Source: Verrucomicrobiota bacterium (GTDB taxonomy: Bacteria > Verrucomicrobiota > Verrucomicrobiia > Limisphaerales > CANJSG01). Taken from it: a DNA stretch of 50,729 bases. This document shows positions 1-50,729 of this stretch, in pieces. The notes below the pieces were generated by a model that did not search any database, had not been told where the DNA came from, and saw nothing but the letters and a program-made list of their open reading frames with translations. Positions within the stretch are counted from its first letter, which is position 1. Every line of letters begins with the position of its first letter. The stretch spans positions 1 through 50,729 of the forward strand of contig JBBQXJ010000030.1 of NCBI GenBank assembly GCA_038209745.1, given 5' to 3'. The position numbers were made by a program, and so were the translations under genes.

Positions 1-33
1 GTAAGCGTCCTGCGGAGCGGCTCTGTTAGAGCG

Positions 34-73
34 GCGGCATAGATGTCATAGGGATGGGTCTATGGCATCGATG
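34..73. repeat. Left subterminal imperfect palindrome of IS66, overlapping the tnpA start codon
   Basis: GCGGCATAGATGTCATAG (34-51) followed by CTATGGCATCGATG (60-73), the reverse complement of CATAGATGTCATAG with 2 mismatches. Confidence 0.75.
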
Positions 74-436
74 AAGCTGTTGAAGAGGGACGTGCTGGGG
101 CGGGTGCGGACGCCGAGGGCGAAACGGGAGGAGATCCTGGACGAGTTCGAAGGGAGCGGGGTGAGCGGAGGCGAGTTTGCGGAGCTGGTGGGGATCAAGT
201 ATCCGACGTTGGCCAGTTGGATCCAGAGACGGCGGCGCGAGCGCGGGACGTATGGCCGAAAAGCTCCGGTCAAGCCGGCCCAGAAGGTGCGTTTCCTGGA
301 GGCGGTGGTGGCGAAGGCCGATCCATCGTCGACCGCCCTGGAGGTGGAGGTGCCGGGCGGCGCGCGGCTGAGGATCACCGAGGCCGGCCAGGTGCCTTTG
401 GCCGTGCAGCTGATCCGGAGCCTCGCCTCATGTTGA
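62..436 (+). CDS. tnpA: IS66 accessory protein TnpA (HTH)
   Basis: 124 aa; REEILDEFEGSGVSGGEFAELVGIKYPTLASW HTH and LEVEVPGGARLRI C-terminal motif; first ORF in the IS. Confidence 0.9.
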   Translation: MASMKLLKRDVLGRVRTPRAKREEILDEFEGSGVSGGEFAELVGIKYPTLASWIQRRRRERGTYGRKAPVKPAQKVRFLEAVVAKADPSSTALEVEVPGGARLRITEAGQVPLAVQLIRSLASC

Positions 437-783
437 GCTTCGCGGGGAGCCTGAAGGTGTTCGTGGCGGTGGAGCCGTGCGACATGAGGAAGGGCTTCAA
501 CGGGCTCCACGCGCTGGTGACGGAACGGATGAAGGAGGATCCGAAGGCGGGTGCGCTCTTCGTCTTCACCAACCGCCGGCGCACCCGGCTCAAGATCCTG
601 TTCTGGGACCGGACGGGGCTGTGGGTCTGCACGAAGCGGTTGGAGGAAGGGACGTTCTCGTGGCCGCAGCCGACGGATGGCGGAGTGTCGAAGCTGCGGC
701 TGACGCCGGAGGCGCTCTCGTTGTTGACCGACGGGGTGGACCTGCGCGGACCGAAGCTGCGGCCGTGGTATGAGCGCGAATAA
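430..783 (+). CDS. tnpB: IS66 accessory protein TnpB (Orf2)
   Basis: DMRKGFNGL...LFVFTNRRRTRLKILFWDRTGLWVCTKRLEEGTFSWP signature; ATG at 430 overlaps the tnpA end. Confidence 0.95.
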   Translation: MLSFAGSLKVFVAVEPCDMRKGFNGLHALVTERMKEDPKAGALFVFTNRRRTRLKILFWDRTGLWVCTKRLEEGTFSWPQPTDGGVSKLRLTPEALSLLTDGVDLRGPKLRPWYERE

Positions 784-862
784 AACCGTGTAAAAACAGG
801 CGTTCCAGGCACTTCGTCGCTGACAACGGGAGGCTCTTTATCCTATAAGAAGAGCACCGAAG

Positions 863-2353
863 ATGACGCCGCGCGAAGCCGAACTCACAAGCCAGTTGGA
901 GATGGCCCTCCGGGAGAACGCGCTCCTTCGGCAGAAGATCGACCTCCTCGTCCGGCGTGTCTTCGGCTCGACGAGCGAGAAGCTTTCGCCCGGCCAACTG
1001 GAGCTGCTCCTCGCGTTGTCCGGGACCGCACCGGCGGTCGCCGCAGCCGCCGAGAAGCCCGCCCCACAAAACGTCTCCCGCCCCCAGAAGGAACGCGCCC
1101 CGCGCCTTCCGGAACACCTGCCCGTCGTCGAAGAAGTCCTCGACCCCGAGCTGGTGAAAGCCGCGCCCGAGCAATGGCGGCGCATCGGCGAGGAAGTCAG
1201 CGAACAGCTCGACTACGAGCCCGGCCGCTTCCTCCGTCGCCGGCTCGTCCGCCCGAAGTATGTCCGCAAGGACGACCGCGACGCGGCCCCGCTCATCGCG
1301 CCTTTGCCCGCTCGGTTGCAAGACAGGAGCCTGCCCACACCCGGCCTGCTGGCCCACGTGTTGGTCTCCAAATACTGCGACCACCTTCCGCTCTATCGGC
1401 AGGAGAAGATCTACGCCCGCCGCCACGGCGTGAACCTGCCCCGGCAGACGTTGGCCCGCTGGGTCGAACTCGCGTCCGACTGGCTCCAGCCCATCTACCG
1501 TGAGATCAAGTCCGGCGTGATGGCCGGCGGCTACGTGCAGATCGACGAAACGCCGGTGGATTATCTCGATCCGGGGCGGGGAAAGACGGGCCAAGGCTAC
1601 TTGTGGGTCTGCGCCAAACCCGAGGGCGACGCCGTCTTCCACTGGGAGACCAGCCGCGCCGCCGCGTGCCTGGCGAACCTTGTGCCCGTCGATTTCACCG
1701 GCATCGTGCAGTGCGACGGCTACGCGGCATATCCATCGTTCGCCCGGCAACACCCCAAGCCCATCCAGCTCGCCGGCTGCTGGGCGCACGTCCGAAGGAA
1801 GTTTTACGAGGCCCGCGCACAAAGCCCCAAAGTGACCGGCTGGTTCCTGCGCCAGATCCAACTGCTCTACCAGGTCGAAGCCCAGTTGCGGGAGCAGAAA
1901 GCCGGCCCCAAACTCCGCGCCGCCCTGCGGGCCAGCGCCAGCCGCTGGAACGTCGAACGCCTCCACCGCGCCCTGATCCGGCACAAAACGCGGCACCTGC
2001 CCAAGAGCCTCCTCGGCCAAGCCATCGACTACGCCCTCGGCCAATGGCCCACGCTGGAAGTGTATCTCGGGGACGGCCGGGTGGAGATCGACAACAACCG
2101 CGTCGAAAACGCCATCCGCCCAACGGCGGTCGGCAAAAAGAATTGGTTGTTCATGGGCGAAGCCGGAGCCGGCCAGAGAGGGGCCATCCTCTACACCGTC
2201 GTCGAAAGCTGCCGCCGCAGAGGGCTCGATCCCTACGCCTACCTCAAGGATGTCCTCACCCGTCTCCCGGACATGAAGAACCACCAGCTCCCCGAGATCC
2301 TCCCCGCCGCTTGGGCCAGATCCCGCCAGCCCCTCCACAAAATCGCGGCATAG
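863..2353 (+). CDS. tnpC: IS66 DDE transposase TnpC
   Basis: 496 aa; FGSTSEK, KYCDHLPLYRQ, DETP, CDGYAAY, CWAHVRRKF, IDNNRVENAIR, GKKNWLF, DPYAYLKDVL motifs. Confidence 0.97.
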   Translation: MTPREAELTSQLEMALRENALLRQKIDLLVRRVFGSTSEKLSPGQLELLLALSGTAPAVAAAAEKPAPQNVSRPQKERAPRLPEHLPVVEEVLDPELVKAAPEQWRRIGEEVSEQLDYEPGRFLRRRLVRPKYVRKDDRDAAPLIAPLPARLQDRSLPTPGLLAHVLVSKYCDHLPLYRQEKIYARRHGVNLPRQTLARWVELASDWLQPIYREIKSGVMAGGYVQIDETPVDYLDPGRGKTGQGYLWVCAKPEGDAVFHWETSRAAACLANLVPVDFTGIVQCDGYAAYPSFARQHPKPIQLAGCWAHVRRKFYEARAQSPKVTGWFLRQIQLLYQVEAQLREQKAGPKLRAALRASASRWNVERLHRALIRHKTRHLPKSLLGQAIDYALGQWPTLEVYLGDGRVEIDNNRVENAIRPTAVGKKNWLFMGEAGAGQRGAILYTVVESCRRRGLDPYAYLKDVLTRLPDMKNHQLPEILPAAWARSRQPLHKIAA

Positions 2354-2354
2354 C

Positions 2355-2395
2355 GCGGCATAGATGTCATAGCCTATCGCTACGACATCTATGCC
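2355..2395. repeat. Right subterminal palindrome of IS66 (same 18-mer as at 34-51)
   Basis: GCGGCATAGATGTCATAG (2355-2372), 7-nt loop, CTACGACATCTATGCC (2380-2395): 16-bp stem with 1 mismatch. Confidence 0.85.
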
Positions 2396-3861
2396 TTCAA
2401 CCGGTGCTCGGCAGGACGCTTACACTTCAGCGACGTGAGGAACGCCTCTTTCGGCAGAACATGATAGGTGCTCCAGCCGGGTGCCTCCGGTGAAATCCCC
2501 GTGATGGTCTGCGACAGAAAAATCGCGGGCGGATTCCAGCCGTGGTTCAGCGAGGAGCCTTCATCGAACGCATCGATCTGCGACGCCCACCAGCGGTCGT
2601 AATGCTCCCACAGCGTCGTGAAGCTGCACGGGATCATCGTCCGGTAGCGGTTCGACATCCGGAGCAGCGCGGCTTCCTGCCGGCCCATCATGCACAGTGC
2701 CTCGAAGACCCAGCGGTCGAAGAAGCAGCTGGCATACGTTTTCTTGCTCAAGACGTTTTCAAAAATCGCGTCCCACTTCGCCCGATCCGCCAGGCCGGAA
2801 TGCACCGCCATCGCGTTGGCGCGATCGTCGGGCGTCTTCACCTGCGACGACATGTAGTAGGAACCCTGCCAAAACCTGGTGTCGAACGTGCCCTGGATGT
2901 CGGCGAGTTTTGCGTCGATCACCGGCACGTCCGCTTCGTGCCCGGTCACGAGCGCCATTTTTCGCAGCGTCTTCAAGCAACTGAAATAGAAACACGTTTC
3001 AATGACCGCGGTGTCCTTCACTTCCTTGCCCCAGTCGAACCAGGTGTGCGGATCGCCGAACTTGTAGGTCTCGAAGAGGAACGTCTTCGTCGTGTCGTAA
3101 ATCGCGGCCATCGACTCGGTGTCGCCTGTTTGCAAGTAGTAGAACCACAGGCCCGATTCGCTCAGAAATTCCAAGTGTTGACCGGGATAAAACTTCGGTT
3201 GGAGCTTGCGCAGCACGAGATCCTTGGCGAGCCGATGGGCCGAGGAGTCGAACACGTAGAAGCACTGGTTCATCTCCGGCGTGCCATCGCCCCAAAAGCC
3301 GACGCGCTCGCGATCCGGGCAGTCGTAGAAATGATCCCTCATGCAGACATAGGCGGTGCGCGCCGCCTTGTTCCAGAGAGTGGTGAAGTCGGGATCGCTG
3401 CATTCAAACGAGCCGACAAACTCGGTGTTGAACCCCGTCTCCCGATACTGCACCGACTTCACCGTGACGCCCGCCGGGATGGTGTAGATCGCTCCTTCGC
3501 CGCTGACCCAATTCTTCGCCTCGTAGGTGTGCTCGCCCGCTTCCGCGGTGCAAGTTTCGGTGGGCGTGAGGTAGAGCACGAGTGGATTGCTCGAATTGAA
3601 CCGGATGACTTTCCCAGCAGCAGCCTCGATTCGGAGCGACGGCTGGAAGTGGCAATTGTAAGGAAGCGTGCAGACCAGTTTCCAGGGCGCATCCTCGGAA
3701 TGGGGCAGATCCTTCGACGTGCGGACGTAGTCCTTCAATCCGTAGTCTTTCATCAAGATGCGGCCGTGCTGCGGGTCTGCGGCAGAAAGCACCGCCCCCG
3801 CCCAGAACGGGAAAACTGCGAGCCACAGTCGGAATGATCGCGTGCAAAAATTAGTGTTCAT
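2389..3861 (-). pseudogene. Secreted alpha-L-rhamnosidase-like (GH78) glycoside hydrolase, C-terminus truncated by IS66
   Basis: Signal-peptide-like N-terminus; DCPDRERVGFWGD, TTLWEH and SLNHGW motifs. Native sequence stops at 2424 and the last residues (CKRPAEHRLKA) are read from the IS end. Confidence 0.8.
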
Positions 3862-4063
3862 TCTTTTAACAACCCTGCGCCGTCTCACAGAAACTTTTGC
3901 CGTTTAAAATGAAGAGCGAACACGATCGTGGCCTGTTCCCGATCGTCGGGCCGGATGCTGAGAGTTTTGGTTGGCTGACTTGTTGGAAGATGCGGGCATG
4001 GCGGACGAACTCGGGCCATTGATGCAATCTGGACGACTGCAGGCCGGTTCGTCCGATGTTTCG

Positions 4064-5290
4064 CTACTCCGGCATCTGCAATCCCAACTTCGTGGCCACC
4101 TGCATCACGTCTTTGTCGCCGCGACCGGAGAGGTTCACGATGATGAGCGATTCCTTCGGCATGGTCGGGGCGACCTTGATGGCTTCGGCGACGGCGTGGC
4201 TGCTTTCGAGGGCGGGGATGATCCCTTCGATCCGGGCCAGTTTCATGAAGGCGGCCAAAGCTTCTTCGTCCGTGGCGTAGGTGTAGTTCACCCGCTTCTG
4301 ATCGTGGAGCCAGGCGTGTTCGGGGCCGACGGCGGCGTAGTCGAGTCCGGCGCTGACGCTGTGGGTCGACTGGATCTGGCCGAAGTCGTCCTGGAGGATG
4401 TAGCTGCGGGTGCCCTGGAGGACGCCGAGCGAACCGCCGTGGAAGCGGGCCGCGTGTTGCTCCGGGAAGATTCCCAGGCCCCCGGCTTCGACGCCGGTCA
4501 TCTTCACCGAGGCATCATTGAGAAAGGGGTAGAACAAGCCGATCGCGTTGGATCCGCCGCCGACGCAGGCGAGGAGCAGGTCGGGCAGGCGCTCTTCCTT
4601 TTCCATGATCTGGCGGCGCGCTTCGTCGCCGATGACCCGGTGGAAGTTGCGGACCATGACGGGATACGGATGGGCCCCGTAGGCGGTGCCGAGGATGTAG
4701 TGGGTGTTGCGGACATGGGTGACCCAGTCTCGCATGGCTTCGTTGACGGCTTCCTTGAGCGTCTGTTGGCCGGCCTTCACCGGCACGACCTCGGCTCCGA
4801 GCATCTTCATCCGATAGACGTTCAGCTCCTGCCGCTTGCAGTCCACCGCGCCCATGTAGATGACGCATTTCATGCCGAACATGGCGGCGACGGTGGCCGT
4901 GGCGACGCCGTGCTGGCCGGCGCCGGTCTCGGCAATGATCCGGGTTTTGCCCATCCGCCTCGCCAGGAGCACCTGGCCCATCGCGTTGTTGATCTTATGG
5001 GCGCCCGTGTGGAGCAGGTCTTCGCGCTTGAGGTAGATCTTCGCGCCGCCGAGTTCCCTGGTCAGGCGTTCGGCGAAGTAGAGCGGAGTGGGCCGGCCGA
5101 CGAATTCGCGGAGGTAGTAGTTGAGCTCCTGCTGGAAGGCCGGGTCATGCTGGGCACGGAAGTATTCGGCCTCCAGCTCCTGCAGCGGGTGCATCAAGGT
5201 TTCGGGCACATAGCGTCCGCCGTAGGTCCCGAAATGCCCCTGGTCGTCCGGCATGGCCGGGGTCGCATACGCGGTCAGTGTCTCGCTCAT
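4064..5290 (-). CDS. trpB: Tryptophan synthase beta chain
   Basis: [15 protein letters not shown] (PLP lysine), [45 protein letters not shown] at 5290. Confidence 0.98.
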
Positions 5291-5343
5291 GGGGGAACGG
5301 TAGAACAACCGCGAATCGGTGCAACCTTCGAGGCGGGAACAGG

Positions 5344-5415
5344 GTAGCCGCCGAGGTGACGAGGCGGACCCGATGGCGACCGACACGTTGTCCGGATCCT
5401 CACGTCGGAGGCCAC
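5344..5415. repeat. Degenerate GTAG-type REP-like inverted pair
   Basis: GTAGCCGCCGAGGTGACGAGGCGGA (5344-5368) versus TCCGGATCCTCACGTCGGAGGCCAC (5391-5415), about 19/25 complementary. Confidence 0.55.
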
Positions 5416-5418
5416 GGG

Positions 5419-6063
5419 CTACCGCCGGTTTCGGTCGTTCGCCGTATCGAACAGGTCGCCGCTGAGGAGATTGGTTCCCTTGCGGAACGAGCCGTCGGCG
5501 TTGCGATGGATGTCGTCCGCGGTCCAGAGCTTCTGGTCGGGTCCGGCGGAGCGGATCTCATAGCGCCTGTCGCCCAGGGAGTGGAAATGCAGCGGCGTGC
5601 CCCATCGATCGACGAGCTGCCCCTGCGGATTCAGGGCGACGTGCTGATCCGGCAGGAAGCGCTCGCGGGCGAGGTTCACGCCGCGCAGAGCCGTTGCCCA
5701 ATCTTCGTTCGCGCTGAGCGGCCGATCGGTGGCGCCTTTGACGAGGAGGGTGAAGCTGTCCATGAGCCGCGACATCAGGATGAGGTCGTGCTGCGGCGTG
5801 GAATGGGGGCCGGCGTAGCCGAGGAGGATCTGCTCGCCGAGCAAGGCCGCTTTTCCGTTCGCCTCGGTCAACGGTCTTTGGGCGGCGGCCACGGTTGCTT
5901 CGGCCACGGCGGAACGGGCGGCGGTTGCGGAACCTGAAGAAGGGGCCGAACCGGAAGGCGAATCCTCCGCGGGCCGGGTCTTCCACCAAAGCAACAGCGT
6001 GAGCAAACCCAACAGCGCGCTGAGGATGAACGTGGCCTGGACGCGGTGGGAAGAGGGTTTCAC
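5419..6063 (-). CDS. Membrane-anchored protein with a type II secretion pseudopilin G-like C-terminal motif
   Basis: One N-terminal TM ([16 protein letters not shown]) and [11 protein letters not shown]...[17 protein letters not shown], resembling the GspG DPWG..Y...SxGPDG..DD tail. The GTG start at 6063 is uncertain. Confidence 0.7.
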
Positions 6064-6156
6064 GGAACAATCTCTTTCGACGACCAAGCGAACCGGGGAT
6101 CTGCGAAGAGCCCGGCTCCACCGACTGCCGACGCGGTTCGGCAAAGCAGGGAAAAG

Positions 6157-6218
6157 CGCCGCACCCCGTCCCTCTCCCCATCGGACTGTGAGAGGGTGGC
6201 CGAAGGTCGGATGAGGGG
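6157..6218. repeat. CCCTCTCCCC/GGGAGAGGG-type palindromic intergenic repeat, copy 1
   Basis: CACCCCGTCCCTCTCCCCATCGGACTGTGAGAGGGTGGCCGAAGGTCGGATGAGGGG, clearly homologous to 40755-40816. Confidence 0.75.
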
Positions 6219-6291
6219 CCGCACAGGGTTCAGCATGTCGATTTCCTCAAAGCTCGCGTCAGACGAAGCCTCGCATCGGTCTTCACGTTCA

Positions 6292-7755
6292 TCACGCCTT
6301 GATGAAACCCAAAGGGCCCATCGCCGAGTTAGGGTCCCAGAAGTTCGAAATGTTCGGCAGCACGTAGTTCATGTTCGTGGCGGGCACGCCGAACCATTTC
6401 AGCATCTCGGCGAAGTATTGATCCACGGAGGTGGTGGGCAGGATGCGTCCGCCCCGGCCGATGTCGTTCGGTCCGTCCAAGGCAAGGTCCGGATAGGTGC
6501 CGACGATCTTGCCGCCATCGACCGGGCCGCCGAGCACCATGGCGTTGCCGCCCCAGGCGTGGTCGGTGCCGCTGCCGTTCGAGCGGAGCGTGCGGCCGAA
6601 GTCCGACGCGGTGAAGGTCACCACATCGTCGGTCAGTCCGAGCTGTTCAAGCGCGCGCTGGAATCCGCCCAATGCGGCGTCGAGATTGGCCAGCATGGTC
6701 GACTCCGTCGCGAGCAGTTCGCTGTGATGGTCCCAGCCCCCGTAGTTGACGAAAAAGGTCTGCCGACGCAGGCCGAGCGCGCTCCGGATCAGGACCGTGC
6801 GGAGCACCGACTTCAGCGTGCTTGCGAGGCTGTTGCCGGTGGGGAAGAGCGCGTTGATCGAGGCGTCCAACGCGGCGGCGTCGAACTTTGACTGGAAAAG
6901 CTGCCCGGCGTCGTCGCTGCGTTTGGTGATCTGGGAAAAGCTCTCGGTCAGGAGGTTCGTGTATTGGTGGTCCAAGGTCGCGCGCAACGCACCGTTCTTG
7001 AGCTGGAGGGGATTGCCCGCGGCTCCCCCGGAATTGCCGGTGAAGGCCAGCGCACCCGAGGAGGTGACCACGAATTGCTGGGTCGTTTCCCCGACCTGGA
7101 AGACATTGTTTCCGTTGAAGGAAATGCCCATCGAGGTCGCCCCGGTGTTGTAGGCATTGTGCAGGATGTCGGATGCGCGGCCGGCCCAGCCGGTGAGCTG
7201 GGCCTTGCCCTGCGGAATCGCCGTCTGCCACTGCTCCTGCTGGTCGCTGTGGGAGAAGAGCGCCTTGGGCACGGGGAGGGCGAGGTCGTTGCCATTGTCC
7301 CAGGCCACGTATTGGGCCTTGGTGACGGGCTGGACGAGGGTTCCCACGTTCGCCACGAGGGCGAGTCGCTTCTTGCCGGCGAAGTTTCCGGTGCCCGTCG
7401 CCATCTGGTGGAGGTTCGTGCAGGAGGGATGGAGGCCGAAGTCGTCCGCCGGCGCGGAAAGCCGGAGCAGCGAACTGCGGTCGATTGCCAGGCCCCCGTC
7501 GGTTCCGGTGACGCCCCGCGCCAACGAGTAGCTGTTGTAGCGCGCGCTTTCCCACGGCACGAGCACGTTGAACGAATCGCAGCCGCCGGAGAGGAACAGG
7601 CAGACGAGCGCCTTGCGGTCGGTGCCGGAACCGAGCGCGTCGGCGGCGGCGCTGTTGGCGAGACGGAGATTCAACAGCGTGTTCAGGACGGCGGACGAGC
7701 CGAGGGCGGCGCAGTTGAGCTGTTTGAGGAAGCCGCGGCGGGAAACGGGTTTCAT
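6292..7755 (-). CDS. DUF1501 family protein with a Tat signal
   Basis: SRRGFLK Tat motif; KALVCLFLSGGCDSFN, FGLHP, LFSHSDQQ, GWAGR, GGWDHH, SDFGRTLRSNGSGTDHAWGG. Start is 7755 or 7794 (the latter overlaps the upstream stop). Confidence 0.92.
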   Translation of the reverse strand: MKPVSRRGFLKQLNCAALGSSAVLNTLLNLRLANSAAADALGSGTDRKALVCLFLSGGCDSFNVLVPWESARYNSYSLARGVTGTDGGLAIDRSSLLRLSAPADDFGLHPSCTNLHQMATGTGNFAGKKRLALVANVGTLVQPVTKAQYVAWDNGNDLALPVPKALFSHSDQQEQWQTAIPQGKAQLTGWAGRASDILHNAYNTGATSMGISFNGNNVFQVGETTQQFVVTSSGALAFTGNSGGAAGNPLQLKNGALRATLDHQYTNLLTESFSQITKRSDDAGQLFQSKFDAAALDASINALFPTGNSLASTLKSVLRTVLIRSALGLRRQTFFVNYGGWDHHSELLATESTMLANLDAALGGFQRALEQLGLTDDVVTFTASDFGRTLRSNGSGTDHAWGGNAMVLGGPVDGGKIVGTYPDLALDGPNDIGRGGRILPTTSVDQYFAEMLKWFGVPATNMNYVLPNISNFWDPNSAMGPLGFIKA

Positions 7756-7790
7756 GGCGTTTGACAGGGGGGTCATCGGACGTGGCGGCG

Positions 7791-10700
7791 TCATCGCTGC
7801 ACGGCTCCTTCCGGACTGGTGGCTGCGATGTAGACGGCGAGCCGGACGCGCATCGTCGTATCGTAGGAGGGCACCTGGGCGACGGCGCCGAGGAGGGCGT
7901 CGCGGGTGAGGGAGGACATCGAGCCGCCGCAGAAGAGGAGGTTCACCTCGTCGGCCAGCTTCCGGGGATCGTTCGCTAAACCGATCAGGGCCGAATAGTC
8001 GGGCTGGAACGCGTAGTCGCCGTAGTGGGTGATGCCGTCCTCGGACAGGTCCCAGAGCAGGTTCGGCAGCGAGATGCTGGAGTAGCTGTCGAGGATCTGG
8101 AACGCAGGGGCGACGAGGCTGTGGTCGGCCAGCAGTCCGGGCGGCTGGTAGGTGGGGCGGAAGAAGTTGAACACGCTGGGCGCGTAGGTCGGTTCCTGGA
8201 ACGCCTTGGCGCCGAACTCGCCCCAGGTCCACCAGAGCAGGTTGGTGTAGCGGTCGAGGCGGCCCACGCGATGGATCGCCATCGCGCGCTGCACCGGTTC
8301 CTTGAGCCGGCCGAACTGGGGCTGCCCGAGGAAGGCGACGGGTTGGCGCGCCTCGGGGTCCAGCAGGATGGCCTTCACGACGGCGGCGAGATTGCCGCGG
8401 CGATCGGTGCCGTCGTTGGCGAACACGGCGGAGACGCGGGCCACATAGTTGCTGGAGGGATTGCTGGTGACGAGGAACTGGACCAGTTGCCGCCCGATGA
8501 AGGGGCCGGTGTTCGGATGCTCGAAGAGACTGCGAATCGCGTCGTCCACATCGCGGATGGCGTTCTCCGCCGACGGCGCGCGGGCGGGGATGACGAAACC
8601 ATGGAGCAGCGTCTTCTCGGCGAAGTCGTGCTTCTCCGTCCATAGCTGCATCGGCACGGTGTAGTCGTCGTCGTTCCATCCGCCGCTGCCCCAGCTCTGG
8701 CCGCCGAACCACATTCCGGTGAAGACTCGGGCGAACTCGGTGATCTGCCCATTGCCATAGGTCGGGATCGGCTGGCCCTCGGCGTCGAGCTTGCGGGACC
8801 CGTCGGGGTTGAGCTCCCAGAGGCCGACGGTGAAGAGCTGCTCCACTTCGCGGGCGTAGTTCTCGTCGGGGAACTGGTTCACCTCGGGCCGGGCCTTCTG
8901 GTTGCCCACGCTGCTGAGGTACCGGCCCATCACGGGATGGAAGGTCACTTCGCGGAGGATGTCGGCGTAGTTGCCGAAGGCGTTCCGGACAAAGATGTCG
9001 TAGTAGTCCGCCATGCCCAGCGGGCGGTTCTCCAGGTTCGCGTCGCGGCGCGAAGCCACGAGGATCTGGCTCAGCGCGAAGGCCACCCGCTGGCGCAACT
9101 GGTCTTTCCCTGCGATGGCCGCCCGGGCGAAGGATGTCGTGAGGTTGTTCCCGTTGATGTAGTCGTTGTCTTTGTTGAAGGAGTAGGTCAGGTCCGTGCG
9201 GGCTCCCCGGAAATCGGCGTAGATCTGCTCGATGTAGCGGCGATGGAGGGTGGCCGGTTGTTTCGTGATCTGGTCGTCGATCCAACCCACGATGCCGAGC
9301 GCCTGCACGCGGTCCAGCTCGGCGGAGGTGGGTCCGAAGGTGGCCTGCTGCAGCAGCCTCGCGGCCTGGGCCCGGGTCGCTCCGTTCGTCGCCGGGTCGG
9401 CCCGGAGCGCTTCCACCAGCGTCGCGTAGTCGCCGGAGACGGTGCCGATGACGTCGCCCCTGGCGTCGACCATCGCGGTCGGGAGCCGGCTGCTGTCGGC
9501 GCGGAACGGGTCCGTGCCCAGCAGGACCTCGGTCCAGTCGCTCACTCCGTCGCCGTCGCTGTCCCTGTCCTCCGTCACCACGCGATAGAACTCGAACGGC
9601 GCTCCGGCCATGCGATTGGTCAGGCGGACATTGCTCCAGCCGTTGCCGGTCAACGGGACGAGCGGCACTTCGATCCAGTTCGTCAGGGTGGTGCTGGAAA
9701 AGAGGCGCTGTCGCTTCTGCGGTTGTTCGCTCCAAGCCAGCACAACGTCGTTGGTCTGGTGGCTCATCGCCAGGAACACGCCGGAATTCGGATCGAACGG
9801 GTCGGTGCCGAGGCGCGCTTCCTGGGCGTTGGACAAGCCGTCGCCGTCCGCATCGCCGTTCGGATCCAGTCCGGCCGCGCCATAGCGGGCGGCCCATGCG
9901 TCCGGCAACCCGTCGCCATCCAGATCCTCGCCGATGGGCCAGGGTTTGCCCGCCAGGTCGGGGCGCTTGGCGGCGGACAATGGATTGGAGCCGTTGGCCA
10001 GCTCCACGGAATCACTGACGCCATCCCCATCGGTGTCGGGGTTGTGGGGATCGGTGCCGGCGAGGAATTCGTCGCGGTTGCTCAGGCCGTCGTGGTCGGC
10101 GTCCTGGGTGGCGTCGGCGGCGGAATTCTTGTCGAAACCGTGGGCGTCCTCCCAGACGTCGGGCATCCCGTCCTTGTCGGTGTCCTTGGCCGCCGCGAAA
10201 GCCGGGAGCGATTCGAGCGGCGTGGGCGTGAGGAAGAGGCGCACGCCGGGATGGACCGTGACGTTGACCTGGTTGGTGCGGCCGCTGAAATCGGTCCAAA
10301 GCGCCGTGCCGTCGTCCAACGACGGGGCTGCGGTGCTGTTGGTGTAGACCTTGGAGAGGACGATGGTGCCCCGGGTCTGGTTGCGGATCTCGAAGGTCAG
10401 CGTCCAGAGATTCGTGGTGGCGGCCCGCTGGGCGAAGGTGCGGAACCGAAGCCGGTCCGAGAGGTCGGTCGCGCCGTAGCCGCTGAAACCGAGAGCGGTC
10501 TTCAGGTCGGGAACGAAGGTGCCGTATTCGGCCTGCCAGATCGAGGAGGTGGGCTGCTTCTGCTGGCTGAAGGCGCCGGTGCGTTCCGAGTGGAAGAGGT
10601 AGCTGACGGAGCCCTTGAAGTAGCGCAGCTCCATGCCGATGGAACGCCAGTTGTTGGTCCCCGCGTTCTGCACGCCGAAGGACAGCATCGTGTCCTCGTT

Positions 10701-12908
10701 GTTCGAGTTCGGCGCGAGCCCGCCGGTGCCGTGGTCCCAGACGAGCTGCACGTTGTCCATGGTCCAGTCCCAGCGCGCGGGCGAAGTCGAGTAGTAGGGA
10801 ACCCAGCCGTGGAAGGCCGCGTTGGTCGCGGGGTTGGACGACGGGTCGGTGCCGAGCCGGATCTCGTCCTTGTCGCTGACCCCGTCGCCGTCGGAGTCGG
10901 CCAGATTGGGATTGCTGGGCAGGATGCCGCGCACCTCGGCGTAGTCGGACAAACCGTCATGGTCGCTGTCGGCGGTCAGCGCGTTCGCGGCCGACTCTTC
11001 GCCGTCCATCAGTCCGTCGCCGTCGGTGTCGGGATTGCGCGGATCGCTGCCGCGCTGGAATTCCTGGAGATTGGTCAGCCCGTCGCCGTCCGAATCCGTG
11101 GCGGCCAGGGTCGGAGTGCCGGGTTCCAGTCCGTATTTCACCTCCCACCAGTCGGGGATGCCGCTGCCATCGGCGTCCAGGGTGGCGTCGATGATCTGCA
11201 CCGCGTGCAGGCCCACGCCCCAACTGCCGAGGTTGTTCACCGTGATCCTGGCATTGGGCGAGGTCAGACCGGCGTAGCGCACGTAGTTGCCATGGTGGAA
11301 ATCCGCGTCGCCGATCGGCATCTGGATGAAGCGGCGCTCCGGCGAGGAGCTTTGGGAGAGGAAGTAGCAACCGGTGGCCGGATCGTTGTTCAACAGCACC
11401 TGGCCGTAGCCGCCTTCGGACGAGCCGCCGACGTGGACGTAGAGGTCGTAGTGGGCGAACGGGATGTTCGTGAGACTGAGCACGACCGGCTGCGTCTCGG
11501 TGGAACGGAGCATTCCGTCCATCAGCCGCTGGTCGGGCGTGGCGCGGTTCTGGTTCGCATAGGGCGCGGCGGCGGTCCAACCAAAGGTCAATCCCGGCAC
11601 GGCCGCACCGTCGCAGCGGACGAGCTGGTTGGTCGCCGGCCGGACGATGTCGGTGGTTCCCCCGTTGGTGCGGGAAAAGGTCTGCATGGGGAGCGTCTCG
11701 TTCCACAGCATCTGCGGCACGACGCCGGCAATGTCGTTCGTGGCCAGCCCGCCGTCCCGGTCCGCCGTGGAGACGAAGTGCAGGCCGATGGCGCCGCGAA
11801 ATACGGTGGGCTTGGAAGAGGCGCTGTTGGGGTTGGTCCCCACGCGGCGCTCCCATGCGTCGGAAAAGCCGTCGCCATCCGTGTCGGCCAGCAGCGGTGA
11901 GGTCATCGGCGAACCGTGCACCTCGTCGTAGTCGCTGAGACCGTCGCCATCGGTGTCCATGAGCAAGGGATTGGTACCCAGCGCGCGCTCCTCCCCGTCG
12001 CTCAGGCCATCATGGTCGGTGTCGGCCATGTGTGGATCGGTGGATTGAAAGCCGCCGTTGTATTCCTGAAGATTGGTCAATCCGTCGTGGTCCGGATCCA
12101 TCGCGGCGTCGGTGGGATCGGAATCGCTGAGCTGATGGTCCAGTTCCCACCAGCGGGGCAACCCGTCGTGGTCCGCGTCGGCCAGGGCGTTGGTGTCGGC
12201 CTCCAGCTGGACGAAGTCGAACTGCACCCAATGGCTGATGCCGGCCACCTTCGGTCCGGTACGGACGAATTCGATGGTCTGGGGACCCGCGCGGGCGGCG
12301 ACGTTCGTGGCCGCGAAGTCCAACGTCACCCGCGTGTCGCGCTCCACCGGGCCGCTCCAGAGCAGGTTCGTGGCGGTGGCGGAGCGGAAGCGCACCTCCA
12401 CATCGTGCCGGCCGAAGCCCTCGCCGCTCTTGTTTATCGGCGAGCCATACCAGAAGCCGCCGTTGACCAGTTCGAAGCTCAAGCGCAAGCGGGACTCCGC
12501 TCCGGCCTCGGCGGGGGTGAGGATGAAGTGGACGCGGTTCGTGGGATCGGACGTGGTCAGGGCGCGCTCGAAGCCCTTGTCGTCCTCGGCGAAAGCCATC
12601 ACGAGATTGGTCGTCAGGCTGTTGAACCCGATCGGGAAGGTGCCGGCCATGTAGTGGTCGTCGTCCTTGGCGGGGTTGTTCGTGCTGTAGAGCGGATCCT
12701 CGGGCCGACGCGTGACCCGGCCGGGAGGTTTGTTCGGCGAACCGCTTTCGGGGGAAAACTCGTCCGAGGGATTGTAACCGGAGCGGAGCGGATCTTCGTC
12801 CACGCCGATCAGCCACACCGTCTGCGGTGCGGCGGAAAGGGCCGGAGCGGCTGCCAATCCCAGGATCAAGGCCAGGGTCCGGATAAGACGTTGGACAGTC
12901 GCACGCAT
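7791..12908 (-). CDS. Giant secreted DUF1800-domain protein with an N-terminal beta-sandwich domain and many DxDxDG (TSP3-like, Ca-binding) repeats
   Basis: Signal peptide MRATVQRLIRTLALILGLAAAPALSA; repeated DTDGDGLSD/DADHDGLP motifs; C-terminal DUF1800 motifs ARLLQQATFGPT, DQLRQRVAFALSQILV, PDENYAREVEQLFTVGL, RLKEP, APSVFNFF. Confidence 0.9.
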   Translation of the reverse strand: MRATVQRLIRTLALILGLAAAPALSAAPQTVWLIGVDEDPLRSGYNPSDEFSPESGSPNKPPGRVTRRPEDPLYSTNNPAKDDDHYMAGTFPIGFNSLTTNLVMAFAEDDKGFERALTTSDPTNRVHFILTPAEAGAESRLRLSFELVNGGFWYGSPINKSGEGFGRHDVEVRFRSATATNLLWSGPVERDTRVTLDFAATNVAARAGPQTIEFVRTGPKVAGISHWVQFDFVQLEADTNALADADHDGLPRWWELDHQLSDSDPTDAAMDPDHDGLTNLQEYNGGFQSTDPHMADTDHDGLSDGEERALGTNPLLMDTDGDGLSDYDEVHGSPMTSPLLADTDGDGFSDAWERRVGTNPNSASSKPTVFRGAIGLHFVSTADRDGGLATNDIAGVVPQMLWNETLPMQTFSRTNGGTTDIVRPATNQLVRCDGAAVPGLTFGWTAAAPYANQNRATPDQRLMDGMLRSTETQPVVLSLTNIPFAHYDLYVHVGGSSEGGYGQVLLNNDPATGCYFLSQSSSPERRFIQMPIGDADFHHGNYVRYAGLTSPNARITVNNLGSWGVGLHAVQIIDATLDADGSGIPDWWEVKYGLEPGTPTLAATDSDGDGLTNLQEFQRGSDPRNPDTDGDGLMDGEESAANALTADSDHDGLSDYAEVRGILPSNPNLADSDGDGVSDKDEIRLGTDPSSNPATNAAFHGWVPYYSTSPARWDWTMDNVQLVWDHGTGGLAPNSNNEDTMLSFGVQNAGTNNWRSIGMELRYFKGSVSYLFHSERTGAFSQQKQPTSSIWQAEYGTFVPDLKTALGFSGYGATDLSDRLRFRTFAQRAATTNLWTLTFEIRNQTRGTIVLSKVYTNSTAAPSLDDGTALWTDFSGRTNQVNVTVHPGVRLFLTPTPLESLPAFAAAKDTDKDGMPDVWEDAHGFDKNSAADATQDADHDGLSNRDEFLAGTDPHNPDTDGDGVSDSVELANGSNPLSAAKRPDLAGKPWPIGEDLDGDGLPDAWAARYGAAGLDPNGDADGDGLSNAQEARLGTDPFDPNSGVFLAMSHQTNDVVLAWSEQPQKRQRLFSSTTLTNWIEVPLVPLTGNGWSNVRLTNRMAGAPFEFYRVVTEDRDSDGDGVSDWTEVLLGTDPFRADSSRLPTAMVDARGDVIGTVSGDYATLVEALRADPATNGATRAQAARLLQQATFGPTSAELDRVQALGIVGWIDDQITKQPATLHRRYIEQIYADFRGARTDLTYSFNKDNDYINGNNLTTSFARAAIAGKDQLRQRVAFALSQILVASRRDANLENRPLGMADYYDIFVRNAFGNYADILREVTFHPVMGRYLSSVGNQKARPEVNQFPDENYAREVEQLFTVGLWELNPDGSRKLDAEGQPIPTYGNGQITEFARVFTGMWFGGQSWGSGGWNDDDYTVPMQLWTEKHDFAEKTLLHGFVIPARAPSAENAIRDVDDAIRSLFEHPNTGPFIGRQLVQFLVTSNPSSNYVARVSAVFANDGTDRRGNLAAVVKAILLDPEARQPVAFLGQPQFGRLKEPVQRAMAIHRVGRLDRYTNLLWWTWGEFGAKAFQEPTYAPSVFNFFRPTYQPPGLLADHSLVAPAFQILDSYSSISLPNLLWDLSEDGITHYGDYAFQPDYSALIGLANDPRKLADEVNLLFCGGSMSSLTRDALLGAVAQVPSYDTTMRVRLAVYIAATSPEGAVQR

Positions 12909-13057
12909 GCGTCGGGGAACTGAGCAGGACCCTAGCCATCCCGGCCGGATTGTCCACCGGCGGTAGAACCCGGCGGTGGCAGAAGGGAATGGCCCGTTCT
13001 CTCGGGCGAGAAAAGCCGGATGCTCCCGTCTTTCGCGCCCCTGCAAACGGGGCCGGT

Positions 13058-13795
13058 TCAGCGGAAAAGGAACGGCATCGGATCCAGCGGAGGCATCACC
13101 AGGGGGCGATTGGTCGAAGTGGTCGAATCGACGACTCCGGCTGGAGGCCCGGCCGCCGCCGTCATCCGCTTGAGAAACGATTCCGGACCATCGACCCCGA
13201 TCGTCCGCAGATGGATCCGCTCATGGCCGTTCTGGTCCAGGAAGACCGAGGTGGGAAACGCGGACACGGCGTAGAGCCGGAGCAAAGACTCGACGGCGGG
13301 ATCCGACTGGTTGCTGACGTCGGCCTTGAGCATCACGAAGTTCGTCGCCGCATCGACCACGCGCTGTCGGGAAAAGGTTTCGCGCTCCATCAACTGGCAT
13401 GGCCCGCACCAGGAGGCCCAGAAATCGATGATCACCGGCTTGCCCTCGGTCTTCGCGGCGGCGATGGCTTCCTCCGAATACGGCCTCCACGGCATCTCCG
13501 CTTCGGCGGGCGCCGGCATCGTCCAGCGGAGGGCGGCGAAGACAAAGGCCATCCCGGCGATGCTGCGGACGATCAGCGGCTGTTTCACCGGCAACGGCGA
13601 GGTGTCGAAGAGCCAGAGGAATAGCCCGCCGATCAGCAGGATCATCGAGACGAGATACGACGACGGACTGCTGCTGAAGGTGAACTGCACCGCGCCCACG
13701 ACCACGGCGGCGAGGAAGAATCCGGCGGCCTTGAAAGCAAAGGCGCGCCACTGGGCACTGGCGGCATCGGGTGAAGGCATGACGGACATCGGCAA
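13058..13795 (-). CDS. Membrane-anchored thioredoxin-like protein (DsbD gamma-like)
   Basis: About 3 TM helices followed by GKPVIIDFWASWCGPCQLMERETF (CxxC). Confidence 0.85.
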   Translation of the reverse strand: MPMSVMPSPDAASAQWRAFAFKAAGFFLAAVVVGAVQFTFSSSPSSYLVSMILLIGGLFLWLFDTSPLPVKQPLIVRSIAGMAFVFAALRWTMPAPAEAEMPWRPYSEEAIAAAKTEGKPVIIDFWASWCGPCQLMERETFSRQRVVDAATNFVMLKADVSNQSDPAVESLLRLYAVSAFPTSVFLDQNGHERIHLRTIGVDGPESFLKRMTAAAGPPAGVVDSTTSTNRPLVMPPLDPMPFLFR

Positions 13796-13876
13796 TCAAG
13801 ATGGCGCACCGAGGAAAATAAGCGAGCACCAGGGGACGGTCGAGATGGGCTGCCGGTTCGATTCTTTCGGCGGTTT

Positions 13877-14191
13877 TCAACCGACATCGACAGCTGCTTC
13901 TCGCCCTTCTTTTGATCCCTTTTCAGACAGCTCAGCCAGCACCCGGACAAGCATGCGCGTTAGCAGCGCGGACGCCGTTACGATGAAGACAACGGCGATA
14001 TAGACGATCAGGCGGGAACTCGGTTCTTCCGAAGATCGCGTGAGCGCGACGAGCAGGTAGCCGGAGACCGATGCGAGGAAGGCATACATGAAGACGCCCC
14101 AGCCCAGCCAGAAACGGCGTGCTCCGGCGATTCCCCACCGTCGAACCGCTGGACTCTCCGCGAGATTGATCTGTTTTGTGTAGATGCTCAT
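13877..14191 (-). CDS. Small hypothetical membrane protein
   Basis: 104 aa with two hydrophobic segments; co-oriented with and tightly packed between its neighbours. Confidence 0.55.
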   Translation of the reverse strand: MSIYTKQINLAESPAVRRWGIAGARRFWLGWGVFMYAFLASVSGYLLVALTRSSEEPSSRLIVYIAVVFIVTASALLTRMLVRVLAELSEKGSKEGREAAVDVG

Positions 14192-14215
14192 GGCCTGTCC
14201 TTCGTTTTGGACCGC

Positions 14216-14587
14216 TCAAATCGGCGGTTCAGCTTTCGCCCCGTCGCTATGCTTTGCCTCCGCTTCTCTCCTTTGGGCGATCAGACCAGCAAGGTTGACA
14301 ATCAAACTAGCCGCAAGAAGAACACCGCCCATTGTCGACAGCCATGGCGGGGCCGCGTGGCCGATCTCTCGGGAAAGAAGAATCAAGGCGAAAGCCGCCG
14401 CACAAAGCAGGCTCCAGACCTGCGAGTATTTTGGCATGCCGAGCCGGGCTTTCATGGCATTTCGAATGGTCCTGAATTGGTTTCCAGTCAACAACCGTTC
14501 GGCCTGGGCAGTGTCGTGATCCGAAAGCGTCTCTTGGCGGAGCGCAATACCGATGGTGCCGAGGATTTGCCGATATTTGAGAGGCAC
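14216..14587 (-). CDS. Small hypothetical membrane protein
   Basis: 123 aa with two C-terminal TM segments; starts 6 bp after the stop of the RsmB-like gene. Confidence 0.5.
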   Translation of the reverse strand: MPLKYRQILGTIGIALRQETLSDHDTAQAERLLTGNQFRTIRNAMKARLGMPKYSQVWSLLCAAAFALILLSREIGHAAPPWLSTMGGVLLAASLIVNLAGLIAQRREAEAKHSDGAKAEPPI

Positions 14588-14593
14588 GTTTGC

Positions 14594-15754
14594 CTACAAG
14601 CCGTCGTCGTCATCGTCGGAATGGTCGCCTTCGCCCGCCCGGGTCTTCGGCTTCTTCCAGGAGGCGACGAAGCGGCCGTGGCCGCCGAACTCCTGCGGCC
14701 AGATCCATTGGGTGGCCGGACCGTTCTCGGTCAAGGGGCAGGGTTCCAGCTCGGGGTGTTTCGCGGAAAAAGCCTTCACCACGTCGGTGGTTTCGGACCG
14801 GGTCACCGTGCGGACGCTGTAGACCAGACGGCCGCCGTTTTTGAGCGTGCCGACGACGTCTTCCAGCAGGCTGAGCTGGGCGGTGGCGAATCCGGCGAGC
14901 GCCTGGGGCGAGGCGGTCCAACGGGCCTGCGGATTCTGCTGCCACGTGCCGAGGCCGGAGCAGGGGGCGTCGACCAGCACGCCGTTGAACTTGCCTTCGC
15001 GGGGCGGCCTGGCTCCGGCGTTCCAAACGGCGACGCGGTAGTTGTCGAGCCGGACGTGCTTCAGGCGGACGATGAGCTGTTTGAGCCGGAGGTCGGCGGA
15101 ATCGGTCGCCCAGACGACGCCCTTGTTCTCCATCGATTCGCAGAGCTGGAGGGCGTGCGCGCCGTCGCCGGTGCGGACGTCCCACCAGAAGTCGCCGTGG
15201 CGCGGGCGGCAGAGGGAGACGAGCACCTGCGAGGCGATGTCCTGGATCTCGAACACGCCGATCTGGTATTCGCGGGCTTTGAAGAGGTCGTTCTTTCCGT
15301 CGTAGCGGATGGCGTCGGGCGAGAGCGGCTGGTCGGGCAGGTGCGATGCGGAAAACTTGGTGGCCAGCTTGGCGGCGCGGCCGGGCCGGGCGCGGACCCA
15401 GGTGGCGGGCGCGGTTTGGAGGGCGCGCAGCCATGCGGGGGAACAGGCCACTTCGGCATGGGCCCACGCGGGCACCGCGCGGAGCATCTCCTCGTCGGAG
15501 AAAGTCTCGGGATGGTCGCGGAAACGGGCTGCGAGCTCCAGGGCCTGGGTGATGCGGGCCGGGACGGGGGCGGCCTGGTCGAGCCAGCCGAACCAGCGGA
15601 AATAGGCGGCAACGGCGCGTTCGGTCTGGGCGGCGGTGCGGGGCGCGACGTGGCCGGCTTCGCGGGACACGACACGGAGGACGGCGTCGACGGAACGCTC
15701 GGGCGTGGTCAGTTCGATGACTTGGGCGGCAAGACTGAGCGCACGTGAATCCAT
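14594..15754 (-). CDS. RsmB/NOP2-family RNA m5C methyltransferase-like protein with degenerate catalytic motifs
   Basis: FEIQDIASQ and VLVDAPCSGLGTW are present. Motif I reads DVRTGDGAH and motif VI reads LVYSVRT, with no Cys. Confidence 0.85.
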   Translation of the reverse strand: MDSRALSLAAQVIELTTPERSVDAVLRVVSREAGHVAPRTAAQTERAVAAYFRWFGWLDQAAPVPARITQALELAARFRDHPETFSDEEMLRAVPAWAHAEVACSPAWLRALQTAPATWVRARPGRAAKLATKFSASHLPDQPLSPDAIRYDGKNDLFKAREYQIGVFEIQDIASQVLVSLCRPRHGDFWWDVRTGDGAHALQLCESMENKGVVWATDSADLRLKQLIVRLKHVRLDNYRVAVWNAGARPPREGKFNGVLVDAPCSGLGTWQQNPQARWTASPQALAGFATAQLSLLEDVVGTLKNGGRLVYSVRTVTRSETTDVVKAFSAKHPELEPCPLTENGPATQWIWPQEFGGHGRFVASWKKPKTRAGEGDHSDDDDDGL

Positions 15755-15796
15755 GAGAGACAGAGCGTGGCAGGGAAGCGGGACGGGCGGCAACAC

Positions 15797-17200
15797 CTAG
15801 CGCAGGAACCGACACACTAGGTCGAATCCCTTGTCGTCGTCCTTGGCGTAGGGCCTGGCCTTCCCGCCGTCGTCTTTGCGGTCGGGACCGACGGAATACA
15901 GGATCCAACCCGAGCCGGCCGCTTGGTAGATCAGCCTTTCACCGGTAAACGGATCCATCAGCGCCTCCATCCCGGTGTCCATCGCGACGGCGTCGAGATT
16001 GGGTGGCGATTCCCCGTTGTGGCCTTTTCGGTAGGCTTCCACGGCTAACGCTGTCTTCGTGATCTGCTCCCACGCCAGCACGACCGCTTCCCGGGGGGGA
16101 AACCTGGCGAGTGCCGGAAGCATCATGCCAGAAATGATGTATTTCGCGGCGCTAAGACGAGTGATCTGTTCGCGCAATTCCGCGACTCGTTCGAAGCGAT
16201 CTGGAAAGGGTTCGTGTGGCCACGTCACCACCGAGTTCATCGCTTTCAAATACTCGGTCTTGTCCATTTCCCAGTGTCCGGTCGTCCGCATGACCGTGAG
16301 TCCCAAACCCACGTAGAAGCGGGATAGTGGAGAGCCGGCCAATGACCTTTCGCTTTCGTCGACGGAGAGGAATTCGTCCACAGAACAGTGGTAGAACTTG
16401 AGGATGGCAGGCACTTCGCCGGACATGCTGGCCTGGAAGCGCCCGGGTGGAAGGGTGCGGTCGAAGAGATTCCTCAAACGCGCCAGTTGGGAGTCATCCA
16501 AATCTGCGGACCAAAGGAGCCTTCGGCACATCGCCAGTTCCCGGTTCCGCATCTGTAGTTGGACCAAATAGCTGATCAAGAGCGGTTCCGAATCCAGCGT
16601 GGCCCGAAGCCGGGACGAGAGTTCCAATGAAGCCAGGACATCGTCCCAACGTCCGTCGATGCGGGCACATTCCGCTCGGACCAGCAACAAGTCCGAATCT
16701 ACCCGGAGCATAAGAAGATGCCGGACCAGCATCGACCACCCGTCCTTCAAGATGATCGGATAACGGTAGTAATGATTGGTCGAGGCAGTGGCCAAAGCAG
16801 CGAAGAACACCTCGTTGGAACTCGTGAGGGCGCGCATTCGGGCGACTTCCTCGGGTGGATATTGCTCGGTCGGGTCCGGCAATCTCCGGTAGTCCAGAAG
16901 TGAGATGTCTTGGATCAAGTTGCGGTTCGTCACCGTCAGTGCGTGCGCCGCGAGGATCGCCTCGGCGGATCGTTGGCCGGCCGGGGTGATCGGATACAGC
17001 GCTTCCAGTTCTCCGATTGTAGTCGCGATGCCGGCTTGCTGGAGGCGCAGCAATTGAGCGGCCGTGTTTCGCCGGAGATGGACGTGCCAGGCGATGAAGG
17101 CAATGAGGATCCCAGTGAAAACCAGTCCGGCGACGATCAATAGATTGCGACCGGTCCTCGACTTTCCGGGGTGCAACGGCGGTGGAGTCTCTTCCTTCAT
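15797..17200 (-). CDS. Membrane-anchored helical protein with a C-terminal GspG-like motif
   Basis: N-terminal TM; EPLLISYLV motif; C-terminal DPFTGERLIY...WILYSVGPDRKDDGG. Confidence 0.75.
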   Translation of the reverse strand: MKEETPPPLHPGKSRTGRNLLIVAGLVFTGILIAFIAWHVHLRRNTAAQLLRLQQAGIATTIGELEALYPITPAGQRSAEAILAAHALTVTNRNLIQDISLLDYRRLPDPTEQYPPEEVARMRALTSSNEVFFAALATASTNHYYRYPIILKDGWSMLVRHLLMLRVDSDLLLVRAECARIDGRWDDVLASLELSSRLRATLDSEPLLISYLVQLQMRNRELAMCRRLLWSADLDDSQLARLRNLFDRTLPPGRFQASMSGEVPAILKFYHCSVDEFLSVDESERSLAGSPLSRFYVGLGLTVMRTTGHWEMDKTEYLKAMNSVVTWPHEPFPDRFERVAELREQITRLSAAKYIISGMMLPALARFPPREAVVLAWEQITKTALAVEAYRKGHNGESPPNLDAVAMDTGMEALMDPFTGERLIYQAAGSGWILYSVGPDRKDDGGKARPYAKDDDKGFDLVCRFLR

Positions 17201-17262
17201 CGACCAGTTACTAGCCAAGGTGGCGGGCGAATGCAATCAGCCGAATGGTCCGGGGCGGGCGG

Positions 17263-18366
17263 CTAGGTGGGCCCGATTGAAACGCGTTCCAACGGCAGGA
17301 CCAATTGCCGTTCCATCCCTTCCGTGAGCCCGCTGACGCCCAGGCCGATCAGGCGGAGGGGTTGGTGGACGAGGCGTTCGCGGGCGAGGAGCCAGCAGCC
17401 GAGGCGGTAGATTTCGCGGGCTTCGGTCAGGGGTTCGTCCACGGAGATCTGGCGGGTCAAGGTGCGGAAGTCTCCGTAGCGCACCTTCACCTGCACGGTG
17501 AGCGCGGAGAGGCGGCGGCGCTGGAGCTTGGTGGCGATGTCGTCGGCCTGTTCCTTCAAACTGGCGCGCAAGGTGGGGCGGTCGTCGGTGTCGCGGAGGA
17601 AGGTGTTCTCGGCGCTGATGCTCTTGATGTCGTCGCCCAGTTCCAGCGCGCGGTCGTCGTCGCCGAAAGCGAAGCGTTTGAGCTGTGGACCCCAGGAACC
17701 GACCACGGAACGGAGATCGCCGGGATGATCCTGGAGATCGCCGACGGTTTTCAGGCCGACGCGGGTGAGCTGCTCACCGGTGACCTTGCCCACGCCGTGG
17801 AGCGCGCCAACGGGCAGGGGACGGAGGAAGGCGACCTTCTCCGAGTCGAGGACGAGGGTGAGGCCGTCGGGCTTTTGGAAGTCGCTGGCGAGCTTGGCCA
17901 GAAGCTTGTTCGGCGCGACGCCGATGCTGGCGGTGAGGCGGCGTTCGCGCTGGATGGTGTCCTTCAGCTCGCGGGCGAGCGGGAGGGCGCGCTGGAGGCT
18001 GTCGTCGGGATCGGTGCCTTGATGGGCGGGGGAGACGTCCAGGTAGGCTTCGTCGACCGAGACCTGTTGGATCGTGCCGCCGGCGAGGCGTTCGACGAGC
18101 GCCATGATTGCGCGTGATTCGTCGCGGTAGGCGTCCATGCGCGGGCGGAGGAAGACGCCGTTCGGACAAAGTCGTCCGGCGGTGGCGCTGGGCATGGCGG
18201 AGCGGATGCCGAATTTCCGCGCTTCGTAGCTGGCGGCGCAGACGACGCCGCGTTGGGAAGGAGGCGAGCCGACGATCACCGGGCGGCCCTTCAGCTTCGG
18301 ATCGTCGCGTTGCTCCACCGACGCGTAGAAGGCGTCCATGTCGAGATGGAGGATGACCCGGAACAT
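17263..18366 (-). CDS. dinB: DNA polymerase IV (Y family); in frame with the upstream dienelactone hydrolase
   Basis: ILHLDMDAFYASVE, RGVVCAASYEARKFGIRSAMP, SVDEAYLD, ASIGVAPNKLLAKLASDFQKPDG, LHGVG, LRLIGLGVS. Has its own ATG at 18366. Confidence 0.95.
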   Translation of the reverse strand: MFRVILHLDMDAFYASVEQRDDPKLKGRPVIVGSPPSQRGVVCAASYEARKFGIRSAMPSATAGRLCPNGVFLRPRMDAYRDESRAIMALVERLAGGTIQQVSVDEAYLDVSPAHQGTDPDDSLQRALPLARELKDTIQRERRLTASIGVAPNKLLAKLASDFQKPDGLTLVLDSEKVAFLRPLPVGALHGVGKVTGEQLTRVGLKTVGDLQDHPGDLRSVVGSWGPQLKRFAFGDDDRALELGDDIKSISAENTFLRDTDDRPTLRASLKEQADDIATKLQRRRLSALTVQVKVRYGDFRTLTRQISVDEPLTEAREIYRLGCWLLARERLVHQPLRLIGLGVSGLTEGMERQLVLPLERVSIGPT

Positions 18367-18396
18367 TGGCGGCGGTCGCGCGGAAAGGCGCTGCGC

Positions 18397-19185
18397 TCGG
18401 TGTCGGCTCTCGGCCGGACCAGCGGCGGCGGCTGGCTGGTCGCCTTCGCCGAGGCGACGATGGAAGAGCTCCAGGGCCATGAGCTGGCATTGCATGGCGA
18501 GGGCGGGATCGTAGCGGTGGCCTTCGTCGCGGAGGAAGGCGTGCTGGCCGTTGAACTCGTGCCAGGTGAAGTTCGCGTTCAGGTCGCAGAGCGCGTTGTA
18601 GATCTTCTTCCTGCCTTCCAGCGGAACATGCGGATCCTGTCGTCCCCAGAACAGGAGGAGCTCTCCCTTGATGTCCTTGGCCCGGGCCAACGTGTCGTCG
18701 CCGGTCTTGCTGAGGGAACCCTTGTGGATGTCGGTCGCGTAGAAGCAGACGGCGGCGAGGACGTCGGGATTGGTCGCGGCGGCGCGGAAGCTGAGGTGGC
18801 CGCCAATGCAGATGCCGAGCACGCCGAGCTTGCCGGTGCAGTCGGGGTGGGATTTGAGGAAGTCGAGCGCGGCGCGCGAGTCGCCGTCGAGTCCGCGCAG
18901 TTCCTTCTCCTGCTTCAGGGCGTTGCCGCGATCGGCGCCCTCCTGGTCGTAGGCCAGCACACAGCCGGGGACTTCGAATTCGTGCCAGATCTCGGGCACG
19001 ACGACCACGTAGCCGTGTCCGGCCAGCAACGCGTCCGTCCGCCGGATGGGCGAGGTGGCCTGGAAGATCTCCGAGTAAAGGACGAGGCCCGGGTATTTTC
19101 CGTTGGCCTGGGGACGAAAAATGTGGGCCTTCATCGGTCCGGTGGGCGTCTGGAGCTCGACGGACTCGGTGTCTTTGATCGTCAT
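18397..19185 (-). CDS. Dienelactone hydrolase family protein; no stop codon, reads through into dinB (single ORF 17263-19185)
   Basis: SEIFQ, G-I-C-I-G-G nucleophile motif, QDPHVP and HAFLRDEG (Cys-Asp-His triad). Confidence 0.9.
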
Positions 19186-19288
19186 GGTGGGCGTGACCGT
19201 AGGGCGTGTTCGACGGGAGGCAATGACCTTTGGGGTCCCGGAAGATTGGCCAGTTGTAAGGTGCGGGGTCCGGGTCCAACTTACTTCC

Positions 19289-19939
19289 GTGAAAACTTTC
19301 CGGATCCTCTCACGATTGACCCTGGCGTTTGTTCCGCTGCTCCTGGCGGCGTGCGGGGCTCAATCCGGGGAACCCACCACCAATAGCCCGAGCCCAGTCG
19401 TCGCCATGACCAACTCCATTCCTCCCAACGCCGAAACCATCACCCTGGGCGCCGGTTGCTTCTGGTGCACGGAGGCCGTTTTCCAGCAGACGCCGGGTGT
19501 CGTCGCCGTCACTTCGGGCTACATGGGGGGTAATCTGCCGCATCCGAGCTACGACGCGGTTTGCACGGGAACGACCGGCCATGCCGAAGTCACGAAGGTC
19601 GTGTTCGATCCGACGAAGACCACCTTGGAGAAGATCCTCACCCGCTTTTGGCACGCGCACGATCCCACGACCTTGAACCGCCAGGGTGGGGATTCGGGCA
19701 CGCAGTATCGTTCCGCCATCTTCTTTTACAGCGAGGCGCAGAAGGCGATCGCCGAGAAGTCCAAGGCGGACGCGGGCGCCGAGTTCAGCCGTCCGATTGT
19801 CACCGAGATCACGGCCGCTGCGGAGTTCTATCCGGCGGAGGATTACCATCAGAACTACTACTCGCAGAACAAGCGGCGGAACCCGTATTGCCAGGCCGTC
19901 ATCGCGCCGAAGCTGCGCAAGCTCGGACTGAAGGAATGA
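19289..19939 (+). CDS. msrA: Peptide methionine sulfoxide reductase MsrA with a lipoprotein signal
   Basis: GAGCFWCTE, GTTGHAEV, HDPTTLNRQGGDSGTQYRS, AEDYHQNY, PYC; N-terminal LLLAAC lipobox after the GTG at 19289. Confidence 0.95.
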   Translation: MKTFRILSRLTLAFVPLLLAACGAQSGEPTTNSPSPVVAMTNSIPPNAETITLGAGCFWCTEAVFQQTPGVVAVTSGYMGGNLPHPSYDAVCTGTTGHAEVTKVVFDPTKTTLEKILTRFWHAHDPTTLNRQGGDSGTQYRSAIFFYSEAQKAIAEKSKADAGAEFSRPIVTEITAAAEFYPAEDYHQNYYSQNKRRNPYCQAVIAPKLRKLGLKE

Positions 19940-20029
19940 GCCGCAGGGCGAGCGAATTATTAAGGAAAGAATTTTCCCGGGAAGGGATGGGCGTTTAGCC
20001 TCGAACTTCACCCGGATTTACCACGTTCC

Positions 20030-21442
20030 ATGAAACGCACCCCCGCCCTGACCGTCACCCTCCACGGCGCCGCCGGCGTCGTCACCGGATCCGCCTACCA
20101 GCTCCACACGGAAACAGCCCACGTTCTCTTGGACTTCGGGATGTTCCAAGGCTCGGCGGCCGAGGAGTCCCGCAACGAAGTGCCCCCCGGCCTCAAGCCG
20201 ACGACGCTCGATGCGGTCATCCTGACCCACGCCCACCTGGACCATTGCGGCCGGCTTCCCCTGTTGGCCAAGGCCGGTTACACGGGCCCCGTCTTTGCGA
20301 CGCCGGCCACCATCGATCTGACCGGGCTCATCCTGCGGGATTCGGCGCGGATCCAAGCCTCGGACAACGAGAGGACAAACCGATGGCGGGCCGCGAAGGG
20401 CAAACCACCCGTTCCGCTGCTCTACACAGTGGAGGACGTGGAGAACATCATGGGGCTGTTCCGGCCCGTGCCCTATTCGGAGATGATCGAAGTGGCGCCG
20501 GGCATGAAGGCCCGCTTCCACGAAGCCGGCCACATCCTCGGCTCGGCCAGTGTCGAGATCTCCGTCGGCGAAGCGGAGAACCAGCGGACCGTGGTGTTCT
20601 CGGGGGATCTGGGCCCGCGCGGGGTGCCGATCCTCAGGGACTTCATCTGCCTCCCGCAGGCCCACGCCGTGTTCATGGAGTCCACCTATGGCGACCGGGA
20701 CCATCGTCCATTGAAGGAGACCATCGCCGAGTTTGAAGCGATCGTGCAGCAAGCGGTCGAGCGCAAGGGCAAGCTGCTGGTGCCGACCTTCGCCGTGGGC
20801 CGGGCGCAGCTGTTGCTCGTGCTTTTGGCGTTGATGTTCAGAAAGAAGAGCCTGCCTCCGTTCCCCGTCTTCCTCGACAGCCCGATGGCCATCAGCGCCA
20901 CCCAGATCTACCGGGAGCACGAAGAGCTCTACGACGCGGAGATGATCGCGCTCATCAAGGAAAAGCCCCTTGTCGAGAATCTCCGAACCGTCACCAACAC
21001 GCGGACGGCCGATGAATCAAAGAAGATCAACGAAGTGCCGGGACCGTGTCTGGTGATGGCCGGTTCGGGCATGTGCACCGGTGGACGAATCCTCCATCAT
21101 CTCAGGCATAATCTGCCTCTGGCCGAGGCCGCCGTGTTGATCGTCGGCTATCAGGGCGACGGCTCGCTCGGCCGGCAGCTCGTGGACGGCAGACGCGAAG
21201 TCTCGATCTTCGGGGACAAGATCCCCGTCCGCGCGGCCATCCACACCCTGGGCGGCTTCAGCGCCCACGCCGGTCAGACGGATCTCCTCAATTGGTTGGG
21301 ATGCATGGCCCACACCGGACCGCGCGTGATCCTGACGCACGGCGAGGACAAGGCCCGGTTGCCGCTGGCCGGGATCATCGAGGAACGGTTCCATCGCAAG
21401 TGCGAGCTCCCGTACCTGGGGGACGTGATCGAGATAATGTAG
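20030..21442 (+). CDS. MBL-fold beta-CASP ribonuclease (YSH1/CPSF73-like bacterial family)
   Basis: THAHLDHCG, AGHILGS, FSGDLG, MESTYG, FAVGRAQ, DSPMA, GSGMCTGGR, FSAHAG, LTHGE. Confidence 0.92.
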   Translation: MKRTPALTVTLHGAAGVVTGSAYQLHTETAHVLLDFGMFQGSAAEESRNEVPPGLKPTTLDAVILTHAHLDHCGRLPLLAKAGYTGPVFATPATIDLTGLILRDSARIQASDNERTNRWRAAKGKPPVPLLYTVEDVENIMGLFRPVPYSEMIEVAPGMKARFHEAGHILGSASVEISVGEAENQRTVVFSGDLGPRGVPILRDFICLPQAHAVFMESTYGDRDHRPLKETIAEFEAIVQQAVERKGKLLVPTFAVGRAQLLLVLLALMFRKKSLPPFPVFLDSPMAISATQIYREHEELYDAEMIALIKEKPLVENLRTVTNTRTADESKKINEVPGPCLVMAGSGMCTGGRILHHLRHNLPLAEAAVLIVGYQGDGSLGRQLVDGRREVSIFGDKIPVRAAIHTLGGFSAHAGQTDLLNWLGCMAHTGPRVILTHGEDKARLPLAGIIEERFHRKCELPYLGDVIEIM

Positions 21443-21567
21443 TCCGCCAGGTTCCAATCGGACCAGTAACAGGGCCGCTTCCGGACTCCTCCGTATCGAT
21501 CCTGGTCCAAGAGGTTACATGTCCTTGCTTGTATTGGGTGAGTCCATGCGTTATTTGATGTTTTCTT

Positions 21568-21969
21568 ATGAAATTGGACTCCCTGAAGAAGTTTGTCTCG
21601 TTGCGCGAATCCCTCCAGAAGGAGAAGGCCTCTCTCGAGGAGCGCTTGGCCCAGATCGATGCCGCGCTCGGCGTTGCTTCATCCGTCGTAGCGGCTCCTG
21701 CCCGGAGCGCCAAGAGCGCGCCGAGAGCCAAGGCCGCCGGCAAAGCCCGCAGGGTCAAGGGCGGTCGGGGCGGCAATGAGATGTCGCTCCGCGACGCCGT
21801 GCTGAAAGCCACGTCCGAGAAGCCGCTGACCAAAGAGGAGATTCTCAAGGCCGTCGACAAGCTCGGCTACACGTTCAACACCAAGAACCCGCTCGCCTCG
21901 GTCAACGTCGCCCTTTACAGCAAGAAACAGTTCAAGCAGGTCGACGGCAAGTTCAGCCCGGTCAAATAA
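21568..21969 (+). CDS. Small basic protein: coiled coil, Ala/Lys-rich linker and winged-helix-like C-terminus; possible nucleoid-associated protein
   Basis: 133 aa, Lys-rich, strongly biased codon usage, followed by its own terminator. Confidence 0.75.
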
Positions 21970-21992
21970 CGCCCTTTCTAAAGCCGCTTTCC

Positions 21993-22027
21993 GACCCGGG
22001 CGGGACAACCCACCCGGGTCTTTTTTT
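21993..22027 (+). terminator. Intrinsic terminator
   Basis: GACCCGGGCGGG-ACAA-CCCACCCGGGTC stem (1 mismatch) followed by TTTTTTT. Confidence 0.85.
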
Positions 22028-22030
22028 GCT

Positions 22031-22804
22031 TTGATCACCAAACGCGTCATTCCCTGTCTGGACGTCCACGACGGCAAGGTCACCCGCGGGGTGCAGTTCG
22101 GCCGCGCCGAAGCCGGCGAGTTGAAGAATGTCGGAGATCCCGTCGAGTTGGCCCTCCGCTACAACGCCCAGGGAGCCGACGAGATGGTCTTCTTCGACAT
22201 CACGGCCTCGGCCCATGGTCGGGCTTCGATGATCGAGGTCATCGAGCGCGCCGCCGACCAGTGCTTCATGCCGCTGACGGTGGGCGGCGGCATCCGGGCC
22301 GTCGGCGACATGCAACAGATGCTCCGGTCCGGGGCGGACAAGATCAGCATCAACTCTTCCGCGCTGGCCAATCCCGACCTGATCCGGGAAGGAGCCGAGA
22401 AGTTCGGCAGCCAATGCATCGTCGTCTCCATAGACGCCAAGCAGGTGGCGCCCGACGCATGGCGGGTCTTCTCCCACGGAGGCCGCAAAGACACGGGGCT
22501 CGACGCTCTGGAATGGGCCCAAAAAGCCGTTGCCATGGGGGCCGGAGAGATCGTGCTGAACAGCATCGACGCGGACGGCACCAGGAAGGGTTTCGATCTC
22601 GTCATCACCCGGCGCGTCAGCGAAGCGGTCGGCGTGCCGGTGGTCGCCAGCGGTGGAGCCGGATCGTTGGAACACATGGCCGAGGTGCTGCTCGCCGGCA
22701 AGGCCGACGCCGTTCTGGCCGCGAGCATCTTCCACTACGGCGAGTTCACCGTGGGCGACGTGAAGCGGCATCTGGCATCCTGCGGCATCGACGTGCGCCT
22801 ATGA
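22031..22804 (+). CDS. hisF: Imidazole glycerol phosphate synthase cyclase subunit
   Basis: [61 protein letters not shown] start. Confidence 0.97.
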
Positions 22805-23157
22805 TCGACTTCACCCAGAGCCGGTTGCTTCCCGTGCTGCTGCTGGCGTGCTCGAACGTCTTCATGACCGTCGCGTGGTATGCCCATCTCCGGCACAAGG
22901 ATCAGCCGATCTGGAAAGTCATCGTCGTCAGTTGGGGCATCGCGTTCTTCGAATACTTGATCATGGTCCCGGCCAATCGATGGGGCAGCAACGTCTACTC
23001 GACGCCACAGCTCAAGATCATCCAAGAGGCTGTCACCTTGATCGTCTTCGCCGTGTTCGCCGTCACCTATCTGGGAGAACCACTGCGGTGGAACCACTTT
23101 GCCGCCTTTCTCTGCATCATGGCGGCGGTGTGCTTCATCTTTCTTCCCCACAAATAG
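22801..23157 (+). CDS. DMT-superfamily small membrane protein (DUF486 type)
   Basis: [40 protein letters not shown] overlap with hisF. Confidence 0.88.
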
Positions 23158-23226
23158 CGGGGCCGTTCCACGGCGGAACGAGGCGGAACGAGGCGGAAGG
23201 CATGGCGGACAGTCCGCCTGCCCCGC
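23157..23226. repeat. Intergenic palindromic/tandem repeat element
   Basis: GGCGGAACGA x2 + GGCGGAAG (23172-23199); hairpin GGCGGA-CAG-TCCGCC (23204-23218); outer GCGGGGC/GCCCCGC pair. Confidence 0.5.
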
Positions 23227-23447
23227 CCTCTTCGGGTTTTCCCGAATGGCGACCGACCAGAAAAAAAGCTCCTCTTCGAGGGTGAAGGGCGGAGTCGGAA
23301 TCTCGGGCAGGGCTGGAGGGGCGCGACCCCGTGCGCTTGGTCTGTCATGCGGCGTCCGCTCCGGTTCGGACGGACGACCCACTGGCGACGAACCGACAAT
23401 TCCCTTCCCAACACGGTGGTGCTCCTTTACTCAATTCAGCCAGCGCT

Positions 23448-23840
23448 ATGTCCTTCTTTGACCAGCTCAAATTCAACGCCGACGGCCTGATCCCGGCGAT
23501 CGTCCAGGAACAGACCACCGGCCGGGTCCTCATGATGGCGTGGATGAACCGTGCCTCCCTCGAGATCACCATCGAAACGGGCAGGACCCATTTCTGGAGC
23601 CGCTCCCGGAAGAAGTTCTGGATGAAGGGCGAGAGCAGCGGCCACACCCAGACCGTCCGGGACATCGCCTTCGACTGCGACGGCGACACGCTCCTGATCC
23701 AGGTGGACCAGATCGGCGCCGCCTGCCACGAGGGCTACCAGTCGTGCTTCTTCCGCTCGATCGAGACGGACGGCAAGAGCTTCCAGGAAACCGAGCCGCG
23801 TCTGGAATCGCCGGAAGAGATCTACGGCAAGAAGGGCTGA
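23448..23840 (+). CDS. hisI: Phosphoribosyl-AMP cyclohydrolase
   Basis: [48 protein letters not shown]. Confidence 0.97.
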
Positions 23841-24358
23841 TGGAAGCGGTCTCGGTCGAGTTTGCCAGCCGCGCCTATTGGCTGTGCTTTGCGGCGGCGA
23901 TCTTCGCGCGCGGCATGGATTTCCTCAGCACCTGGGTGGCGACGCCCAACCTCCTGCTGGAGGCCAATCCGATCGCGCGCTGGCTCGGCTGGAAGCGCGG
24001 GATCGTGCTGAACGTGGTCCTCTGTTTCGGGTTCGCCTTCGTGCCCGTCACTTCGATCATCGTCACCACCACGAGCGTCCTGGTGGCGGCGCGCAATTTC
24101 CAATCGGCGTGGATGATGCGGACGATGGGCGAAGCCGCCTATCGCGACTGGTATCTCCGTCGGCTGTTGGAAGCGCCGCGCGGCCTCTACCTCGGCTGCC
24201 TTTTCGCGAACGCCGGACTGACGGCGCTCGTCGGCGCTGCGCTGGTGGTGTTCAGCAGATACAACCCCGTGGCCATCGGGATCGGCGTCGGCATCGTGGG
24301 GTACGCCCTGGCCGTGCTGGTCTACACCTTGGTCTCCGTCTGGCGGATACGGCGCTAG
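23840..24358 (+). CDS. Hypothetical multi-pass membrane protein (EANP motif)
   Basis: About 172 aa, several TM segments, DFLSTW..PNLLLEANPIARWLG; translationally coupled to hisI. Confidence 0.75.
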   Translation: MEAVSVEFASRAYWLCFAAAIFARGMDFLSTWVATPNLLLEANPIARWLGWKRGIVLNVVLCFGFAFVPVTSIIVTTTSVLVAARNFQSAWMMRTMGEAAYRDWYLRRLLEAPRGLYLGCLFANAGLTALVGAALVVFSRYNPVAIGIGVGIVGYALAVLVYTLVSVWRIRR

Positions 24359-24420
24359 TTTTTCGAGCCCCCAATTGGCTCTGTCCGTCCGACCCGGTTT
24401 CCGTTAAATCCACCCCACTT

Positions 24421-25947
24421 ATGTTCCATCCCAGTCTGGAGGAGTTCACCCAACTGGCCACTCAGGGCAATCTCATCCCTGTCGCCCGCACCTTTTTGGC
24501 CGACTTCGAGACGCCGCTCTCGGCCTACACCAAGATCCGTGGGCAGGGGGAATCATTCCTCTTCGAGTCGGTCGAAGGCGGCGAGCACGTCGGCCGCTAT
24601 TCCTTCGTCGGCTGCAGTCCCCGCGCCGTCATCCGACAGACCGGAAGCAGGATCGAGGTGATCGAAGACGGAAAGGTCACCGCCAAATACGGAGTCCCGA
24701 AACCCGGGGCCGAGCCGTGCGGGAACTGCGTGAAGGACGGACTGGAAGTCGTGGAGAAGGTCATGGCGCAATACCGCGCGGTGCCGGTTCCCGGCCTGCC
24801 AAGGTTCACCGGCGGCGCCGTCGGGTTCATCGGCTACGAGTTCATCCACGATGTCGAACCCGTCGTCCCGCGTCCGCCCAAAGACGATCTCGGCACGCCC
24901 ACGATCTACTTTCTCATCGCCGATGAACTCCTCGTCTTTGATCGCGCCCAGCAGACGTTGACCATCATCGTCAACGCCATCATCCCGCCCGGCGGCAGCC
25001 CGGCCGAGACCTACGAGGACGCCGTCGGCGAGATCGAGCGACTGGCCTCCCTCCTGGAACAGCCGCTCCAGAGCCAGCCCGTTCCGCTCCGGACCGACGC
25101 GCCGGATCTGCCCGTGACGTCGAACGTCGCCAAGGAGCAGTTCCTGGCCAACGTCGTCCTCGCGAAGAAATACATCCAGGCCGGCGACATCATCCAGGTC
25201 GTCGGTTCCCAGCGCTTCAGCGCGCCGGTCAAGGCCTCGCCGATCGACGTCTACCGCGCCGCCCGCACGGTCAATCCTTCGCCCTACATGTTCCTGCTGG
25301 AGCTGGAAGGCTTCGCGCTGGTGGGCGCCTCGCCCGAGCTGCACGTCCGCTGCGAAAACCGCCACGTCGAGATCCGTCCCATCGCCGGCACCCGGCCGCG
25401 CGGCAAGAATCCCGAGGAAGACCTGGCGTTGGAGAAGGAGCTGCTGGCCGATCCCAAGGAACGCGCCGAGCACGTCATGCTGGTCGATCTCGCCCGCAAC
25501 GACATCGGCCGCGTCTGCGAGTTCGGCAGCGTGAAGGTGAAGGACCTGATGGTCATCGAGCGCTACAGCCACGTGATGCACATCGTCTCCCAGGTGGAAG
25601 GCACCCTGGCCCCGGCGCACTCCGCCTACGACTTGATGCGGACCACGTTCCCGGCCGGCACGCTCAGCGGGGCGCCCAAGATCCGGGCGATGCAGATCAT
25701 CTCCCAGCTGGAGGGCACCCAGCGTGGACCCTACGGCGGCTGCGTCGGCTACTTCAGCTTCGACGGCAATCTCGACTGCTGCATCACCATCCGGACCGCC
25801 TTGATGAAGGACGGCCAAGTCCACATCCAGGCCGGCGGCGGCTGGGTCAACGACTCCGTGCCCGAAGCCGAGTTCCAGGAAACGGTGAACAAGTCCAAGG
25901 CGATGCTGCGGGCCGTGGCGATGGCGGAGGGGTTTCAGTCACATTAA
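24421..25947 (+). CDS. trpE: Anthranilate synthase component I
   Basis: DFETPLS, FLFESVEGGE..GRYS, FTGGAVG, NPSPYM, GASPE, PIAGTRPRG, KERAEHVMLVDLARND, PAGTLSGAPK. Confidence 0.96.
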   Translation: MFHPSLEEFTQLATQGNLIPVARTFLADFETPLSAYTKIRGQGESFLFESVEGGEHVGRYSFVGCSPRAVIRQTGSRIEVIEDGKVTAKYGVPKPGAEPCGNCVKDGLEVVEKVMAQYRAVPVPGLPRFTGGAVGFIGYEFIHDVEPVVPRPPKDDLGTPTIYFLIADELLVFDRAQQTLTIIVNAIIPPGGSPAETYEDAVGEIERLASLLEQPLQSQPVPLRTDAPDLPVTSNVAKEQFLANVVLAKKYIQAGDIIQVVGSQRFSAPVKASPIDVYRAARTVNPSPYMFLLELEGFALVGASPELHVRCENRHVEIRPIAGTRPRGKNPEEDLALEKELLADPKERAEHVMLVDLARNDIGRVCEFGSVKVKDLMVIERYSHVMHIVSQVEGTLAPAHSAYDLMRTTFPAGTLSGAPKIRAMQIISQLEGTQRGPYGGCVGYFSFDGNLDCCITIRTALMKDGQVHIQAGGGWVNDSVPEAEFQETVNKSKAMLRAVAMAEGFQSH

Positions 25948-26028
25948 ACGGCAGGCGAAAACGGAGTTTTTCGCATTCGCAAATTGGTTTGGGTTGCCAA
26001 CCAATACCTGTCGTCCGAAATTCGAAAG

Positions 26029-26676
26029 ATGGAGTCAATCATAAGTGGTTTGGTGGCTGCGTTCGCCGCTCTTGCAGGTCTCTTTCTTGGAAATGAACTG
26101 CAACGACAGCGTGAAATGAAGGGGAAGCTCTTTCAAACGCGATTGGACATCTACATGGAAGTCACCGGTGCGCTAGGTCGAATGATTCGACATCTGCACC
26201 GGCTACAGTCGTTTGACCCGCTGTATGATCCCAATAGCTACGTTGTGATAGAGGAGTCCGCGCTCAACAAGGTCGAGCTGGTTGCCTCCCGAGAGACTAA
26301 TGCCGCATTCGAGGATTTTCTTTCGGCATACCGGGAGCTTTTCGAAAAGATTGTCGCCGCAAGGAAGCCATATCGCGAATTGCTCGACAGGCAAAAGCTG
26401 AACTTAAGACTGAAACCTCAATTTGAGATTGAGGTTCTTGAAGCGTTCAAGGGAGGGCCTAACTCGGAAACAAAAGGCAACGTGTTGTCCTTGTTTCACG
26501 GGCTGATGGTGAGTCAGAAATCAACTCAAGAAGGTTTGGATTCGGGACACAGGTCAGTTTTTCAAAACACCAAAGAGGATTATGAAAAGCTCGAATCTTT
26601 GGGAAAGATTCTAAGGCGAACTGCGCGAGAGGAACTCAGACTGCAAGGCATCGCGTTCCTAGAAGTTGGGAGTTGA
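26029..26676 (+). CDS. Hypothetical protein with an N-terminal TM, lower GC than its flanks
   Basis: Open frame of about 215 aa in a visibly AT-richer patch; MESIISGLVAAFAALAGLFLG TM followed by a helical region. Confidence 0.65.
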   Translation: MESIISGLVAAFAALAGLFLGNELQRQREMKGKLFQTRLDIYMEVTGALGRMIRHLHRLQSFDPLYDPNSYVVIEESALNKVELVASRETNAAFEDFLSAYRELFEKIVAARKPYRELLDRQKLNLRLKPQFEIEVLEAFKGGPNSETKGNVLSLFHGLMVSQKSTQEGLDSGHRSVFQNTKEDYEKLESLGKILRRTAREELRLQGIAFLEVGS

Positions 26677-26721
26677 CGGGGATCAAGATCAGAAAGATCC
26701 GAATACCGCCGTCTTTCCTCT

Positions 26722-27654
26722 CTACAGAAACGTCCCGTTCAGCAGGCTGGAGGTGATCTCGTCGCGGATGCGTTCGAGCAGCTTCTTGGTCAGGCGGATG
26801 CCGGCGGCTTCGCCGATCACCTCTCCCCGGTAGGCGATGCCGACCCAGCCGCGGTAGCCGCTGCGGTAGGCCATCGCCAGCATGTTGGAGAAATCGGTTT
26901 TCTTCTCCTTCCCGTCGTAGTCGAAGTCGTGGCTCTGCGCGGCCAGGCCCTTGGCGTAGGGCAGCATCTCCTGCACGCCCACGTAGCGGTCGTAGTCGGT
27001 GAAGTTGCCGAAGTCCGGCAGGGTGCCGGCATTCGGCAGCCCGGTGGACTGGATGACGGAGGCCATCCATTTGCCGTTGGAGGAGTAGCCGCCCCGGTTC
27101 TCCAGGAGGACGTTCAGGCCGAGCGGTCGGGCCAGTTCGCAGACTCGACGGAGCCCGTCGGTGACCAGCCGCGCCTGCTCCTCGCGGGCCCCGCTGGAGT
27201 AGGCGTTCACCCGGATGGAATGACAGCCGAGGAACTTGGCGGCTTCGAGCCATTTGCGGTGGTTCTCGACGGCTTCGGTGCGGGCGGCGTTGTCGGGATC
27301 ACCGATCCGGCCTTCGTCGTCGCACCGGATCAACACGCTGGTGACGCCTTCGCCGTCGCATTTGTTCCTCAGTTCGGCGAGGTGGGTCCGGTCGGCGGCC
27401 TTGTTCTGGAAGAACTGGCTGGCGTATTCGACTCCCTCGACCTGGTAGTCGCGGCGGGCCACGACGGGAAAATCGAGGTGCTTCATCTCGCCCTTTTGCA
27501 GGGCGCGCTTTAGCGAGCCTTCGTCCAGCGAGATGCGGTAGAGGGGGCCGTCGAGAACGACCGGCTCCGGGCCTTTCATGGATTGGCACGCGGAAAGACC
27601 TCCGGTCGCCAGGGCGGCGAGCGCGGAGGTCTTGAGGAACTGGCGGCGATTCAT
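26722..27654 (-). CDS. Tat-exported (lipo)protein, sugar-phosphate isomerase/epimerase TIM-barrel family
   Basis: MNRRQFLK Tat motif, GLSAC lipobox, LGCHSIRVN, LLENRGG, GTLPDFGNF. Confidence 0.85.
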   Translation of the reverse strand: MNRRQFLKTSALAALATGGLSACQSMKGPEPVVLDGPLYRISLDEGSLKRALQKGEMKHLDFPVVARRDYQVEGVEYASQFFQNKAADRTHLAELRNKCDGEGVTSVLIRCDDEGRIGDPDNAARTEAVENHRKWLEAAKFLGCHSIRVNAYSSGAREEQARLVTDGLRRVCELARPLGLNVLLENRGGYSSNGKWMASVIQSTGLPNAGTLPDFGNFTDYDRYVGVQEMLPYAKGLAAQSHDFDYDGKEKKTDFSNMLAMAYRSGYRGWVGIAYRGEVIGEAAGIRLTKKLLERIRDEITSSLLNGTFL

Positions 27655-27699
27655 GGACCTGATGTGGTCCGGATCGCCCCGGATTTCCAGCTTGATCCG

Positions 27700-29031
27700 T
27701 CAGTGGGCCGGGGCGGAGCCACCGCCGGGCTCGGGCGTCGGCGCGGCGGGAGGCCGGAAGAACAGGGCCAGCGCGATGGCGGCGAGCATCGCGAGGAACA
27801 TCGGGACCAGGAACAGGCCCTTGAAGTTGACCACGGCGTTCTGGGTGTAGACGGACTGGAGGAGCCAGGGGCAGATGGAATTGGCCGCCAAGGCGCCGAA
27901 GCCGAGGATCTGGAGGTTGAACAGTCCCTGGGCGCTGGAGCGGATGTCCTTCGGCAAATAGGCGTCCACGAAGATGTAGACCGTGGCGAAGTAGAACGCG
28001 TAGCAGATGCCGTGGATGATCTGGACCGTGATGATCGCGGCGGCGCTGTGCGGCATGAACGCGTAGACGCCGAACCGGGCGGCGTGGCCGAGGATGCCGA
28101 TGATCAAAGTGGTGCGCCAACCGAGCTTCTTCAGCGTCGCGCCGAGGATGAACATGGTGAAGATCTCCGCCACTTGCCCGATGCTCATGATGGGCATGAT
28201 CCAGTTCCCCGGAATGCCGACGCCGCCGGCTTCCGTCGCCGTGCCGAGGAAGGTGCCGGTCCAGTTGAAGTAGCAGTTGTGGACGAACGCATCGATGAAG
28301 GTCACGAGCCAGAGCACGAGGATGAAGGGGTGTTTGAGCAGGCGGAACGCTTCGAGCCAGGCCAACTTCTCGGCCACGCCCTTGACCGCCTTCCTGGGCG
28401 GGGTGTGGGGCAGCACGAAGCTGTAGGCGGCCAGCAGGAGCGACGCGATGCCCGCCACGATGAAGGTCCACTTGGTCGCGGCTTTGGCCACATCGCCGGT
28501 GAGCGGATGGGCCAGCGCCTTGCCGATCCAGTCGGAAATGCCCACGGGATTGGCGGCTTTCACCGCGTCCCAATCGACGAAGATGAAGGTGAAGGGCCAG
28601 GCCGCGAGGATCCAGCCGACGGTGCCGCCCATGCGGACGATGCCGAACTCCTTGGTCGCGTCCTTCATGCTGGCGAAGGCGATGGAATTGGTGATCGAGA
28701 TCGTGGGCACGTAGAGCAGGCAGTGGATCAACATCAGCGAGAAGAACGGCCAGAAACTCTTGGTGAACCCGCAGCCGAGAATGGCCAGGCCTCCGACGAG
28801 GTGGGAGAAGGCCAGAAACTTCTCGGCCGCGAACCGGCGATCGGCGAACTGGTTGCTGAAGAACATTCCCACGATGGAGGCGACGGGGAAGGCATTGAGG
28901 ATGAGCGACTGCTGCCCCGGGGTGAACCCGAGGCTCGGCAGGTAGCCGAAGATGAGCGGCAGCCAGGCTCCCCAGATGAAGAACTGGAGCACCATCATGA
29001 GGAAGAGCTTGTTGCGAGGAGAGGCGTTCAT
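27700..29031 (-). CDS. MFS transporter, nucleoside:H+ symporter (NupG-like) family
   Basis: LFLMMVLQFFIWGAW, QFADRRF, FGIVRMGGTVGWI, LPHTPP, SIGQVAE, IHGICYAF, RSSAQG. Confidence 0.9.
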   Translation of the reverse strand: MNASPRNKLFLMMVLQFFIWGAWLPLIFGYLPSLGFTPGQQSLILNAFPVASIVGMFFSNQFADRRFAAEKFLAFSHLVGGLAILGCGFTKSFWPFFSLMLIHCLLYVPTISITNSIAFASMKDATKEFGIVRMGGTVGWILAAWPFTFIFVDWDAVKAANPVGISDWIGKALAHPLTGDVAKAATKWTFIVAGIASLLLAAYSFVLPHTPPRKAVKGVAEKLAWLEAFRLLKHPFILVLWLVTFIDAFVHNCYFNWTGTFLGTATEAGGVGIPGNWIMPIMSIGQVAEIFTMFILGATLKKLGWRTTLIIGILGHAARFGVYAFMPHSAAAIITVQIIHGICYAFYFATVYIFVDAYLPKDIRSSAQGLFNLQILGFGALAANSICPWLLQSVYTQNAVVNFKGLFLVPMFLAMLAAIALALFFRPPAAPTPEPGGGSAPAH

Positions 29032-29266
29032 GGGTTGGAGGTGCCGCACGGTAGCGGCGGGCCGGAGGCTGGGGCAAGGAATTGGAATCGGGCAACTGCC
29101 CAGAATTGGGGAGAGGACCGACCCGCTCCCTGGGAACGGATTGGGAACGAGGTATGGAAGCGCGCGCTCCGCCCGGGTTGGGTCGGCTCCAAGAGGCATC
29201 GGACGAATTGGCCGGAAATTTCCGTGGACCTGTCGGAAGACGGGCACCTAAGTTTCGCGGAATTCA

Positions 29267-31156
29267 ATGGATCGAAGCGTTGTAGCCAACCGGTGTCAGT
29301 GGGGGATTTTGGGGCTGGTTCTGGGCGTCCTGGTGTTCGCACCTCTGGCCTTCGGATCGGTGGAACCCTGGGCCCAGATCGTCGTGCAATGGATGGTCAC
29401 GGTGGCGTTGGCGCTCTGGGGGGTGAAGCTCGTCGCGGAGGGCAGGCCCAAGCTGCTCGTGCCGCCGGCGGTTTGGGCCGCGCTGGTTTTCATGGCCTAC
29501 GCGGTCTTCCGCTACTCCACGGCCGACGTGGAGTATGTCGCGCGGCAGGAAGTGATGCGCATCGGCGTCTGTCTCGCCGCTTTCCTGTTGGTGGTCATGA
29601 ACCTGCACGGGCAGAAGGCGGTCAGGCTGATCGTCTTCACGCTGATCGCCATGGCGACGTTCGAGAGCGTCTACGGCATCTACCAATTGGCCGCCAAGTC
29701 CTCCTCGGTTTTCGGCGTTCTTCGCCCCGAGGCCTATGACGGTCGTGGATCCGGTTCCTACATCAATCCGAACCACATGGCCGGGTTCGTGGAGCTCGTG
29801 CTCCCGCTGGCCCTGGCGATCGCGCTGATGAGCCGGGAGAAGCATTGGGTGCGCATCCTGGTGGGCTACCTCGCCGGGGTGATGTTCGTCGGGGTCTTGT
29901 CCACGCTGTCGAAGGGCGGCTACGTCGCGATGCTCTGCTCTCTCTCGCTCCTTGGGATCCTGCTCGTGGTCCGGCGGCGGACGTGGTGGTCTCTTGCGGC
30001 GGGTGGGACCGTGTTGCTGGCCGTGTTCATCGGCTACAAGTCGATGCCGGACAAACTCAGGCAACGTTTTGAGGACATAGAGCGCTATGTGGGCACCGGT
30101 GCCAAGGACACGAGGGAGTTGATCTGGGACACGGCGCTCAAAGTCTGGAAGGAGGACGTCTGGCTGGGGGCGGGTCCGAACCACTTCGACGTGAAGTATC
30201 GGAAATACCGCAATGTCTGGCTTCAGACCCGGCCTGACCGGACCCACAGCGACCCTCTCCAGATTCTGGTCGATTTGGGAATCGTGGGGGCGTCTTTGAG
30301 TGCGCTTTTCCTGCTCGCGCTCGGTTGGGGAATCTGGCGTTGCTGGCCCTTCTTGTCGCGGGGTGGCGGCATCTCCGACAATTCCAACAGCACGCGTCTC
30401 GCGATCGTGGCGGGAGGCGGCATCGGCCTGCTCGCGCTGGCCATCCATGGAGCCGTCGAGTTCAACCTTTCCATCCCGGCAACCGCCTTGGCGGCGGCGA
30501 CGGTCGCGGCGGTGGTGGTGCTCCATATCCGTTTTGCCACGGAAGGCTTCTGGTGGTCGCTGGGCCTCGTTGGCCGGAGTGTCGTCTTGCTGGTCGTGGC
30601 CGGCGCCGTGGGCGTTCTGGGCTGGCAGGCGTCGCGCCGCACCTCGGAGAGCGGGTCTCTTGGCCAAGCCGAGGCGCAACCGGGCGAGGGTCCCGAGAAA
30701 GAACGGCTGCTGCGCCGCGCCCTCCAGGTGGAGCCGGCCAATCCGCAGACCTGGCTCGATCTCGGGGAAGACCTCCGCTATCGCAGTTTCGAGGGTGCGG
30801 AAGACTTCGAGCCGCTGGCGCTGTCGGCGATCGAAGCGTTCAAGCACGCCACGGTCCTGGATCCGTTCGATCCCTATGGATTCGCCGATCAGGGAATGTG
30901 CCTCACTTGGATCGGGCGCCACGAAGAAGCCGAGCCGTTGATGGTCCGGGCCACGGAGCTCGATCCCAACGGCAAGCACGTCATGGCGGTCCGTGGCTGG
31001 CAACAGTTCCAAGCGGGCAACCTCGACCAGGCGGCCATTTGGTTGGGCAAGGCCCTCAACACGCCCCACAAACCCGATCCCTTGGCCCAGTTGTTCGGCC
31101 CGATCGTGGGCCGGGAACTGGCCCGAAGAAACGCCCTGCTTCCACCGGCCAAGTAA
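29267..31156 (+). CDS. O-antigen ligase-family membrane protein with C-terminal TPRs
   Basis: PLAFGSV, GSYINPNHMAG, TLSKGG, RELIW...GAGPNHF, HSDPLQILVDLG, TPR-like C-terminus. Confidence 0.88.
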   Translation: MDRSVVANRCQWGILGLVLGVLVFAPLAFGSVEPWAQIVVQWMVTVALALWGVKLVAEGRPKLLVPPAVWAALVFMAYAVFRYSTADVEYVARQEVMRIGVCLAAFLLVVMNLHGQKAVRLIVFTLIAMATFESVYGIYQLAAKSSSVFGVLRPEAYDGRGSGSYINPNHMAGFVELVLPLALAIALMSREKHWVRILVGYLAGVMFVGVLSTLSKGGYVAMLCSLSLLGILLVVRRRTWWSLAAGGTVLLAVFIGYKSMPDKLRQRFEDIERYVGTGAKDTRELIWDTALKVWKEDVWLGAGPNHFDVKYRKYRNVWLQTRPDRTHSDPLQILVDLGIVGASLSALFLLALGWGIWRCWPFLSRGGGISDNSNSTRLAIVAGGGIGLLALAIHGAVEFNLSIPATALAAATVAAVVVLHIRFATEGFWWSLGLVGRSVVLLVVAGAVGVLGWQASRRTSESGSLGQAEAQPGEGPEKERLLRRALQVEPANPQTWLDLGEDLRYRSFEGAEDFEPLALSAIEAFKHATVLDPFDPYGFADQGMCLTWIGRHEEAEPLMVRATELDPNGKHVMAVRGWQQFQAGNLDQAAIWLGKALNTPHKPDPLAQLFGPIVGRELARRNALLPPAK

Positions 31157-31218
31157 TTCCTTTGACACCGGCTTCGCCCCTGCGCCATGACCTGCGCCTT
31201 CGATCAGGATCCAATTCG

Positions 31219-32001
31219 ATGAAAGTCGTCATTCTCTGCGGTGGTAAAGGAACTCGCCTGCGCGAGGAGACGGAGTATCGGCCCAAGCCGATGGTGCCCA
31301 TCGGCGACCGGCCGATCCTCTGGCACATCATGAAGACCTACGCCGCCCATGGGCACCGGGAGTTCATCCTCTGCCTCGGCTACAAGGGCGATGTCATCAA
31401 GGACTTCTTCCGCAACTACCTTTGGATGACGAGCGACGTGACGCTCAAGCTCGGCCACCAGCCACAGATTACGATCCACAACCACCACGACGAGGAGGAC
31501 TGGACCGTCACCTTGGCCGACACCGGCCAAGAGACGATGACCGCCGGCCGGATCGCCCGGATCGAGCGCTACCTCGGGGACGACGAGTCCTTCCTCCTCA
31601 CCTACGGCGACGGTGTGGGCGACGTGGACATCACCAAGTCCATCGAGTTTCACCAGACCCATGGCAAGCTCCTCACCCTGACGGCGGTGCATCCTCCCGG
31701 GCGTTTTGGCGAGCTGGGCATGGAGCCTGGCGGCAGCGTCTCGCAGTTCAACGAGAAGCCGCAGGTCGAGGGCGGCTGGATCAACGGGGGCTACTTCGTC
31801 GCCTCCCGGAAGATCCTTTCCTACATCCGAGGCGGCGACCACCTGATGTTCGAGCAGGAGCCCATCCGCAAGATCGCCGCCGAAGGCCAGTTGATGGCCT
31901 TCCAGCATGGCGGATTCTGGCAGCCGATGGACACCTATCAGGAGTTCCAGTTGCTCAATCGTCTCTGGGATTCGGGCAAGGCTCCCTGGAAGATCTGGTG
32001 A
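31219..32001 (+). CDS. rfbF: Glucose-1-phosphate cytidylyltransferase
   Basis: MKVVILCGGKGTRLREETEYRPKPMV, CLGYKG, TYGDG, INGGYF, FWQPMDT. Confidence 0.96.
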   Translation: MKVVILCGGKGTRLREETEYRPKPMVPIGDRPILWHIMKTYAAHGHREFILCLGYKGDVIKDFFRNYLWMTSDVTLKLGHQPQITIHNHHDEEDWTVTLADTGQETMTAGRIARIERYLGDDESFLLTYGDGVGDVDITKSIEFHQTHGKLLTLTAVHPPGRFGELGMEPGGSVSQFNEKPQVEGGWINGGYFVASRKILSYIRGGDHLMFEQEPIRKIAAEGQLMAFQHGGFWQPMDTYQEFQLLNRLWDSGKAPWKIW

Positions 32002-32003
32002 CC

Positions 32004-33110
32004 ATGTTCGGCGACGCGTTCAAAGGCAAAACGGTCTGGCTCTCCGGCATCACCGGTTTCAAGGGAACTTGGCTCGCGGAATGGCTCGTGGGTCTCGGGG
32101 CCGAGGTGCGTGGTTTCGCGCTGGCTCCGCCGACGCATCCCTCCGTCTTTGAGCAGACCGGCTTGGCCTCGCGCGTGCGCTGGGACAACGCCGATCTGCG
32201 CGATCCCGCCGCGGTGCGTCGTTCGCTGCTGGAGACCGATCCCGACTTCGTCCTCCATCTCGCCGCCCAACCGCTGGTCCGCCTCTCGTATGATGAGCCG
32301 GTCGAGACCTACGCGACGAACGTCATGGGCACCCTCCACGTGATGGAAGCGCTGCGCGGTCTGCGGAAACCGTGCGCCGCCGTCTTCGTCACCACGGACA
32401 AGTGCTACGAGAACCGCGAATGGGTCCACGGCTACCGCGAGGAAGACCCCGTCGGCGGCTACGATCCCTACAGCTCCAGCAAGGCCGCCTGCGAAGTGGC
32501 CATCGCGTCGTGGCGCCGGTCGTTCTTCAAGGATCATCCCGTCAAGATCGCCAGCGCCCGCGCCGGCAACGTCATCGGCGGCGGCGACTGGGCCAAGGAC
32601 CGCATCATTCCCGACTGTGTCCGCGCCTTGGTCAAAGGGGAGACGATCCCCGTGCGCAACCGGACCGCCACGCGGCCTTGGCAACATGTGCTGGAGCCGC
32701 TCAGCGGCTATCTCTGGTTGGCCGCCGTTTTGGCCAGGCCCGAGCTGAGGCCCTACGCCGCATCCCACTTCGCCTCCGCCTTCAATTTCGGCCCCGGCCA
32801 CGATGCGAACCGCACCGTCGCCGAGCTGGTCGCCGAGGTGCTGAAGACCTGGCCCGGGAAGTGGGACGACCGTTCCGATCCGAACGCGGTCCACGAAGCC
32901 AGTCTCCTCCAGCTCACCACCGACAAGGCCAACGCCTTCCTCGGCTGGTTCCCCGTCTGGCGTTTTCCCGAGGCCGTCCACGAAACCATCGGCTGGTATC
33001 ATCGGAACCCGGTGGGCGCGTCCACCGGCGCCGTCCACGAATTCACCCGCGACCAGATCGCCGCCTACACCCGCCGCGCCGCCGAGCTCGGCGTCCTCTG
33101 GGCAAAATGA
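32004..33110 (+). CDS. rfbG: CDP-glucose 4,6-dehydratase
   Basis: GITGFKGTWL, HLAAQPLVRLSY, TTDKCYEN, DPYSSSK, RAGNVIGGGDW, RPWQHVLEPLSGY. Confidence 0.96.
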   Translation: MFGDAFKGKTVWLSGITGFKGTWLAEWLVGLGAEVRGFALAPPTHPSVFEQTGLASRVRWDNADLRDPAAVRRSLLETDPDFVLHLAAQPLVRLSYDEPVETYATNVMGTLHVMEALRGLRKPCAAVFVTTDKCYENREWVHGYREEDPVGGYDPYSSSKAACEVAIASWRRSFFKDHPVKIASARAGNVIGGGDWAKDRIIPDCVRALVKGETIPVRNRTATRPWQHVLEPLSGYLWLAAVLARPELRPYAASHFASAFNFGPGHDANRTVAELVAEVLKTWPGKWDDRSDPNAVHEASLLQLTTDKANAFLGWFPVWRFPEAVHETIGWYHRNPVGASTGAVHEFTRDQIAAYTRRAAELGVLWAK

Positions 33111-33113
33111 AGA

Positions 33114-33254
33114 AACCACAGATGGACCCAGATCAACACCGGTGGGGATCGAACGTCGGGTTCGTTCCTGCCGAAGTTTTCAGCAGGGCTTCACCGGGCC
33201 GTTCCTTGGCCTTGGCTTTGCCGAATCTGTGTTTATCTGTGTCCATCTGTGGTT
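33114..33254. repeat. MITE/REP-like element with 30-bp imperfect terminal inverted repeats built of 10-bp subunits
   Basis: AACCACAGATGGACCCAGATCAACACCGGT (33114-33143) versus ATCTGTGTTTATCTGTGTCCATCTGTGGTT (33225-33254), 26/30 complementary. Confidence 0.8.
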
Positions 33255-33278
33255 GAAGAATCAGCCGTCCCCTTTCCC

Positions 33279-34703
33279 ATGCCGACTCCCGCCGAACTCA
33301 AAGCCGAGATCCTCCGCCTCACCCGCGAATACTCCACGCTCGTCCACCAACAGAACGGCCCCGGCTACGCCGCCGAGTCCGGCCCCGGGCCGCAGTTCGT
33401 CGCGGGCGAAACCACCGTGCCCTATGCCGGCCGCGTGTTCGACGCGAACGAGGTCGAGGCCGCCGTTGGCAGCACCTTGGATTTCTGGCTGACGCTCGGA
33501 CCCGAGGGCGACGCCTTCGAGGGCGAGCTCGCGAAATTCCTCGGGGTGAAAAAGTCGCTCCTCGTCAATTCCGGCTCCTCGGCCAACCTCGTCGCCTTCT
33601 CCGCCCTCACCAGCGCCAAGCTCGGCGATCGCCAGATCAAACCGGGCGATGAAGTCATCACCGTCGCCGCCGGCTTCCCGACCACCGTCGCGCCCATTCT
33701 CCAGAACGGCGTGGTGCCGGTCTTCATCGACAACGATCCCGTCACCCTCAACGGCCGGGTCGAGATGCTGGAAGAAGCCTTCGTTCCCGGCAAAACCAAG
33801 GCCGTGATGATGGCCCACACCCTGGGCAATCCGTTCAACCTCTCGGCCGTCACCGAGTTCTGCCGGAAGCACCATCTCTGGCTGATCGAGGACAACTGCG
33901 ACGCCCTCGGCTGCCGCTACGACGGCCAGCTCACCGGTACCTTCGGCGATCTCTCCACCCAATCCTTCTATCCCCCGCACCACCTGACCATGGGCGAGGG
34001 CGGCGCGGTCAACGTGGTGAAGGAAATGCGGCTCAAGGTCCTGGCCGAGAGCTTCCGCGACTGGGGCCGCGACTGTTGGTGCGCCTCGGGCAAGGACAAC
34101 ACCTGCAACAAGCGCTTCGGCTGGCAGCTGGGCGAGCTCCCCGAAGGCTATGACCACAAATACATCTACAGCCACCTCGGCTATAATCTGAAGCCGCTCG
34201 ATCCGCAGGCCGCCATCGGCCGGCAGCAGTTGAAGAAGCTCCCGCAGTTCGTCCAGGCCCGCATCGACAATTGGAACTACCTCCGCGCCGGCCTCGCCCC
34301 GCTGGAGGAGTTCATCGAGTTCATGCTGCCGACCCACGCCACGGGCTGGACGCCGGACGGATCGTTCAGCTGGGACGACTCGGGCCACTTCACCCTCTGC
34401 TCTTGGTTCGGTTTCATGATGTTGGTCAAACCGGATGCGCCCTTCACTCGACGCGATCTTACCAAGGCGCTCGATACCGCCAAGATCGGCAACCGGATGC
34501 TCTTTGGCGGGAACCTCGTCCGTCAGCCCGCCTTCGTGCAGCTGCGCAAAGACCGGCCCGAAGCCCTCCGCATCGTGGGCGATCTGAAGGGCGCCGACCG
34601 GATCATGAACGAGTCCCTCTTCGTCGGCACCTATCCGGGCCTGACCAAGGGGATGCTCGACTACATGGTGGAAACGGTCACGAAGGTGGCCACCTCAAGG
34701 TAG
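33279..34703 (+). CDS. rfbH: CDP-4-keto-6-deoxyglucose 3-dehydrase (E1, RfbH/DdhC)
   Basis: VNSGSSAN, AAGFPTT, AHTLGNPF, EDNCDALG, SFYPPHHLTMGEGG (His in place of the PLP Lys), GRDCWC..KDNTC, GYDHKY. Confidence 0.95.
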   Translation: MPTPAELKAEILRLTREYSTLVHQQNGPGYAAESGPGPQFVAGETTVPYAGRVFDANEVEAAVGSTLDFWLTLGPEGDAFEGELAKFLGVKKSLLVNSGSSANLVAFSALTSAKLGDRQIKPGDEVITVAAGFPTTVAPILQNGVVPVFIDNDPVTLNGRVEMLEEAFVPGKTKAVMMAHTLGNPFNLSAVTEFCRKHHLWLIEDNCDALGCRYDGQLTGTFGDLSTQSFYPPHHLTMGEGGAVNVVKEMRLKVLAESFRDWGRDCWCASGKDNTCNKRFGWQLGELPEGYDHKYIYSHLGYNLKPLDPQAAIGRQQLKKLPQFVQARIDNWNYLRAGLAPLEEFIEFMLPTHATGWTPDGSFSWDDSGHFTLCSWFGFMMLVKPDAPFTRRDLTKALDTAKIGNRMLFGGNLVRQPAFVQLRKDRPEALRIVGDLKGADRIMNESLFVGTYPGLTKGMLDYMVETVTKVATSR

Positions 34704-34718
34704 GCCCGGTCCGCTGCG

Positions 34719-34746
34719 TTGACTCGGTGGCGCGCAACCTTAGAAT
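34719..34746 (+). promoter_or_regulatory. Putative sigma70 promoter for the TA operon, probably leaderless
   Basis: TTGACT (34719-34724), N16, TAGAAT (34741-34746), with ATG 5 nt downstream at 34752. Confidence 0.55.
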
Positions 34747-34751
34747 TTTCC

Positions 34752-35006
34752 ATGGTCAAAACCGAAGTTGAACTGCCCGATTCTCTTTTCGCTGAGATCA
34801 GCCGAGTGGCCCGGGAACACGACTGGACCCTTGCGGACACGCTTTGTCGGGGTGCGGAGGTTCTGGTGAAGACCTATGCCTCCCCAAGCGGCGAAGCGGC
34901 CCCGGGGTGGAAGACTCCCGCGCCGCTTGAAGTGGACCTCCTGATGGAGGATGCCGTCCGGTTGCGGGATGTCGCCCGCGGCGACGAGGAGGCCCGGGGC
35001 TTCTGA
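34752..35006 (+). CDS. Putative VapB-type RHH antitoxin
   Basis: MVKTEVELPDSLFAEISRVA ribbon-helix-helix pattern; TGATG coupling to the PIN gene. Confidence 0.75.
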   Translation: MVKTEVELPDSLFAEISRVAREHDWTLADTLCRGAEVLVKTYASPSGEAAPGWKTPAPLEVDLLMEDAVRLRDVARGDEEARGF

Positions 35007-35437
35007 TGCTGGGGCTCGACACCAATCTCCTGCTCTATGCGAGCGCGGCGCGTTCCCCCTTCCAGCCGGCCGCCGCCGCGTTTCTTGATTCGATCAGCGG
35101 CGACGCCTCCGTGGTGGTCTGCGAGCTGGTGCTGGTGGAGTTTTACAATCTCCTGCGGAACCCGGCCGTCGTGTCTCCCGTCTTGACCCCGGCCGCCGCC
35201 GTGGCCCGGTGCCAGGTGTTTCGCCAGCATCCGCGCTGGCGGATCGTCGAGACGGCTCCCGTGATGGGCCGACTTTGGCCGATGGCGGCCCAGCCGAACT
35301 TTCCCCGTCGTCGGATCTTCGACCTGAGGTTGGCGCTCACCTTGCAGGCGTTCGGGGTCATGCGCTTTGCCACCGCGAACGTGGCCGACTTCCAAGGACT
35401 GGGATTCCAGGAGGTTTGGAATCCGTTGCAGCCTTGA
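35006..35437 (+). CDS. vapC: PIN-domain VapC toxin
   Basis: LDTNLLLYA, VLVEFYNLL, IFDLRLALT, FATANVADF, EVWNP. Confidence 0.9.
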   Translation: MLGLDTNLLLYASAARSPFQPAAAAFLDSISGDASVVVCELVLVEFYNLLRNPAVVSPVLTPAAAVARCQVFRQHPRWRIVETAPVMGRLWPMAAQPNFPRRRIFDLRLALTLQAFGVMRFATANVADFQGLGFQEVWNPLQP

Positions 35438-35468
35438 CGCTTTCCCTCTCACGGCAAGACTCCTGCGC

Positions 35469-35687
35469 ATGAGAGAACTCACCGCCATGCTCCACCCTGG
35501 AGAGCCCGACGAGGGCGGCTTTTGGGCGACCTGCCGGGAGGTTCCGGCCGCCAACGGCCAGGGTGAAACCCGGGTAGAATGCCTGAAGAGCCTGGCCGAA
35601 GCCGGGCCACGGCATCAGAAAATCAAGAGGCCTCTGGCCCGGTCCATTTGCCGCAATCTATCCGTCGAGGTTCCGAAAGGAGCCTAA
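35469..35687 (+). pseudogene. HicB N-terminus fused to a HicA-like C-terminus (collapsed hicBA)
   Basis: EGGFWATCREVPAANGQGETRVECLKSLAEA (HicB-like) followed directly by PRHQKIKRPLARSICRNL (HicA PRH motif). Confidence 0.7.
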
Positions 35688-35693
35688 AACTCA

Positions 35694-36239
35694 GTGACTC
35701 CCCCCATCGAAGCCATCCCCACGCCGCTGCCCGGCCTGTTCGTTCTGCGCCCGCGGATCTTCACCGATCAGCGCGGCACCTTCATCAAGACCTACCACCG
35801 CGACCTCTTTCGCGAGCTCGGCGTGCCCTTCACCCCGGCCGAGGAGTTCTTCTCCACCTCGAAGCGGGGCGTCGTCCGGGGCATGCATTTCCAGACGCCG
35901 CCCGCCGCCCACGACAAGCTGGTCTACTGCGTCGCGGGCTCCGTCCTCGACGTGGTGGTCGACCTCCGCAAGGGCACGCACTACGGCCGGGTTTTCAGCC
36001 ATGAGCTGACCCACGACAACCGGCAGATGCTCTTCATTCCCCAGGGCTGCGCGCACGGCTTTCTCGCGTTGTCGGAGTTGGCGACGCTCGTCTACCAGAC
36101 CGGCACCGTGCACACGCCGGCCTGTGACGGCGGCGTGCTCTGGGATTCGATCGGTTTCGACTGGCCGGTGGAGGAACCGATCCTTTCCGAACGGGACCAG
36201 AAGTTTCCGAAAGTGGCCGACTTCGCTTCGCCCTTCTGA
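35694..36239 (+). CDS. NDP-4-keto-6-deoxyhexose epimerase (RmlC/AscE family)
   Basis: FTDQRGTF, RGVVRGMHFQ, KLVYCVAGSVLDVVVDLRK, IPQGCAHGF, WPVEEPILSERD. Confidence 0.92.
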   Translation: MTPPIEAIPTPLPGLFVLRPRIFTDQRGTFIKTYHRDLFRELGVPFTPAEEFFSTSKRGVVRGMHFQTPPAAHDKLVYCVAGSVLDVVVDLRKGTHYGRVFSHELTHDNRQMLFIPQGCAHGFLALSELATLVYQTGTVHTPACDGGVLWDSIGFDWPVEEPILSERDQKFPKVADFASPF

Positions 36240-36241
36240 CC

Positions 36242-37132
36242 ATGCGGCTGCTTGTCATCGGAGGTTCGGGACTGGTCGGTTCCCATCTGCTGGCCGAAGC
36301 CTTGCGGCGGGGTCACCACGCGTTCGGCACCTTCCGCGAACGGGCCGTGCCCGGGCTGGAACCGCTGGATGCCGCCCGCCTTGCTGATTTCGAAGCGCTG
36401 CTCGATCGGCATCGCCCGGACCGCGTGATCCATGCCGCCGGTTGGACCTGGGTCGACGGTTGCGAAGACGATCCAGCGCGGGCGATGGAGGAGAATTGCC
36501 ACCAACCCGTCCGCTTGGCCGAGATCTGCCAGCGGCGCGGCCTCCGGTTCGCCTACATCTCCACGTCCTATATTTTCGATGGATCCGCCGGCCCCTACGA
36601 CGAGTCGGCCGTTCCGGCCCCGATCAATGCCTACGCCCGGTCCAAGTGGGAGGCCGAGCAACGGCTCGTGGCGGCCACCGACGGATCGGTGCTGTTGCCG
36701 CGCGTCATCTGCGTCTATGGGGTCGAAGCTCGCCGCAAGAATTTCGCCTACCAAGTGGGCGACGCCCTGCGGGTGGGAAAGATCCTGACCCTTCCGTCCG
36801 ACCAGCGGGGCAATCCCACTTGGGCCGGCGACATCGCCCGCACCACCGTGGACTTGCTGGAGCGGGCGGAGCGTGGCGCCTTCCATCTGGGCGGAGCGGA
36901 TCCTGACTGCGACCGGATCGCGTGGGCCGAGCATCTGGTCCGGTCGTTCAAGCAGGTCGGAGTGGAGGCTGCAACCGGGTTCACGATCGTCCCCAAGTCC
37001 ACGGCGATCCTTGCGCAAAAAGCCTTGCGACCGCTGCACGCCGGCATGGTTTCGCGGCGGCTGGCCCGGCCCTGCTTTGGTCCGGCGGACGACGCGGCCA
37101 TTTGCCGGGAAATTGCCGGCACCACCCGCTGA
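36242..37132 (+). CDS. NDP-4-ketosugar reductase (RmlD-like SDR)
   Basis: GGSGLVG, HAAGWTWVDGCE, ISTSYIFDG, YARSK, DQRGNPT. Confidence 0.9.
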   Translation: MRLLVIGGSGLVGSHLLAEALRRGHHAFGTFRERAVPGLEPLDAARLADFEALLDRHRPDRVIHAAGWTWVDGCEDDPARAMEENCHQPVRLAEICQRRGLRFAYISTSYIFDGSAGPYDESAVPAPINAYARSKWEAEQRLVAATDGSVLLPRVICVYGVEARRKNFAYQVGDALRVGKILTLPSDQRGNPTWAGDIARTTVDLLERAERGAFHLGGADPDCDRIAWAEHLVRSFKQVGVEAATGFTIVPKSTAILAQKALRPLHAGMVSRRLARPCFGPADDAAICREIAGTTR

Positions 37133-37135
37133 TCC

Positions 37136-38839
37136 ATGCCCGTTCGCCGCCTCATCCAGTCCCGCCTCGCCTGGGCGCTCCTGTCCAATGCGCTGCGGGT
37201 GGGTGGCTACATGCTGGTCCTGCCCATCGCGCTGCGCACCATTCCCGAAGCGGAGATGGAGATCTGGTGGCTCTTCGGCGCGGTGCAGGCGTTGGTCGTC
37301 CAGGCGGACTTCGGGCTGGGGCCCTCCATCAGCCGTGGCTTGTCCTACTTGTTGGCCGGCGCCACTTCCTTGCAGCCCGGCGCGGCCAAGGCCGGAGCCG
37401 AGGCCGATCCGGTCAAGGTCGCGGGTTTCATCCACGCGACGCATCGGGTCTATCGCTGGGTCATCGGCGCGGCCGTCGGGATCCTGATCCTGGCCAGCTT
37501 CTTCATCGTGCCGAAGATCGGAGCCGGGACCTTTTCCGGGGGCGACTTCAAGGACGTGGCGGCGTTCGTGGCCGGAATCCGGGCGGAGAACGACCCCGTC
37601 TCCGCCTGGCTCAAGCGCGCGCTTCCCCCCGAGGTGTTGGGCGGGATCTATGGGGACCGGAAGACCAATCCGGAATGGGATCGTCAGGTGCGCGCTTTCG
37701 TGAAGTCGCTCAATGCCCTGGTGGTCCGCGAGCCGGTCTTTGAACCGACCCGGTTCGCGGGTGCGACGCTCAGGCCGGAGACCCGGGCGTGGGTCGAGTC
37801 CCGGCCGACCGGGGCGCCTTTGGTCCGGGCCAACCGCCTCCTGCTGGAAGATGCGTTTCCGACGGCGATCACGAAGAATCCGGCCGCCCTGCATGGCCGG
37901 GCCTGGTGGATCATGATCGCCAGCTGGGTCGTTTTTGGGCTCGGCGTTCTGCTGACGCTGTCCTCCACCCGGTTCATCAATTTCTTGACCGGAGCGGACC
38001 ATGTGCGCTTGGCCCAGCAGCTGGCTCTGATCGGCATGGCGGTGAATCTGGCGCTCACGGCGGCCGGGCTCCTCGCCGGGTTCGGGTTCGCCGCGATGGC
38101 GGTGGGCTTGATGGGCAACGGCATCGTGCAGTCGATCGGGGGCCGCTGGGGCGTGCGCCGGCATCTGGGGCGGTTCCTGGGCGGCGGCGACGTCGAGACC
38201 GGCAAACGGATCTTTCTGGAAGTCTGGCCCAGTGCCTGGCGGGCCGGAGTGGTCTCGCTGGGGGCCTACCTCATCTACAATTCGAACGTCTTCTGGGCCT
38301 CGGCTTATCTCGGTCAGCCCGACGCCAGCCAATACCCCTTCACCCTGAAACTGATGCAGGTGCTCATGATCGTTTGCGGGCTTCCTGTTTCGACCCAGGT
38401 GCCCAAGTTGGCGCGCTGGATGGCCGCCGGTGAGCCCCGGCAGGCATGGAGTTACTTCCTCCGCCGACATTTTCTGGGGCTGGGCGCCCTAATGATCGGC
38501 GTCCTCGGACTCTGGCTGCTGGGAGACCGTTTTCTGGCTCGAATGGGTTCCCATAGCACCCTCTTGCCCGGGCCGCTCCTGCTCTTCATGGGATTGATCT
38601 ATGTGCTGGAGTTCAACCATGGCTATTGCGCCACCTTGGTCATGACCCGGAACGAAGTGCCGTTTGTCTGGGCGGCGACCGTTTCCGGAGTGGTCATCTG
38701 TGTGGGCGGAGGGGTGTTGGTTCAGACTTTTGGTCTCTGGGGCTTGTTGGGAACGGTGTTTGTCGTCCAAGCTGCTTGGAACAACTGGTGGGTGCCGTGG
38801 TTGGCATGGCGCGCTGTCAGGGGTGAGTCCCGTGCATGA
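37136..38839 (+). CDS. Polysaccharide flippase (Wzx-like) with an inserted soluble domain
   Basis: Multi-TM protein with ADFGLGPSISR near the N-terminus and NEVPF near the C-terminus; hydrophilic insert at about 37525-37875. Confidence 0.82.
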   Translation: MPVRRLIQSRLAWALLSNALRVGGYMLVLPIALRTIPEAEMEIWWLFGAVQALVVQADFGLGPSISRGLSYLLAGATSLQPGAAKAGAEADPVKVAGFIHATHRVYRWVIGAAVGILILASFFIVPKIGAGTFSGGDFKDVAAFVAGIRAENDPVSAWLKRALPPEVLGGIYGDRKTNPEWDRQVRAFVKSLNALVVREPVFEPTRFAGATLRPETRAWVESRPTGAPLVRANRLLLEDAFPTAITKNPAALHGRAWWIMIASWVVFGLGVLLTLSSTRFINFLTGADHVRLAQQLALIGMAVNLALTAAGLLAGFGFAAMAVGLMGNGIVQSIGGRWGVRRHLGRFLGGGDVETGKRIFLEVWPSAWRAGVVSLGAYLIYNSNVFWASAYLGQPDASQYPFTLKLMQVLMIVCGLPVSTQVPKLARWMAAGEPRQAWSYFLRRHFLGLGALMIGVLGLWLLGDRFLARMGSHSTLLPGPLLLFMGLIYVLEFNHGYCATLVMTRNEVPFVWAATVSGVVICVGGGVLVQTFGLWGLLGTVFVVQAAWNNWWVPWLAWRAVRGESRA

Positions 38840-39777
38840 ACAAACCTTTGGTCAGCGTGATCGTGCCGACGATCGGTCGCCCGGTCTTCTTCCAGAAGGC
38901 CTTGGCGAGCGTGGCGGCGCAGACGTATCCGAATCTGGAAATCTTCGTCTCGGACAACGCGGCCGAGACGCCAGTCTCGGAGCAGGAAGTGAGTTCTGCC
39001 TGCGGCGCGCACCCGTTTCGTTTGGTGCGCCGGGAAAAACGGTTGGGCTTTGCCGACCATTTCAACATCTGCCTGAAAGAGGCATCCGGGGAATTTGCGA
39101 TGTTCCTGTCGGACGACGACCTCCTGGTGCCGCGGTTTGTCGAAACGGCGGTTGATTGTCTCGGCAGCGACTCCAGCGTCGGGGCGGGCCTGTCGAGGCA
39201 GACTCGAATCGAAGAGTCGTTCCTAGGTGGCCCGCCGGAGGATGCCCTCACGTGGTCGTCCGACCTGTCAAACGTGCTCTACGATGATTGGTGGACCGGT
39301 GCGGGGAATCCTGATGTTCTGACGTTTGTATCCCTCTTTGGTAGAAGGATGAAAATGGTCCGGGCCGGCGGTTTTGGTAACGACCCGAGCGGTGCCCATT
39401 CCGACATTCAACTGTTGCTGGAGCTGACGTTGGGGCGCCGATTGGGCTACCTCTTCGGTGGGTTTCTTTACCGAGTTTATCCGACCAGCGTGGGTTTGGG
39501 AATGTCATGGCCTCACCTTCGGGACGGGACGATTGGATTTGAACGAGTCATTCAACGGTGGGTCAAGGAAGGGAGGATGACGGAGTCCCTCAGGCAGGCT
39601 TTGGTCCGGAACCACACCTCTTCAATGATCGGGAGATATCGTCGGCTCTACCGGAAACGCCCCGGATTTGTCAATAAAGTAAGACGGGTTTTGGACCTCT
39701 TCGGCCGGATAGCGCGGTCGCTTATTGTGACAGGGCCGAAATCGGTTCCGGTTCTCCATCGAATAGTCGGCTCGTAA
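38836..39777 (+). CDS. Glycosyltransferase family 2
   Basis: PLVSVIVPTIGR, QTYPNLEIFVSDNA, FLSDDDLL. Confidence 0.92.
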   Translation: MNKPLVSVIVPTIGRPVFFQKALASVAAQTYPNLEIFVSDNAAETPVSEQEVSSACGAHPFRLVRREKRLGFADHFNICLKEASGEFAMFLSDDDLLVPRFVETAVDCLGSDSSVGAGLSRQTRIEESFLGGPPEDALTWSSDLSNVLYDDWWTGAGNPDVLTFVSLFGRRMKMVRAGGFGNDPSGAHSDIQLLLELTLGRRLGYLFGGFLYRVYPTSVGLGMSWPHLRDGTIGFERVIQRWVKEGRMTESLRQALVRNHTSSMIGRYRRLYRKRPGFVNKVRRVLDLFGRIARSLIVTGPKSVPVLHRIVGS

Positions 39778-39862
39778 CGCCCCTACTCCTTGAAAGTCGG
39801 TAGCATGGTCCTTCTATCAGTCCTTGACGCATTCACACCTCACCCAATCTGATCGAAATTCG

Positions 39863-40633
39863 ATGAGCACAACGGCCTTTGAAGACCTGAAACAGACCTG
39901 GAAACACCTCGGGGCGGACGATCCGCTCTGGGCGGTGCTCTCTTGCGACGGCAAGGAAGGGGGCAAGTGGAAACTGGATGAGTTCCTGGCTACCGGCGAG
40001 GGCGACGTGGCCCTCTACCACGAACTGATCCGCCAACATGCGAACGCGCCGGAACAACTGGGGGACGTGTTGGATTTCGGCTGCGGGGTCGGACGGTTGG
40101 TGCTGGCCTGGAGCCGGCGGGCTCGTTCCGCCACCGGCGTGGACATCTCCGCCCCGATGATCGAGTACGCCGCCCGCATTCTGGCTCAAACCCCCAATGC
40201 CAAGGCGGTCCTCAATGAAAGCCCGGATCTGGCCCAATTCGCCGACGCCTCGTTCGACGTGGTGGCCACCCACATCTGTCTGCAGCACATTCCCCCGCAG
40301 TTTGTGCCGGGCTACCTCCGCGAATTTGGCCGGATCTGTCGGCCCGGCGGAGCGGTGGCCTTCCAGTTGCCCTCGCGGCTGCTTCGGGCGGACCATGGGG
40401 CCCACGCCCGACGCTGGATCGTGGAGCATCTGCCCTTTGGTCTGGGGAAGGTGTATCGCCGCTGGAAGCATGGGACGGTGGCCCGGTTCAATGTCTACAC
40501 CACGCCGGCGGAGCAGGTTGTCGCGGCGGCCACCGCGGGCGGGTTGGTCCTGGTCCACCAGGAGCCCGATCGTTCGGCCGGCGCCGACATCGAAAGTTTC
40601 ATCTACGTGTTTACGAAGCCAATCGTCCGGTAG
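39863..40633 (+). CDS. Class I SAM-dependent methyltransferase
   Basis: DDPLWAVLS, VLDFGCGVGRL, GVDISAPM, SFDVV, CLQHIP, RICRPGG. Confidence 0.92.
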   Translation: MSTTAFEDLKQTWKHLGADDPLWAVLSCDGKEGGKWKLDEFLATGEGDVALYHELIRQHANAPEQLGDVLDFGCGVGRLVLAWSRRARSATGVDISAPMIEYAARILAQTPNAKAVLNESPDLAQFADASFDVVATHICLQHIPPQFVPGYLREFGRICRPGGAVAFQLPSRLLRADHGAHARRWIVEHLPFGLGKVYRRWKHGTVARFNVYTTPAEQVVAAATAGGLVLVHQEPDRSAGADIESFIYVFTKPIVR

Positions 40634-40654
40634 CGGCAGGTGTCCCACCTGCCG
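40630..40654. repeat. GTAG-hairpin REP-like element
   Basis: GTAG followed by CGGCAGGTG-TCC-CACCTGCCG, a perfect 9-bp stem overlapping the methyltransferase stop codon. Confidence 0.6.
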
Positions 40655-40754
40655 TAAAGACAGGGCCTCCAGTCCGCCGGACCGGAACGCCACGTCAAGC
40701 CAGCCCACGGATTCCCGGTCTCGAACGGGGACGGGGTGGATAAATCAGGAGAAG

Positions 40755-40816
40755 CCCCTCACTCCGCCCCTCTCCCCATCGAATGGGGAGAGGATGGCAG
40801 AAGGTCGGGTGAGGGG
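40755..40816. repeat. CCCTCTCCCC/GGGGAGAGG-type palindromic intergenic repeat, copy 2
   Basis: CCCCTCACTCCGCCCCTCTCCCCATCGAATGGGGAGAGGATGGCAGAAGGTCGGGTGAGGGG, nested inverted repeats; homologous to 6157-6218. Confidence 0.8.
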
Positions 40817-41035
40817 ACGCCCCCGATTCAACGAGGCTATTCCCGCTTTTGGCCTTTCACGGCCCCGTTCCCGCGATTGCGGACACTATTTGTCCTGCAA
40901 CCGGCAGATTTTGCCCTAAGAAGGTGCATTTTGCCGATCAGTGGGCGTGTTTAGCAGATCGTCCGGGCCGTTGTTCTTGTTTCGAGACACCTTCGGCAGG
41001 TCGGAGGCGGGTCGGGGACTCCCTTCGGAGAGAGG

Positions 41036-41266
41036 CCGACGGGAAGCGACCGCCGCCCCACGATTAGCCAAGAGCTGCGGAAGAGTTGCGGCGTGGGGAG
41101 CAGGGTCGTTCCCGTCGTTGGGAAGAGCGTCGGAGTGCTTCGGAGGATCGCGGTCGGGGTGAAGAAGACCGTCGGCCCGGCCAAGACGGTTTGCGGAGAC
41201 CCAGCGACAATGGAAGAAACGGGGCGGACGAGCGCGGCCAGGCGGGAGAAGATCGTCGGCGACCTG
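41036..41266. repeat. Degenerate tandem array of 11 x 21-nt units
   Basis: GAAGA/GAGGA/GACGG-type cores recur at 41038, 41059, 41080, 41101, 41122, 41143, 41164, 41185, 41206, 41227 and 41248 (exact 21-nt spacing); unit position 4 is A in all 11 units. Confidence 0.75.
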
Positions 41267-41580
41267 CCGTTTTGATGGTCGGAACGGTGCGCGGAGTCTG
41301 GTCCGCGAGCGGGGCGCTTCGTGTTTGGACCCCCAAAAGTCGTCGCAGAGGGGTGTCTCACCGCGCAGCCAGACAGCGCGTCCGAGCAGGCGGCGGAGCG
41401 AGGCGCCGCTCTCCAGTGGGGCGGGGTTCCCCATGCGGTGGGCGTGCTGTTGGTCGGGTTGGCATCGTTGCTGCTACGCAGAAGTCGTCCCCGAAGAGGT
41501 TGTTCCTGGTTCTATCCTGGGGATAGGACGGGAGTCTTCATCAACAAAAACTGTCGGTATAAAAAAAGAGAAAAGGAAAA

Positions 41581-42195
41581 ATGCCTAATTATCGCGTATC
41601 TCTGGCCTTCACGAAAGTGTCCGATGCCAGCCTCGGTGAATTCGTCCTCATGGTCGTCGACTCGATGACCAGCAACCCGGCCTATCCGGCCCCGACGGTC
41701 CCGATCCCCGATCTGGCGGCGGCGCGCACGGCCTTTCTGAGCGCCTTGTCCGCCTCCGAAGTCGGCGGCATGCTGGCCACGGCCACGAAAAACGAGTCCC
41801 GGGAAGCGCTGCTGAAGCTCATGCGCAAGCAGGCCGCCTATGTGCAGGGGGAGATGGGCGACGACTTCGCCACCCTTCTCTCCTCCGGATTCGAGAGCGT
41901 GAGCCGTAACCGAACCCGGATCCAACTGCCCCCGCCTCGGGTGGAGCGCATCCGCAACGAACGCAGCGCCCAACTGGTGGTGGACCTGGCTCCGATGGCC
42001 AATGCCCGGGCCTACGAGGTGCAGAAAATGAACGGCACTGGAGGTTGGATGCCCGTGGGCATCTTCACCCAGTCCCGGCGTATCGTGCTGGAGGGATTGA
42101 ACCCGGGCTCGATCTATACCGTGCAGGCCCGGGCCGTCGGGGGCACCACCGGCTACAGCGACTGGAGCGACCCGGTGTCCCACATGTCGTTGTAG
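41581..42195 (+). CDS. Helical N-terminal domain + C-terminal fibronectin type III-like protein, no signal peptide
   Basis: 204 aa; amphipathic helices ending LLSSGF, then ARAYEVQ..W...LEGLNPGSIYTVQARAVGG..GYSDWSDPV (FN3 pattern); purine/A-rich leader just before the ATG. Confidence 0.85.
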   Translation: MPNYRVSLAFTKVSDASLGEFVLMVVDSMTSNPAYPAPTVPIPDLAAARTAFLSALSASEVGGMLATATKNESREALLKLMRKQAAYVQGEMGDDFATLLSSGFESVSRNRTRIQLPPPRVERIRNERSAQLVVDLAPMANARAYEVQKMNGTGGWMPVGIFTQSRRIVLEGLNPGSIYTVQARAVGGTTGYSDWSDPVSHMSL

Positions 42196-42207
42196 GTTGG
42201 AGTCGGG

Positions 42208-42313
42208 ATCTTCCCCCGCTCCGGCGCATGGCTCCGGGGCGGGAGAAGATGGGGCGGACCGGCAAGGTCCGCCCTGCTTGGAATAGGGGTGGGGCGGCGC
42301 TGCCGCGCCGCCC
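42208..42313. other. Three consecutive GC-rich stem-loops downstream of the FN3-like gene
   Basis: 42208-42224/42234-42250 (17 bp, 15 Watson-Crick), GGGCGGACC/GGTCCGCCC (42252-42274) and GGGCGGCGC/GCGCCGCCC (42292-42313); no U-tract. Confidence 0.7.
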
Positions 42314-42427
42314 TGATCATCGCGGAGCGGAGCGATGCGTTCTGGAAGCGGAAGAATGTCGCTTCCACCCGACCGCGTTGCGCGGGTCGAGCGGAGAGAC
42401 GGGACGCGTCTGGTCCGGCAACGCAAG

Positions 42428-42630
42428 CAGGACACCGAAGTCGCCATCCTCGACATCCGCAACCGGGTCGCGTCCCGGATCGACGAACTGGCGATGGGTG
42501 CCGGTCCATGAGGTGGACCTGACCGACCACGCATGCGTCCGGACGTTATCGGGGAACTGAGGCCCGAGGTGGTCTCCCATCTGGCGGCCATCCATTTTTT
42601 CCCGGAATGCAACGGCGATCCGAACGCACC
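42428..42630 (+). pseudogene. Frameshifted fragment of an NAD-dependent epimerase/dehydratase N-terminal region
   Basis: Pieces in different frames: DTEVAILD..., HEVDLTDHACVR, VIGELRPEVVSHLAAIHFFPECNGDP. Confidence 0.6.
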
Positions 42631-42649
42631 TTGCGGATCAACAGGGATG

Positions 42650-43195
42650 CGGGCGGAACTCGTCTTGCTGGGGCCTACCCTGTCTACAATTCGAACGTCG
42701 GCTGGGCCTCGGCCTATCTGGGCCAGCCCGACGCCAGCCAATATCTAGCCACCCTGAAACTGATGCAGGTGCTGATGATGGTCTGCGGGTTGCTCGGGGC
42801 CACCCAAGTGCCAAATTTGGCGCGATGGATGGCCGCCGGCGAGCCCCGGTAGGCATGGCGTTATTCCTCCGCCGGAATTGTCTCGGGCTCTGGCTGTAGT
42901 GAGACCGGTTGCTGGCTTGGATGGGATCCCATAATACCCTCTTGCCCGGGCCACTCCTGCTCTTCATGGGACTGATCTACGTGCTGGAGTTAAACCACGT
43001 CTATTTCGCGACCTTGGTCATGACCCGGAACGAAGTGCCGTTTGTCTGGGTGGCGACCATTTCCGGAATGGCCATTTGCGGGGATGGGGGCTTGTTGGTT
43101 CAGACTTTTGGTCATTGGTGCTTGTTGGGCAATGCGTTTGTAGTCCAAGCTGCTCGGAACAACTGGTGGGTCCCGTGGTTGGCGATACGATCCAA
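42650..43195 (+). pseudogene. Decayed duplicate of the 3' third of the wzx-like gene (about 38238-38815)
   Basis: Long near-identical blocks (e.g. ACCTTGGTCATGACCCGGAACGAAGTGCCGTTTGTCTGGG), CAG changed to TAG at 42850-42852, frameshifts and a short deletion. Confidence 0.92.
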
Positions 43196-43213
43196 CCGAA
43201 CCGTATAAAACCA

Positions 43214-44161
43214 ATGAATTCGTTGCTAACGATCGCGATTCCGGTTTTCAATCGGACCGCGTTTTTTCGTCAGGCTCTGGAGAGCGCATTGAACCAGACC
43301 GTTCCCGTAAAGGTGCTGGTGGTCGACAACGCGTCGGACGAAGGGGATTTTGCTGCGATTCTGGAGGACTATCCGGCTGAGCGGATCAGCTTTTTGAGGA
43401 ACGAAAAGAATCTGGGAATGGTAGGCAATTGGAACCGTTGCATCGAGCTTTGCATTACTCCTTATCTTCTCATTCTGCACGATGACGATTTTCTCGAGCG
43501 CGACCATGTGGAGATGTTTCTCAAAGTCCATCAACCAGGAGTCGCGCTCTACTACTGCAACGCCGCAGTGGTGGACCGGGATGGCGTCTGCGTGGACTAC
43601 ACTTTCCACCTGCCACTGAGCGCCTATAGGGAGACGTGGACTTGGTGCGTCACCAGCCCGGTCTTTGCGGGGGCAATTTTTGACGTGGCAACGGCTAGGC
43701 GACTCGGAGGGTTTTCGCGAAGGCTGCGGTACACGGTTGATTGGGATTTTTGGTTTCAATTGTTCCTTTCCGGTCCGGTCCGGTTGGTGCCCGGGCAGGG
43801 TGCAAGTTATCGGGCCTATGAATCCGCCGAGAGGGCAACGACCCAACTGGCTGGCGGCGCGAAGACGATCCGGTTCAATCGAACCCAGGTCAGGCGCAAT
43901 TTCGTCCATCTGAGGTCCTGGGGTCTCTACCGGATGCTCCGGCGAAACGGATTGATCCCGCGGCCGCACCTTCGGGTGCTGTTGGGCGCGCTCGACGGAC
44001 TCAAAGGGCGCGAACGCCGCTACTGGGCGGTGATGTGTGCGATGGGCCCCCGGGAAACGGTCGCTCAAACGGTGATGTGCTGGCTGTTCAGGATGCTCGG
44101 CCCGGTAATGTTTGTGATCCTGCGGTGGGTCAGTCGATTTTTCGGCGCGTCCCGGTCTTGA
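43214..44161 (+). CDS. Glycosyltransferase family 2
   Basis: LLTIAIPVFNR, VVDNAS, RNEKNLGMVGNWNRC, ILHDDD, VDWDFW. Confidence 0.92.
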   Translation: MNSLLTIAIPVFNRTAFFRQALESALNQTVPVKVLVVDNASDEGDFAAILEDYPAERISFLRNEKNLGMVGNWNRCIELCITPYLLILHDDDFLERDHVEMFLKVHQPGVALYYCNAAVVDRDGVCVDYTFHLPLSAYRETWTWCVTSPVFAGAIFDVATARRLGGFSRRLRYTVDWDFWFQLFLSGPVRLVPGQGASYRAYESAERATTQLAGGAKTIRFNRTQVRRNFVHLRSWGLYRMLRRNGLIPRPHLRVLLGALDGLKGRERRYWAVMCAMGPRETVAQTVMCWLFRMLGPVMFVILRWVSRFFGASRS

Positions 44162-44344
44162 CGGGCCTTTTGTTTGGCCGGTCCCGAACAAAGGGATAAC
44201 CCCGGGCCAACAGCCGGATTGGAGCCTTTTGGAACGAGTAGTTGGTGAGTTTCCGGCTCAAACAAGGAGAACCAAAACGATCACCCGCTTCCGTTCCGAT
44301 ATAGGGCCGATTCGTTCCCAGATTGTTCTGCCGTTGTTGATCGG

Positions 44345-44797
44345 TTGCCAGATGCTGTAGGCAGCGGGCGGTTTTCCAGTGCCTGCAAAGATCGCGGTGA
44401 AGGGTTTTCGGGACGGTTTGAGGCGACGGCTTATCACGACAACTTGGCGATCCCGGGTGCTTCGCGATTCGTGCTGGAGAGGACCGATCTGGCCAGGGGC
44501 GACTTCGGCACCTATTCGGTCGCGGTGCCCAACACGGCGGGCTCCGTCTCCGCTTCGGCGGTGGTCGCGGCGAAGGAGGGGCTCGGATTCGGGATGATCA
44601 AGACGGGGCCCATTTCCCAGATACTCTTGCCGCTGTCCGGTGAGAACGGGGTCGGCTACCGGGTGGAGAGCACGACGAACTTCGTTGATTGGTCGTTCCT
44701 GTTCGACGTGACGGCGACCGAAGGTCCCGTGCCGGTGGTCCTTTCCTGGGAAACCAACCGGAACGAACTGTTCTTCCGGGCGATCCGCAGCAACTAG
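44345..44797 (+). pseudogene. C-terminal remnant of a secreted Ig-domain protein
   Basis: AIPGAS...L...DFGTYSVAVPNTAGSVS (Ig-like) then YRVESTTNFVDW...FFRA tail; no signal peptide or convincing start codon. Confidence 0.55.
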
Positions 44798-44950
44798 CCC
44801 GGTTTGGCCGGTGGACTGGCTGCGTGAGTTGCTCAAACAAGACTGGTCGGTGGTTTCACTCCACGGAATCAGCGGTTGGTTCCATCAACCGATGAGAAAC
44901 ATGCAGGAAGGCTTGCAGGAGTATGCTTCCGATTGATTTGCTTGGGGAAT

Positions 44951-46132
44951 ATGACTGCTGTTCCACCGAAGTGTTTGGTCGTGTCGGCCGGGAGCTGGCA
45001 TTTGGCGCACACGGCGAAGGGACTCCATGCCCACAATGGGTTGGCTGAGCTGTGGACTTCCGACCGGAACAAGGTGGGCCTTCCTGATTCATTCTTCCGG
45101 CAAGCCAAGCCCTTCTTTTGGCTCACAAAGCCGATGTATCTTCTGGCTTCCGCCTACTGGAACGAGTGGTGGTTTTGGCGGATGACATGGCTGTGGGGCG
45201 CCTGGGTCCGAAGGCAACGGTTTCCGGAGTTCAATGTCGCGCACGCGCGAATGGGCTACGGATTGGAAGTGTTCGATGTCGCCGATCGGGTAGGGGCGTT
45301 GAAGGTGGTCGACTATTGCAACAGCCATCCGAGTTCACAGCAGGGTTACTGGCAGCGCGAATGTGATCTTTGGGCGTCCGGTTCGGAGCCGATAATGCCT
45401 AGGGCGATCTTCCGGAGGATGAACCAAGAGATCCACCGGGCTGATCTGCATCTCTGCCCTTCGGACTTTGTGCGGGATTCGTTGTTGCTGAACGGTGTCG
45501 CTCCCGAGAAATGCGTGATTCGCCCCTTCGGCTTCGATCCCTCGGTTTTTACAGCGGCAACCCTTTCGAAGGGTCAGCCAAAATTCATTTTCACGGGTTC
45601 GATTTGCCTTCGAAAAGGGTGCCACTATCTGCTCCGGGCATTCGAACAAGTGAAGAAGGAATGCCCTCAAGCGGAACTGATCCTGGTGGGGGGGGTCTGC
45701 GAGGACGTTCGTCCTATTTTTAACCGATGGAGGCACCTTGTGACTCACGTGCCTTGGGCACCCCAGGCCCGCGTGGCCGACTTGATGCGGGAATGCATTG
45801 CCATGGTGATGCCTTCGCTCGAGGAGGGAATGGCGCGGGTTTTGATCGAGGGAATGGCCTGTGGACTGCCTTTGATCGCCAGTTTCGAGAGTGGTGCGAC
45901 CCCGTTGGCAGCGGCTGGACGGGAGTTGCTCCTAGTAAACCCGCATGACCCTCAGGATATCGCAGAGAAGATGCTGTTCTTAGCCAGAAACCCCGAGAAA
46001 GCATCCGCGATGTCAGCCGCAGCCATTGCGCGGGCGAGCGAGATTGGAAGCTGGTCCAGCTATTCCGGGCGGATTTTGGCGGACTACGATCGTTTTTTGG
46101 AGGCCAAGCGGTCCCGAGGGGCAGCGCGATGA
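44951..46132 (+). CDS. Glycosyltransferase family 4
   Basis: CPSDFVRDSL, FTGSICLRKG, MPSLEEGMARVLIEGMACGLP. Confidence 0.92.
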   Translation: MTAVPPKCLVVSAGSWHLAHTAKGLHAHNGLAELWTSDRNKVGLPDSFFRQAKPFFWLTKPMYLLASAYWNEWWFWRMTWLWGAWVRRQRFPEFNVAHARMGYGLEVFDVADRVGALKVVDYCNSHPSSQQGYWQRECDLWASGSEPIMPRAIFRRMNQEIHRADLHLCPSDFVRDSLLLNGVAPEKCVIRPFGFDPSVFTAATLSKGQPKFIFTGSICLRKGCHYLLRAFEQVKKECPQAELILVGGVCEDVRPIFNRWRHLVTHVPWAPQARVADLMRECIAMVMPSLEEGMARVLIEGMACGLPLIASFESGATPLAAAGRELLLVNPHDPQDIAEKMLFLARNPEKASAMSAAAIARASEIGSWSSYSGRILADYDRFLEAKRSRGAAR

Positions 46133-47223
46133 AGGTTCTGCTCTTCCACAACGAGACCCAGTTTTTCGCCGGGGCGGAGAAGGTGCTCGGGTATTTCGCG
46201 GCCGGGGCTGGCCTCAACCGGGATCTGAAGCTGGCCTTGGCCTATGCTCCGGGTGGAAAGATGGACGATGTCGCTCGTTTGTTTCCGGAGCGTTTCCCGG
46301 TTGCGGGCGGTGAGGGGCAATCCCCCGTCCGTATGTTGCGGAACGCCTTTGTTTTGGCCCGGATTGCCCGGCGATTTCGCGCCGATGTATTGCATGCGTG
46401 GGCCGCTCGGGACTGGGAGACGGCGGCGTTGGCGGGCAGGATGGTCGGGCTGCCAGTGGTGGCCACGCTGCACGACCATCCCACGGCGGCTTTCATCTCG
46501 TTTCGACGGCAGCGGTTGATGCGGTGGGCGATCTGGGCGGGGGTGCGCCGTTTGATCTGCGTTTCGGAAGCGGTGCGGCAGGCGTGCTTGGCGGCAGGGT
46601 ATCCGGCAAACCGCTTGGTCGTGGTGCCCAATGGACTTCCCCCGCAGCCGGACCTGCCGCGCGAGTTCAGCAGCCCGATTAAGCTTGGGTTTTTAGGGGC
46701 GTTCACCCAGCGCAAAGGCTTTGGTGAACTTTTCAAACTGGTGGATTGCCTAGACGGGACCAACTCCCAGTGGCGCCTACGGATCGCGGGCGGTCCAATG
46801 GGCGTCGAATCGGAAGCCTTGCTGCACCAAATTCAGGAACGGTATCAACACTCCCCTTGGTGGTCGCGGGTCGAGTTCGTCGGTTGGACCGATCAGCCGA
46901 TGGCATTTCTGCGGGGTGTGGATCTCCTAGTCGTCCCGTCTTCCGAATTCGATCCGTATCCAACGGTGCTGCTTGAGGCGGCCTGGAGCGGCCTGCCGGT
47001 TTTTGCGGCCGAGGTGGGTGGTGTCCCTGAAATTGTTTTGCCGCATGAGACCGGAGTGCTGTTTGATCCTAGGAATATTGAAGAAGCTGCAATGAGCCTG
47101 GACCAAATGCTGGATCCGGTGCGGCTTCAAGAGACAGGCGCCAACGCGCGGCAGAGGGCTGAGCGCTGCTTCGGTGTAGATGCAATGGTCGCCGCTTATA
47201 GCGGGCTTTACTCAAAGGTTTAG
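46129..47223 (+). CDS. Glycosyltransferase family 4
   Basis: GAEK, CVSEAVR, VVPNG, RKG, PSSEFDPYPTVLLEAAWSGLPV, VGGVPEIV. Confidence 0.92.
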   Translation: MKVLLFHNETQFFAGAEKVLGYFAAGAGLNRDLKLALAYAPGGKMDDVARLFPERFPVAGGEGQSPVRMLRNAFVLARIARRFRADVLHAWAARDWETAALAGRMVGLPVVATLHDHPTAAFISFRRQRLMRWAIWAGVRRLICVSEAVRQACLAAGYPANRLVVVPNGLPPQPDLPREFSSPIKLGFLGAFTQRKGFGELFKLVDCLDGTNSQWRLRIAGGPMGVESEALLHQIQERYQHSPWWSRVEFVGWTDQPMAFLRGVDLLVVPSSEFDPYPTVLLEAAWSGLPVFAAEVGGVPEIVLPHETGVLFDPRNIEEAAMSLDQMLDPVRLQETGANARQRAERCFGVDAMVAAYSGLYSKV

Positions 47224-47226
47224 GAA

Positions 47227-48747
47227 ATGGCAGCACTGAATTCAGCGTTTCGGGCGGGAATCGTCGTGGTCGTGGCGTGCATTTTTGCCATCGTGGCAGG
47301 CTTTGCGGTTTCGGATCCTCTTGCCCAGACGGGCATGATCACTTTGGCGGTGCTGCTCTTTGTGCCATTGGTCCCCGTGCTGCTCCGATGGCACCACCCA
47401 TTGCTTTTGGTCACGTGGAACTTTCAGATGGTGCTCTTTTTCCTGCGTACCGAACCAAGGGTCAGGGATGTCATGATCGTCTGGTCGACCATTGTGATTT
47501 TTCTGCAGTTCGCCCTCGATAAAAAGAATCGCTTCCAAGTGCATTGGCCGCTGATTCGCCCGATGGTGATAGTTGTAGTCGGTGTTTTTATTGCAATTTT
47601 ATCGAATCACTCCCTTGGAGCGATCGTTGGGCAGGGATCGTTTGGAGGAAAACGTTATCTGCACGTCATCTTGGCTTTGTTGGGATGCTTTGTTTTGGGA
47701 GCGGTGCGAATTTCTCCTAAATGGAGAGTGCGTGTTGCGGTCGTGTTTTTCCTGTCAAATATTTCCTACGCGGTTGGTGATGCTTTTTACCTGGTGGGGG
47801 CACCGCCGATTCTGCAGATGCTCTTCCCCTCCCAGATTGGTTTTTACGAAGGCATGGCCTTGGGAGCTTTGAGTCGCTATGCGGGCATTGGCTGGGCTGC
47901 CATGTGTGTGGTTATGGTTCTCCAGATGTATTATGGAGTTCGTGGCCTCTTGGATTTTAGCAGACCTTGGCGCGGGGCTGGGTATTTGCTGTTTCTAGGA
48001 ATCGCCCTGCTGGGTGGGCATCGGGTGGCCTTGGTTCTCCCGCTTCTGATTTTCTTGGTGCAGTTTTTCATGGAGGGCTTGTATCGGACCAAGTATGCGG
48101 CCTATATGATCGTCTTTGGCGGACTGGCGCTGTCAGCGGCGGTGATCTTTTCCGAAAATCTGCCGATTGCGGTGCAACGAGCCTTGAGTTTCCTGCCAGG
48201 AAAAAAGAGTGCGCTGGCGATCCGAGACGCCGAGGGCACGTTTGAGTGGCGGTGGGAAATGTGGGATGTGGTTTTTCCGCAAGTCCCGCAGGTGATGTGG
48301 ACCGGCAAAGGCTACCTTTATTCACCGGTCGACCAGGAATTGGCTGAACTGGGTGCATCGACCTACATATATTCTTCTTTCGAATCCTCGATGGTGGACG
48401 GCACCTATCACCAAGGTTTCCTGACCGTTATTGTTCCCCTTGGCATCACCACCTTTTTCGGGTTCACGTGGTTTCTCTGGGTGGGTTTCAAGGTCCTGAG
48501 GAACAACTTAAAATACGGCGATTCTACGATTCGGAAGGTCAATCTGTTTGTATATTCGGCATTCATTGCCCGAGTTATCTTTTACTTCATCATGTATGGT
48601 CAGTTTGATACGGACTTGGAGGTGTTCGCCGGATTGATCGGCTTGAGCATGGCTCTCAATGGCGGGGCTCTCGGATCTCGCCCGCGACGTGAACCCGAGC
48701 TGCCGGCAAGGGTGGGGCTGGCTGCTGAGCCTGTCGGGGCCAATTGA
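47227..48747 (+). CDS. O-antigen polymerase (Wzy)/ligase-family membrane protein
   Basis: Many TM helices; GGHR, QRALSFLP, EWRWEMW, GKGY, YHQGFL motifs in the large loop. Confidence 0.8.
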   Translation: MAALNSAFRAGIVVVVACIFAIVAGFAVSDPLAQTGMITLAVLLFVPLVPVLLRWHHPLLLVTWNFQMVLFFLRTEPRVRDVMIVWSTIVIFLQFALDKKNRFQVHWPLIRPMVIVVVGVFIAILSNHSLGAIVGQGSFGGKRYLHVILALLGCFVLGAVRISPKWRVRVAVVFFLSNISYAVGDAFYLVGAPPILQMLFPSQIGFYEGMALGALSRYAGIGWAAMCVVMVLQMYYGVRGLLDFSRPWRGAGYLLFLGIALLGGHRVALVLPLLIFLVQFFMEGLYRTKYAAYMIVFGGLALSAAVIFSENLPIAVQRALSFLPGKKSALAIRDAEGTFEWRWEMWDVVFPQVPQVMWTGKGYLYSPVDQELAELGASTYIYSSFESSMVDGTYHQGFLTVIVPLGITTFFGFTWFLWVGFKVLRNNLKYGDSTIRKVNLFVYSAFIARVIFYFIMYGQFDTDLEVFAGLIGLSMALNGGALGSRPRREPELPARVGLAAEPVGAN

Positions 48748-48758
48748 CGGGTTTGGGC

Positions 48759-49826
48759 ATGAGAGTCCTGTTAAATGTGACTCCGGTATATACCGGCCAA
48801 GCCGGTGTCGCCCGGTATGTGCGTGGTTTGCTGTCAGGGTTTTCCGCCACTTCGTCCGCGGTTCAGGTTTCTGAATTGGGTTGGCCGGTGTGCAACTTTG
48901 ACAAACCGCAGCCAATCAGGGCGGGCGTCACGATGTGGCGGGACTTCGTTTGGACGAAGACGGTGCCATGCTGGGCGAGCCGTCGAGTTCAGCCTGCCGT
49001 GGTCCATGATACGGCCAACTGGACATTGGGTGCGCTGCCGGGAATGCGGCGGATAGCCACGGTGCACGATGCGGCGGTGCTGCGGCACCCGGAGCGGTTT
49101 CGGCCGTGGCAGCGACGTTCGGCTTTGGCGGCTTTGGAAGCGGCCAAGTCCTGCGACCGAATCATCGCCATCAGCCGGTTCACAGCCGACGAGATCTGCG
49201 CATTGGCAGGCTTCGACGCGCGCAGGATCGAGGTGGTCCACAATGGGTGCGATTTCGGCGAAGACGCCCCAGAAGCGGCGCCGAGAACCGACGGGCTTCC
49301 TGAACGGTTCTTTCTCTTCGTGGGCTCGTTGGAACCGGGTAAGAACCTCGCGCTGCTCAAGGACACCTATGAATTGGCGGGCCGTCGTGGCTTCCGCCTT
49401 CCGGATCTCGTCATCGTGGGAGCACGGTGGAACGGGGTTCCGGGGGAAGGAGCGCCGCCCCCTGGGTGGCACTATCTGGGGCATCGACCGGACCAAGAGC
49501 TGGTCTGGCTCTATCGACGCGCGTTGGCTTTGGTCTTCCCGAGTAAATACGAGGGGTTTGGCCTTCCCTTGGCCGAGGCCATGATTCTCGGATGCCCGGT
49601 CATTTGTTCGATGTTGGCCAGTCTTCCGGAGGTTGGGGGAGAGGCGGTCCGCTACGCCGAACTTCACGCCGAGAGTTATCTGGACGCGATGTCGGAGCTG
49701 GAGCGCGATGAGCCGGCTCGAAGGCAGATGAGCCGGGCTGGTTGCATCCGTGCCATGGCGTTTAATTGGGAGCGCTGCGCTAAAGAAACAGTCGCCGTCT
49801 ACCGGTCGGCGACAGGTGCACCATGA
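48759..49826 (+). CDS. Glycosyltransferase family 4 (mannosyltransferase-like)
   Basis: GVARY, TVHD, AISRFTADE, FVGSLEPGKN, FPSKYEGFGLPLAEAMILGCPV, SLPEVGG. Confidence 0.93.
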   Translation: MRVLLNVTPVYTGQAGVARYVRGLLSGFSATSSAVQVSELGWPVCNFDKPQPIRAGVTMWRDFVWTKTVPCWASRRVQPAVVHDTANWTLGALPGMRRIATVHDAAVLRHPERFRPWQRRSALAALEAAKSCDRIIAISRFTADEICALAGFDARRIEVVHNGCDFGEDAPEAAPRTDGLPERFFLFVGSLEPGKNLALLKDTYELAGRRGFRLPDLVIVGARWNGVPGEGAPPPGWHYLGHRPDQELVWLYRRALALVFPSKYEGFGLPLAEAMILGCPVICSMLASLPEVGGEAVRYAELHAESYLDAMSELERDEPARRQMSRAGCIRAMAFNWERCAKETVAVYRSATGAP

Positions 49827-49921
49827 GCCAGTTCTTGCAGAGGCGGACTCAGGACTGTCTTTCTTCGGGTGACTGTTTCATCTATGGCTAAACGTAAGAT
49901 ACCGGAGTCCCCGGAACCCTC

Positions 49922-50578
49922 ATGAACGACATCTACAAAGACGGCGAGTATCTCCAGAAGAATCCGACATGGCATGTGGAGCATTCCGGCTACAAAGCGG
50001 CCCAGGTTCTTAAACTTTTGGAACGTAATCGTCTGGTGCCTGAATCTGTCGTGGAAGTGGGCTGCGGTGCCGGTGAAATCCTGAACATCCTTCACCAAAA
50101 ACTCCCAGCCACCGTGGAGTTTGCGGGATATGAGATTTCGCCGCAGGCGTTCGCTCTCTGCGGCGAACGGGTCAAGCCCCGCCTGCAATATCACTGTCGA
50201 GATTTTCTCGCGGAACCGGCCGCGCGTCGTGACTTGATCCTGTGCCTCGATCTCATTGAACACATTTCCGACTATCTTGGTTTTCTCCAGCGGCTCGCTC
50301 CGATGGGAAACTATAAGATTTTCCGTTTCCCGCTCGATCTGAACTGGGTCGCGCTCTGGAAGATGAATTTGTCTGCCCGCTACTCGGTGGGACACATTCA
50401 CTATTTCACTAAAGAGATCGCCTTGGCGGCGCTGAAGGACATGGGCTACGAGGTGATCGACTGCTATTTTGATCGAGAGAAGCCCTCCCGGTGGATCCGG
50501 AGAATGATGAACCGCTACGATGCCGATCTGACGGCCCGGATCTTTGGGGATTGTTCGTTGATGGTTCTTGCGCGTTAG
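49922..50578 (+). CDS. Class I SAM-dependent methyltransferase
   Basis: YLQKNPTWH, VEVGCGAG, GYEISP, DLIEHI, GHIHYF. Confidence 0.9.
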   Translation: MNDIYKDGEYLQKNPTWHVEHSGYKAAQVLKLLERNRLVPESVVEVGCGAGEILNILHQKLPATVEFAGYEISPQAFALCGERVKPRLQYHCRDFLAEPAARRDLILCLDLIEHISDYLGFLQRLAPMGNYKIFRFPLDLNWVALWKMNLSARYSVGHIHYFTKEIALAALKDMGYEVIDCYFDREKPSRWIRRMMNRYDADLTARIFGDCSLMVLAR

Positions 50579-50588
50579 CAGATCAAAA

Positions 50589-50729
50589 GTAAGCGTCCTG
50601 CGGAGCGGCTCTGTTAGAGCGGCGGCATAGATGTCATAGGGATGGGTCTATGGCATCGATGAAGCTGTTGAAGAGGGACGTGCTGGGGCGGGTGCGGACG
50701 CCGAGGGCGAAACGGGAGGAGATCCTGGA
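50589..50729 (+). mobile_element. Left end of IS66 (partial), identical to 1-141
   Basis: Starts GTAAGCGTCCTGCGGAGCGG... and matches window positions 1-141 through the start of tnpA. Confidence 0.95.

What the first reader, a model, noticed from the sequence alone, without database searches (positions are those of the whole stretch)
40755..42313. Candidate undescribed module: 21-nt array + long leader + helical-bundle/FN3-like gene + triple hairpin, inserted in a glycan locus
Seen: about 950 bp with no recognisable gene (40634-41580) contains the array, a roughly 310-nt spacer with a small hairpin (41512-41526) and an A-rich ribosome-loading stretch. An intact signal-less FN3-like gene unrelated to glycan synthesis follows, then three stem-loops. 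The unit is bounded by REP-like palindromes and pseudogene debris, yet the gene itself is undamaged. Inference: the array and gene form one functional, possibly mobile unit, such as a protein acting on or with a variable repeat RNA/peptide (defence, decoy or regulatory role). No mechanism can be read from the sequence.
Basis: inference. Interest (0 to 1): 0.8.

Follow-up and report, generated by a model that had tools for sequence, protein, structure and literature searches.

The report
Phased 21-bp array before FN3 gene
A small bacterial gene of unknown function is nearly always preceded by a row of DNA repeats spaced exactly two turns of the double helix apart, which looks like an unusually long, undescribed kind of gene switch; this window holds a worn copy of it.

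Summary
The pairing of array and gene is real, but it is a DNA-level regulatory design, not an RNA, peptide or defence module. The window's own array (about 41002-41273) is weak and degenerate. It still exceeds the 99th percentile of matched control zones and lies where the family's arrays lie.

Both paralogs of the 204-aa gene in this genome have clean 21-nt arrays of about 12 units upstream. In 111 homologous loci with 1 kb of upstream DNA, 84 show 21-nt phasing there, against 1 of 121 downstream controls. No period other than 21 or 42 was seen. A deeply diverged subfamily keeps the arrays (13 of 17).

Array sequences turn over. Units are often palindromic, show no strand bias and no codon pattern, and are gained or lost in 21-nt steps.

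A sigma-54 promoter motif (41460-41475) lies between array and gene. It is followed by a roughly 95-nt leader with a stem-loop and an A-rich stretch. The protein is a four-helix bundle plus an FN3 domain, near neutral in charge and without conserved neighbours.

Most likely the array is a row of regulator-binding sites on one face of the DNA; the binding protein is unknown. Earlier agents of this scan reported the same class on other genomes. Four literature searches found no description.

The parts
40735..40845 (.). REP-like palindromic dispersed repeat. It marks the left boundary and is not specific to the module.
   Evidence: 17 other copies in the genome at 72-96% identity.
41002..41273 (.). 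Degenerate 21-bp phased tandem array of about 10-13 units, best defined at 41064-41273. Proposed upstream regulator-binding region.
   Evidence: Lag-21, 42, 63 and 84 identity of 0.43-0.44, in the top 0.2% of genome windows. Above the 99th percentile of matched controls. Units laid out in register. It sits at -579 to -308 from the ATG, inside the range of family arrays.
41460..41475 (+). Sigma-54-type promoter motif TGGCAT-N5-CTGCT (-24 GG at 41461-2, -12 GC at 41473-4).
   Evidence: Only 40 such motifs occur in 9.16 Mb of both strands, and three of them lie 113-121 nt before the three paralogs. Family-wide the motif is enriched 56-fold at -250 to -40.
41493..41539 (+). Stem-loop near the predicted 5' end of the mRNA leader.
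   Evidence: Leader fold (z = -1.7). Both paralogs have analogous leader hairpins. Related loci show G-U-compatible changes in the stem.
41542..41580 (+). A-rich, unstructured leader segment before the ATG.
   Evidence: Sequence; unpaired in the fold. The same design appears in most sigma-54-type leaders of the family.
41581..42195 (+). Gene for a 204-aa protein: N-terminal four-helix bundle (1-100) plus C-terminal FN3 domain (about 115-204).
42208..42250 (+). Long GC-rich hairpin just after the stop codon. Possible terminator, but it has no U tract. Unique in the genome.
42244..42324 (.). Second dispersed repeat holding stem-loops 2 and 3. It marks the right boundary and is not module-specific.
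   Evidence: Copies in contigs C78 (three) and C82. The hairpin motif GGCGGACC..GGTCCGCC occurs 6 times in the genome, once downstream of the C80 paralog.

Best explanation
The window holds a worn member of a conserved cis-regulatory design found in Verrucomicrobiota.

Anatomy: a tandem array of 21-bp units (two turns of B-DNA) lies 150-770 bp before the start codon of a small gene. The gene encodes a four-helix bundle plus an FN3 domain. Array and gene are separated by the gene's own promoter, here and in about a quarter of loci a sigma-54 promoter. A roughly 95-nt leader follows, with a 5' stem-loop and an A-rich translation start region.

Proposed mechanism (inferred): the array works as double-stranded DNA. 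Each unit is one, often palindromic, binding site for a dimeric regulator, so 8-20 dimers sit side by side on one face of the helix. At sigma-54 promoters the natural candidate is an enhancer-binding ATPase. The row then activates, or in a silencing version shuts, the promoter in a steep, switch-like manner.

Arrays evolve by gain and loss of whole units and by homogenisation, so their sequence drifts while the 21-bp period is held.

Shown here: the co-occurrence, the strict period, the position, the promoter motif, and the non-coding, strand-symmetric character.

Inferred: protein binding, the identity of the binder and the direction of regulation.

The gene product's function is unknown. By inspection the N-terminus shows no signal segment (no predictor was run), which would fit a protein that stays in the cell. 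Its conserved surfaces suggest it works through protein-protein contacts.
For: Association:
- Both paralogs in this genome carry clean 21-nt arrays on the same side and at a similar distance.
- Lag-21 identity of at least 0.45 occurs in 84 of 111 upstream zones against 1 of 121 downstream zones.
- At a threshold of 0.5, the genome set gave 46 of 74 upstream, 0 of 83 in the gene and 0 of 78 downstream.
- An independent metagenome set gave 39 of 57, 0 of 80 and 0 of 54.
- The 14 other lags tested (15-20, 22-27, 30, 33) gave 0 of 131; lag 21 gave 86 of 131 and lag 42 gave 99 of 131.
- A subfamily that matches the profile only at E of about 1e-20 keeps the arrays: 13 of 17 loci, and one further locus has a 22-nt period.

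DNA-level character:
- The sigma-54 motif occurs at 13.5 per 10 kb at -250 to -40 on the sense strand, against 0.24 elsewhere and 0.08 antisense. It is present in 42 of 148 loci, at a median of -107. The median gap from array end to motif is 109 bp.
- The genome has one rpoN and 12 full enhancer-binding ATPase genes.
- Units are palindromic more often than shuffles: 13 of 45 at P <= 0.05.
- 39 of 91 arrays share a TCCG-N3-CGGA-type core, by single-linkage clustering at 16 or more of 21 matches; the core itself was read by eye from the consensus units.
- There is no strand bias: GGA exceeds TCC in 37 arrays and the reverse in 37; G-T versus A-C mismatches favour one side in 13 arrays and the other in 9.
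- Variation among units is not 3-periodic: 5 of 83 at P <= 0.05, with 4.2 expected.
- Register shifts of one base occur inside arrays (L056).
- Related loci differ by an exact 21-nt unit.
- There are no conserved neighbour genes in 83 loci.
Against: - No binding protein is identified, and no experiment or RNA data exist: no RNA run was listed.
- Array sequences differ between the three paralogs of one genome. A single regulator cannot serve them all.
- Many loci seem to use sigma-70-like promoters, so an enhancer-binding ATPase cannot be the general reader.
- Only 22 of 83 arrays have clear palindromes, meaning at least 5 of 8 positions paired.
- One of two dyad centres shows more complementarity between neighbouring arms than permuted arms do (z = 4.9). 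Hairpin or cruciform formation would also explain this.
- An enhancer-binding ATPase gene lies within the fetched flanks in only 4 of 183 loci.
- The window's own array is so degenerate that it may no longer work.
- Arrays without an FN3 gene exist in this genome, on contigs C91, C54/C127 and C14/C44.
Confidence: 0.55

Rival explanations
1. The array is a geometry-based DNA element with no sequence-specific reader. Possibilities include intrinsic curvature, cruciform extrusion by the tandem palindromes under supercoiling, or a nucleation track for a nucleoid protein. It would tune the promoter through DNA shape or topology.
For: The period is conserved while the sequence is not. Arrays are richer in A and T than their surroundings. 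Units are partly palindromic. One dyad centre shows an excess of cognate-arm complementarity (z = 4.9). One 22-nt array occurs in the distant subfamily, a period that is not a multiple of three and so argues against coding; it neither favours nor disfavours this rival over site-specific binding.
Against: In a wedge model (parameters recalled from memory), arrays are only slightly more curved than flanks (end-to-end/contour 0.930 against 0.965). They are less curved than tandem arrays of shuffled units (0.871). Only 3 of 61 exceed 95% of shuffles. A shared TCCG-N3-CGGA-type core in 39 of 91 arrays from many genomes points to sequence recognition. The mean palindrome is only about 5 of 10 positions, which is weak for cruciforms.
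Confidence: 0.15
2. The array is transcribed and acts as RNA: a chain of small hairpins or a sponge for an RNA-binding protein, working with or on the FN3 protein.
For: Units can fold into 6-8-bp hairpins. G-T mismatches slightly outnumber A-C on the gene strand, 120 against 84. In the three paralogs of this genome a hairpin plus T-run follows the array. Partial copies made of the array plus 100-130 nt exist without the gene. A CsrA homologue is present.
Against: - The promoter motif and the conserved leader lie downstream of the array.
- Terminator-like sites after arrays are as common antisense as sense, 11 of 67 each.
- GGA is not enriched (0.49 per unit against 0.40 background) and shows no strand bias.
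- There is no Rfam match in 9 loci at E <= 1.
- The protein has no RNA-binding fold and is near neutral in charge.
Confidence: 0.1
3. The FN3 protein itself binds its own array, either for autoregulation or as a centromere-like or assembly site. This would explain why each paralog has its own array sequence.
For: The gene is the only conserved partner of the array. Paralogs in one genome have different arrays. Known centromere-binding proteins sit next to their repeat arrays (recalled: parC/ParR).
Against: Mean net charge is +1, and the N-terminal domain is -1.6. The N-domain is a generic four-helix bundle (best Z 8.9, in the range of chance for helical bundles). The C-domain is an ordinary FN3. 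There is no partner NTPase gene. The same array core occurs with proteins only 42-56% identical.
Confidence: 0.08
4. The 21-nt period reflects a heptad-repeat peptide or protein encoded across the array.
For: 21 is a multiple of 3. 76 of 83 arrays keep at least one open frame. In the window, one plus-strand frame (41093-41275) has coding-like GC by codon position, 0.64/0.54/0.80.
Against: - There is no 3-periodic variation among units: 5 of 83, with 4.2 expected.
- No plus-strand frame is open in 18 of 83 arrays, and no minus-strand frame in 28 of 83.
- One-base register shifts occur inside arrays.
- One array has a 22-nt period.
- Units are palindromic.
- The three longest open reading frames that cross the window's array (136, 172 and 146 aa) have no Pfam hit; the 60-aa frame at 41093-41275 was not scanned.
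- With only seven positions per codon class in a repeat, the GC pattern in the window is within chance.
Confidence: 0.03

Closest known systems
Upstream activator sequences (enhancers) of sigma-54 promoters bound by enhancer-binding ATPases. NtrC at glnAp2 and NorR with three sites are recalled from general knowledge. Reviews PMC7057263 and PMC7175178 were seen only in a search listing.
   Same: The array lies upstream of a -24/-12 promoter motif, at a median of 109 bp from it. Units are inverted repeats the size of a dimer site. Neighbouring sites sit on the same helical face. The genome has rpoN and 12 such ATPases.
   Different: Known enhancers have 2-5 sites (recalled); these arrays have 8-20 contiguous units. 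The array persists in loci that appear to have sigma-70-type promoters. It is tied to one gene family rather than to one regulator. Its sequence differs between paralogs.
Centromere-like repeat arrays of plasmid partition systems: parC of R1 (11-bp iterons), pSK41 parC (20-bp repeats), sopC of F (43-bp repeats). Recalled from general knowledge; not read here.
   Same: Contiguous, helically phased repeats of 11 to 43 bp (parC of R1, parC of pSK41, sopC of F; recalled). They are bound cooperatively by small dimers and lie just upstream of the operon they regulate.
   Different: No partition NTPase or ribbon-helix-helix gene is nearby. The loci are chromosomal, with 1-11 copies per genome. The adjacent protein is an FN3 protein that is near neutral in charge.
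Plasmid iterons (17-22-bp repeats at about 22-bp spacing next to a rep gene). Recalled.
   Same: Unit length and tandem arrangement at two helical turns.
   Different: No initiator gene is adjacent and no conserved gene flanks the module; DnaA boxes and AT-rich unwinding elements were not looked for. A promoter and a conserved non-Rep gene follow instead.
Repeat-controlled contingency promoters, for example heptanucleotide repeats upstream of hmw1A/hmw2A in Haemophilus.
   Same: Tandem repeats upstream of a multi-copy gene family. Whole units are gained or lost between related loci.
   Different: Units are long (21 bp) and imperfect. One population look found no length change over the C26 array (one contig in one run). 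Changes in 21-bp steps would keep rather than shift helical phase.

Membership tests
Sigma-54-dependent promoter with enhancer | -24 GG / -12 GC promoter elements with canonical spacing upstream of the gene | tested here: met
   TGGCATCGTTGCTGCT at 41460-41475, 121 nt before the ATG. The same motif lies at -115 and -113 in the two paralogs. It is enriched 56-fold at this position in the family. This is a pattern match only.
Sigma-54-dependent promoter with enhancer | The genome encodes sigma-54 and enhancer-binding ATPases | tested here: met
   One Sigma54_DBD match. 16 Sigma54_activat matches over the cut-off, 12 of them covering the whole AAA+ core.
Sigma-54-dependent promoter with enhancer | The upstream repeats are bound by an enhancer-binding ATPase and are needed for activation | not testable with these tools
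   Needs binding and reporter assays. An ATPase gene lies in the fetched flanks of only 4 of 183 loci.
Fibronectin type III domain (PF00041) | Match to the family profile above the curated cut-off | tested here: not met
   21.4 bits against a cut-off of 25 for the window's protein. Many homologues do carry a precomputed PF00041 hit.
Fibronectin type III domain (PF00041) | Seven-stranded FN3 beta-sandwich fold | tested here: met
   AlphaFold model with pLDDT 87.5. Foldseek gives 427 PDB matches at E <= 0.001, and the top-ranked ones listed are all FN3-containing structures.
Plasmid iterons / Rep origin | Adjacent initiator (Rep) gene with winged-helix domains | tested here: not met
   No conserved neighbour gene. 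The only conserved gene is the helical-bundle plus FN3 protein.
Type I/II partition centromere (parC/sopC) | Adjacent partition NTPase and centromere-binding adaptor genes | tested here: not met
   No conserved neighbours in 83 loci. The loci are chromosomal and multi-copy.
CRISPR array | Repeats of 23-50 nt separated by unique spacers of similar length | tested here: not met
   Units are contiguous 21-mers without spacers.
CsrB/RsmZ-type sponge RNA | Many GGA motifs on the transcribed strand, in loops of hairpins | tested here: not met
   GGA at 0.49 per unit against 0.40 background; GGA exceeds TCC in 37 arrays and the reverse in 37. No Rfam match.
Coding heptad repeat | One frame open throughout, with variation concentrated at third codon positions | tested here: not met
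   5 of 83 arrays show 3-periodic variation at P <= 0.05, with 4.2 expected. No plus frame is open in 18 of 83 and no minus frame in 28 of 83.
Simple-sequence contingency locus | Copy number varies within populations | tested here: inconclusive
   One contig of one run spans the C26 array with no length change. Related loci differ by one 21-nt unit.

The most novel reading that the evidence does not exclude
The arrays are tracks on which a regulator polymerises along one face of the DNA, read more by 21-bp geometry than by sequence. This would be a bacterial counterpart of a super-enhancer or silencer. It would give each copy of a multi-copy FN3 protein family an all-or-none, individually addressable switch. 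A cell could then express one paralog at a time.
Probability: 0.15. Interest if true: 0.85.

Novelty: new variant of a known kind. Interest (0 to 1): 0.62.

Why it matters
Known bacterial promoters use a handful of regulator sites (recalled). Here, three quarters of more than a hundred loci of one gene family carry 8-20 contiguous sites. These are held at exactly two helical turns while their sequence turns over, and the arrangement persists across deep divergence of the protein.

If the arrays are protein-binding tracks, they would be a natural system for studying several things: cooperative, switch-like control; the concerted evolution of binding sites; and how sigma-54 activators or other regulators assemble on long arrays.

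They also explain a practical nuisance. In these data many contigs stop within a few hundred bases upstream of the gene, which may be because assemblies break at the arrays; this was not tested.

The gene family is large (4,360 clusters at 50% identity) and has no known function. Its dedicated and elaborate control region marks it as worth studying.

Tried and rejected
- RNA evidence: no RNA holder was listed among 24 runs, so transcription could not be examined.
It was repeated with 9 loci and gave nothing relevant.
- Protein libraries: NCBIfam gave no family. PHROGs gave only weak FN3 matches to tail proteins. The ESM Atlas gave unnamed clusters only. A search for longer fused forms gave one 386-aa protein covering 32% of the query, taken as a miscall.
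- N-domain fold searches gave only generic helical bundles and nothing in the viral library.
- Close orthologues, wanted to see how the window's degenerate array evolves: the metagenome scan returned nothing above 56% identity. Same-genus genomes lack the orthologue.
- Synteny with a same-genus genome ends at the GT2 gene, so an insertion event could not be defined.
- Curvature hypothesis: not supported by the wedge model. Its parameters were recalled from memory, so the result is approximate.
- Terminator after the array: seen in the three paralogs but not systematic.
- Neighbouring enhancer-binding ATPase gene: 4 of 183 loci, about the chance rate.
- Literature: four full-text searches found no description of such arrays. 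One paper (PMC9426551, passages read) only notes intergenic tandem-repeat variation in Planctomycetota.
- Not run: a complex prediction, because no protein-protein claim is made; and a phylogenetic profile of the 12 ATPases against the FN3 family.
Full report
**What is in the window**

The gene at 41581-42195 (+) encodes an intact 204-aa protein. Upstream, 40735-40845 is a palindromic dispersed repeat with 17 other copies in the genome.

From about 41002 to 41273 the sequence has a weak 21-nt periodicity. Tandem Repeats Finder does not report it. However, identity at lags 21, 42, 63 and 84 is 0.43-0.44, against about 0.25 at lags that are not multiples of three. Only 0.2% of 216,703 genome windows of the same size reach the lag-21 value. 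Lags 18 and 24 are also raised (0.37 and 0.41), so the signal is modest. Laid out in register, about ten units share a loose nCGnCGG-N9-GAAGA pattern.

The 307-nt spacer that follows is not featureless. It holds a sigma-54-type promoter motif, TGGCATCGTTGCTGCT, at 41460-41475. The leader's 3' part is A-rich and unpaired.

After the stop codon, three GC-rich stem-loops fold far better than shuffles (z = -3.9, 0 of 200). The first is unique. The second and third belong to another dispersed repeat. Beyond them, 42649-43183 is an 80%-identical fragment of the flippase gene at 38239-38805. The surroundings are a glycan synthesis locus.

**The association is real**

The genome has two paralogs, at 54% and 51% identity. 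Both carry clean arrays of about twelve 21-nt units on the gene's side, ending 285-340 nt before the ATG. Their unit sequences are unrelated to each other and to the window's.

I collected 80 loci from species genomes and 80 from metagenomes. These were the best 80 of 161 and of 267 confirmed relatives.

- At a threshold of 0.5 for lag-21 identity in a 147-nt window, the genome set plus the three own loci gave: 46 of 74 upstream zones, 0 of 83 gene bodies, 0 of 78 downstream zones, 4 of 56 far-upstream zones and 3 of 67 far-downstream zones.
- The metagenome set gave 39 of 57, 0 of 80, 0 of 54, 0 of 33 and 0 of 38.
- With matched 940-nt zones and a threshold of 0.45, the figures are 84 of 111 upstream against 1 of 121 downstream. 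The window scores 0.46, above the 99th percentile of the controls (0.429).
- Of 16 lags tested, only 21 (86 of 131) and 42 (99 of 131) ever reached the threshold.
- A subfamily that matches the family profile only at about 1e-20 keeps the design: 13 of 17 loci with at least 600 nt upstream. A further locus has a 22-nt array.

No other gene is conserved next to the family.

**What the arrays are like**

Unit sequences differ between loci. Even so, 39 of 91 arrays fall into one loose cluster (single linkage at 16 or more of 21 matches) with a TCCG-N3-CGGA-type core flanked by AAACCTTT-like sequence. The array of this genome's C26 paralog is in that cluster.

Units are palindromic more often than shuffled units. 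13 of 45 reach P <= 0.05, and the mean is 6.2 against 5.3 of 10 positions. A row of palindromes automatically has a second dyad between units, so half-sites alternate in orientation about every 10.5 bp.

The arrays look the same on both strands:
- GGA exceeds TCC in 37 arrays and the reverse in 37.
- G-T versus A-C mismatches favour the gene strand in 13 arrays and the other strand in 9.

They do not behave as coding sequence:
- Variation among units is not 3-periodic (5 of 83 at P <= 0.05, 4.2 expected).
- No plus-strand frame is open in 18 of 83, and no minus-strand frame in 28 of 83.
- Single-base register shifts occur.
- One array has period 22.

Among six related loci, one differs from the rest by exactly one 21-nt unit. 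One contig from one sediment run spans the C26 array with substitutions but no length change.

A wedge-model calculation used parameters recalled from memory and is therefore approximate. It gives arrays slightly more curvature than flanks (0.930 against 0.965) but less than tandem arrays of shuffled units (0.871). There is thus no sign of selection for bending.

**Position relative to the promoter**

The motif TGGYAY-N5-NTGCN occurs at 13.5 per 10 kb at -250 to -40 on the sense strand. Elsewhere it occurs at 0.24 per 10 kb, and at 0.08 antisense. It is present in 42 of 148 loci, at a median of -107. Where both features are present (25 loci), the array ends a median of 109 bp upstream of it.

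In this genome the motif occurs only 40 times in 9.16 Mb of both strands. Three of those 40 stand before the three paralogs. The genome has one rpoN and 12 full enhancer-binding ATPase genes.

Other loci show sigma-70-like promoters, for example TTGACA-17-TAACAT, so the promoter type is not universal while the array is.

Terminator-like sites after arrays are as frequent antisense as sense (11 of 67 each). No Rfam family matches. No RNA run was listed, so transcription of the array is excluded only by inference.

**The protein**

AlphaFold gives a four-helix bundle (1-100) and an FN3 sandwich (pLDDT 87.5; N-domain alone 90.0). The FN3 domain matches hundreds of solved FN3 domains. The bundle matches only generic helical bundles (best Z 8.9, within the chance range for such folds).

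The family is near neutral in charge (mean net +1), stands alone at about 204 aa and is large: 4,360 clusters at E <= 0.001 for the N-domain profile.

It is patchy in distribution. It was found in 27 of 151 genomes of the same order, with 1-11 copies, and in 3 of 201 genomes sampled across the phylum. Nothing suggests that it binds nucleic acid, and its function remains unknown.

**Reading**

The best-supported explanation is a DNA-level control region. It is a row of dimer-sized sites at two-turn spacing, bound by an unknown regulator. In the window's clade, that regulator is plausibly an enhancer-binding ATPase acting on the sigma-54 promoter. The window's copy is degenerate and may be decaying.

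Several rivals remain possible and are scored separately: geometry-only DNA, repeat RNA, self-binding by the FN3 protein, and a coding heptad repeat.

Earlier agents of this scan reported the same class on other genomes. I reached the same reading before seeing those notes and tested it here independently.

**Limits**

All promoter and binding statements rest on sequence patterns. The loci analysed are the best-scoring 80 of each collection, not all relatives. Kin are not independent, so the counts overstate statistical weight.

Noticed in passing
G000 contigs C37:139-488 and C45:30018-30370 (own genome, outside the window): Partial copies of the paralogs' upstream regions (the array plus the first 100-130 nt of the spacer) exist without any FN3 gene. 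C37 is 95% identical over 350 nt to the C80 locus. C45 is 73.5% identical over 385 nt to the C26 locus, in reverse orientation, and is cut off by a dispersed repeat.
   Followed up: partly
G000 contigs C91:16789-17068, C54:32157-32561, C127:174-550, C14:69946-70094, C44:139-189: Further long 21-nt arrays (up to 19 units) have no FN3 gene nearby. Four of them sit at contig ends and share one unit (GCTCCGGTTAAAGCGAACAAC). The one in C44 abuts a truncated tyrosine-recombinase-like reading frame. So arrays are not exclusive to the FN3 family.
   Followed up: partly
Loci L042 (-654..-581), L047 (-680..-589), L073 (-600..-530); just after the stop codon in L017, L037, L088/L089; own genome, 23 rows of period 7: Perfect heptanucleotide tandem repeats of 4-13 copies, often 100% identical, lie near these modules and elsewhere in the genome; many are variants of CCGGATG. 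One heptamer array downstream of the C26 paralog (L002:884-928) has a +1-unit variant in one sediment run.
   Followed up: partly
Loci L042, L051, L056, L058, L062, L071, L073, L075 (about 111 nt before the matched start): In one clade (records titled Prosthecobacter or Verrucomicrobiaceae) the protein carries an in-frame N-terminal extension of about 37 aa with three W-containing motifs (MAKIPLTWDG..PLRWD..GLTWDG). In L073 the array ends only about 36 nt before this start codon.
   Followed up: no
G000: 13 sites, e.g. C91:16679 and 17348, C45:29888, C24:54321: A dispersed element of about 40 nt with the core TGACTATTGACCTGTCCCTTTGTATT occurs 13 times. Two direct copies flank the C91 array. 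It may be the end of a mobile element.
   Followed up: no
window 42649-43183 versus 38239-38805: An 80%-identical duplicate of the 3' part of the flippase gene, now broken into fragments, precedes a second GT2 gene. In a same-genus genome (G349) synteny with the window holds from about 34134 to the first GT2 gene and then ends. The methyltransferase and the FN3 module therefore lie in the variable part of the glycan locus.
   Followed up: partly
window 217-2353: An IS66-family element (TnpB-like Orf2 and a DDE transposase) lies at the window's left end.
   Followed up: no
window 7791-13046 (-): A 1,751-aa protein with bacterial TSP3 repeats and a C-terminal DUF1800 domain.
   Followed up: no
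Loci L133, L138, L164 (+2.3 to +3.0 kb) and L054 (-2.4 to -2.9 kb): In one subclade a sigma-54 enhancer-binding ATPase gene lies convergent, downstream of the FN3 gene, at the same relative position in three related loci. It is a candidate cognate regulator for that subclade.
   Followed up: no

What the first reader, a model, noticed from the sequence alone, without database searches (positions are those of the whole stretch)
41036..41266. Cryptic 21-nt periodic array (11 units) with conserved phase but highly variable sequence
Seen, in 21-nt register from 41036: ccgacgggaagcgaccgccgc / cccacgattagccaagagctg / cggaagagttgcggcgtgggg / agcagggtcgttcccgtcgtt / gggaagagcgtcggagtgctt / cggaggatcgcggtcggggtg / aagaagaccgtcggcccggcc / aagacggtttgcggagaccca / gcgacaatggaagaaacgggg / cggacgagcgcggccaggcgg / gagaagatcgtcggcgacctg. 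Position 4 is always A, the core approximates GA(A/C)GA.CGTCGG, and there are no indels. It is neither CRISPR nor a fresh VNTR. The minus frame (ORF 40951-41361) gives heptads such as SPTIFSR, GPTVFFT, TPTLFPT, TPQLFRS; the plus frame (ORF 41093-41275) gives GKSVGVL, KKTVGPA, EKIVGDL. Inference: either a fast-evolving heptad-repeat peptide, or phased binding sites two helical turns apart, or a repeat RNA.
Basis: partly seen in the sequence, partly recalled or inferred. Interest (0 to 1): 0.8.

Follow-up and report, generated by a model that had tools for sequence, protein, structure and literature searches.

The report
Phased 21-bp array before sigma-54 gene
The faint 21-base rhythm is real and is a worn-down copy of a repeat array that sits in front of almost every member of a small fibronectin-domain gene family in Verrucomicrobia, most likely a non-coding row of evenly phased protein-binding sites that controls the gene.

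Summary
The 11 units are in the sequence as written, and lag-21/42/63 autocorrelation beats all 1000 shuffles (z 4.8, 4.3, 4.0). The stretch ranks among the 23 most 21-periodic regions of the 4.58-Mb genome.

The two paralogues of the 41581-42195 gene carry clean period-21 arrays at the same upstream place. So do 36 of 45 loci in relatives and 45 of 53 unrelated metagenome loci, against 3 of 50 downstream flanks. Unit sequences differ from locus to locus.

The arrays do not behave like coding DNA:
- No codon-phase bias in unit variation (3 of 85 arrays p<0.05).
- No GC3 signature.
- The window array's codon usage is below the 5th percentile of real genes.
- Composition is strand-symmetric.
- Many units are palindromes.

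A sigma-54 -24/-12 motif lies between array and gene, and it is the only match in the 50.7-kb window (41460-41475).

Best reading (confidence 0.5): a helically phased operator or enhancer array. The binder is unknown. A heptad peptide, a repeat RNA and a neutral minisatellite are not excluded.

The scan noted the same kind of array before on other DNA (e1-2305815, e1-1376017). I found no paper on it.

The parts
40847..40990 (.). Weaker, more decayed block of 21-nt periodicity upstream of the main array. It contains the direct repeat GCAGATTTTGCC / GCATTTTGCC.
   Evidence: Sliding lag-21 identity is 0.44-0.48 at starts 40847-40889. The automatic array finder picked -693..-607 relative to the gene here. 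The sequence was read.
41036..41266 (.). Main degenerate 21-bp periodic array: 11 units, with no indel needed. Conserved features are [GA]GA[ACG]G at unit positions 2-6 (7 of 11 units) and CGTCGG at positions 9-14 (3 of 11 units).
   Evidence: The same place upstream of the paralogues and homologues holds cleaner arrays.
41257..41279 (+). Terminator-like hairpin CGGCGACCTGCCG followed by TTTTGATGG at the proximal end of the array. Its function is not shown.
   Evidence: Consensus scan. A similar hairpin plus T run follows the array on the gene's strand in 11 of 42 loci, against 3 of 42 on the other strand.
41107..41447 (.). Stretch that hardly varies between strains. It covers the proximal 7.6 units of the array and the spacer up to the promoter.
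   Evidence: Metagenome contigs of runs X1, X2, X7 and X13. In contig X1 there are 0 differences here, against 10 in 40787-41106 and 5 in the 615-nt gene. X2 and X7 have one substitution (41347) and a 1-nt deletion (41330).
41460..41475 (+). Sigma-54-type -24/-12 promoter motif TGGCATCGTTGCTGCT, 105 nt before the start codon.
   Evidence: It is the only match to TGGCAYNNNNNNTGCW on either strand of the 50,729-nt window (0.24 expected). Both paralogues have the same motif at -115 and -113. The motif is strand-biased across the family: 33 sense against 6 antisense hits and 38 against 7. The genome has one sigma-54 gene and 13 Sigma54_activat matches.
41476..41580 (+). Putative 5' leader. It holds a small hairpin (41510-41517 pairs with 41521-41528) inside GTTGTTCC...GGGAG, and a Shine-Dalgarno-like AAGGA before the ATG.
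   Evidence: Read from the sequence. Similar GTTCC-hairpin-GGGAG leaders were seen by eye in C26, C80 and genus relatives. In one genus the leaders are nearly identical between species. This was not modelled.
41581..42195 (+). Gene for a 204-aa protein with an N-terminal helical bundle and a C-terminal fibronectin type III domain. This is the gene family that the arrays accompany.
   Evidence: ORF. Pfam fn3 E 2.9e-4, 21.4 bits, below the 25-bit cut-off. AlphaFold2 pLDDT 85.8 for the whole protein and 93.8 for the N-domain. Foldseek matches FN3 domains only. 467 homologues, named only 'hypothetical' or 'fibronectin type III domain-containing'.

Best explanation
The stretch is an old, diverged copy of a non-coding tandem array of 21-bp units, that is, two turns of the DNA helix per unit. 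Such an array belongs to a self-contained module: array, then a sigma-54-type promoter, then a short leader, then a small FN3-domain gene. The module occurs one to ten times per genome in Verrucomicrobiota.

Proposed mechanism. Each unit is one site, often an imperfect palindrome, for a dimeric or oligomerising DNA-binding protein. Because the sites repeat every two helical turns, they all face the same side of the DNA. The protein can therefore load cooperatively as a row and act on the nearby sigma-54 promoter by looping, either as a very long enhancer or as an operator row.

Unit sequences turn over quickly by expansion, contraction and homogenisation, while the period and the position stay fixed. 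In this window homogenisation has stopped. Only the phase, a [GA]GA[ACG]G core and a few CGTCGG remain.

Shown: the periodicity, the association with the gene family, the non-coding evolutionary signature, and the promoter motif.

Inferred: that a protein binds, which protein it is, and whether the effect is activation or repression.
For: 1. Association with the gene family.
- Both paralogues in the genome (C26 and C80, 54% and 51% identical) have clean period-21/42 arrays 250-700 nt before the start codon.
- Of 45 distinct loci from relatives with at least 300 nt upstream, 36 score at least 0.6 at lag 21/42/63/84, 6 score 0.52-0.59 and 3 have none.
- In an independent set of 53 distinct metagenome loci (at most 56% identical proteins), an unbiased scan of lags 5-100 finds at least 0.6 in 45. 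The best lags are 21 (16 loci), 42 (11), 63 (10), 84 (4), 7 (3) and 65 (1). Only 3 of 50 downstream flanks reach 0.6, at lags 16, 51 and 83.
- Only the coding region is alike between the three paralogous loci at DNA level.

2. Not coding-like.
- Variation among units shows no codon-phase bias: 1 of 42 arrays at p<0.05 and 2 of 43 (KS p 0.47 against uniform).
- Mean autocorrelation peaks only at 21, 42 and 63, and lag 3 is not raised.
- Arrays have GC 0.53 and 0.46, against 0.82 and 0.76 at the third codon position of the adjacent genes. Only 4 of 31 and 2 of 27 arrays have any phase within 0.1 of the gene's GC3.
- The window array's best codon-usage log-odds are 0.046 and -0.016. True in-frame 231-nt chunks give 0.487 +/- 0.187, with a 5th percentile of 0.186.
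- Orthologous arrays differ by 42-nt blocks, their flanks carry 1-nt indels, and one of three orthologues has a premature stop.
- In a second orthologue set, the ORF part before the array changes at codon positions 11:6:10, with 7 of about 23 codon changes synonymous.

3. Points to the DNA level.
- No strand asymmetry in 85 arrays: T>A in 46 and G>C in 42. RNA fold energy is lower on the sense strand in 48 of 85 (p 0.09).
- Consensus units hold more inverted-repeat pairs than shuffled units: 5.31 against 4.00, with 13 of 42 at P<=0.05.
- Several units are 11-13-bp palindromes around GT(C/G)AC whose arms differ between loci.
- TTCC/GGAA occurs at least 0.5 times per unit in 17 of 42 arrays (2.5 expected) and in 10 of 43 (2.7 expected). 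The window array has 0.45 per unit.

4. Promoter.
- The sigma-54 motif lies on the sense strand between array and gene in 25 of 49 and 26 of 43 loci.
- It is the single match in the whole window.
- The genome has sigma-54 and 13 activator matches.
- In a few loci the motif lies upstream of the array instead: L052, L124, and the L113 group, where it is the best conserved part. This fits a position-flexible enhancer. That sigma-54 enhancers work from either side is recalled knowledge, not from a call.

5. Constraint in strains. There are 0-1 substitutions in 41107-41447, against 10 in the 320 nt before it.

6. Precedent. BvgA dimers bind every 22 bp on one helix face, six at the ptx promoter, at sites with little sequence consensus (passages of PMC7250471).
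Against: - No binding protein is identified, and no DNA-binding gene is a conserved neighbour. The upstream neighbours in 36 loci are heterogeneous: Mrr, PadR (twice), Wzy_C, TPR, GNAT, ParA-like and others. None of the 13 activator matches lies on contigs C30, C26 or C80.
- Three paralogous loci in one genome have unrelated units, which a single sequence-specific binder does not explain.
- The window's own consensus unit has no significant palindrome (4 pairs, P 0.99).
- There is no excess 10.5-bp periodicity of A/T inside units.
- The period is always a multiple of 21 or 7, never 20 or 22, and only 2 of 42 arrays show a 1-nt register shift. Helical phasing alone would tolerate +/-1, whereas a reading frame would not.
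- At least 95% of the array core is open in a sense frame in 37 of 42 arrays, against 27.0 +/- 2.8 in column-permuted controls (0 of 300). Long sense ORFs of 195-249 codons span some arrays.
- The window array has a GC3-like phase: 0.82 against the gene's GC3 of 0.84.
- The distance from array to promoter varies from about 20 to 420 nt.
- In some loci the array ends about 35 nt before the gene, so there it must be transcribed or must itself hold the promoter.
- The sigma-54 promoter is a motif match only.
Confidence: 0.5

Rival explanations
1. The array is the repeat part of a small gene on the same strand as the FN3 gene, encoding a fast-evolving heptad-repeat peptide. In the window this would be the xK(T/S)V(G)xx frame of the plus ORF 41093-41275, or the minus frame xPT(I/V/L)Fxx. 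The 21-nt period is kept because it preserves the reading frame.
For: - The period is strictly 21 or a multiple, and register shifts occur in only 2 of 42 arrays.
- A sense frame is open over at least 95% of the core in 37 of 42 arrays, against 27.0 +/- 2.8 expected.
- The best sense frame has 8 stops against 25.5 in permuted arrays, which is more depleted than the general 58% depletion.
- Long sense ORFs span arrays in some loci, for example L122 (243 aa) and L123 (249 aa).
- In the window array, GC at unit positions 3, 6, 9 and so on is 0.82, like GC3 of the neighbouring gene.
- The plus ORF stops inside the terminator-like T run.
- Similar peptides can be read from distant loci: TDKPFS in L057, TDKPLS in L052, SEKPFS in C26 (read by eye).
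- APVKANN arrays elsewhere in the genome show codon-phase bias (p 4e-4 and 1e-5). That bias rests on few independent mutations.
Against: - No codon-phase bias in 82 of 85 gene-linked arrays.
- A GC3 signature is missing in 52 of 58 arrays next to GC3-rich genes.
- Codon usage of all six window frames is below the 5th percentile of real genes.
- Stop trinucleotides are depleted in all frames of both strands, so most of the openness comes from composition.
- No common start codon or protein pattern appears in the best sense frames, and Pfam finds nothing.
- The shared 'peptides' use the same rare codons (CCT, AAA, TTT) and coincide with DNA palindromes, which points to conservation at DNA level.
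- One orthologue has a premature stop, and the flanks carry 1-nt indels.
- Change in the pre-array ORF looks neutral.
- A 1-nt deletion at 41330 in two runs breaks the minus ORFs and the plus ORF 41086-41526.
I did not check this here.
Confidence: 0.1
2. The array is transcribed on the gene's strand and acts as RNA. It would be either a modular repeat RNA with one small hairpin or protein-binding module per 21 nt, or part of a long 5' leader that tunes expression, as the transcribed heptanucleotide repeats do before hmw1A in Haemophilus.
For: - Terminator-like hairpins with T runs follow the array on the sense strand in 11 of 42 loci, against 3 of 42 antisense. This includes all three loci of this genome.
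- In several loci the sigma-54 motif lies upstream of the array, or the array ends about 35 nt before the start codon, so there it must be part of the transcript.
- Many units can form 5-7-bp hairpins.
- Precedent: the (ATCTTTC)n repeat is transcribed in the hmw 5' UTR and acts through RNA structure (abstract of PMC12721329).
Against: - In most loci the only recognisable promoter lies between array and gene: 25 of 49 and 26 of 43.
- Composition shows no strand asymmetry, and fold stability differs little between strands (48 of 85, p 0.09).
- The window array folds no better than shuffles on either strand (z -0.68 and +0.17).
- Rfam finds nothing in the window at gathering thresholds.
- Hairpin arms are not kept by compensating changes within C26, where the left arm varies and the right arm is constant (by eye).
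Confidence: 0.2
3. The array has no function of its own. It is a minisatellite that arose once upstream of the ancestral gene and persists through unequal exchange. That process copies unit length faithfully while sequence drifts. The window copy is simply decaying.
For: - Unit sequences are unrelated between paralogues.
- Orthologues show concerted evolution and 42-nt copy-number changes.
- Orphan period-21 arrays exist without an FN3 gene: C45 and C91.
- The distal half of the window array carries 5 strain differences in 71 nt.
Against: - Arrays are present in most loci over class-wide divergence of the gene (proteins down to about 25% identity), and always on the upstream side.
- The window array has kept its register over 11 units with no indel, although units are only about 44% alike.
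- The proximal 160 nt and the spacer are nearly invariant between strains.
- Shared short cores (TTCC/GGAA) and palindromes are enriched across unrelated arrays.
Confidence: 0.12

Closest known systems
Bacterial sigma-54 enhancers (upstream activator sequences bound by enhancer-binding proteins such as NtrC at glnAp2). The examples are recalled, not from a call; general reviews were seen only as search listings.
   Same: Both lie next to a -24/-12 promoter. The sites are often palindromic and sit on one face of the helix. Distance is variable and position is occasionally downstream. The genome encodes sigma-54 and 13 activator matches.
   Different: These arrays have 4-18 or more contiguous units instead of two to five sites. 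Unit sequence differs between paralogous loci of one genome. No activator gene is a conserved neighbour. Binding has not been shown.
Phased BvgA dimer rows at Bordetella promoters (Pfha, Pptx)
   Same: Head-to-head dimers bind every 22 bp, two helical turns apart, all on one face. Up to six bind at Pptx, at sites with almost no recognisable consensus. The strong site is an inverted heptad, TAAGAAATTTCCTA (passages of PMC7250471). TTTCC/GGAAA is likewise the most enriched core in these arrays.
   Different: The Bordetella promoters are sigma-70 type, with the last site abutting -35. The period is 22 bp, not 21. There are three to six sites, and they are not tandem repeats by descent. The regulator is known there and unknown here.
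Plasmid and phage iterons
   Same: Both are direct repeats of about 17-22 bp at two-turn spacing, with a sequence specific to each element.
   Different: There is no Rep-type gene: the neighbouring gene is an FN3 protein with a plain helical bundle. The loci are chromosomal, inside a polysaccharide gene cluster here, with several loci per genome.
Promoter or 5'-UTR simple-sequence repeats of contingency loci (the hmw1A/hmw2A 7-bp repeats of Haemophilus influenzae)
   Same: Both are tandem repeats upstream of a gene for a possible surface or adhesion-type protein. Copy number changes between close relatives (42-nt steps). Three of 53 loci have a 7-nt sub-period as best lag. The hmw repeat length sets expression (abstract of PMC12721329).
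   Different: The hmw units are perfect 7-mers that are transcribed and act through an RNA hairpin. Here the units are 21 bp, often degenerate, and mostly upstream of the promoter. No length variation of the window array appears in four metagenome runs.
Heptad-repeat (coiled-coil-like) protein genes
   Same: Both have a 21-nt period. This genome has true coding examples among its most 21-periodic regions: C69, C121, C42, C95 and C53.
   Different: Those lie inside long genes with the expected codon signature. The gene-linked arrays lack it.

Membership tests
Sigma-54 enhancer / operator array | A sigma-54 -24/-12 promoter (GG-N10-GC) is close by on the strand of the regulated gene. | tested here: met
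   TGGCATCGTTGCTGCT at 41460-41475 is the only match in the window (0.24 expected). The same motif precedes both paralogues. Across the family, 33 sense against 6 antisense hits and 38 against 7. This is a motif match only; no transcript start was mapped.
Sigma-54 enhancer / operator array | The organism has sigma-54 and enhancer-binding proteins. | tested here: met
   One Sigma54_DBD match (C83) and 13 Sigma54_activat matches. None lies on the contigs that hold the three loci.
Sigma-54 enhancer / operator array | The sites are dyad-symmetric binding sites for a dimer. | tested here: inconclusive
   Across the family, 5.31 pairs against 4.00 in shuffles, with 13 of 42 arrays at P<=0.05. The window's consensus unit shows no significant inverted repeat (P 0.99).
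Sigma-54 enhancer / operator array | An activator binds the sites and is needed for transcription. | not testable with these tools
   Testing this needs footprinting, ChIP or a reporter assay in a cultured carrier.
Protein-coding heptad repeat | Variation is concentrated at third codon positions, or changes are mostly synonymous. | tested here: not met
   1 of 42 and 2 of 43 arrays at p<0.05. The window array gives [24, 44, 25], p 0.017, but the variable phase is the one with the lowest GC. An orthologue comparison gives 11:6:10.
Protein-coding heptad repeat | Codon usage and GC3 match the host genome. | tested here: not met
   Window array frames score at most 0.046, against a 5th percentile of 0.186 for real genes. 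Across the family, 6 of 58 arrays have a GC3-like phase. The window array is one of those 6.
Protein-coding heptad repeat | An open frame with start and stop is conserved between relatives. | tested here: inconclusive
   Sense frames are open more often than in permuted controls (37 of 42 against 27.0), but stops are depleted in all frames. There is no common start. One orthologue has a premature stop. A 1-nt deletion polymorphism lies at 41330.
Plasmid iterons | An adjacent replication initiator (Rep) gene and an origin context. | tested here: not met
   The neighbouring genes are glycosyl- and methyltransferases and the FN3 gene. The N-domain is a helical bundle with no significant PDB match (best E 1.0). 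There are three loci in one genome.
CRISPR array | Conserved repeats alternate with unique spacers, usually near cas genes. | tested here: not met
   Units are contiguous 21-mers without spacers. Pfam found no cas family among the 13 ORFs scanned around the locus.
Contingency locus (length-variable repeat) | Repeat number varies between close strains. | tested here: inconclusive
   No 21-nt indel in contigs of 4 runs over the window array (contigs drop rare variants). There are 42-nt differences between three congeneric orthologues with clean arrays.
Known RNA families (Rfam 15) | A match at the family's gathering score. | tested here: not met
   0 matches in the whole window and no tRNA or tmRNA.

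The most novel reading that the evidence does not exclude
A widespread, undescribed kind of bacterial cis-element: very long (100-400 bp) tandem arrays of helically phased 21-bp sites that accompany a multi-copy FN3-domain gene family and its sigma-54 promoters. Each locus rapidly reinvents the unit sequence by concerted evolution while keeping phase and position. This would imply either a binder that reads shape and phase rather than sequence, or locus-specific pairs of array and binder that co-evolve. Copy number could act as an expression dial.
Probability: 0.4. Interest if true: 0.8.

Novelty: new variant of a known kind. Interest (0 to 1): 0.6.

Why it matters
If the arrays are binding-site rows, they are far longer than any described bacterial enhancer or operator. 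They would also be a natural case where helical phase, not sequence, is what selection keeps.

That would make a concrete question testable: how does a sigma-54 promoter read a 10-20-site array, and what binds it? There are many natural sequence variants to compare.

The finding also attaches a regulatory context to a large FN3-domain protein family of soil and sediment Verrucomicrobia that has no known function.

It explains, too, why such loci break metagenome assemblies: the clean arrays sit at contig ends.

For this window alone, the practical result is that the five open frames over 41036-41266 should not be annotated as genes.

Tried and rejected
- Tandem Repeats Finder at score 30 finds only two 11-nt mini-repeats.
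- A DNA search with 40640-41600 in 40 relatives hits only the dispersed REP-like element, not the array. blastn within the genome finds no second copy of the array.
I used the genome search with the profile instead.
- RNA runs: no RNA holder is listed for the stretch, so expression could not be examined.
- RNA folding of the array is not better than shuffles on either strand.
- The test for 10.5-bp A/T periodicity inside units, as a sign of selected curvature, was negative. A period-7 excess was seen in 13 of 42 arrays, but lag-7/14 identity is not raised on average.
- Idea that the FN3 protein binds its own array: the N-domain model (pLDDT 93.8) is a plain helical bundle with no PDB match at E<=0.001 (best talin R4, E 1.0). 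The whole-protein search returns only FN3 domains. NCBIfam gives nothing, and PHROGs gives only weak FN3-type tail-fibre hits. There is no support, and no disproof.
- A conserved neighbouring regulator gene was not found among 108 upstream ORFs of 36 loci.
- Shared motif between array and promoter in the three paralogues: none seen by eye. TTTGCC is enriched on the proximal sense side (18 of 42 against 5), but it overlaps the terminator-like T runs.
- Search for close orthologues of the window locus, for a direct dN/dS test: the best metagenome relative is 56% identical, and records of near-identical genomes are withheld.
- A genome-contig scan with a distant family member returned only 13 Verrucomicrobiota-type loci, which I did not analyse further.
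- Literature searches found no paper describing 21-bp arrays upstream of FN3 genes or sigma-54 promoters in Verrucomicrobia. Subscription journals are not covered, and no supplements were consulted.
Full report
**1. The observation**

The window is a whole 50,729-nt contig (C30) of a 4.58-Mb, 140-contig assembly with 63% G+C.

Position 4 is A in all 11, position 6 is G in 10, and positions 3 and 13 are G in 9.

- Lag-21 identity in 41036-41266 is 0.443, against 0.293 in 1000 dinucleotide-preserving shuffles (z 4.84). Harmonics appear at 42 (z 4.25) and 63 (z 3.97). No shuffle reaches the lag-21 z at any lag.
- Column conservation (sum of column maxima 138) exceeds all 5000 within-unit shuffles, which give 107.7 +/- 3.6.
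- Tandem Repeats Finder misses the array.
- Genome-wide, the mean of lag-21/42/63 identity over 231-nt windows is reached by 184 of 216,563 windows, which form 23 regions. No region reaches it for base periods 19, 20, 22 or 23.

The signal is therefore real and rare. A weaker periodic patch lies at about 40847-40950.

**2. What else in the genome is 21-periodic**

The top regions fall into three groups:
- Ordinary coding heptads inside long genes: C69, C121, C42, C95 and C53.
- Arrays that read APVKANN, at contig ends: C54, C127 and C14.
- Clean arrays in gene-free DNA: C26, C80, C37, C45 and C91.

The unit of C91, read on its reverse strand (GAAGACCGTCC...), resembles the window's core.

**3. 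The link to the neighbouring gene**

The 204-aa product of 41581-42195 has two paralogues in the genome: C26:26218-26826 (54% identical) and C80:19356-19964 (51%). Both have a clean period-21/42 array 250-700 nt before their start codon. The window array lies 315-545 nt before its gene, so the geometry is the same. Apart from the coding regions, the three loci share no DNA similarity.

A profile of 18 family members finds the family in 40 of 301 genomes sampled from the class, with up to 10 matches per genome.

I examined 48 upstream regions from relatives and dropped three:
- L013 and L019, which are wrong-strand duplicates of two other loci.
- L017, which has only 345 nt upstream.

Three further loci with under 300 nt upstream (L054, L060 and G002_C8) were never scored.

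Of the 45 remaining, 36 score at least 0.6 at lag 21, 42, 63 or 84 over a 63-nt span. Six score 0.52-0.59, the window among them. Three show nothing (0.41).

As an independent replicate I fetched 80 metagenome loci, none more than 56% identical to the window's protein. After removing identical genes, 53 had at least 600 nt upstream. A scan of all lags from 5 to 100 gave a best identity of at least 0.6 in 45 of them. The best lags were 21 (16 loci), 42 (11), 63 (10), 84 (4), 7 (3) and 65 (1). Only 3 of 50 downstream flanks reached 0.6, at lags 16, 51 and 83.

**4. Coding or not**

Several tests argue against a peptide.

- *Codon phase.* Differences among units are spread evenly over the three codon phases: 1 of 42 arrays at p<0.05 and 2 of 43 (KS p 0.47). 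The same test does detect phase bias in the APVKANN arrays (p 4e-4 and 1e-5), although those rest on few independent mutations. The window array gives [24, 44, 25] (p 0.017), but its most variable phase is also the one poorest in G+C, the opposite of a third codon position here.
- *Autocorrelation.* The mean over 42 arrays peaks only at 21, 42 and 63 (0.54, 0.56, 0.52 on a baseline of about 0.25). Lag 3 is not raised.
- *Composition.* The FN3 genes have GC3 of 0.82 and 0.76, while the arrays have G+C of 0.53 and 0.46. Only 4 of 31 and 2 of 27 arrays have any phase within 0.1 of the gene's GC3. The window array is one of the exceptions (0.82 against 0.84).
- *Codon usage.* Scored with a table from 612 long ORFs of the genome, true in-frame 231-nt chunks give 0.487 +/- 0.187 (5th percentile 0.186). 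The six frames of the window array give 0.046, -0.016 and lower.
- *Orthologues.* In three congeneric orthologues the arrays differ by 42-nt blocks and are homogenised within each species. The flanks carry 1-nt indels. One orthologue has a premature TGA in the frame that starts with ATG in the others. Promoter and leader are almost identical.
- *Second orthologue set.* The ORF segment before the array changes at codon positions 11:6:10, with 7 synonymous changes out of about 23 codon changes. The promoter-like segment before it is better conserved.
- *Strains.* Two of four metagenome runs carry a 1-nt deletion at 41330. It breaks the minus ORFs 40916-41434 and 40951-41361 and the plus ORF 41086-41526.

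Some evidence points the other way.

- At least 95% of the array core is open in some sense frame in 37 of 42 arrays, against 27.0 +/- 2.8 in column-permuted arrays (0 of 300). The antisense figure is 31 against 25.9.
- Much of this is composition. Stop trinucleotides are depleted in all frames of both strands (173 against 299, and 214 against 317). The best sense frame is more depleted than that (8 against 25.5).
- Long sense ORFs span some arrays.
- The register is very strict: 2 of 42 arrays have a supported 1-nt shift.
- The best sense-frame translations share no start codon and no common pattern, and they have no Pfam match.

I put the peptide reading at about 0.1.

**5. DNA or RNA**

Across 85 arrays there is no strand asymmetry: T>A in 46 and G>C in 42. 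RNA fold energy does not differ reliably between strands (sense lower in 48 of 85, p 0.09). The window array folds no better than shuffles (z -0.68 sense, +0.17 antisense). Rfam finds nothing.

Consensus units hold more inverted-repeat pairs than shuffled units: 5.31 against 4.00, with 13 of 42 at P<=0.05. Many units in the metagenome set are 11-13-bp palindromes around GT(C/G)AC whose arms differ between loci: CTTCGTGACGAAG, CTTTGTCACAAAG and TCCGTCACGGA.

TTCC/GGAA and TTTCC/GGAAA are the most enriched words, three- to six-fold over column-permuted arrays. They occur at least 0.5 times per unit in 17 of 42 arrays (2.5 expected) and in 10 of 43 (2.7 expected). The window array has 0.45 per unit, with GGAAG four times against 0.68 expected.

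These features suit double-stranded binding sites. They are not universal, however, and the window's own consensus unit has no significant dyad.

In favour of transcription, a hairpin plus T run follows the array on the sense strand in 11 of 42 loci, against 3 of 42 antisense. This includes 41257-41279 in the window. No RNA run holds the stretch, so expression could not be examined.

**6. The promoter**

A -24/-12 motif (GG-N10-GC with at least 5 of 7 further consensus positions) occurs 33 times on the sense strand and 6 times on the antisense strand of 57.8 kb of upstream DNA. It lies between array and gene in 25 of 49 loci. In the metagenome set the figures are 38 against 7, and 26 of 43.

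In the window, TGGCATCGTTGCTGCT at 41460-41475 is the only match to TGGCAYNNNNNNTGCW on either strand of the contig (0.24 expected). The paralogues have TGGCATCGGCTCTGCT and TGGCACCGGTGCTGCT at the same distance. The genome has one sigma-54 gene and 13 Sigma54_activat matches, none on the three contigs.

The distance from array to promoter ranges from about 20 to 420 nt.

In a minority of loci the motif lies upstream of the array: L052, L124 and the L113 group. In the L113 group the array ends about 35 nt before the gene, and the promoter-like segment is the best conserved part. Sigma-54 enhancers are known to work from either side and at variable distance. That is recalled knowledge, not from a call.

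**7. Strain comparison**

Contigs of four sediment metagenome runs cover the locus. No run shows a 21-nt length change.

| Stretch | Length | Differences in contig X1 |
|---|---|---|
| 40787-41106 | 320 nt | 10 |
| 41107-41447 | 341 nt | 0 |
| 41448-41580 | 133 nt | 2 |
| Gene, 41581-42195 | 615 nt | 5 |

X2 and X7 add one substitution (41347) and the 1-nt deletion at 41330.

The proximal part of the array and the spacer are therefore at least as constrained as the gene. The numbers are small, and contigs hide rare variants.

**8. The gene product**

AlphaFold2 gives a helical N-domain plus an FN3 domain (pLDDT 85.8; N-domain alone 93.8).

- Foldseek matches FN3 domains only.
- The N-domain has no PDB match at E<=0.001.
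- Pfam fn3 is below its cut-off, and NCBIfam finds nothing.
- PHROGs gives weak FN3-type tail-fibre hits.
- The 467 homologues are unnamed or called 'fibronectin type III domain-containing', from Verrucomicrobiota and similar metagenome bins.
- The protein atlas also lists Bacteroidota clusters.

Nothing suggests that the protein binds DNA. The upstream neighbours are heterogeneous, so array, promoter and gene form a self-contained module. Here it sits inside a polysaccharide-synthesis cluster of glycosyltransferases, a methyltransferase and Wzy.

**9. Verdict**

- *Most likely (about 0.5):* the array is a non-coding row of helically phased sites, working like an extended sigma-54 enhancer or operator row. 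The window copy is an old, no longer homogenised member.
- *Closest documented mechanism:* the row of BvgA dimers every 22 bp on one helix face at weak, consensus-poor sites (passages of PMC7250471).
- *Closest analogue if the array is transcribed:* the hmw1A heptamer repeats (abstract of PMC12721329).
- *What remains unexplained:* why the period is always exactly 21 or a multiple, why one sense frame is unusually open, and what could bind such different units within one genome.

Two earlier notes of this scan describe the same kind of array on other DNA. One concerns Verrucomicrobia-like bacteria (e1-2305815). The other concerns Acidobacteria, with a 20-bp period and an adjacent activator gene (e1-1376017). 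I reached the association, promoter and non-coding results independently. I did not check the Acidobacteria claims.

My five literature searches found no paper on such arrays.

Noticed in passing
window 40748-40835 (also window 6150-6222): A dispersed REP-like palindromic element (…CCCTCACTCCGCCCCTCTCCCCATCGAATGGGGAGAGG…). It has dozens of copies in this genome and in 14 of 40 relatives searched. Its summed depth in the metagenome contigs is very high, with many loose ends at its borders.
   Followed up: partly
G000 contigs C45:29875, C91:17361, C127:636 and 12 more places: The motif AATACAAAGGGACAGGTCAATAGT occurs 15 times in the genome. It is mostly within a few hundred bases of contig ends, and next to the three orphan period-21 arrays that lack an FN3 gene. 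It looks like the end of a multi-copy mobile element or a recombination site.
   Followed up: no
G000 C54:32190-32600, C127:190-560, C14:69900-70090: Clean 21-nt arrays reading APVKANN, with variation at one codon phase (p 4e-4 and 1e-5), all at contig ends. Their proximal flank (TTTCTGGCCGGGTGGGCC) resembles the flank of the gene-linked array in relative G003_C34. They may therefore be the same kind of array with the gene lost or unassembled.
   Followed up: partly
G000 C45:30013-30201 and C91:16750-17090: Orphan period-21 arrays without a recognisable FN3 gene. The C45 array and its flanks resemble the C26 locus, and it lies between the ends of a rhamnose-isomerase-like gene and a Rex-like gene. 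C91 has one 20-nt unit.
   Followed up: partly
window 41476-41580; L-loci of genus relatives: The leader between the sigma-54 motif and the start codon contains GTTCC-hairpin-GGGAG in the three loci of this genome. In three congeneric relatives, a 190-nt leader that is nearly identical between species carries a hairpin whose arms differ between subfamilies. This may be an undescribed leader RNA motif. It was not modelled.
   Followed up: no
window 42196-43075: About 880 nt without a convincing gene lie downstream of the FN3 gene, before the next glycosyltransferase. The content was not examined.
   Followed up: no
G000 C54:1-872 and C55:1-372: Long tandem arrays of a 15-nt unit (GGAACGGTCGTCGTT and variants, lag-15 identity 0.94 and 0.88) at contig ends. 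They were not examined further.
   Followed up: no
G000 C139:3532-3708, C97:15689-15865, C44:27848-28015: Fragmentary matches to the FN3 family profile: C-terminal 59 residues twice and N-terminal 56 residues once. The C44 fragment lies about 7 kb from a sigma-54 activator gene.
   Followed up: no
window 41330: A 1-nt deletion relative to the window appears in the contigs of two of four metagenome runs (X2 and X7), in the spacer between array and promoter.
   Followed up: partly
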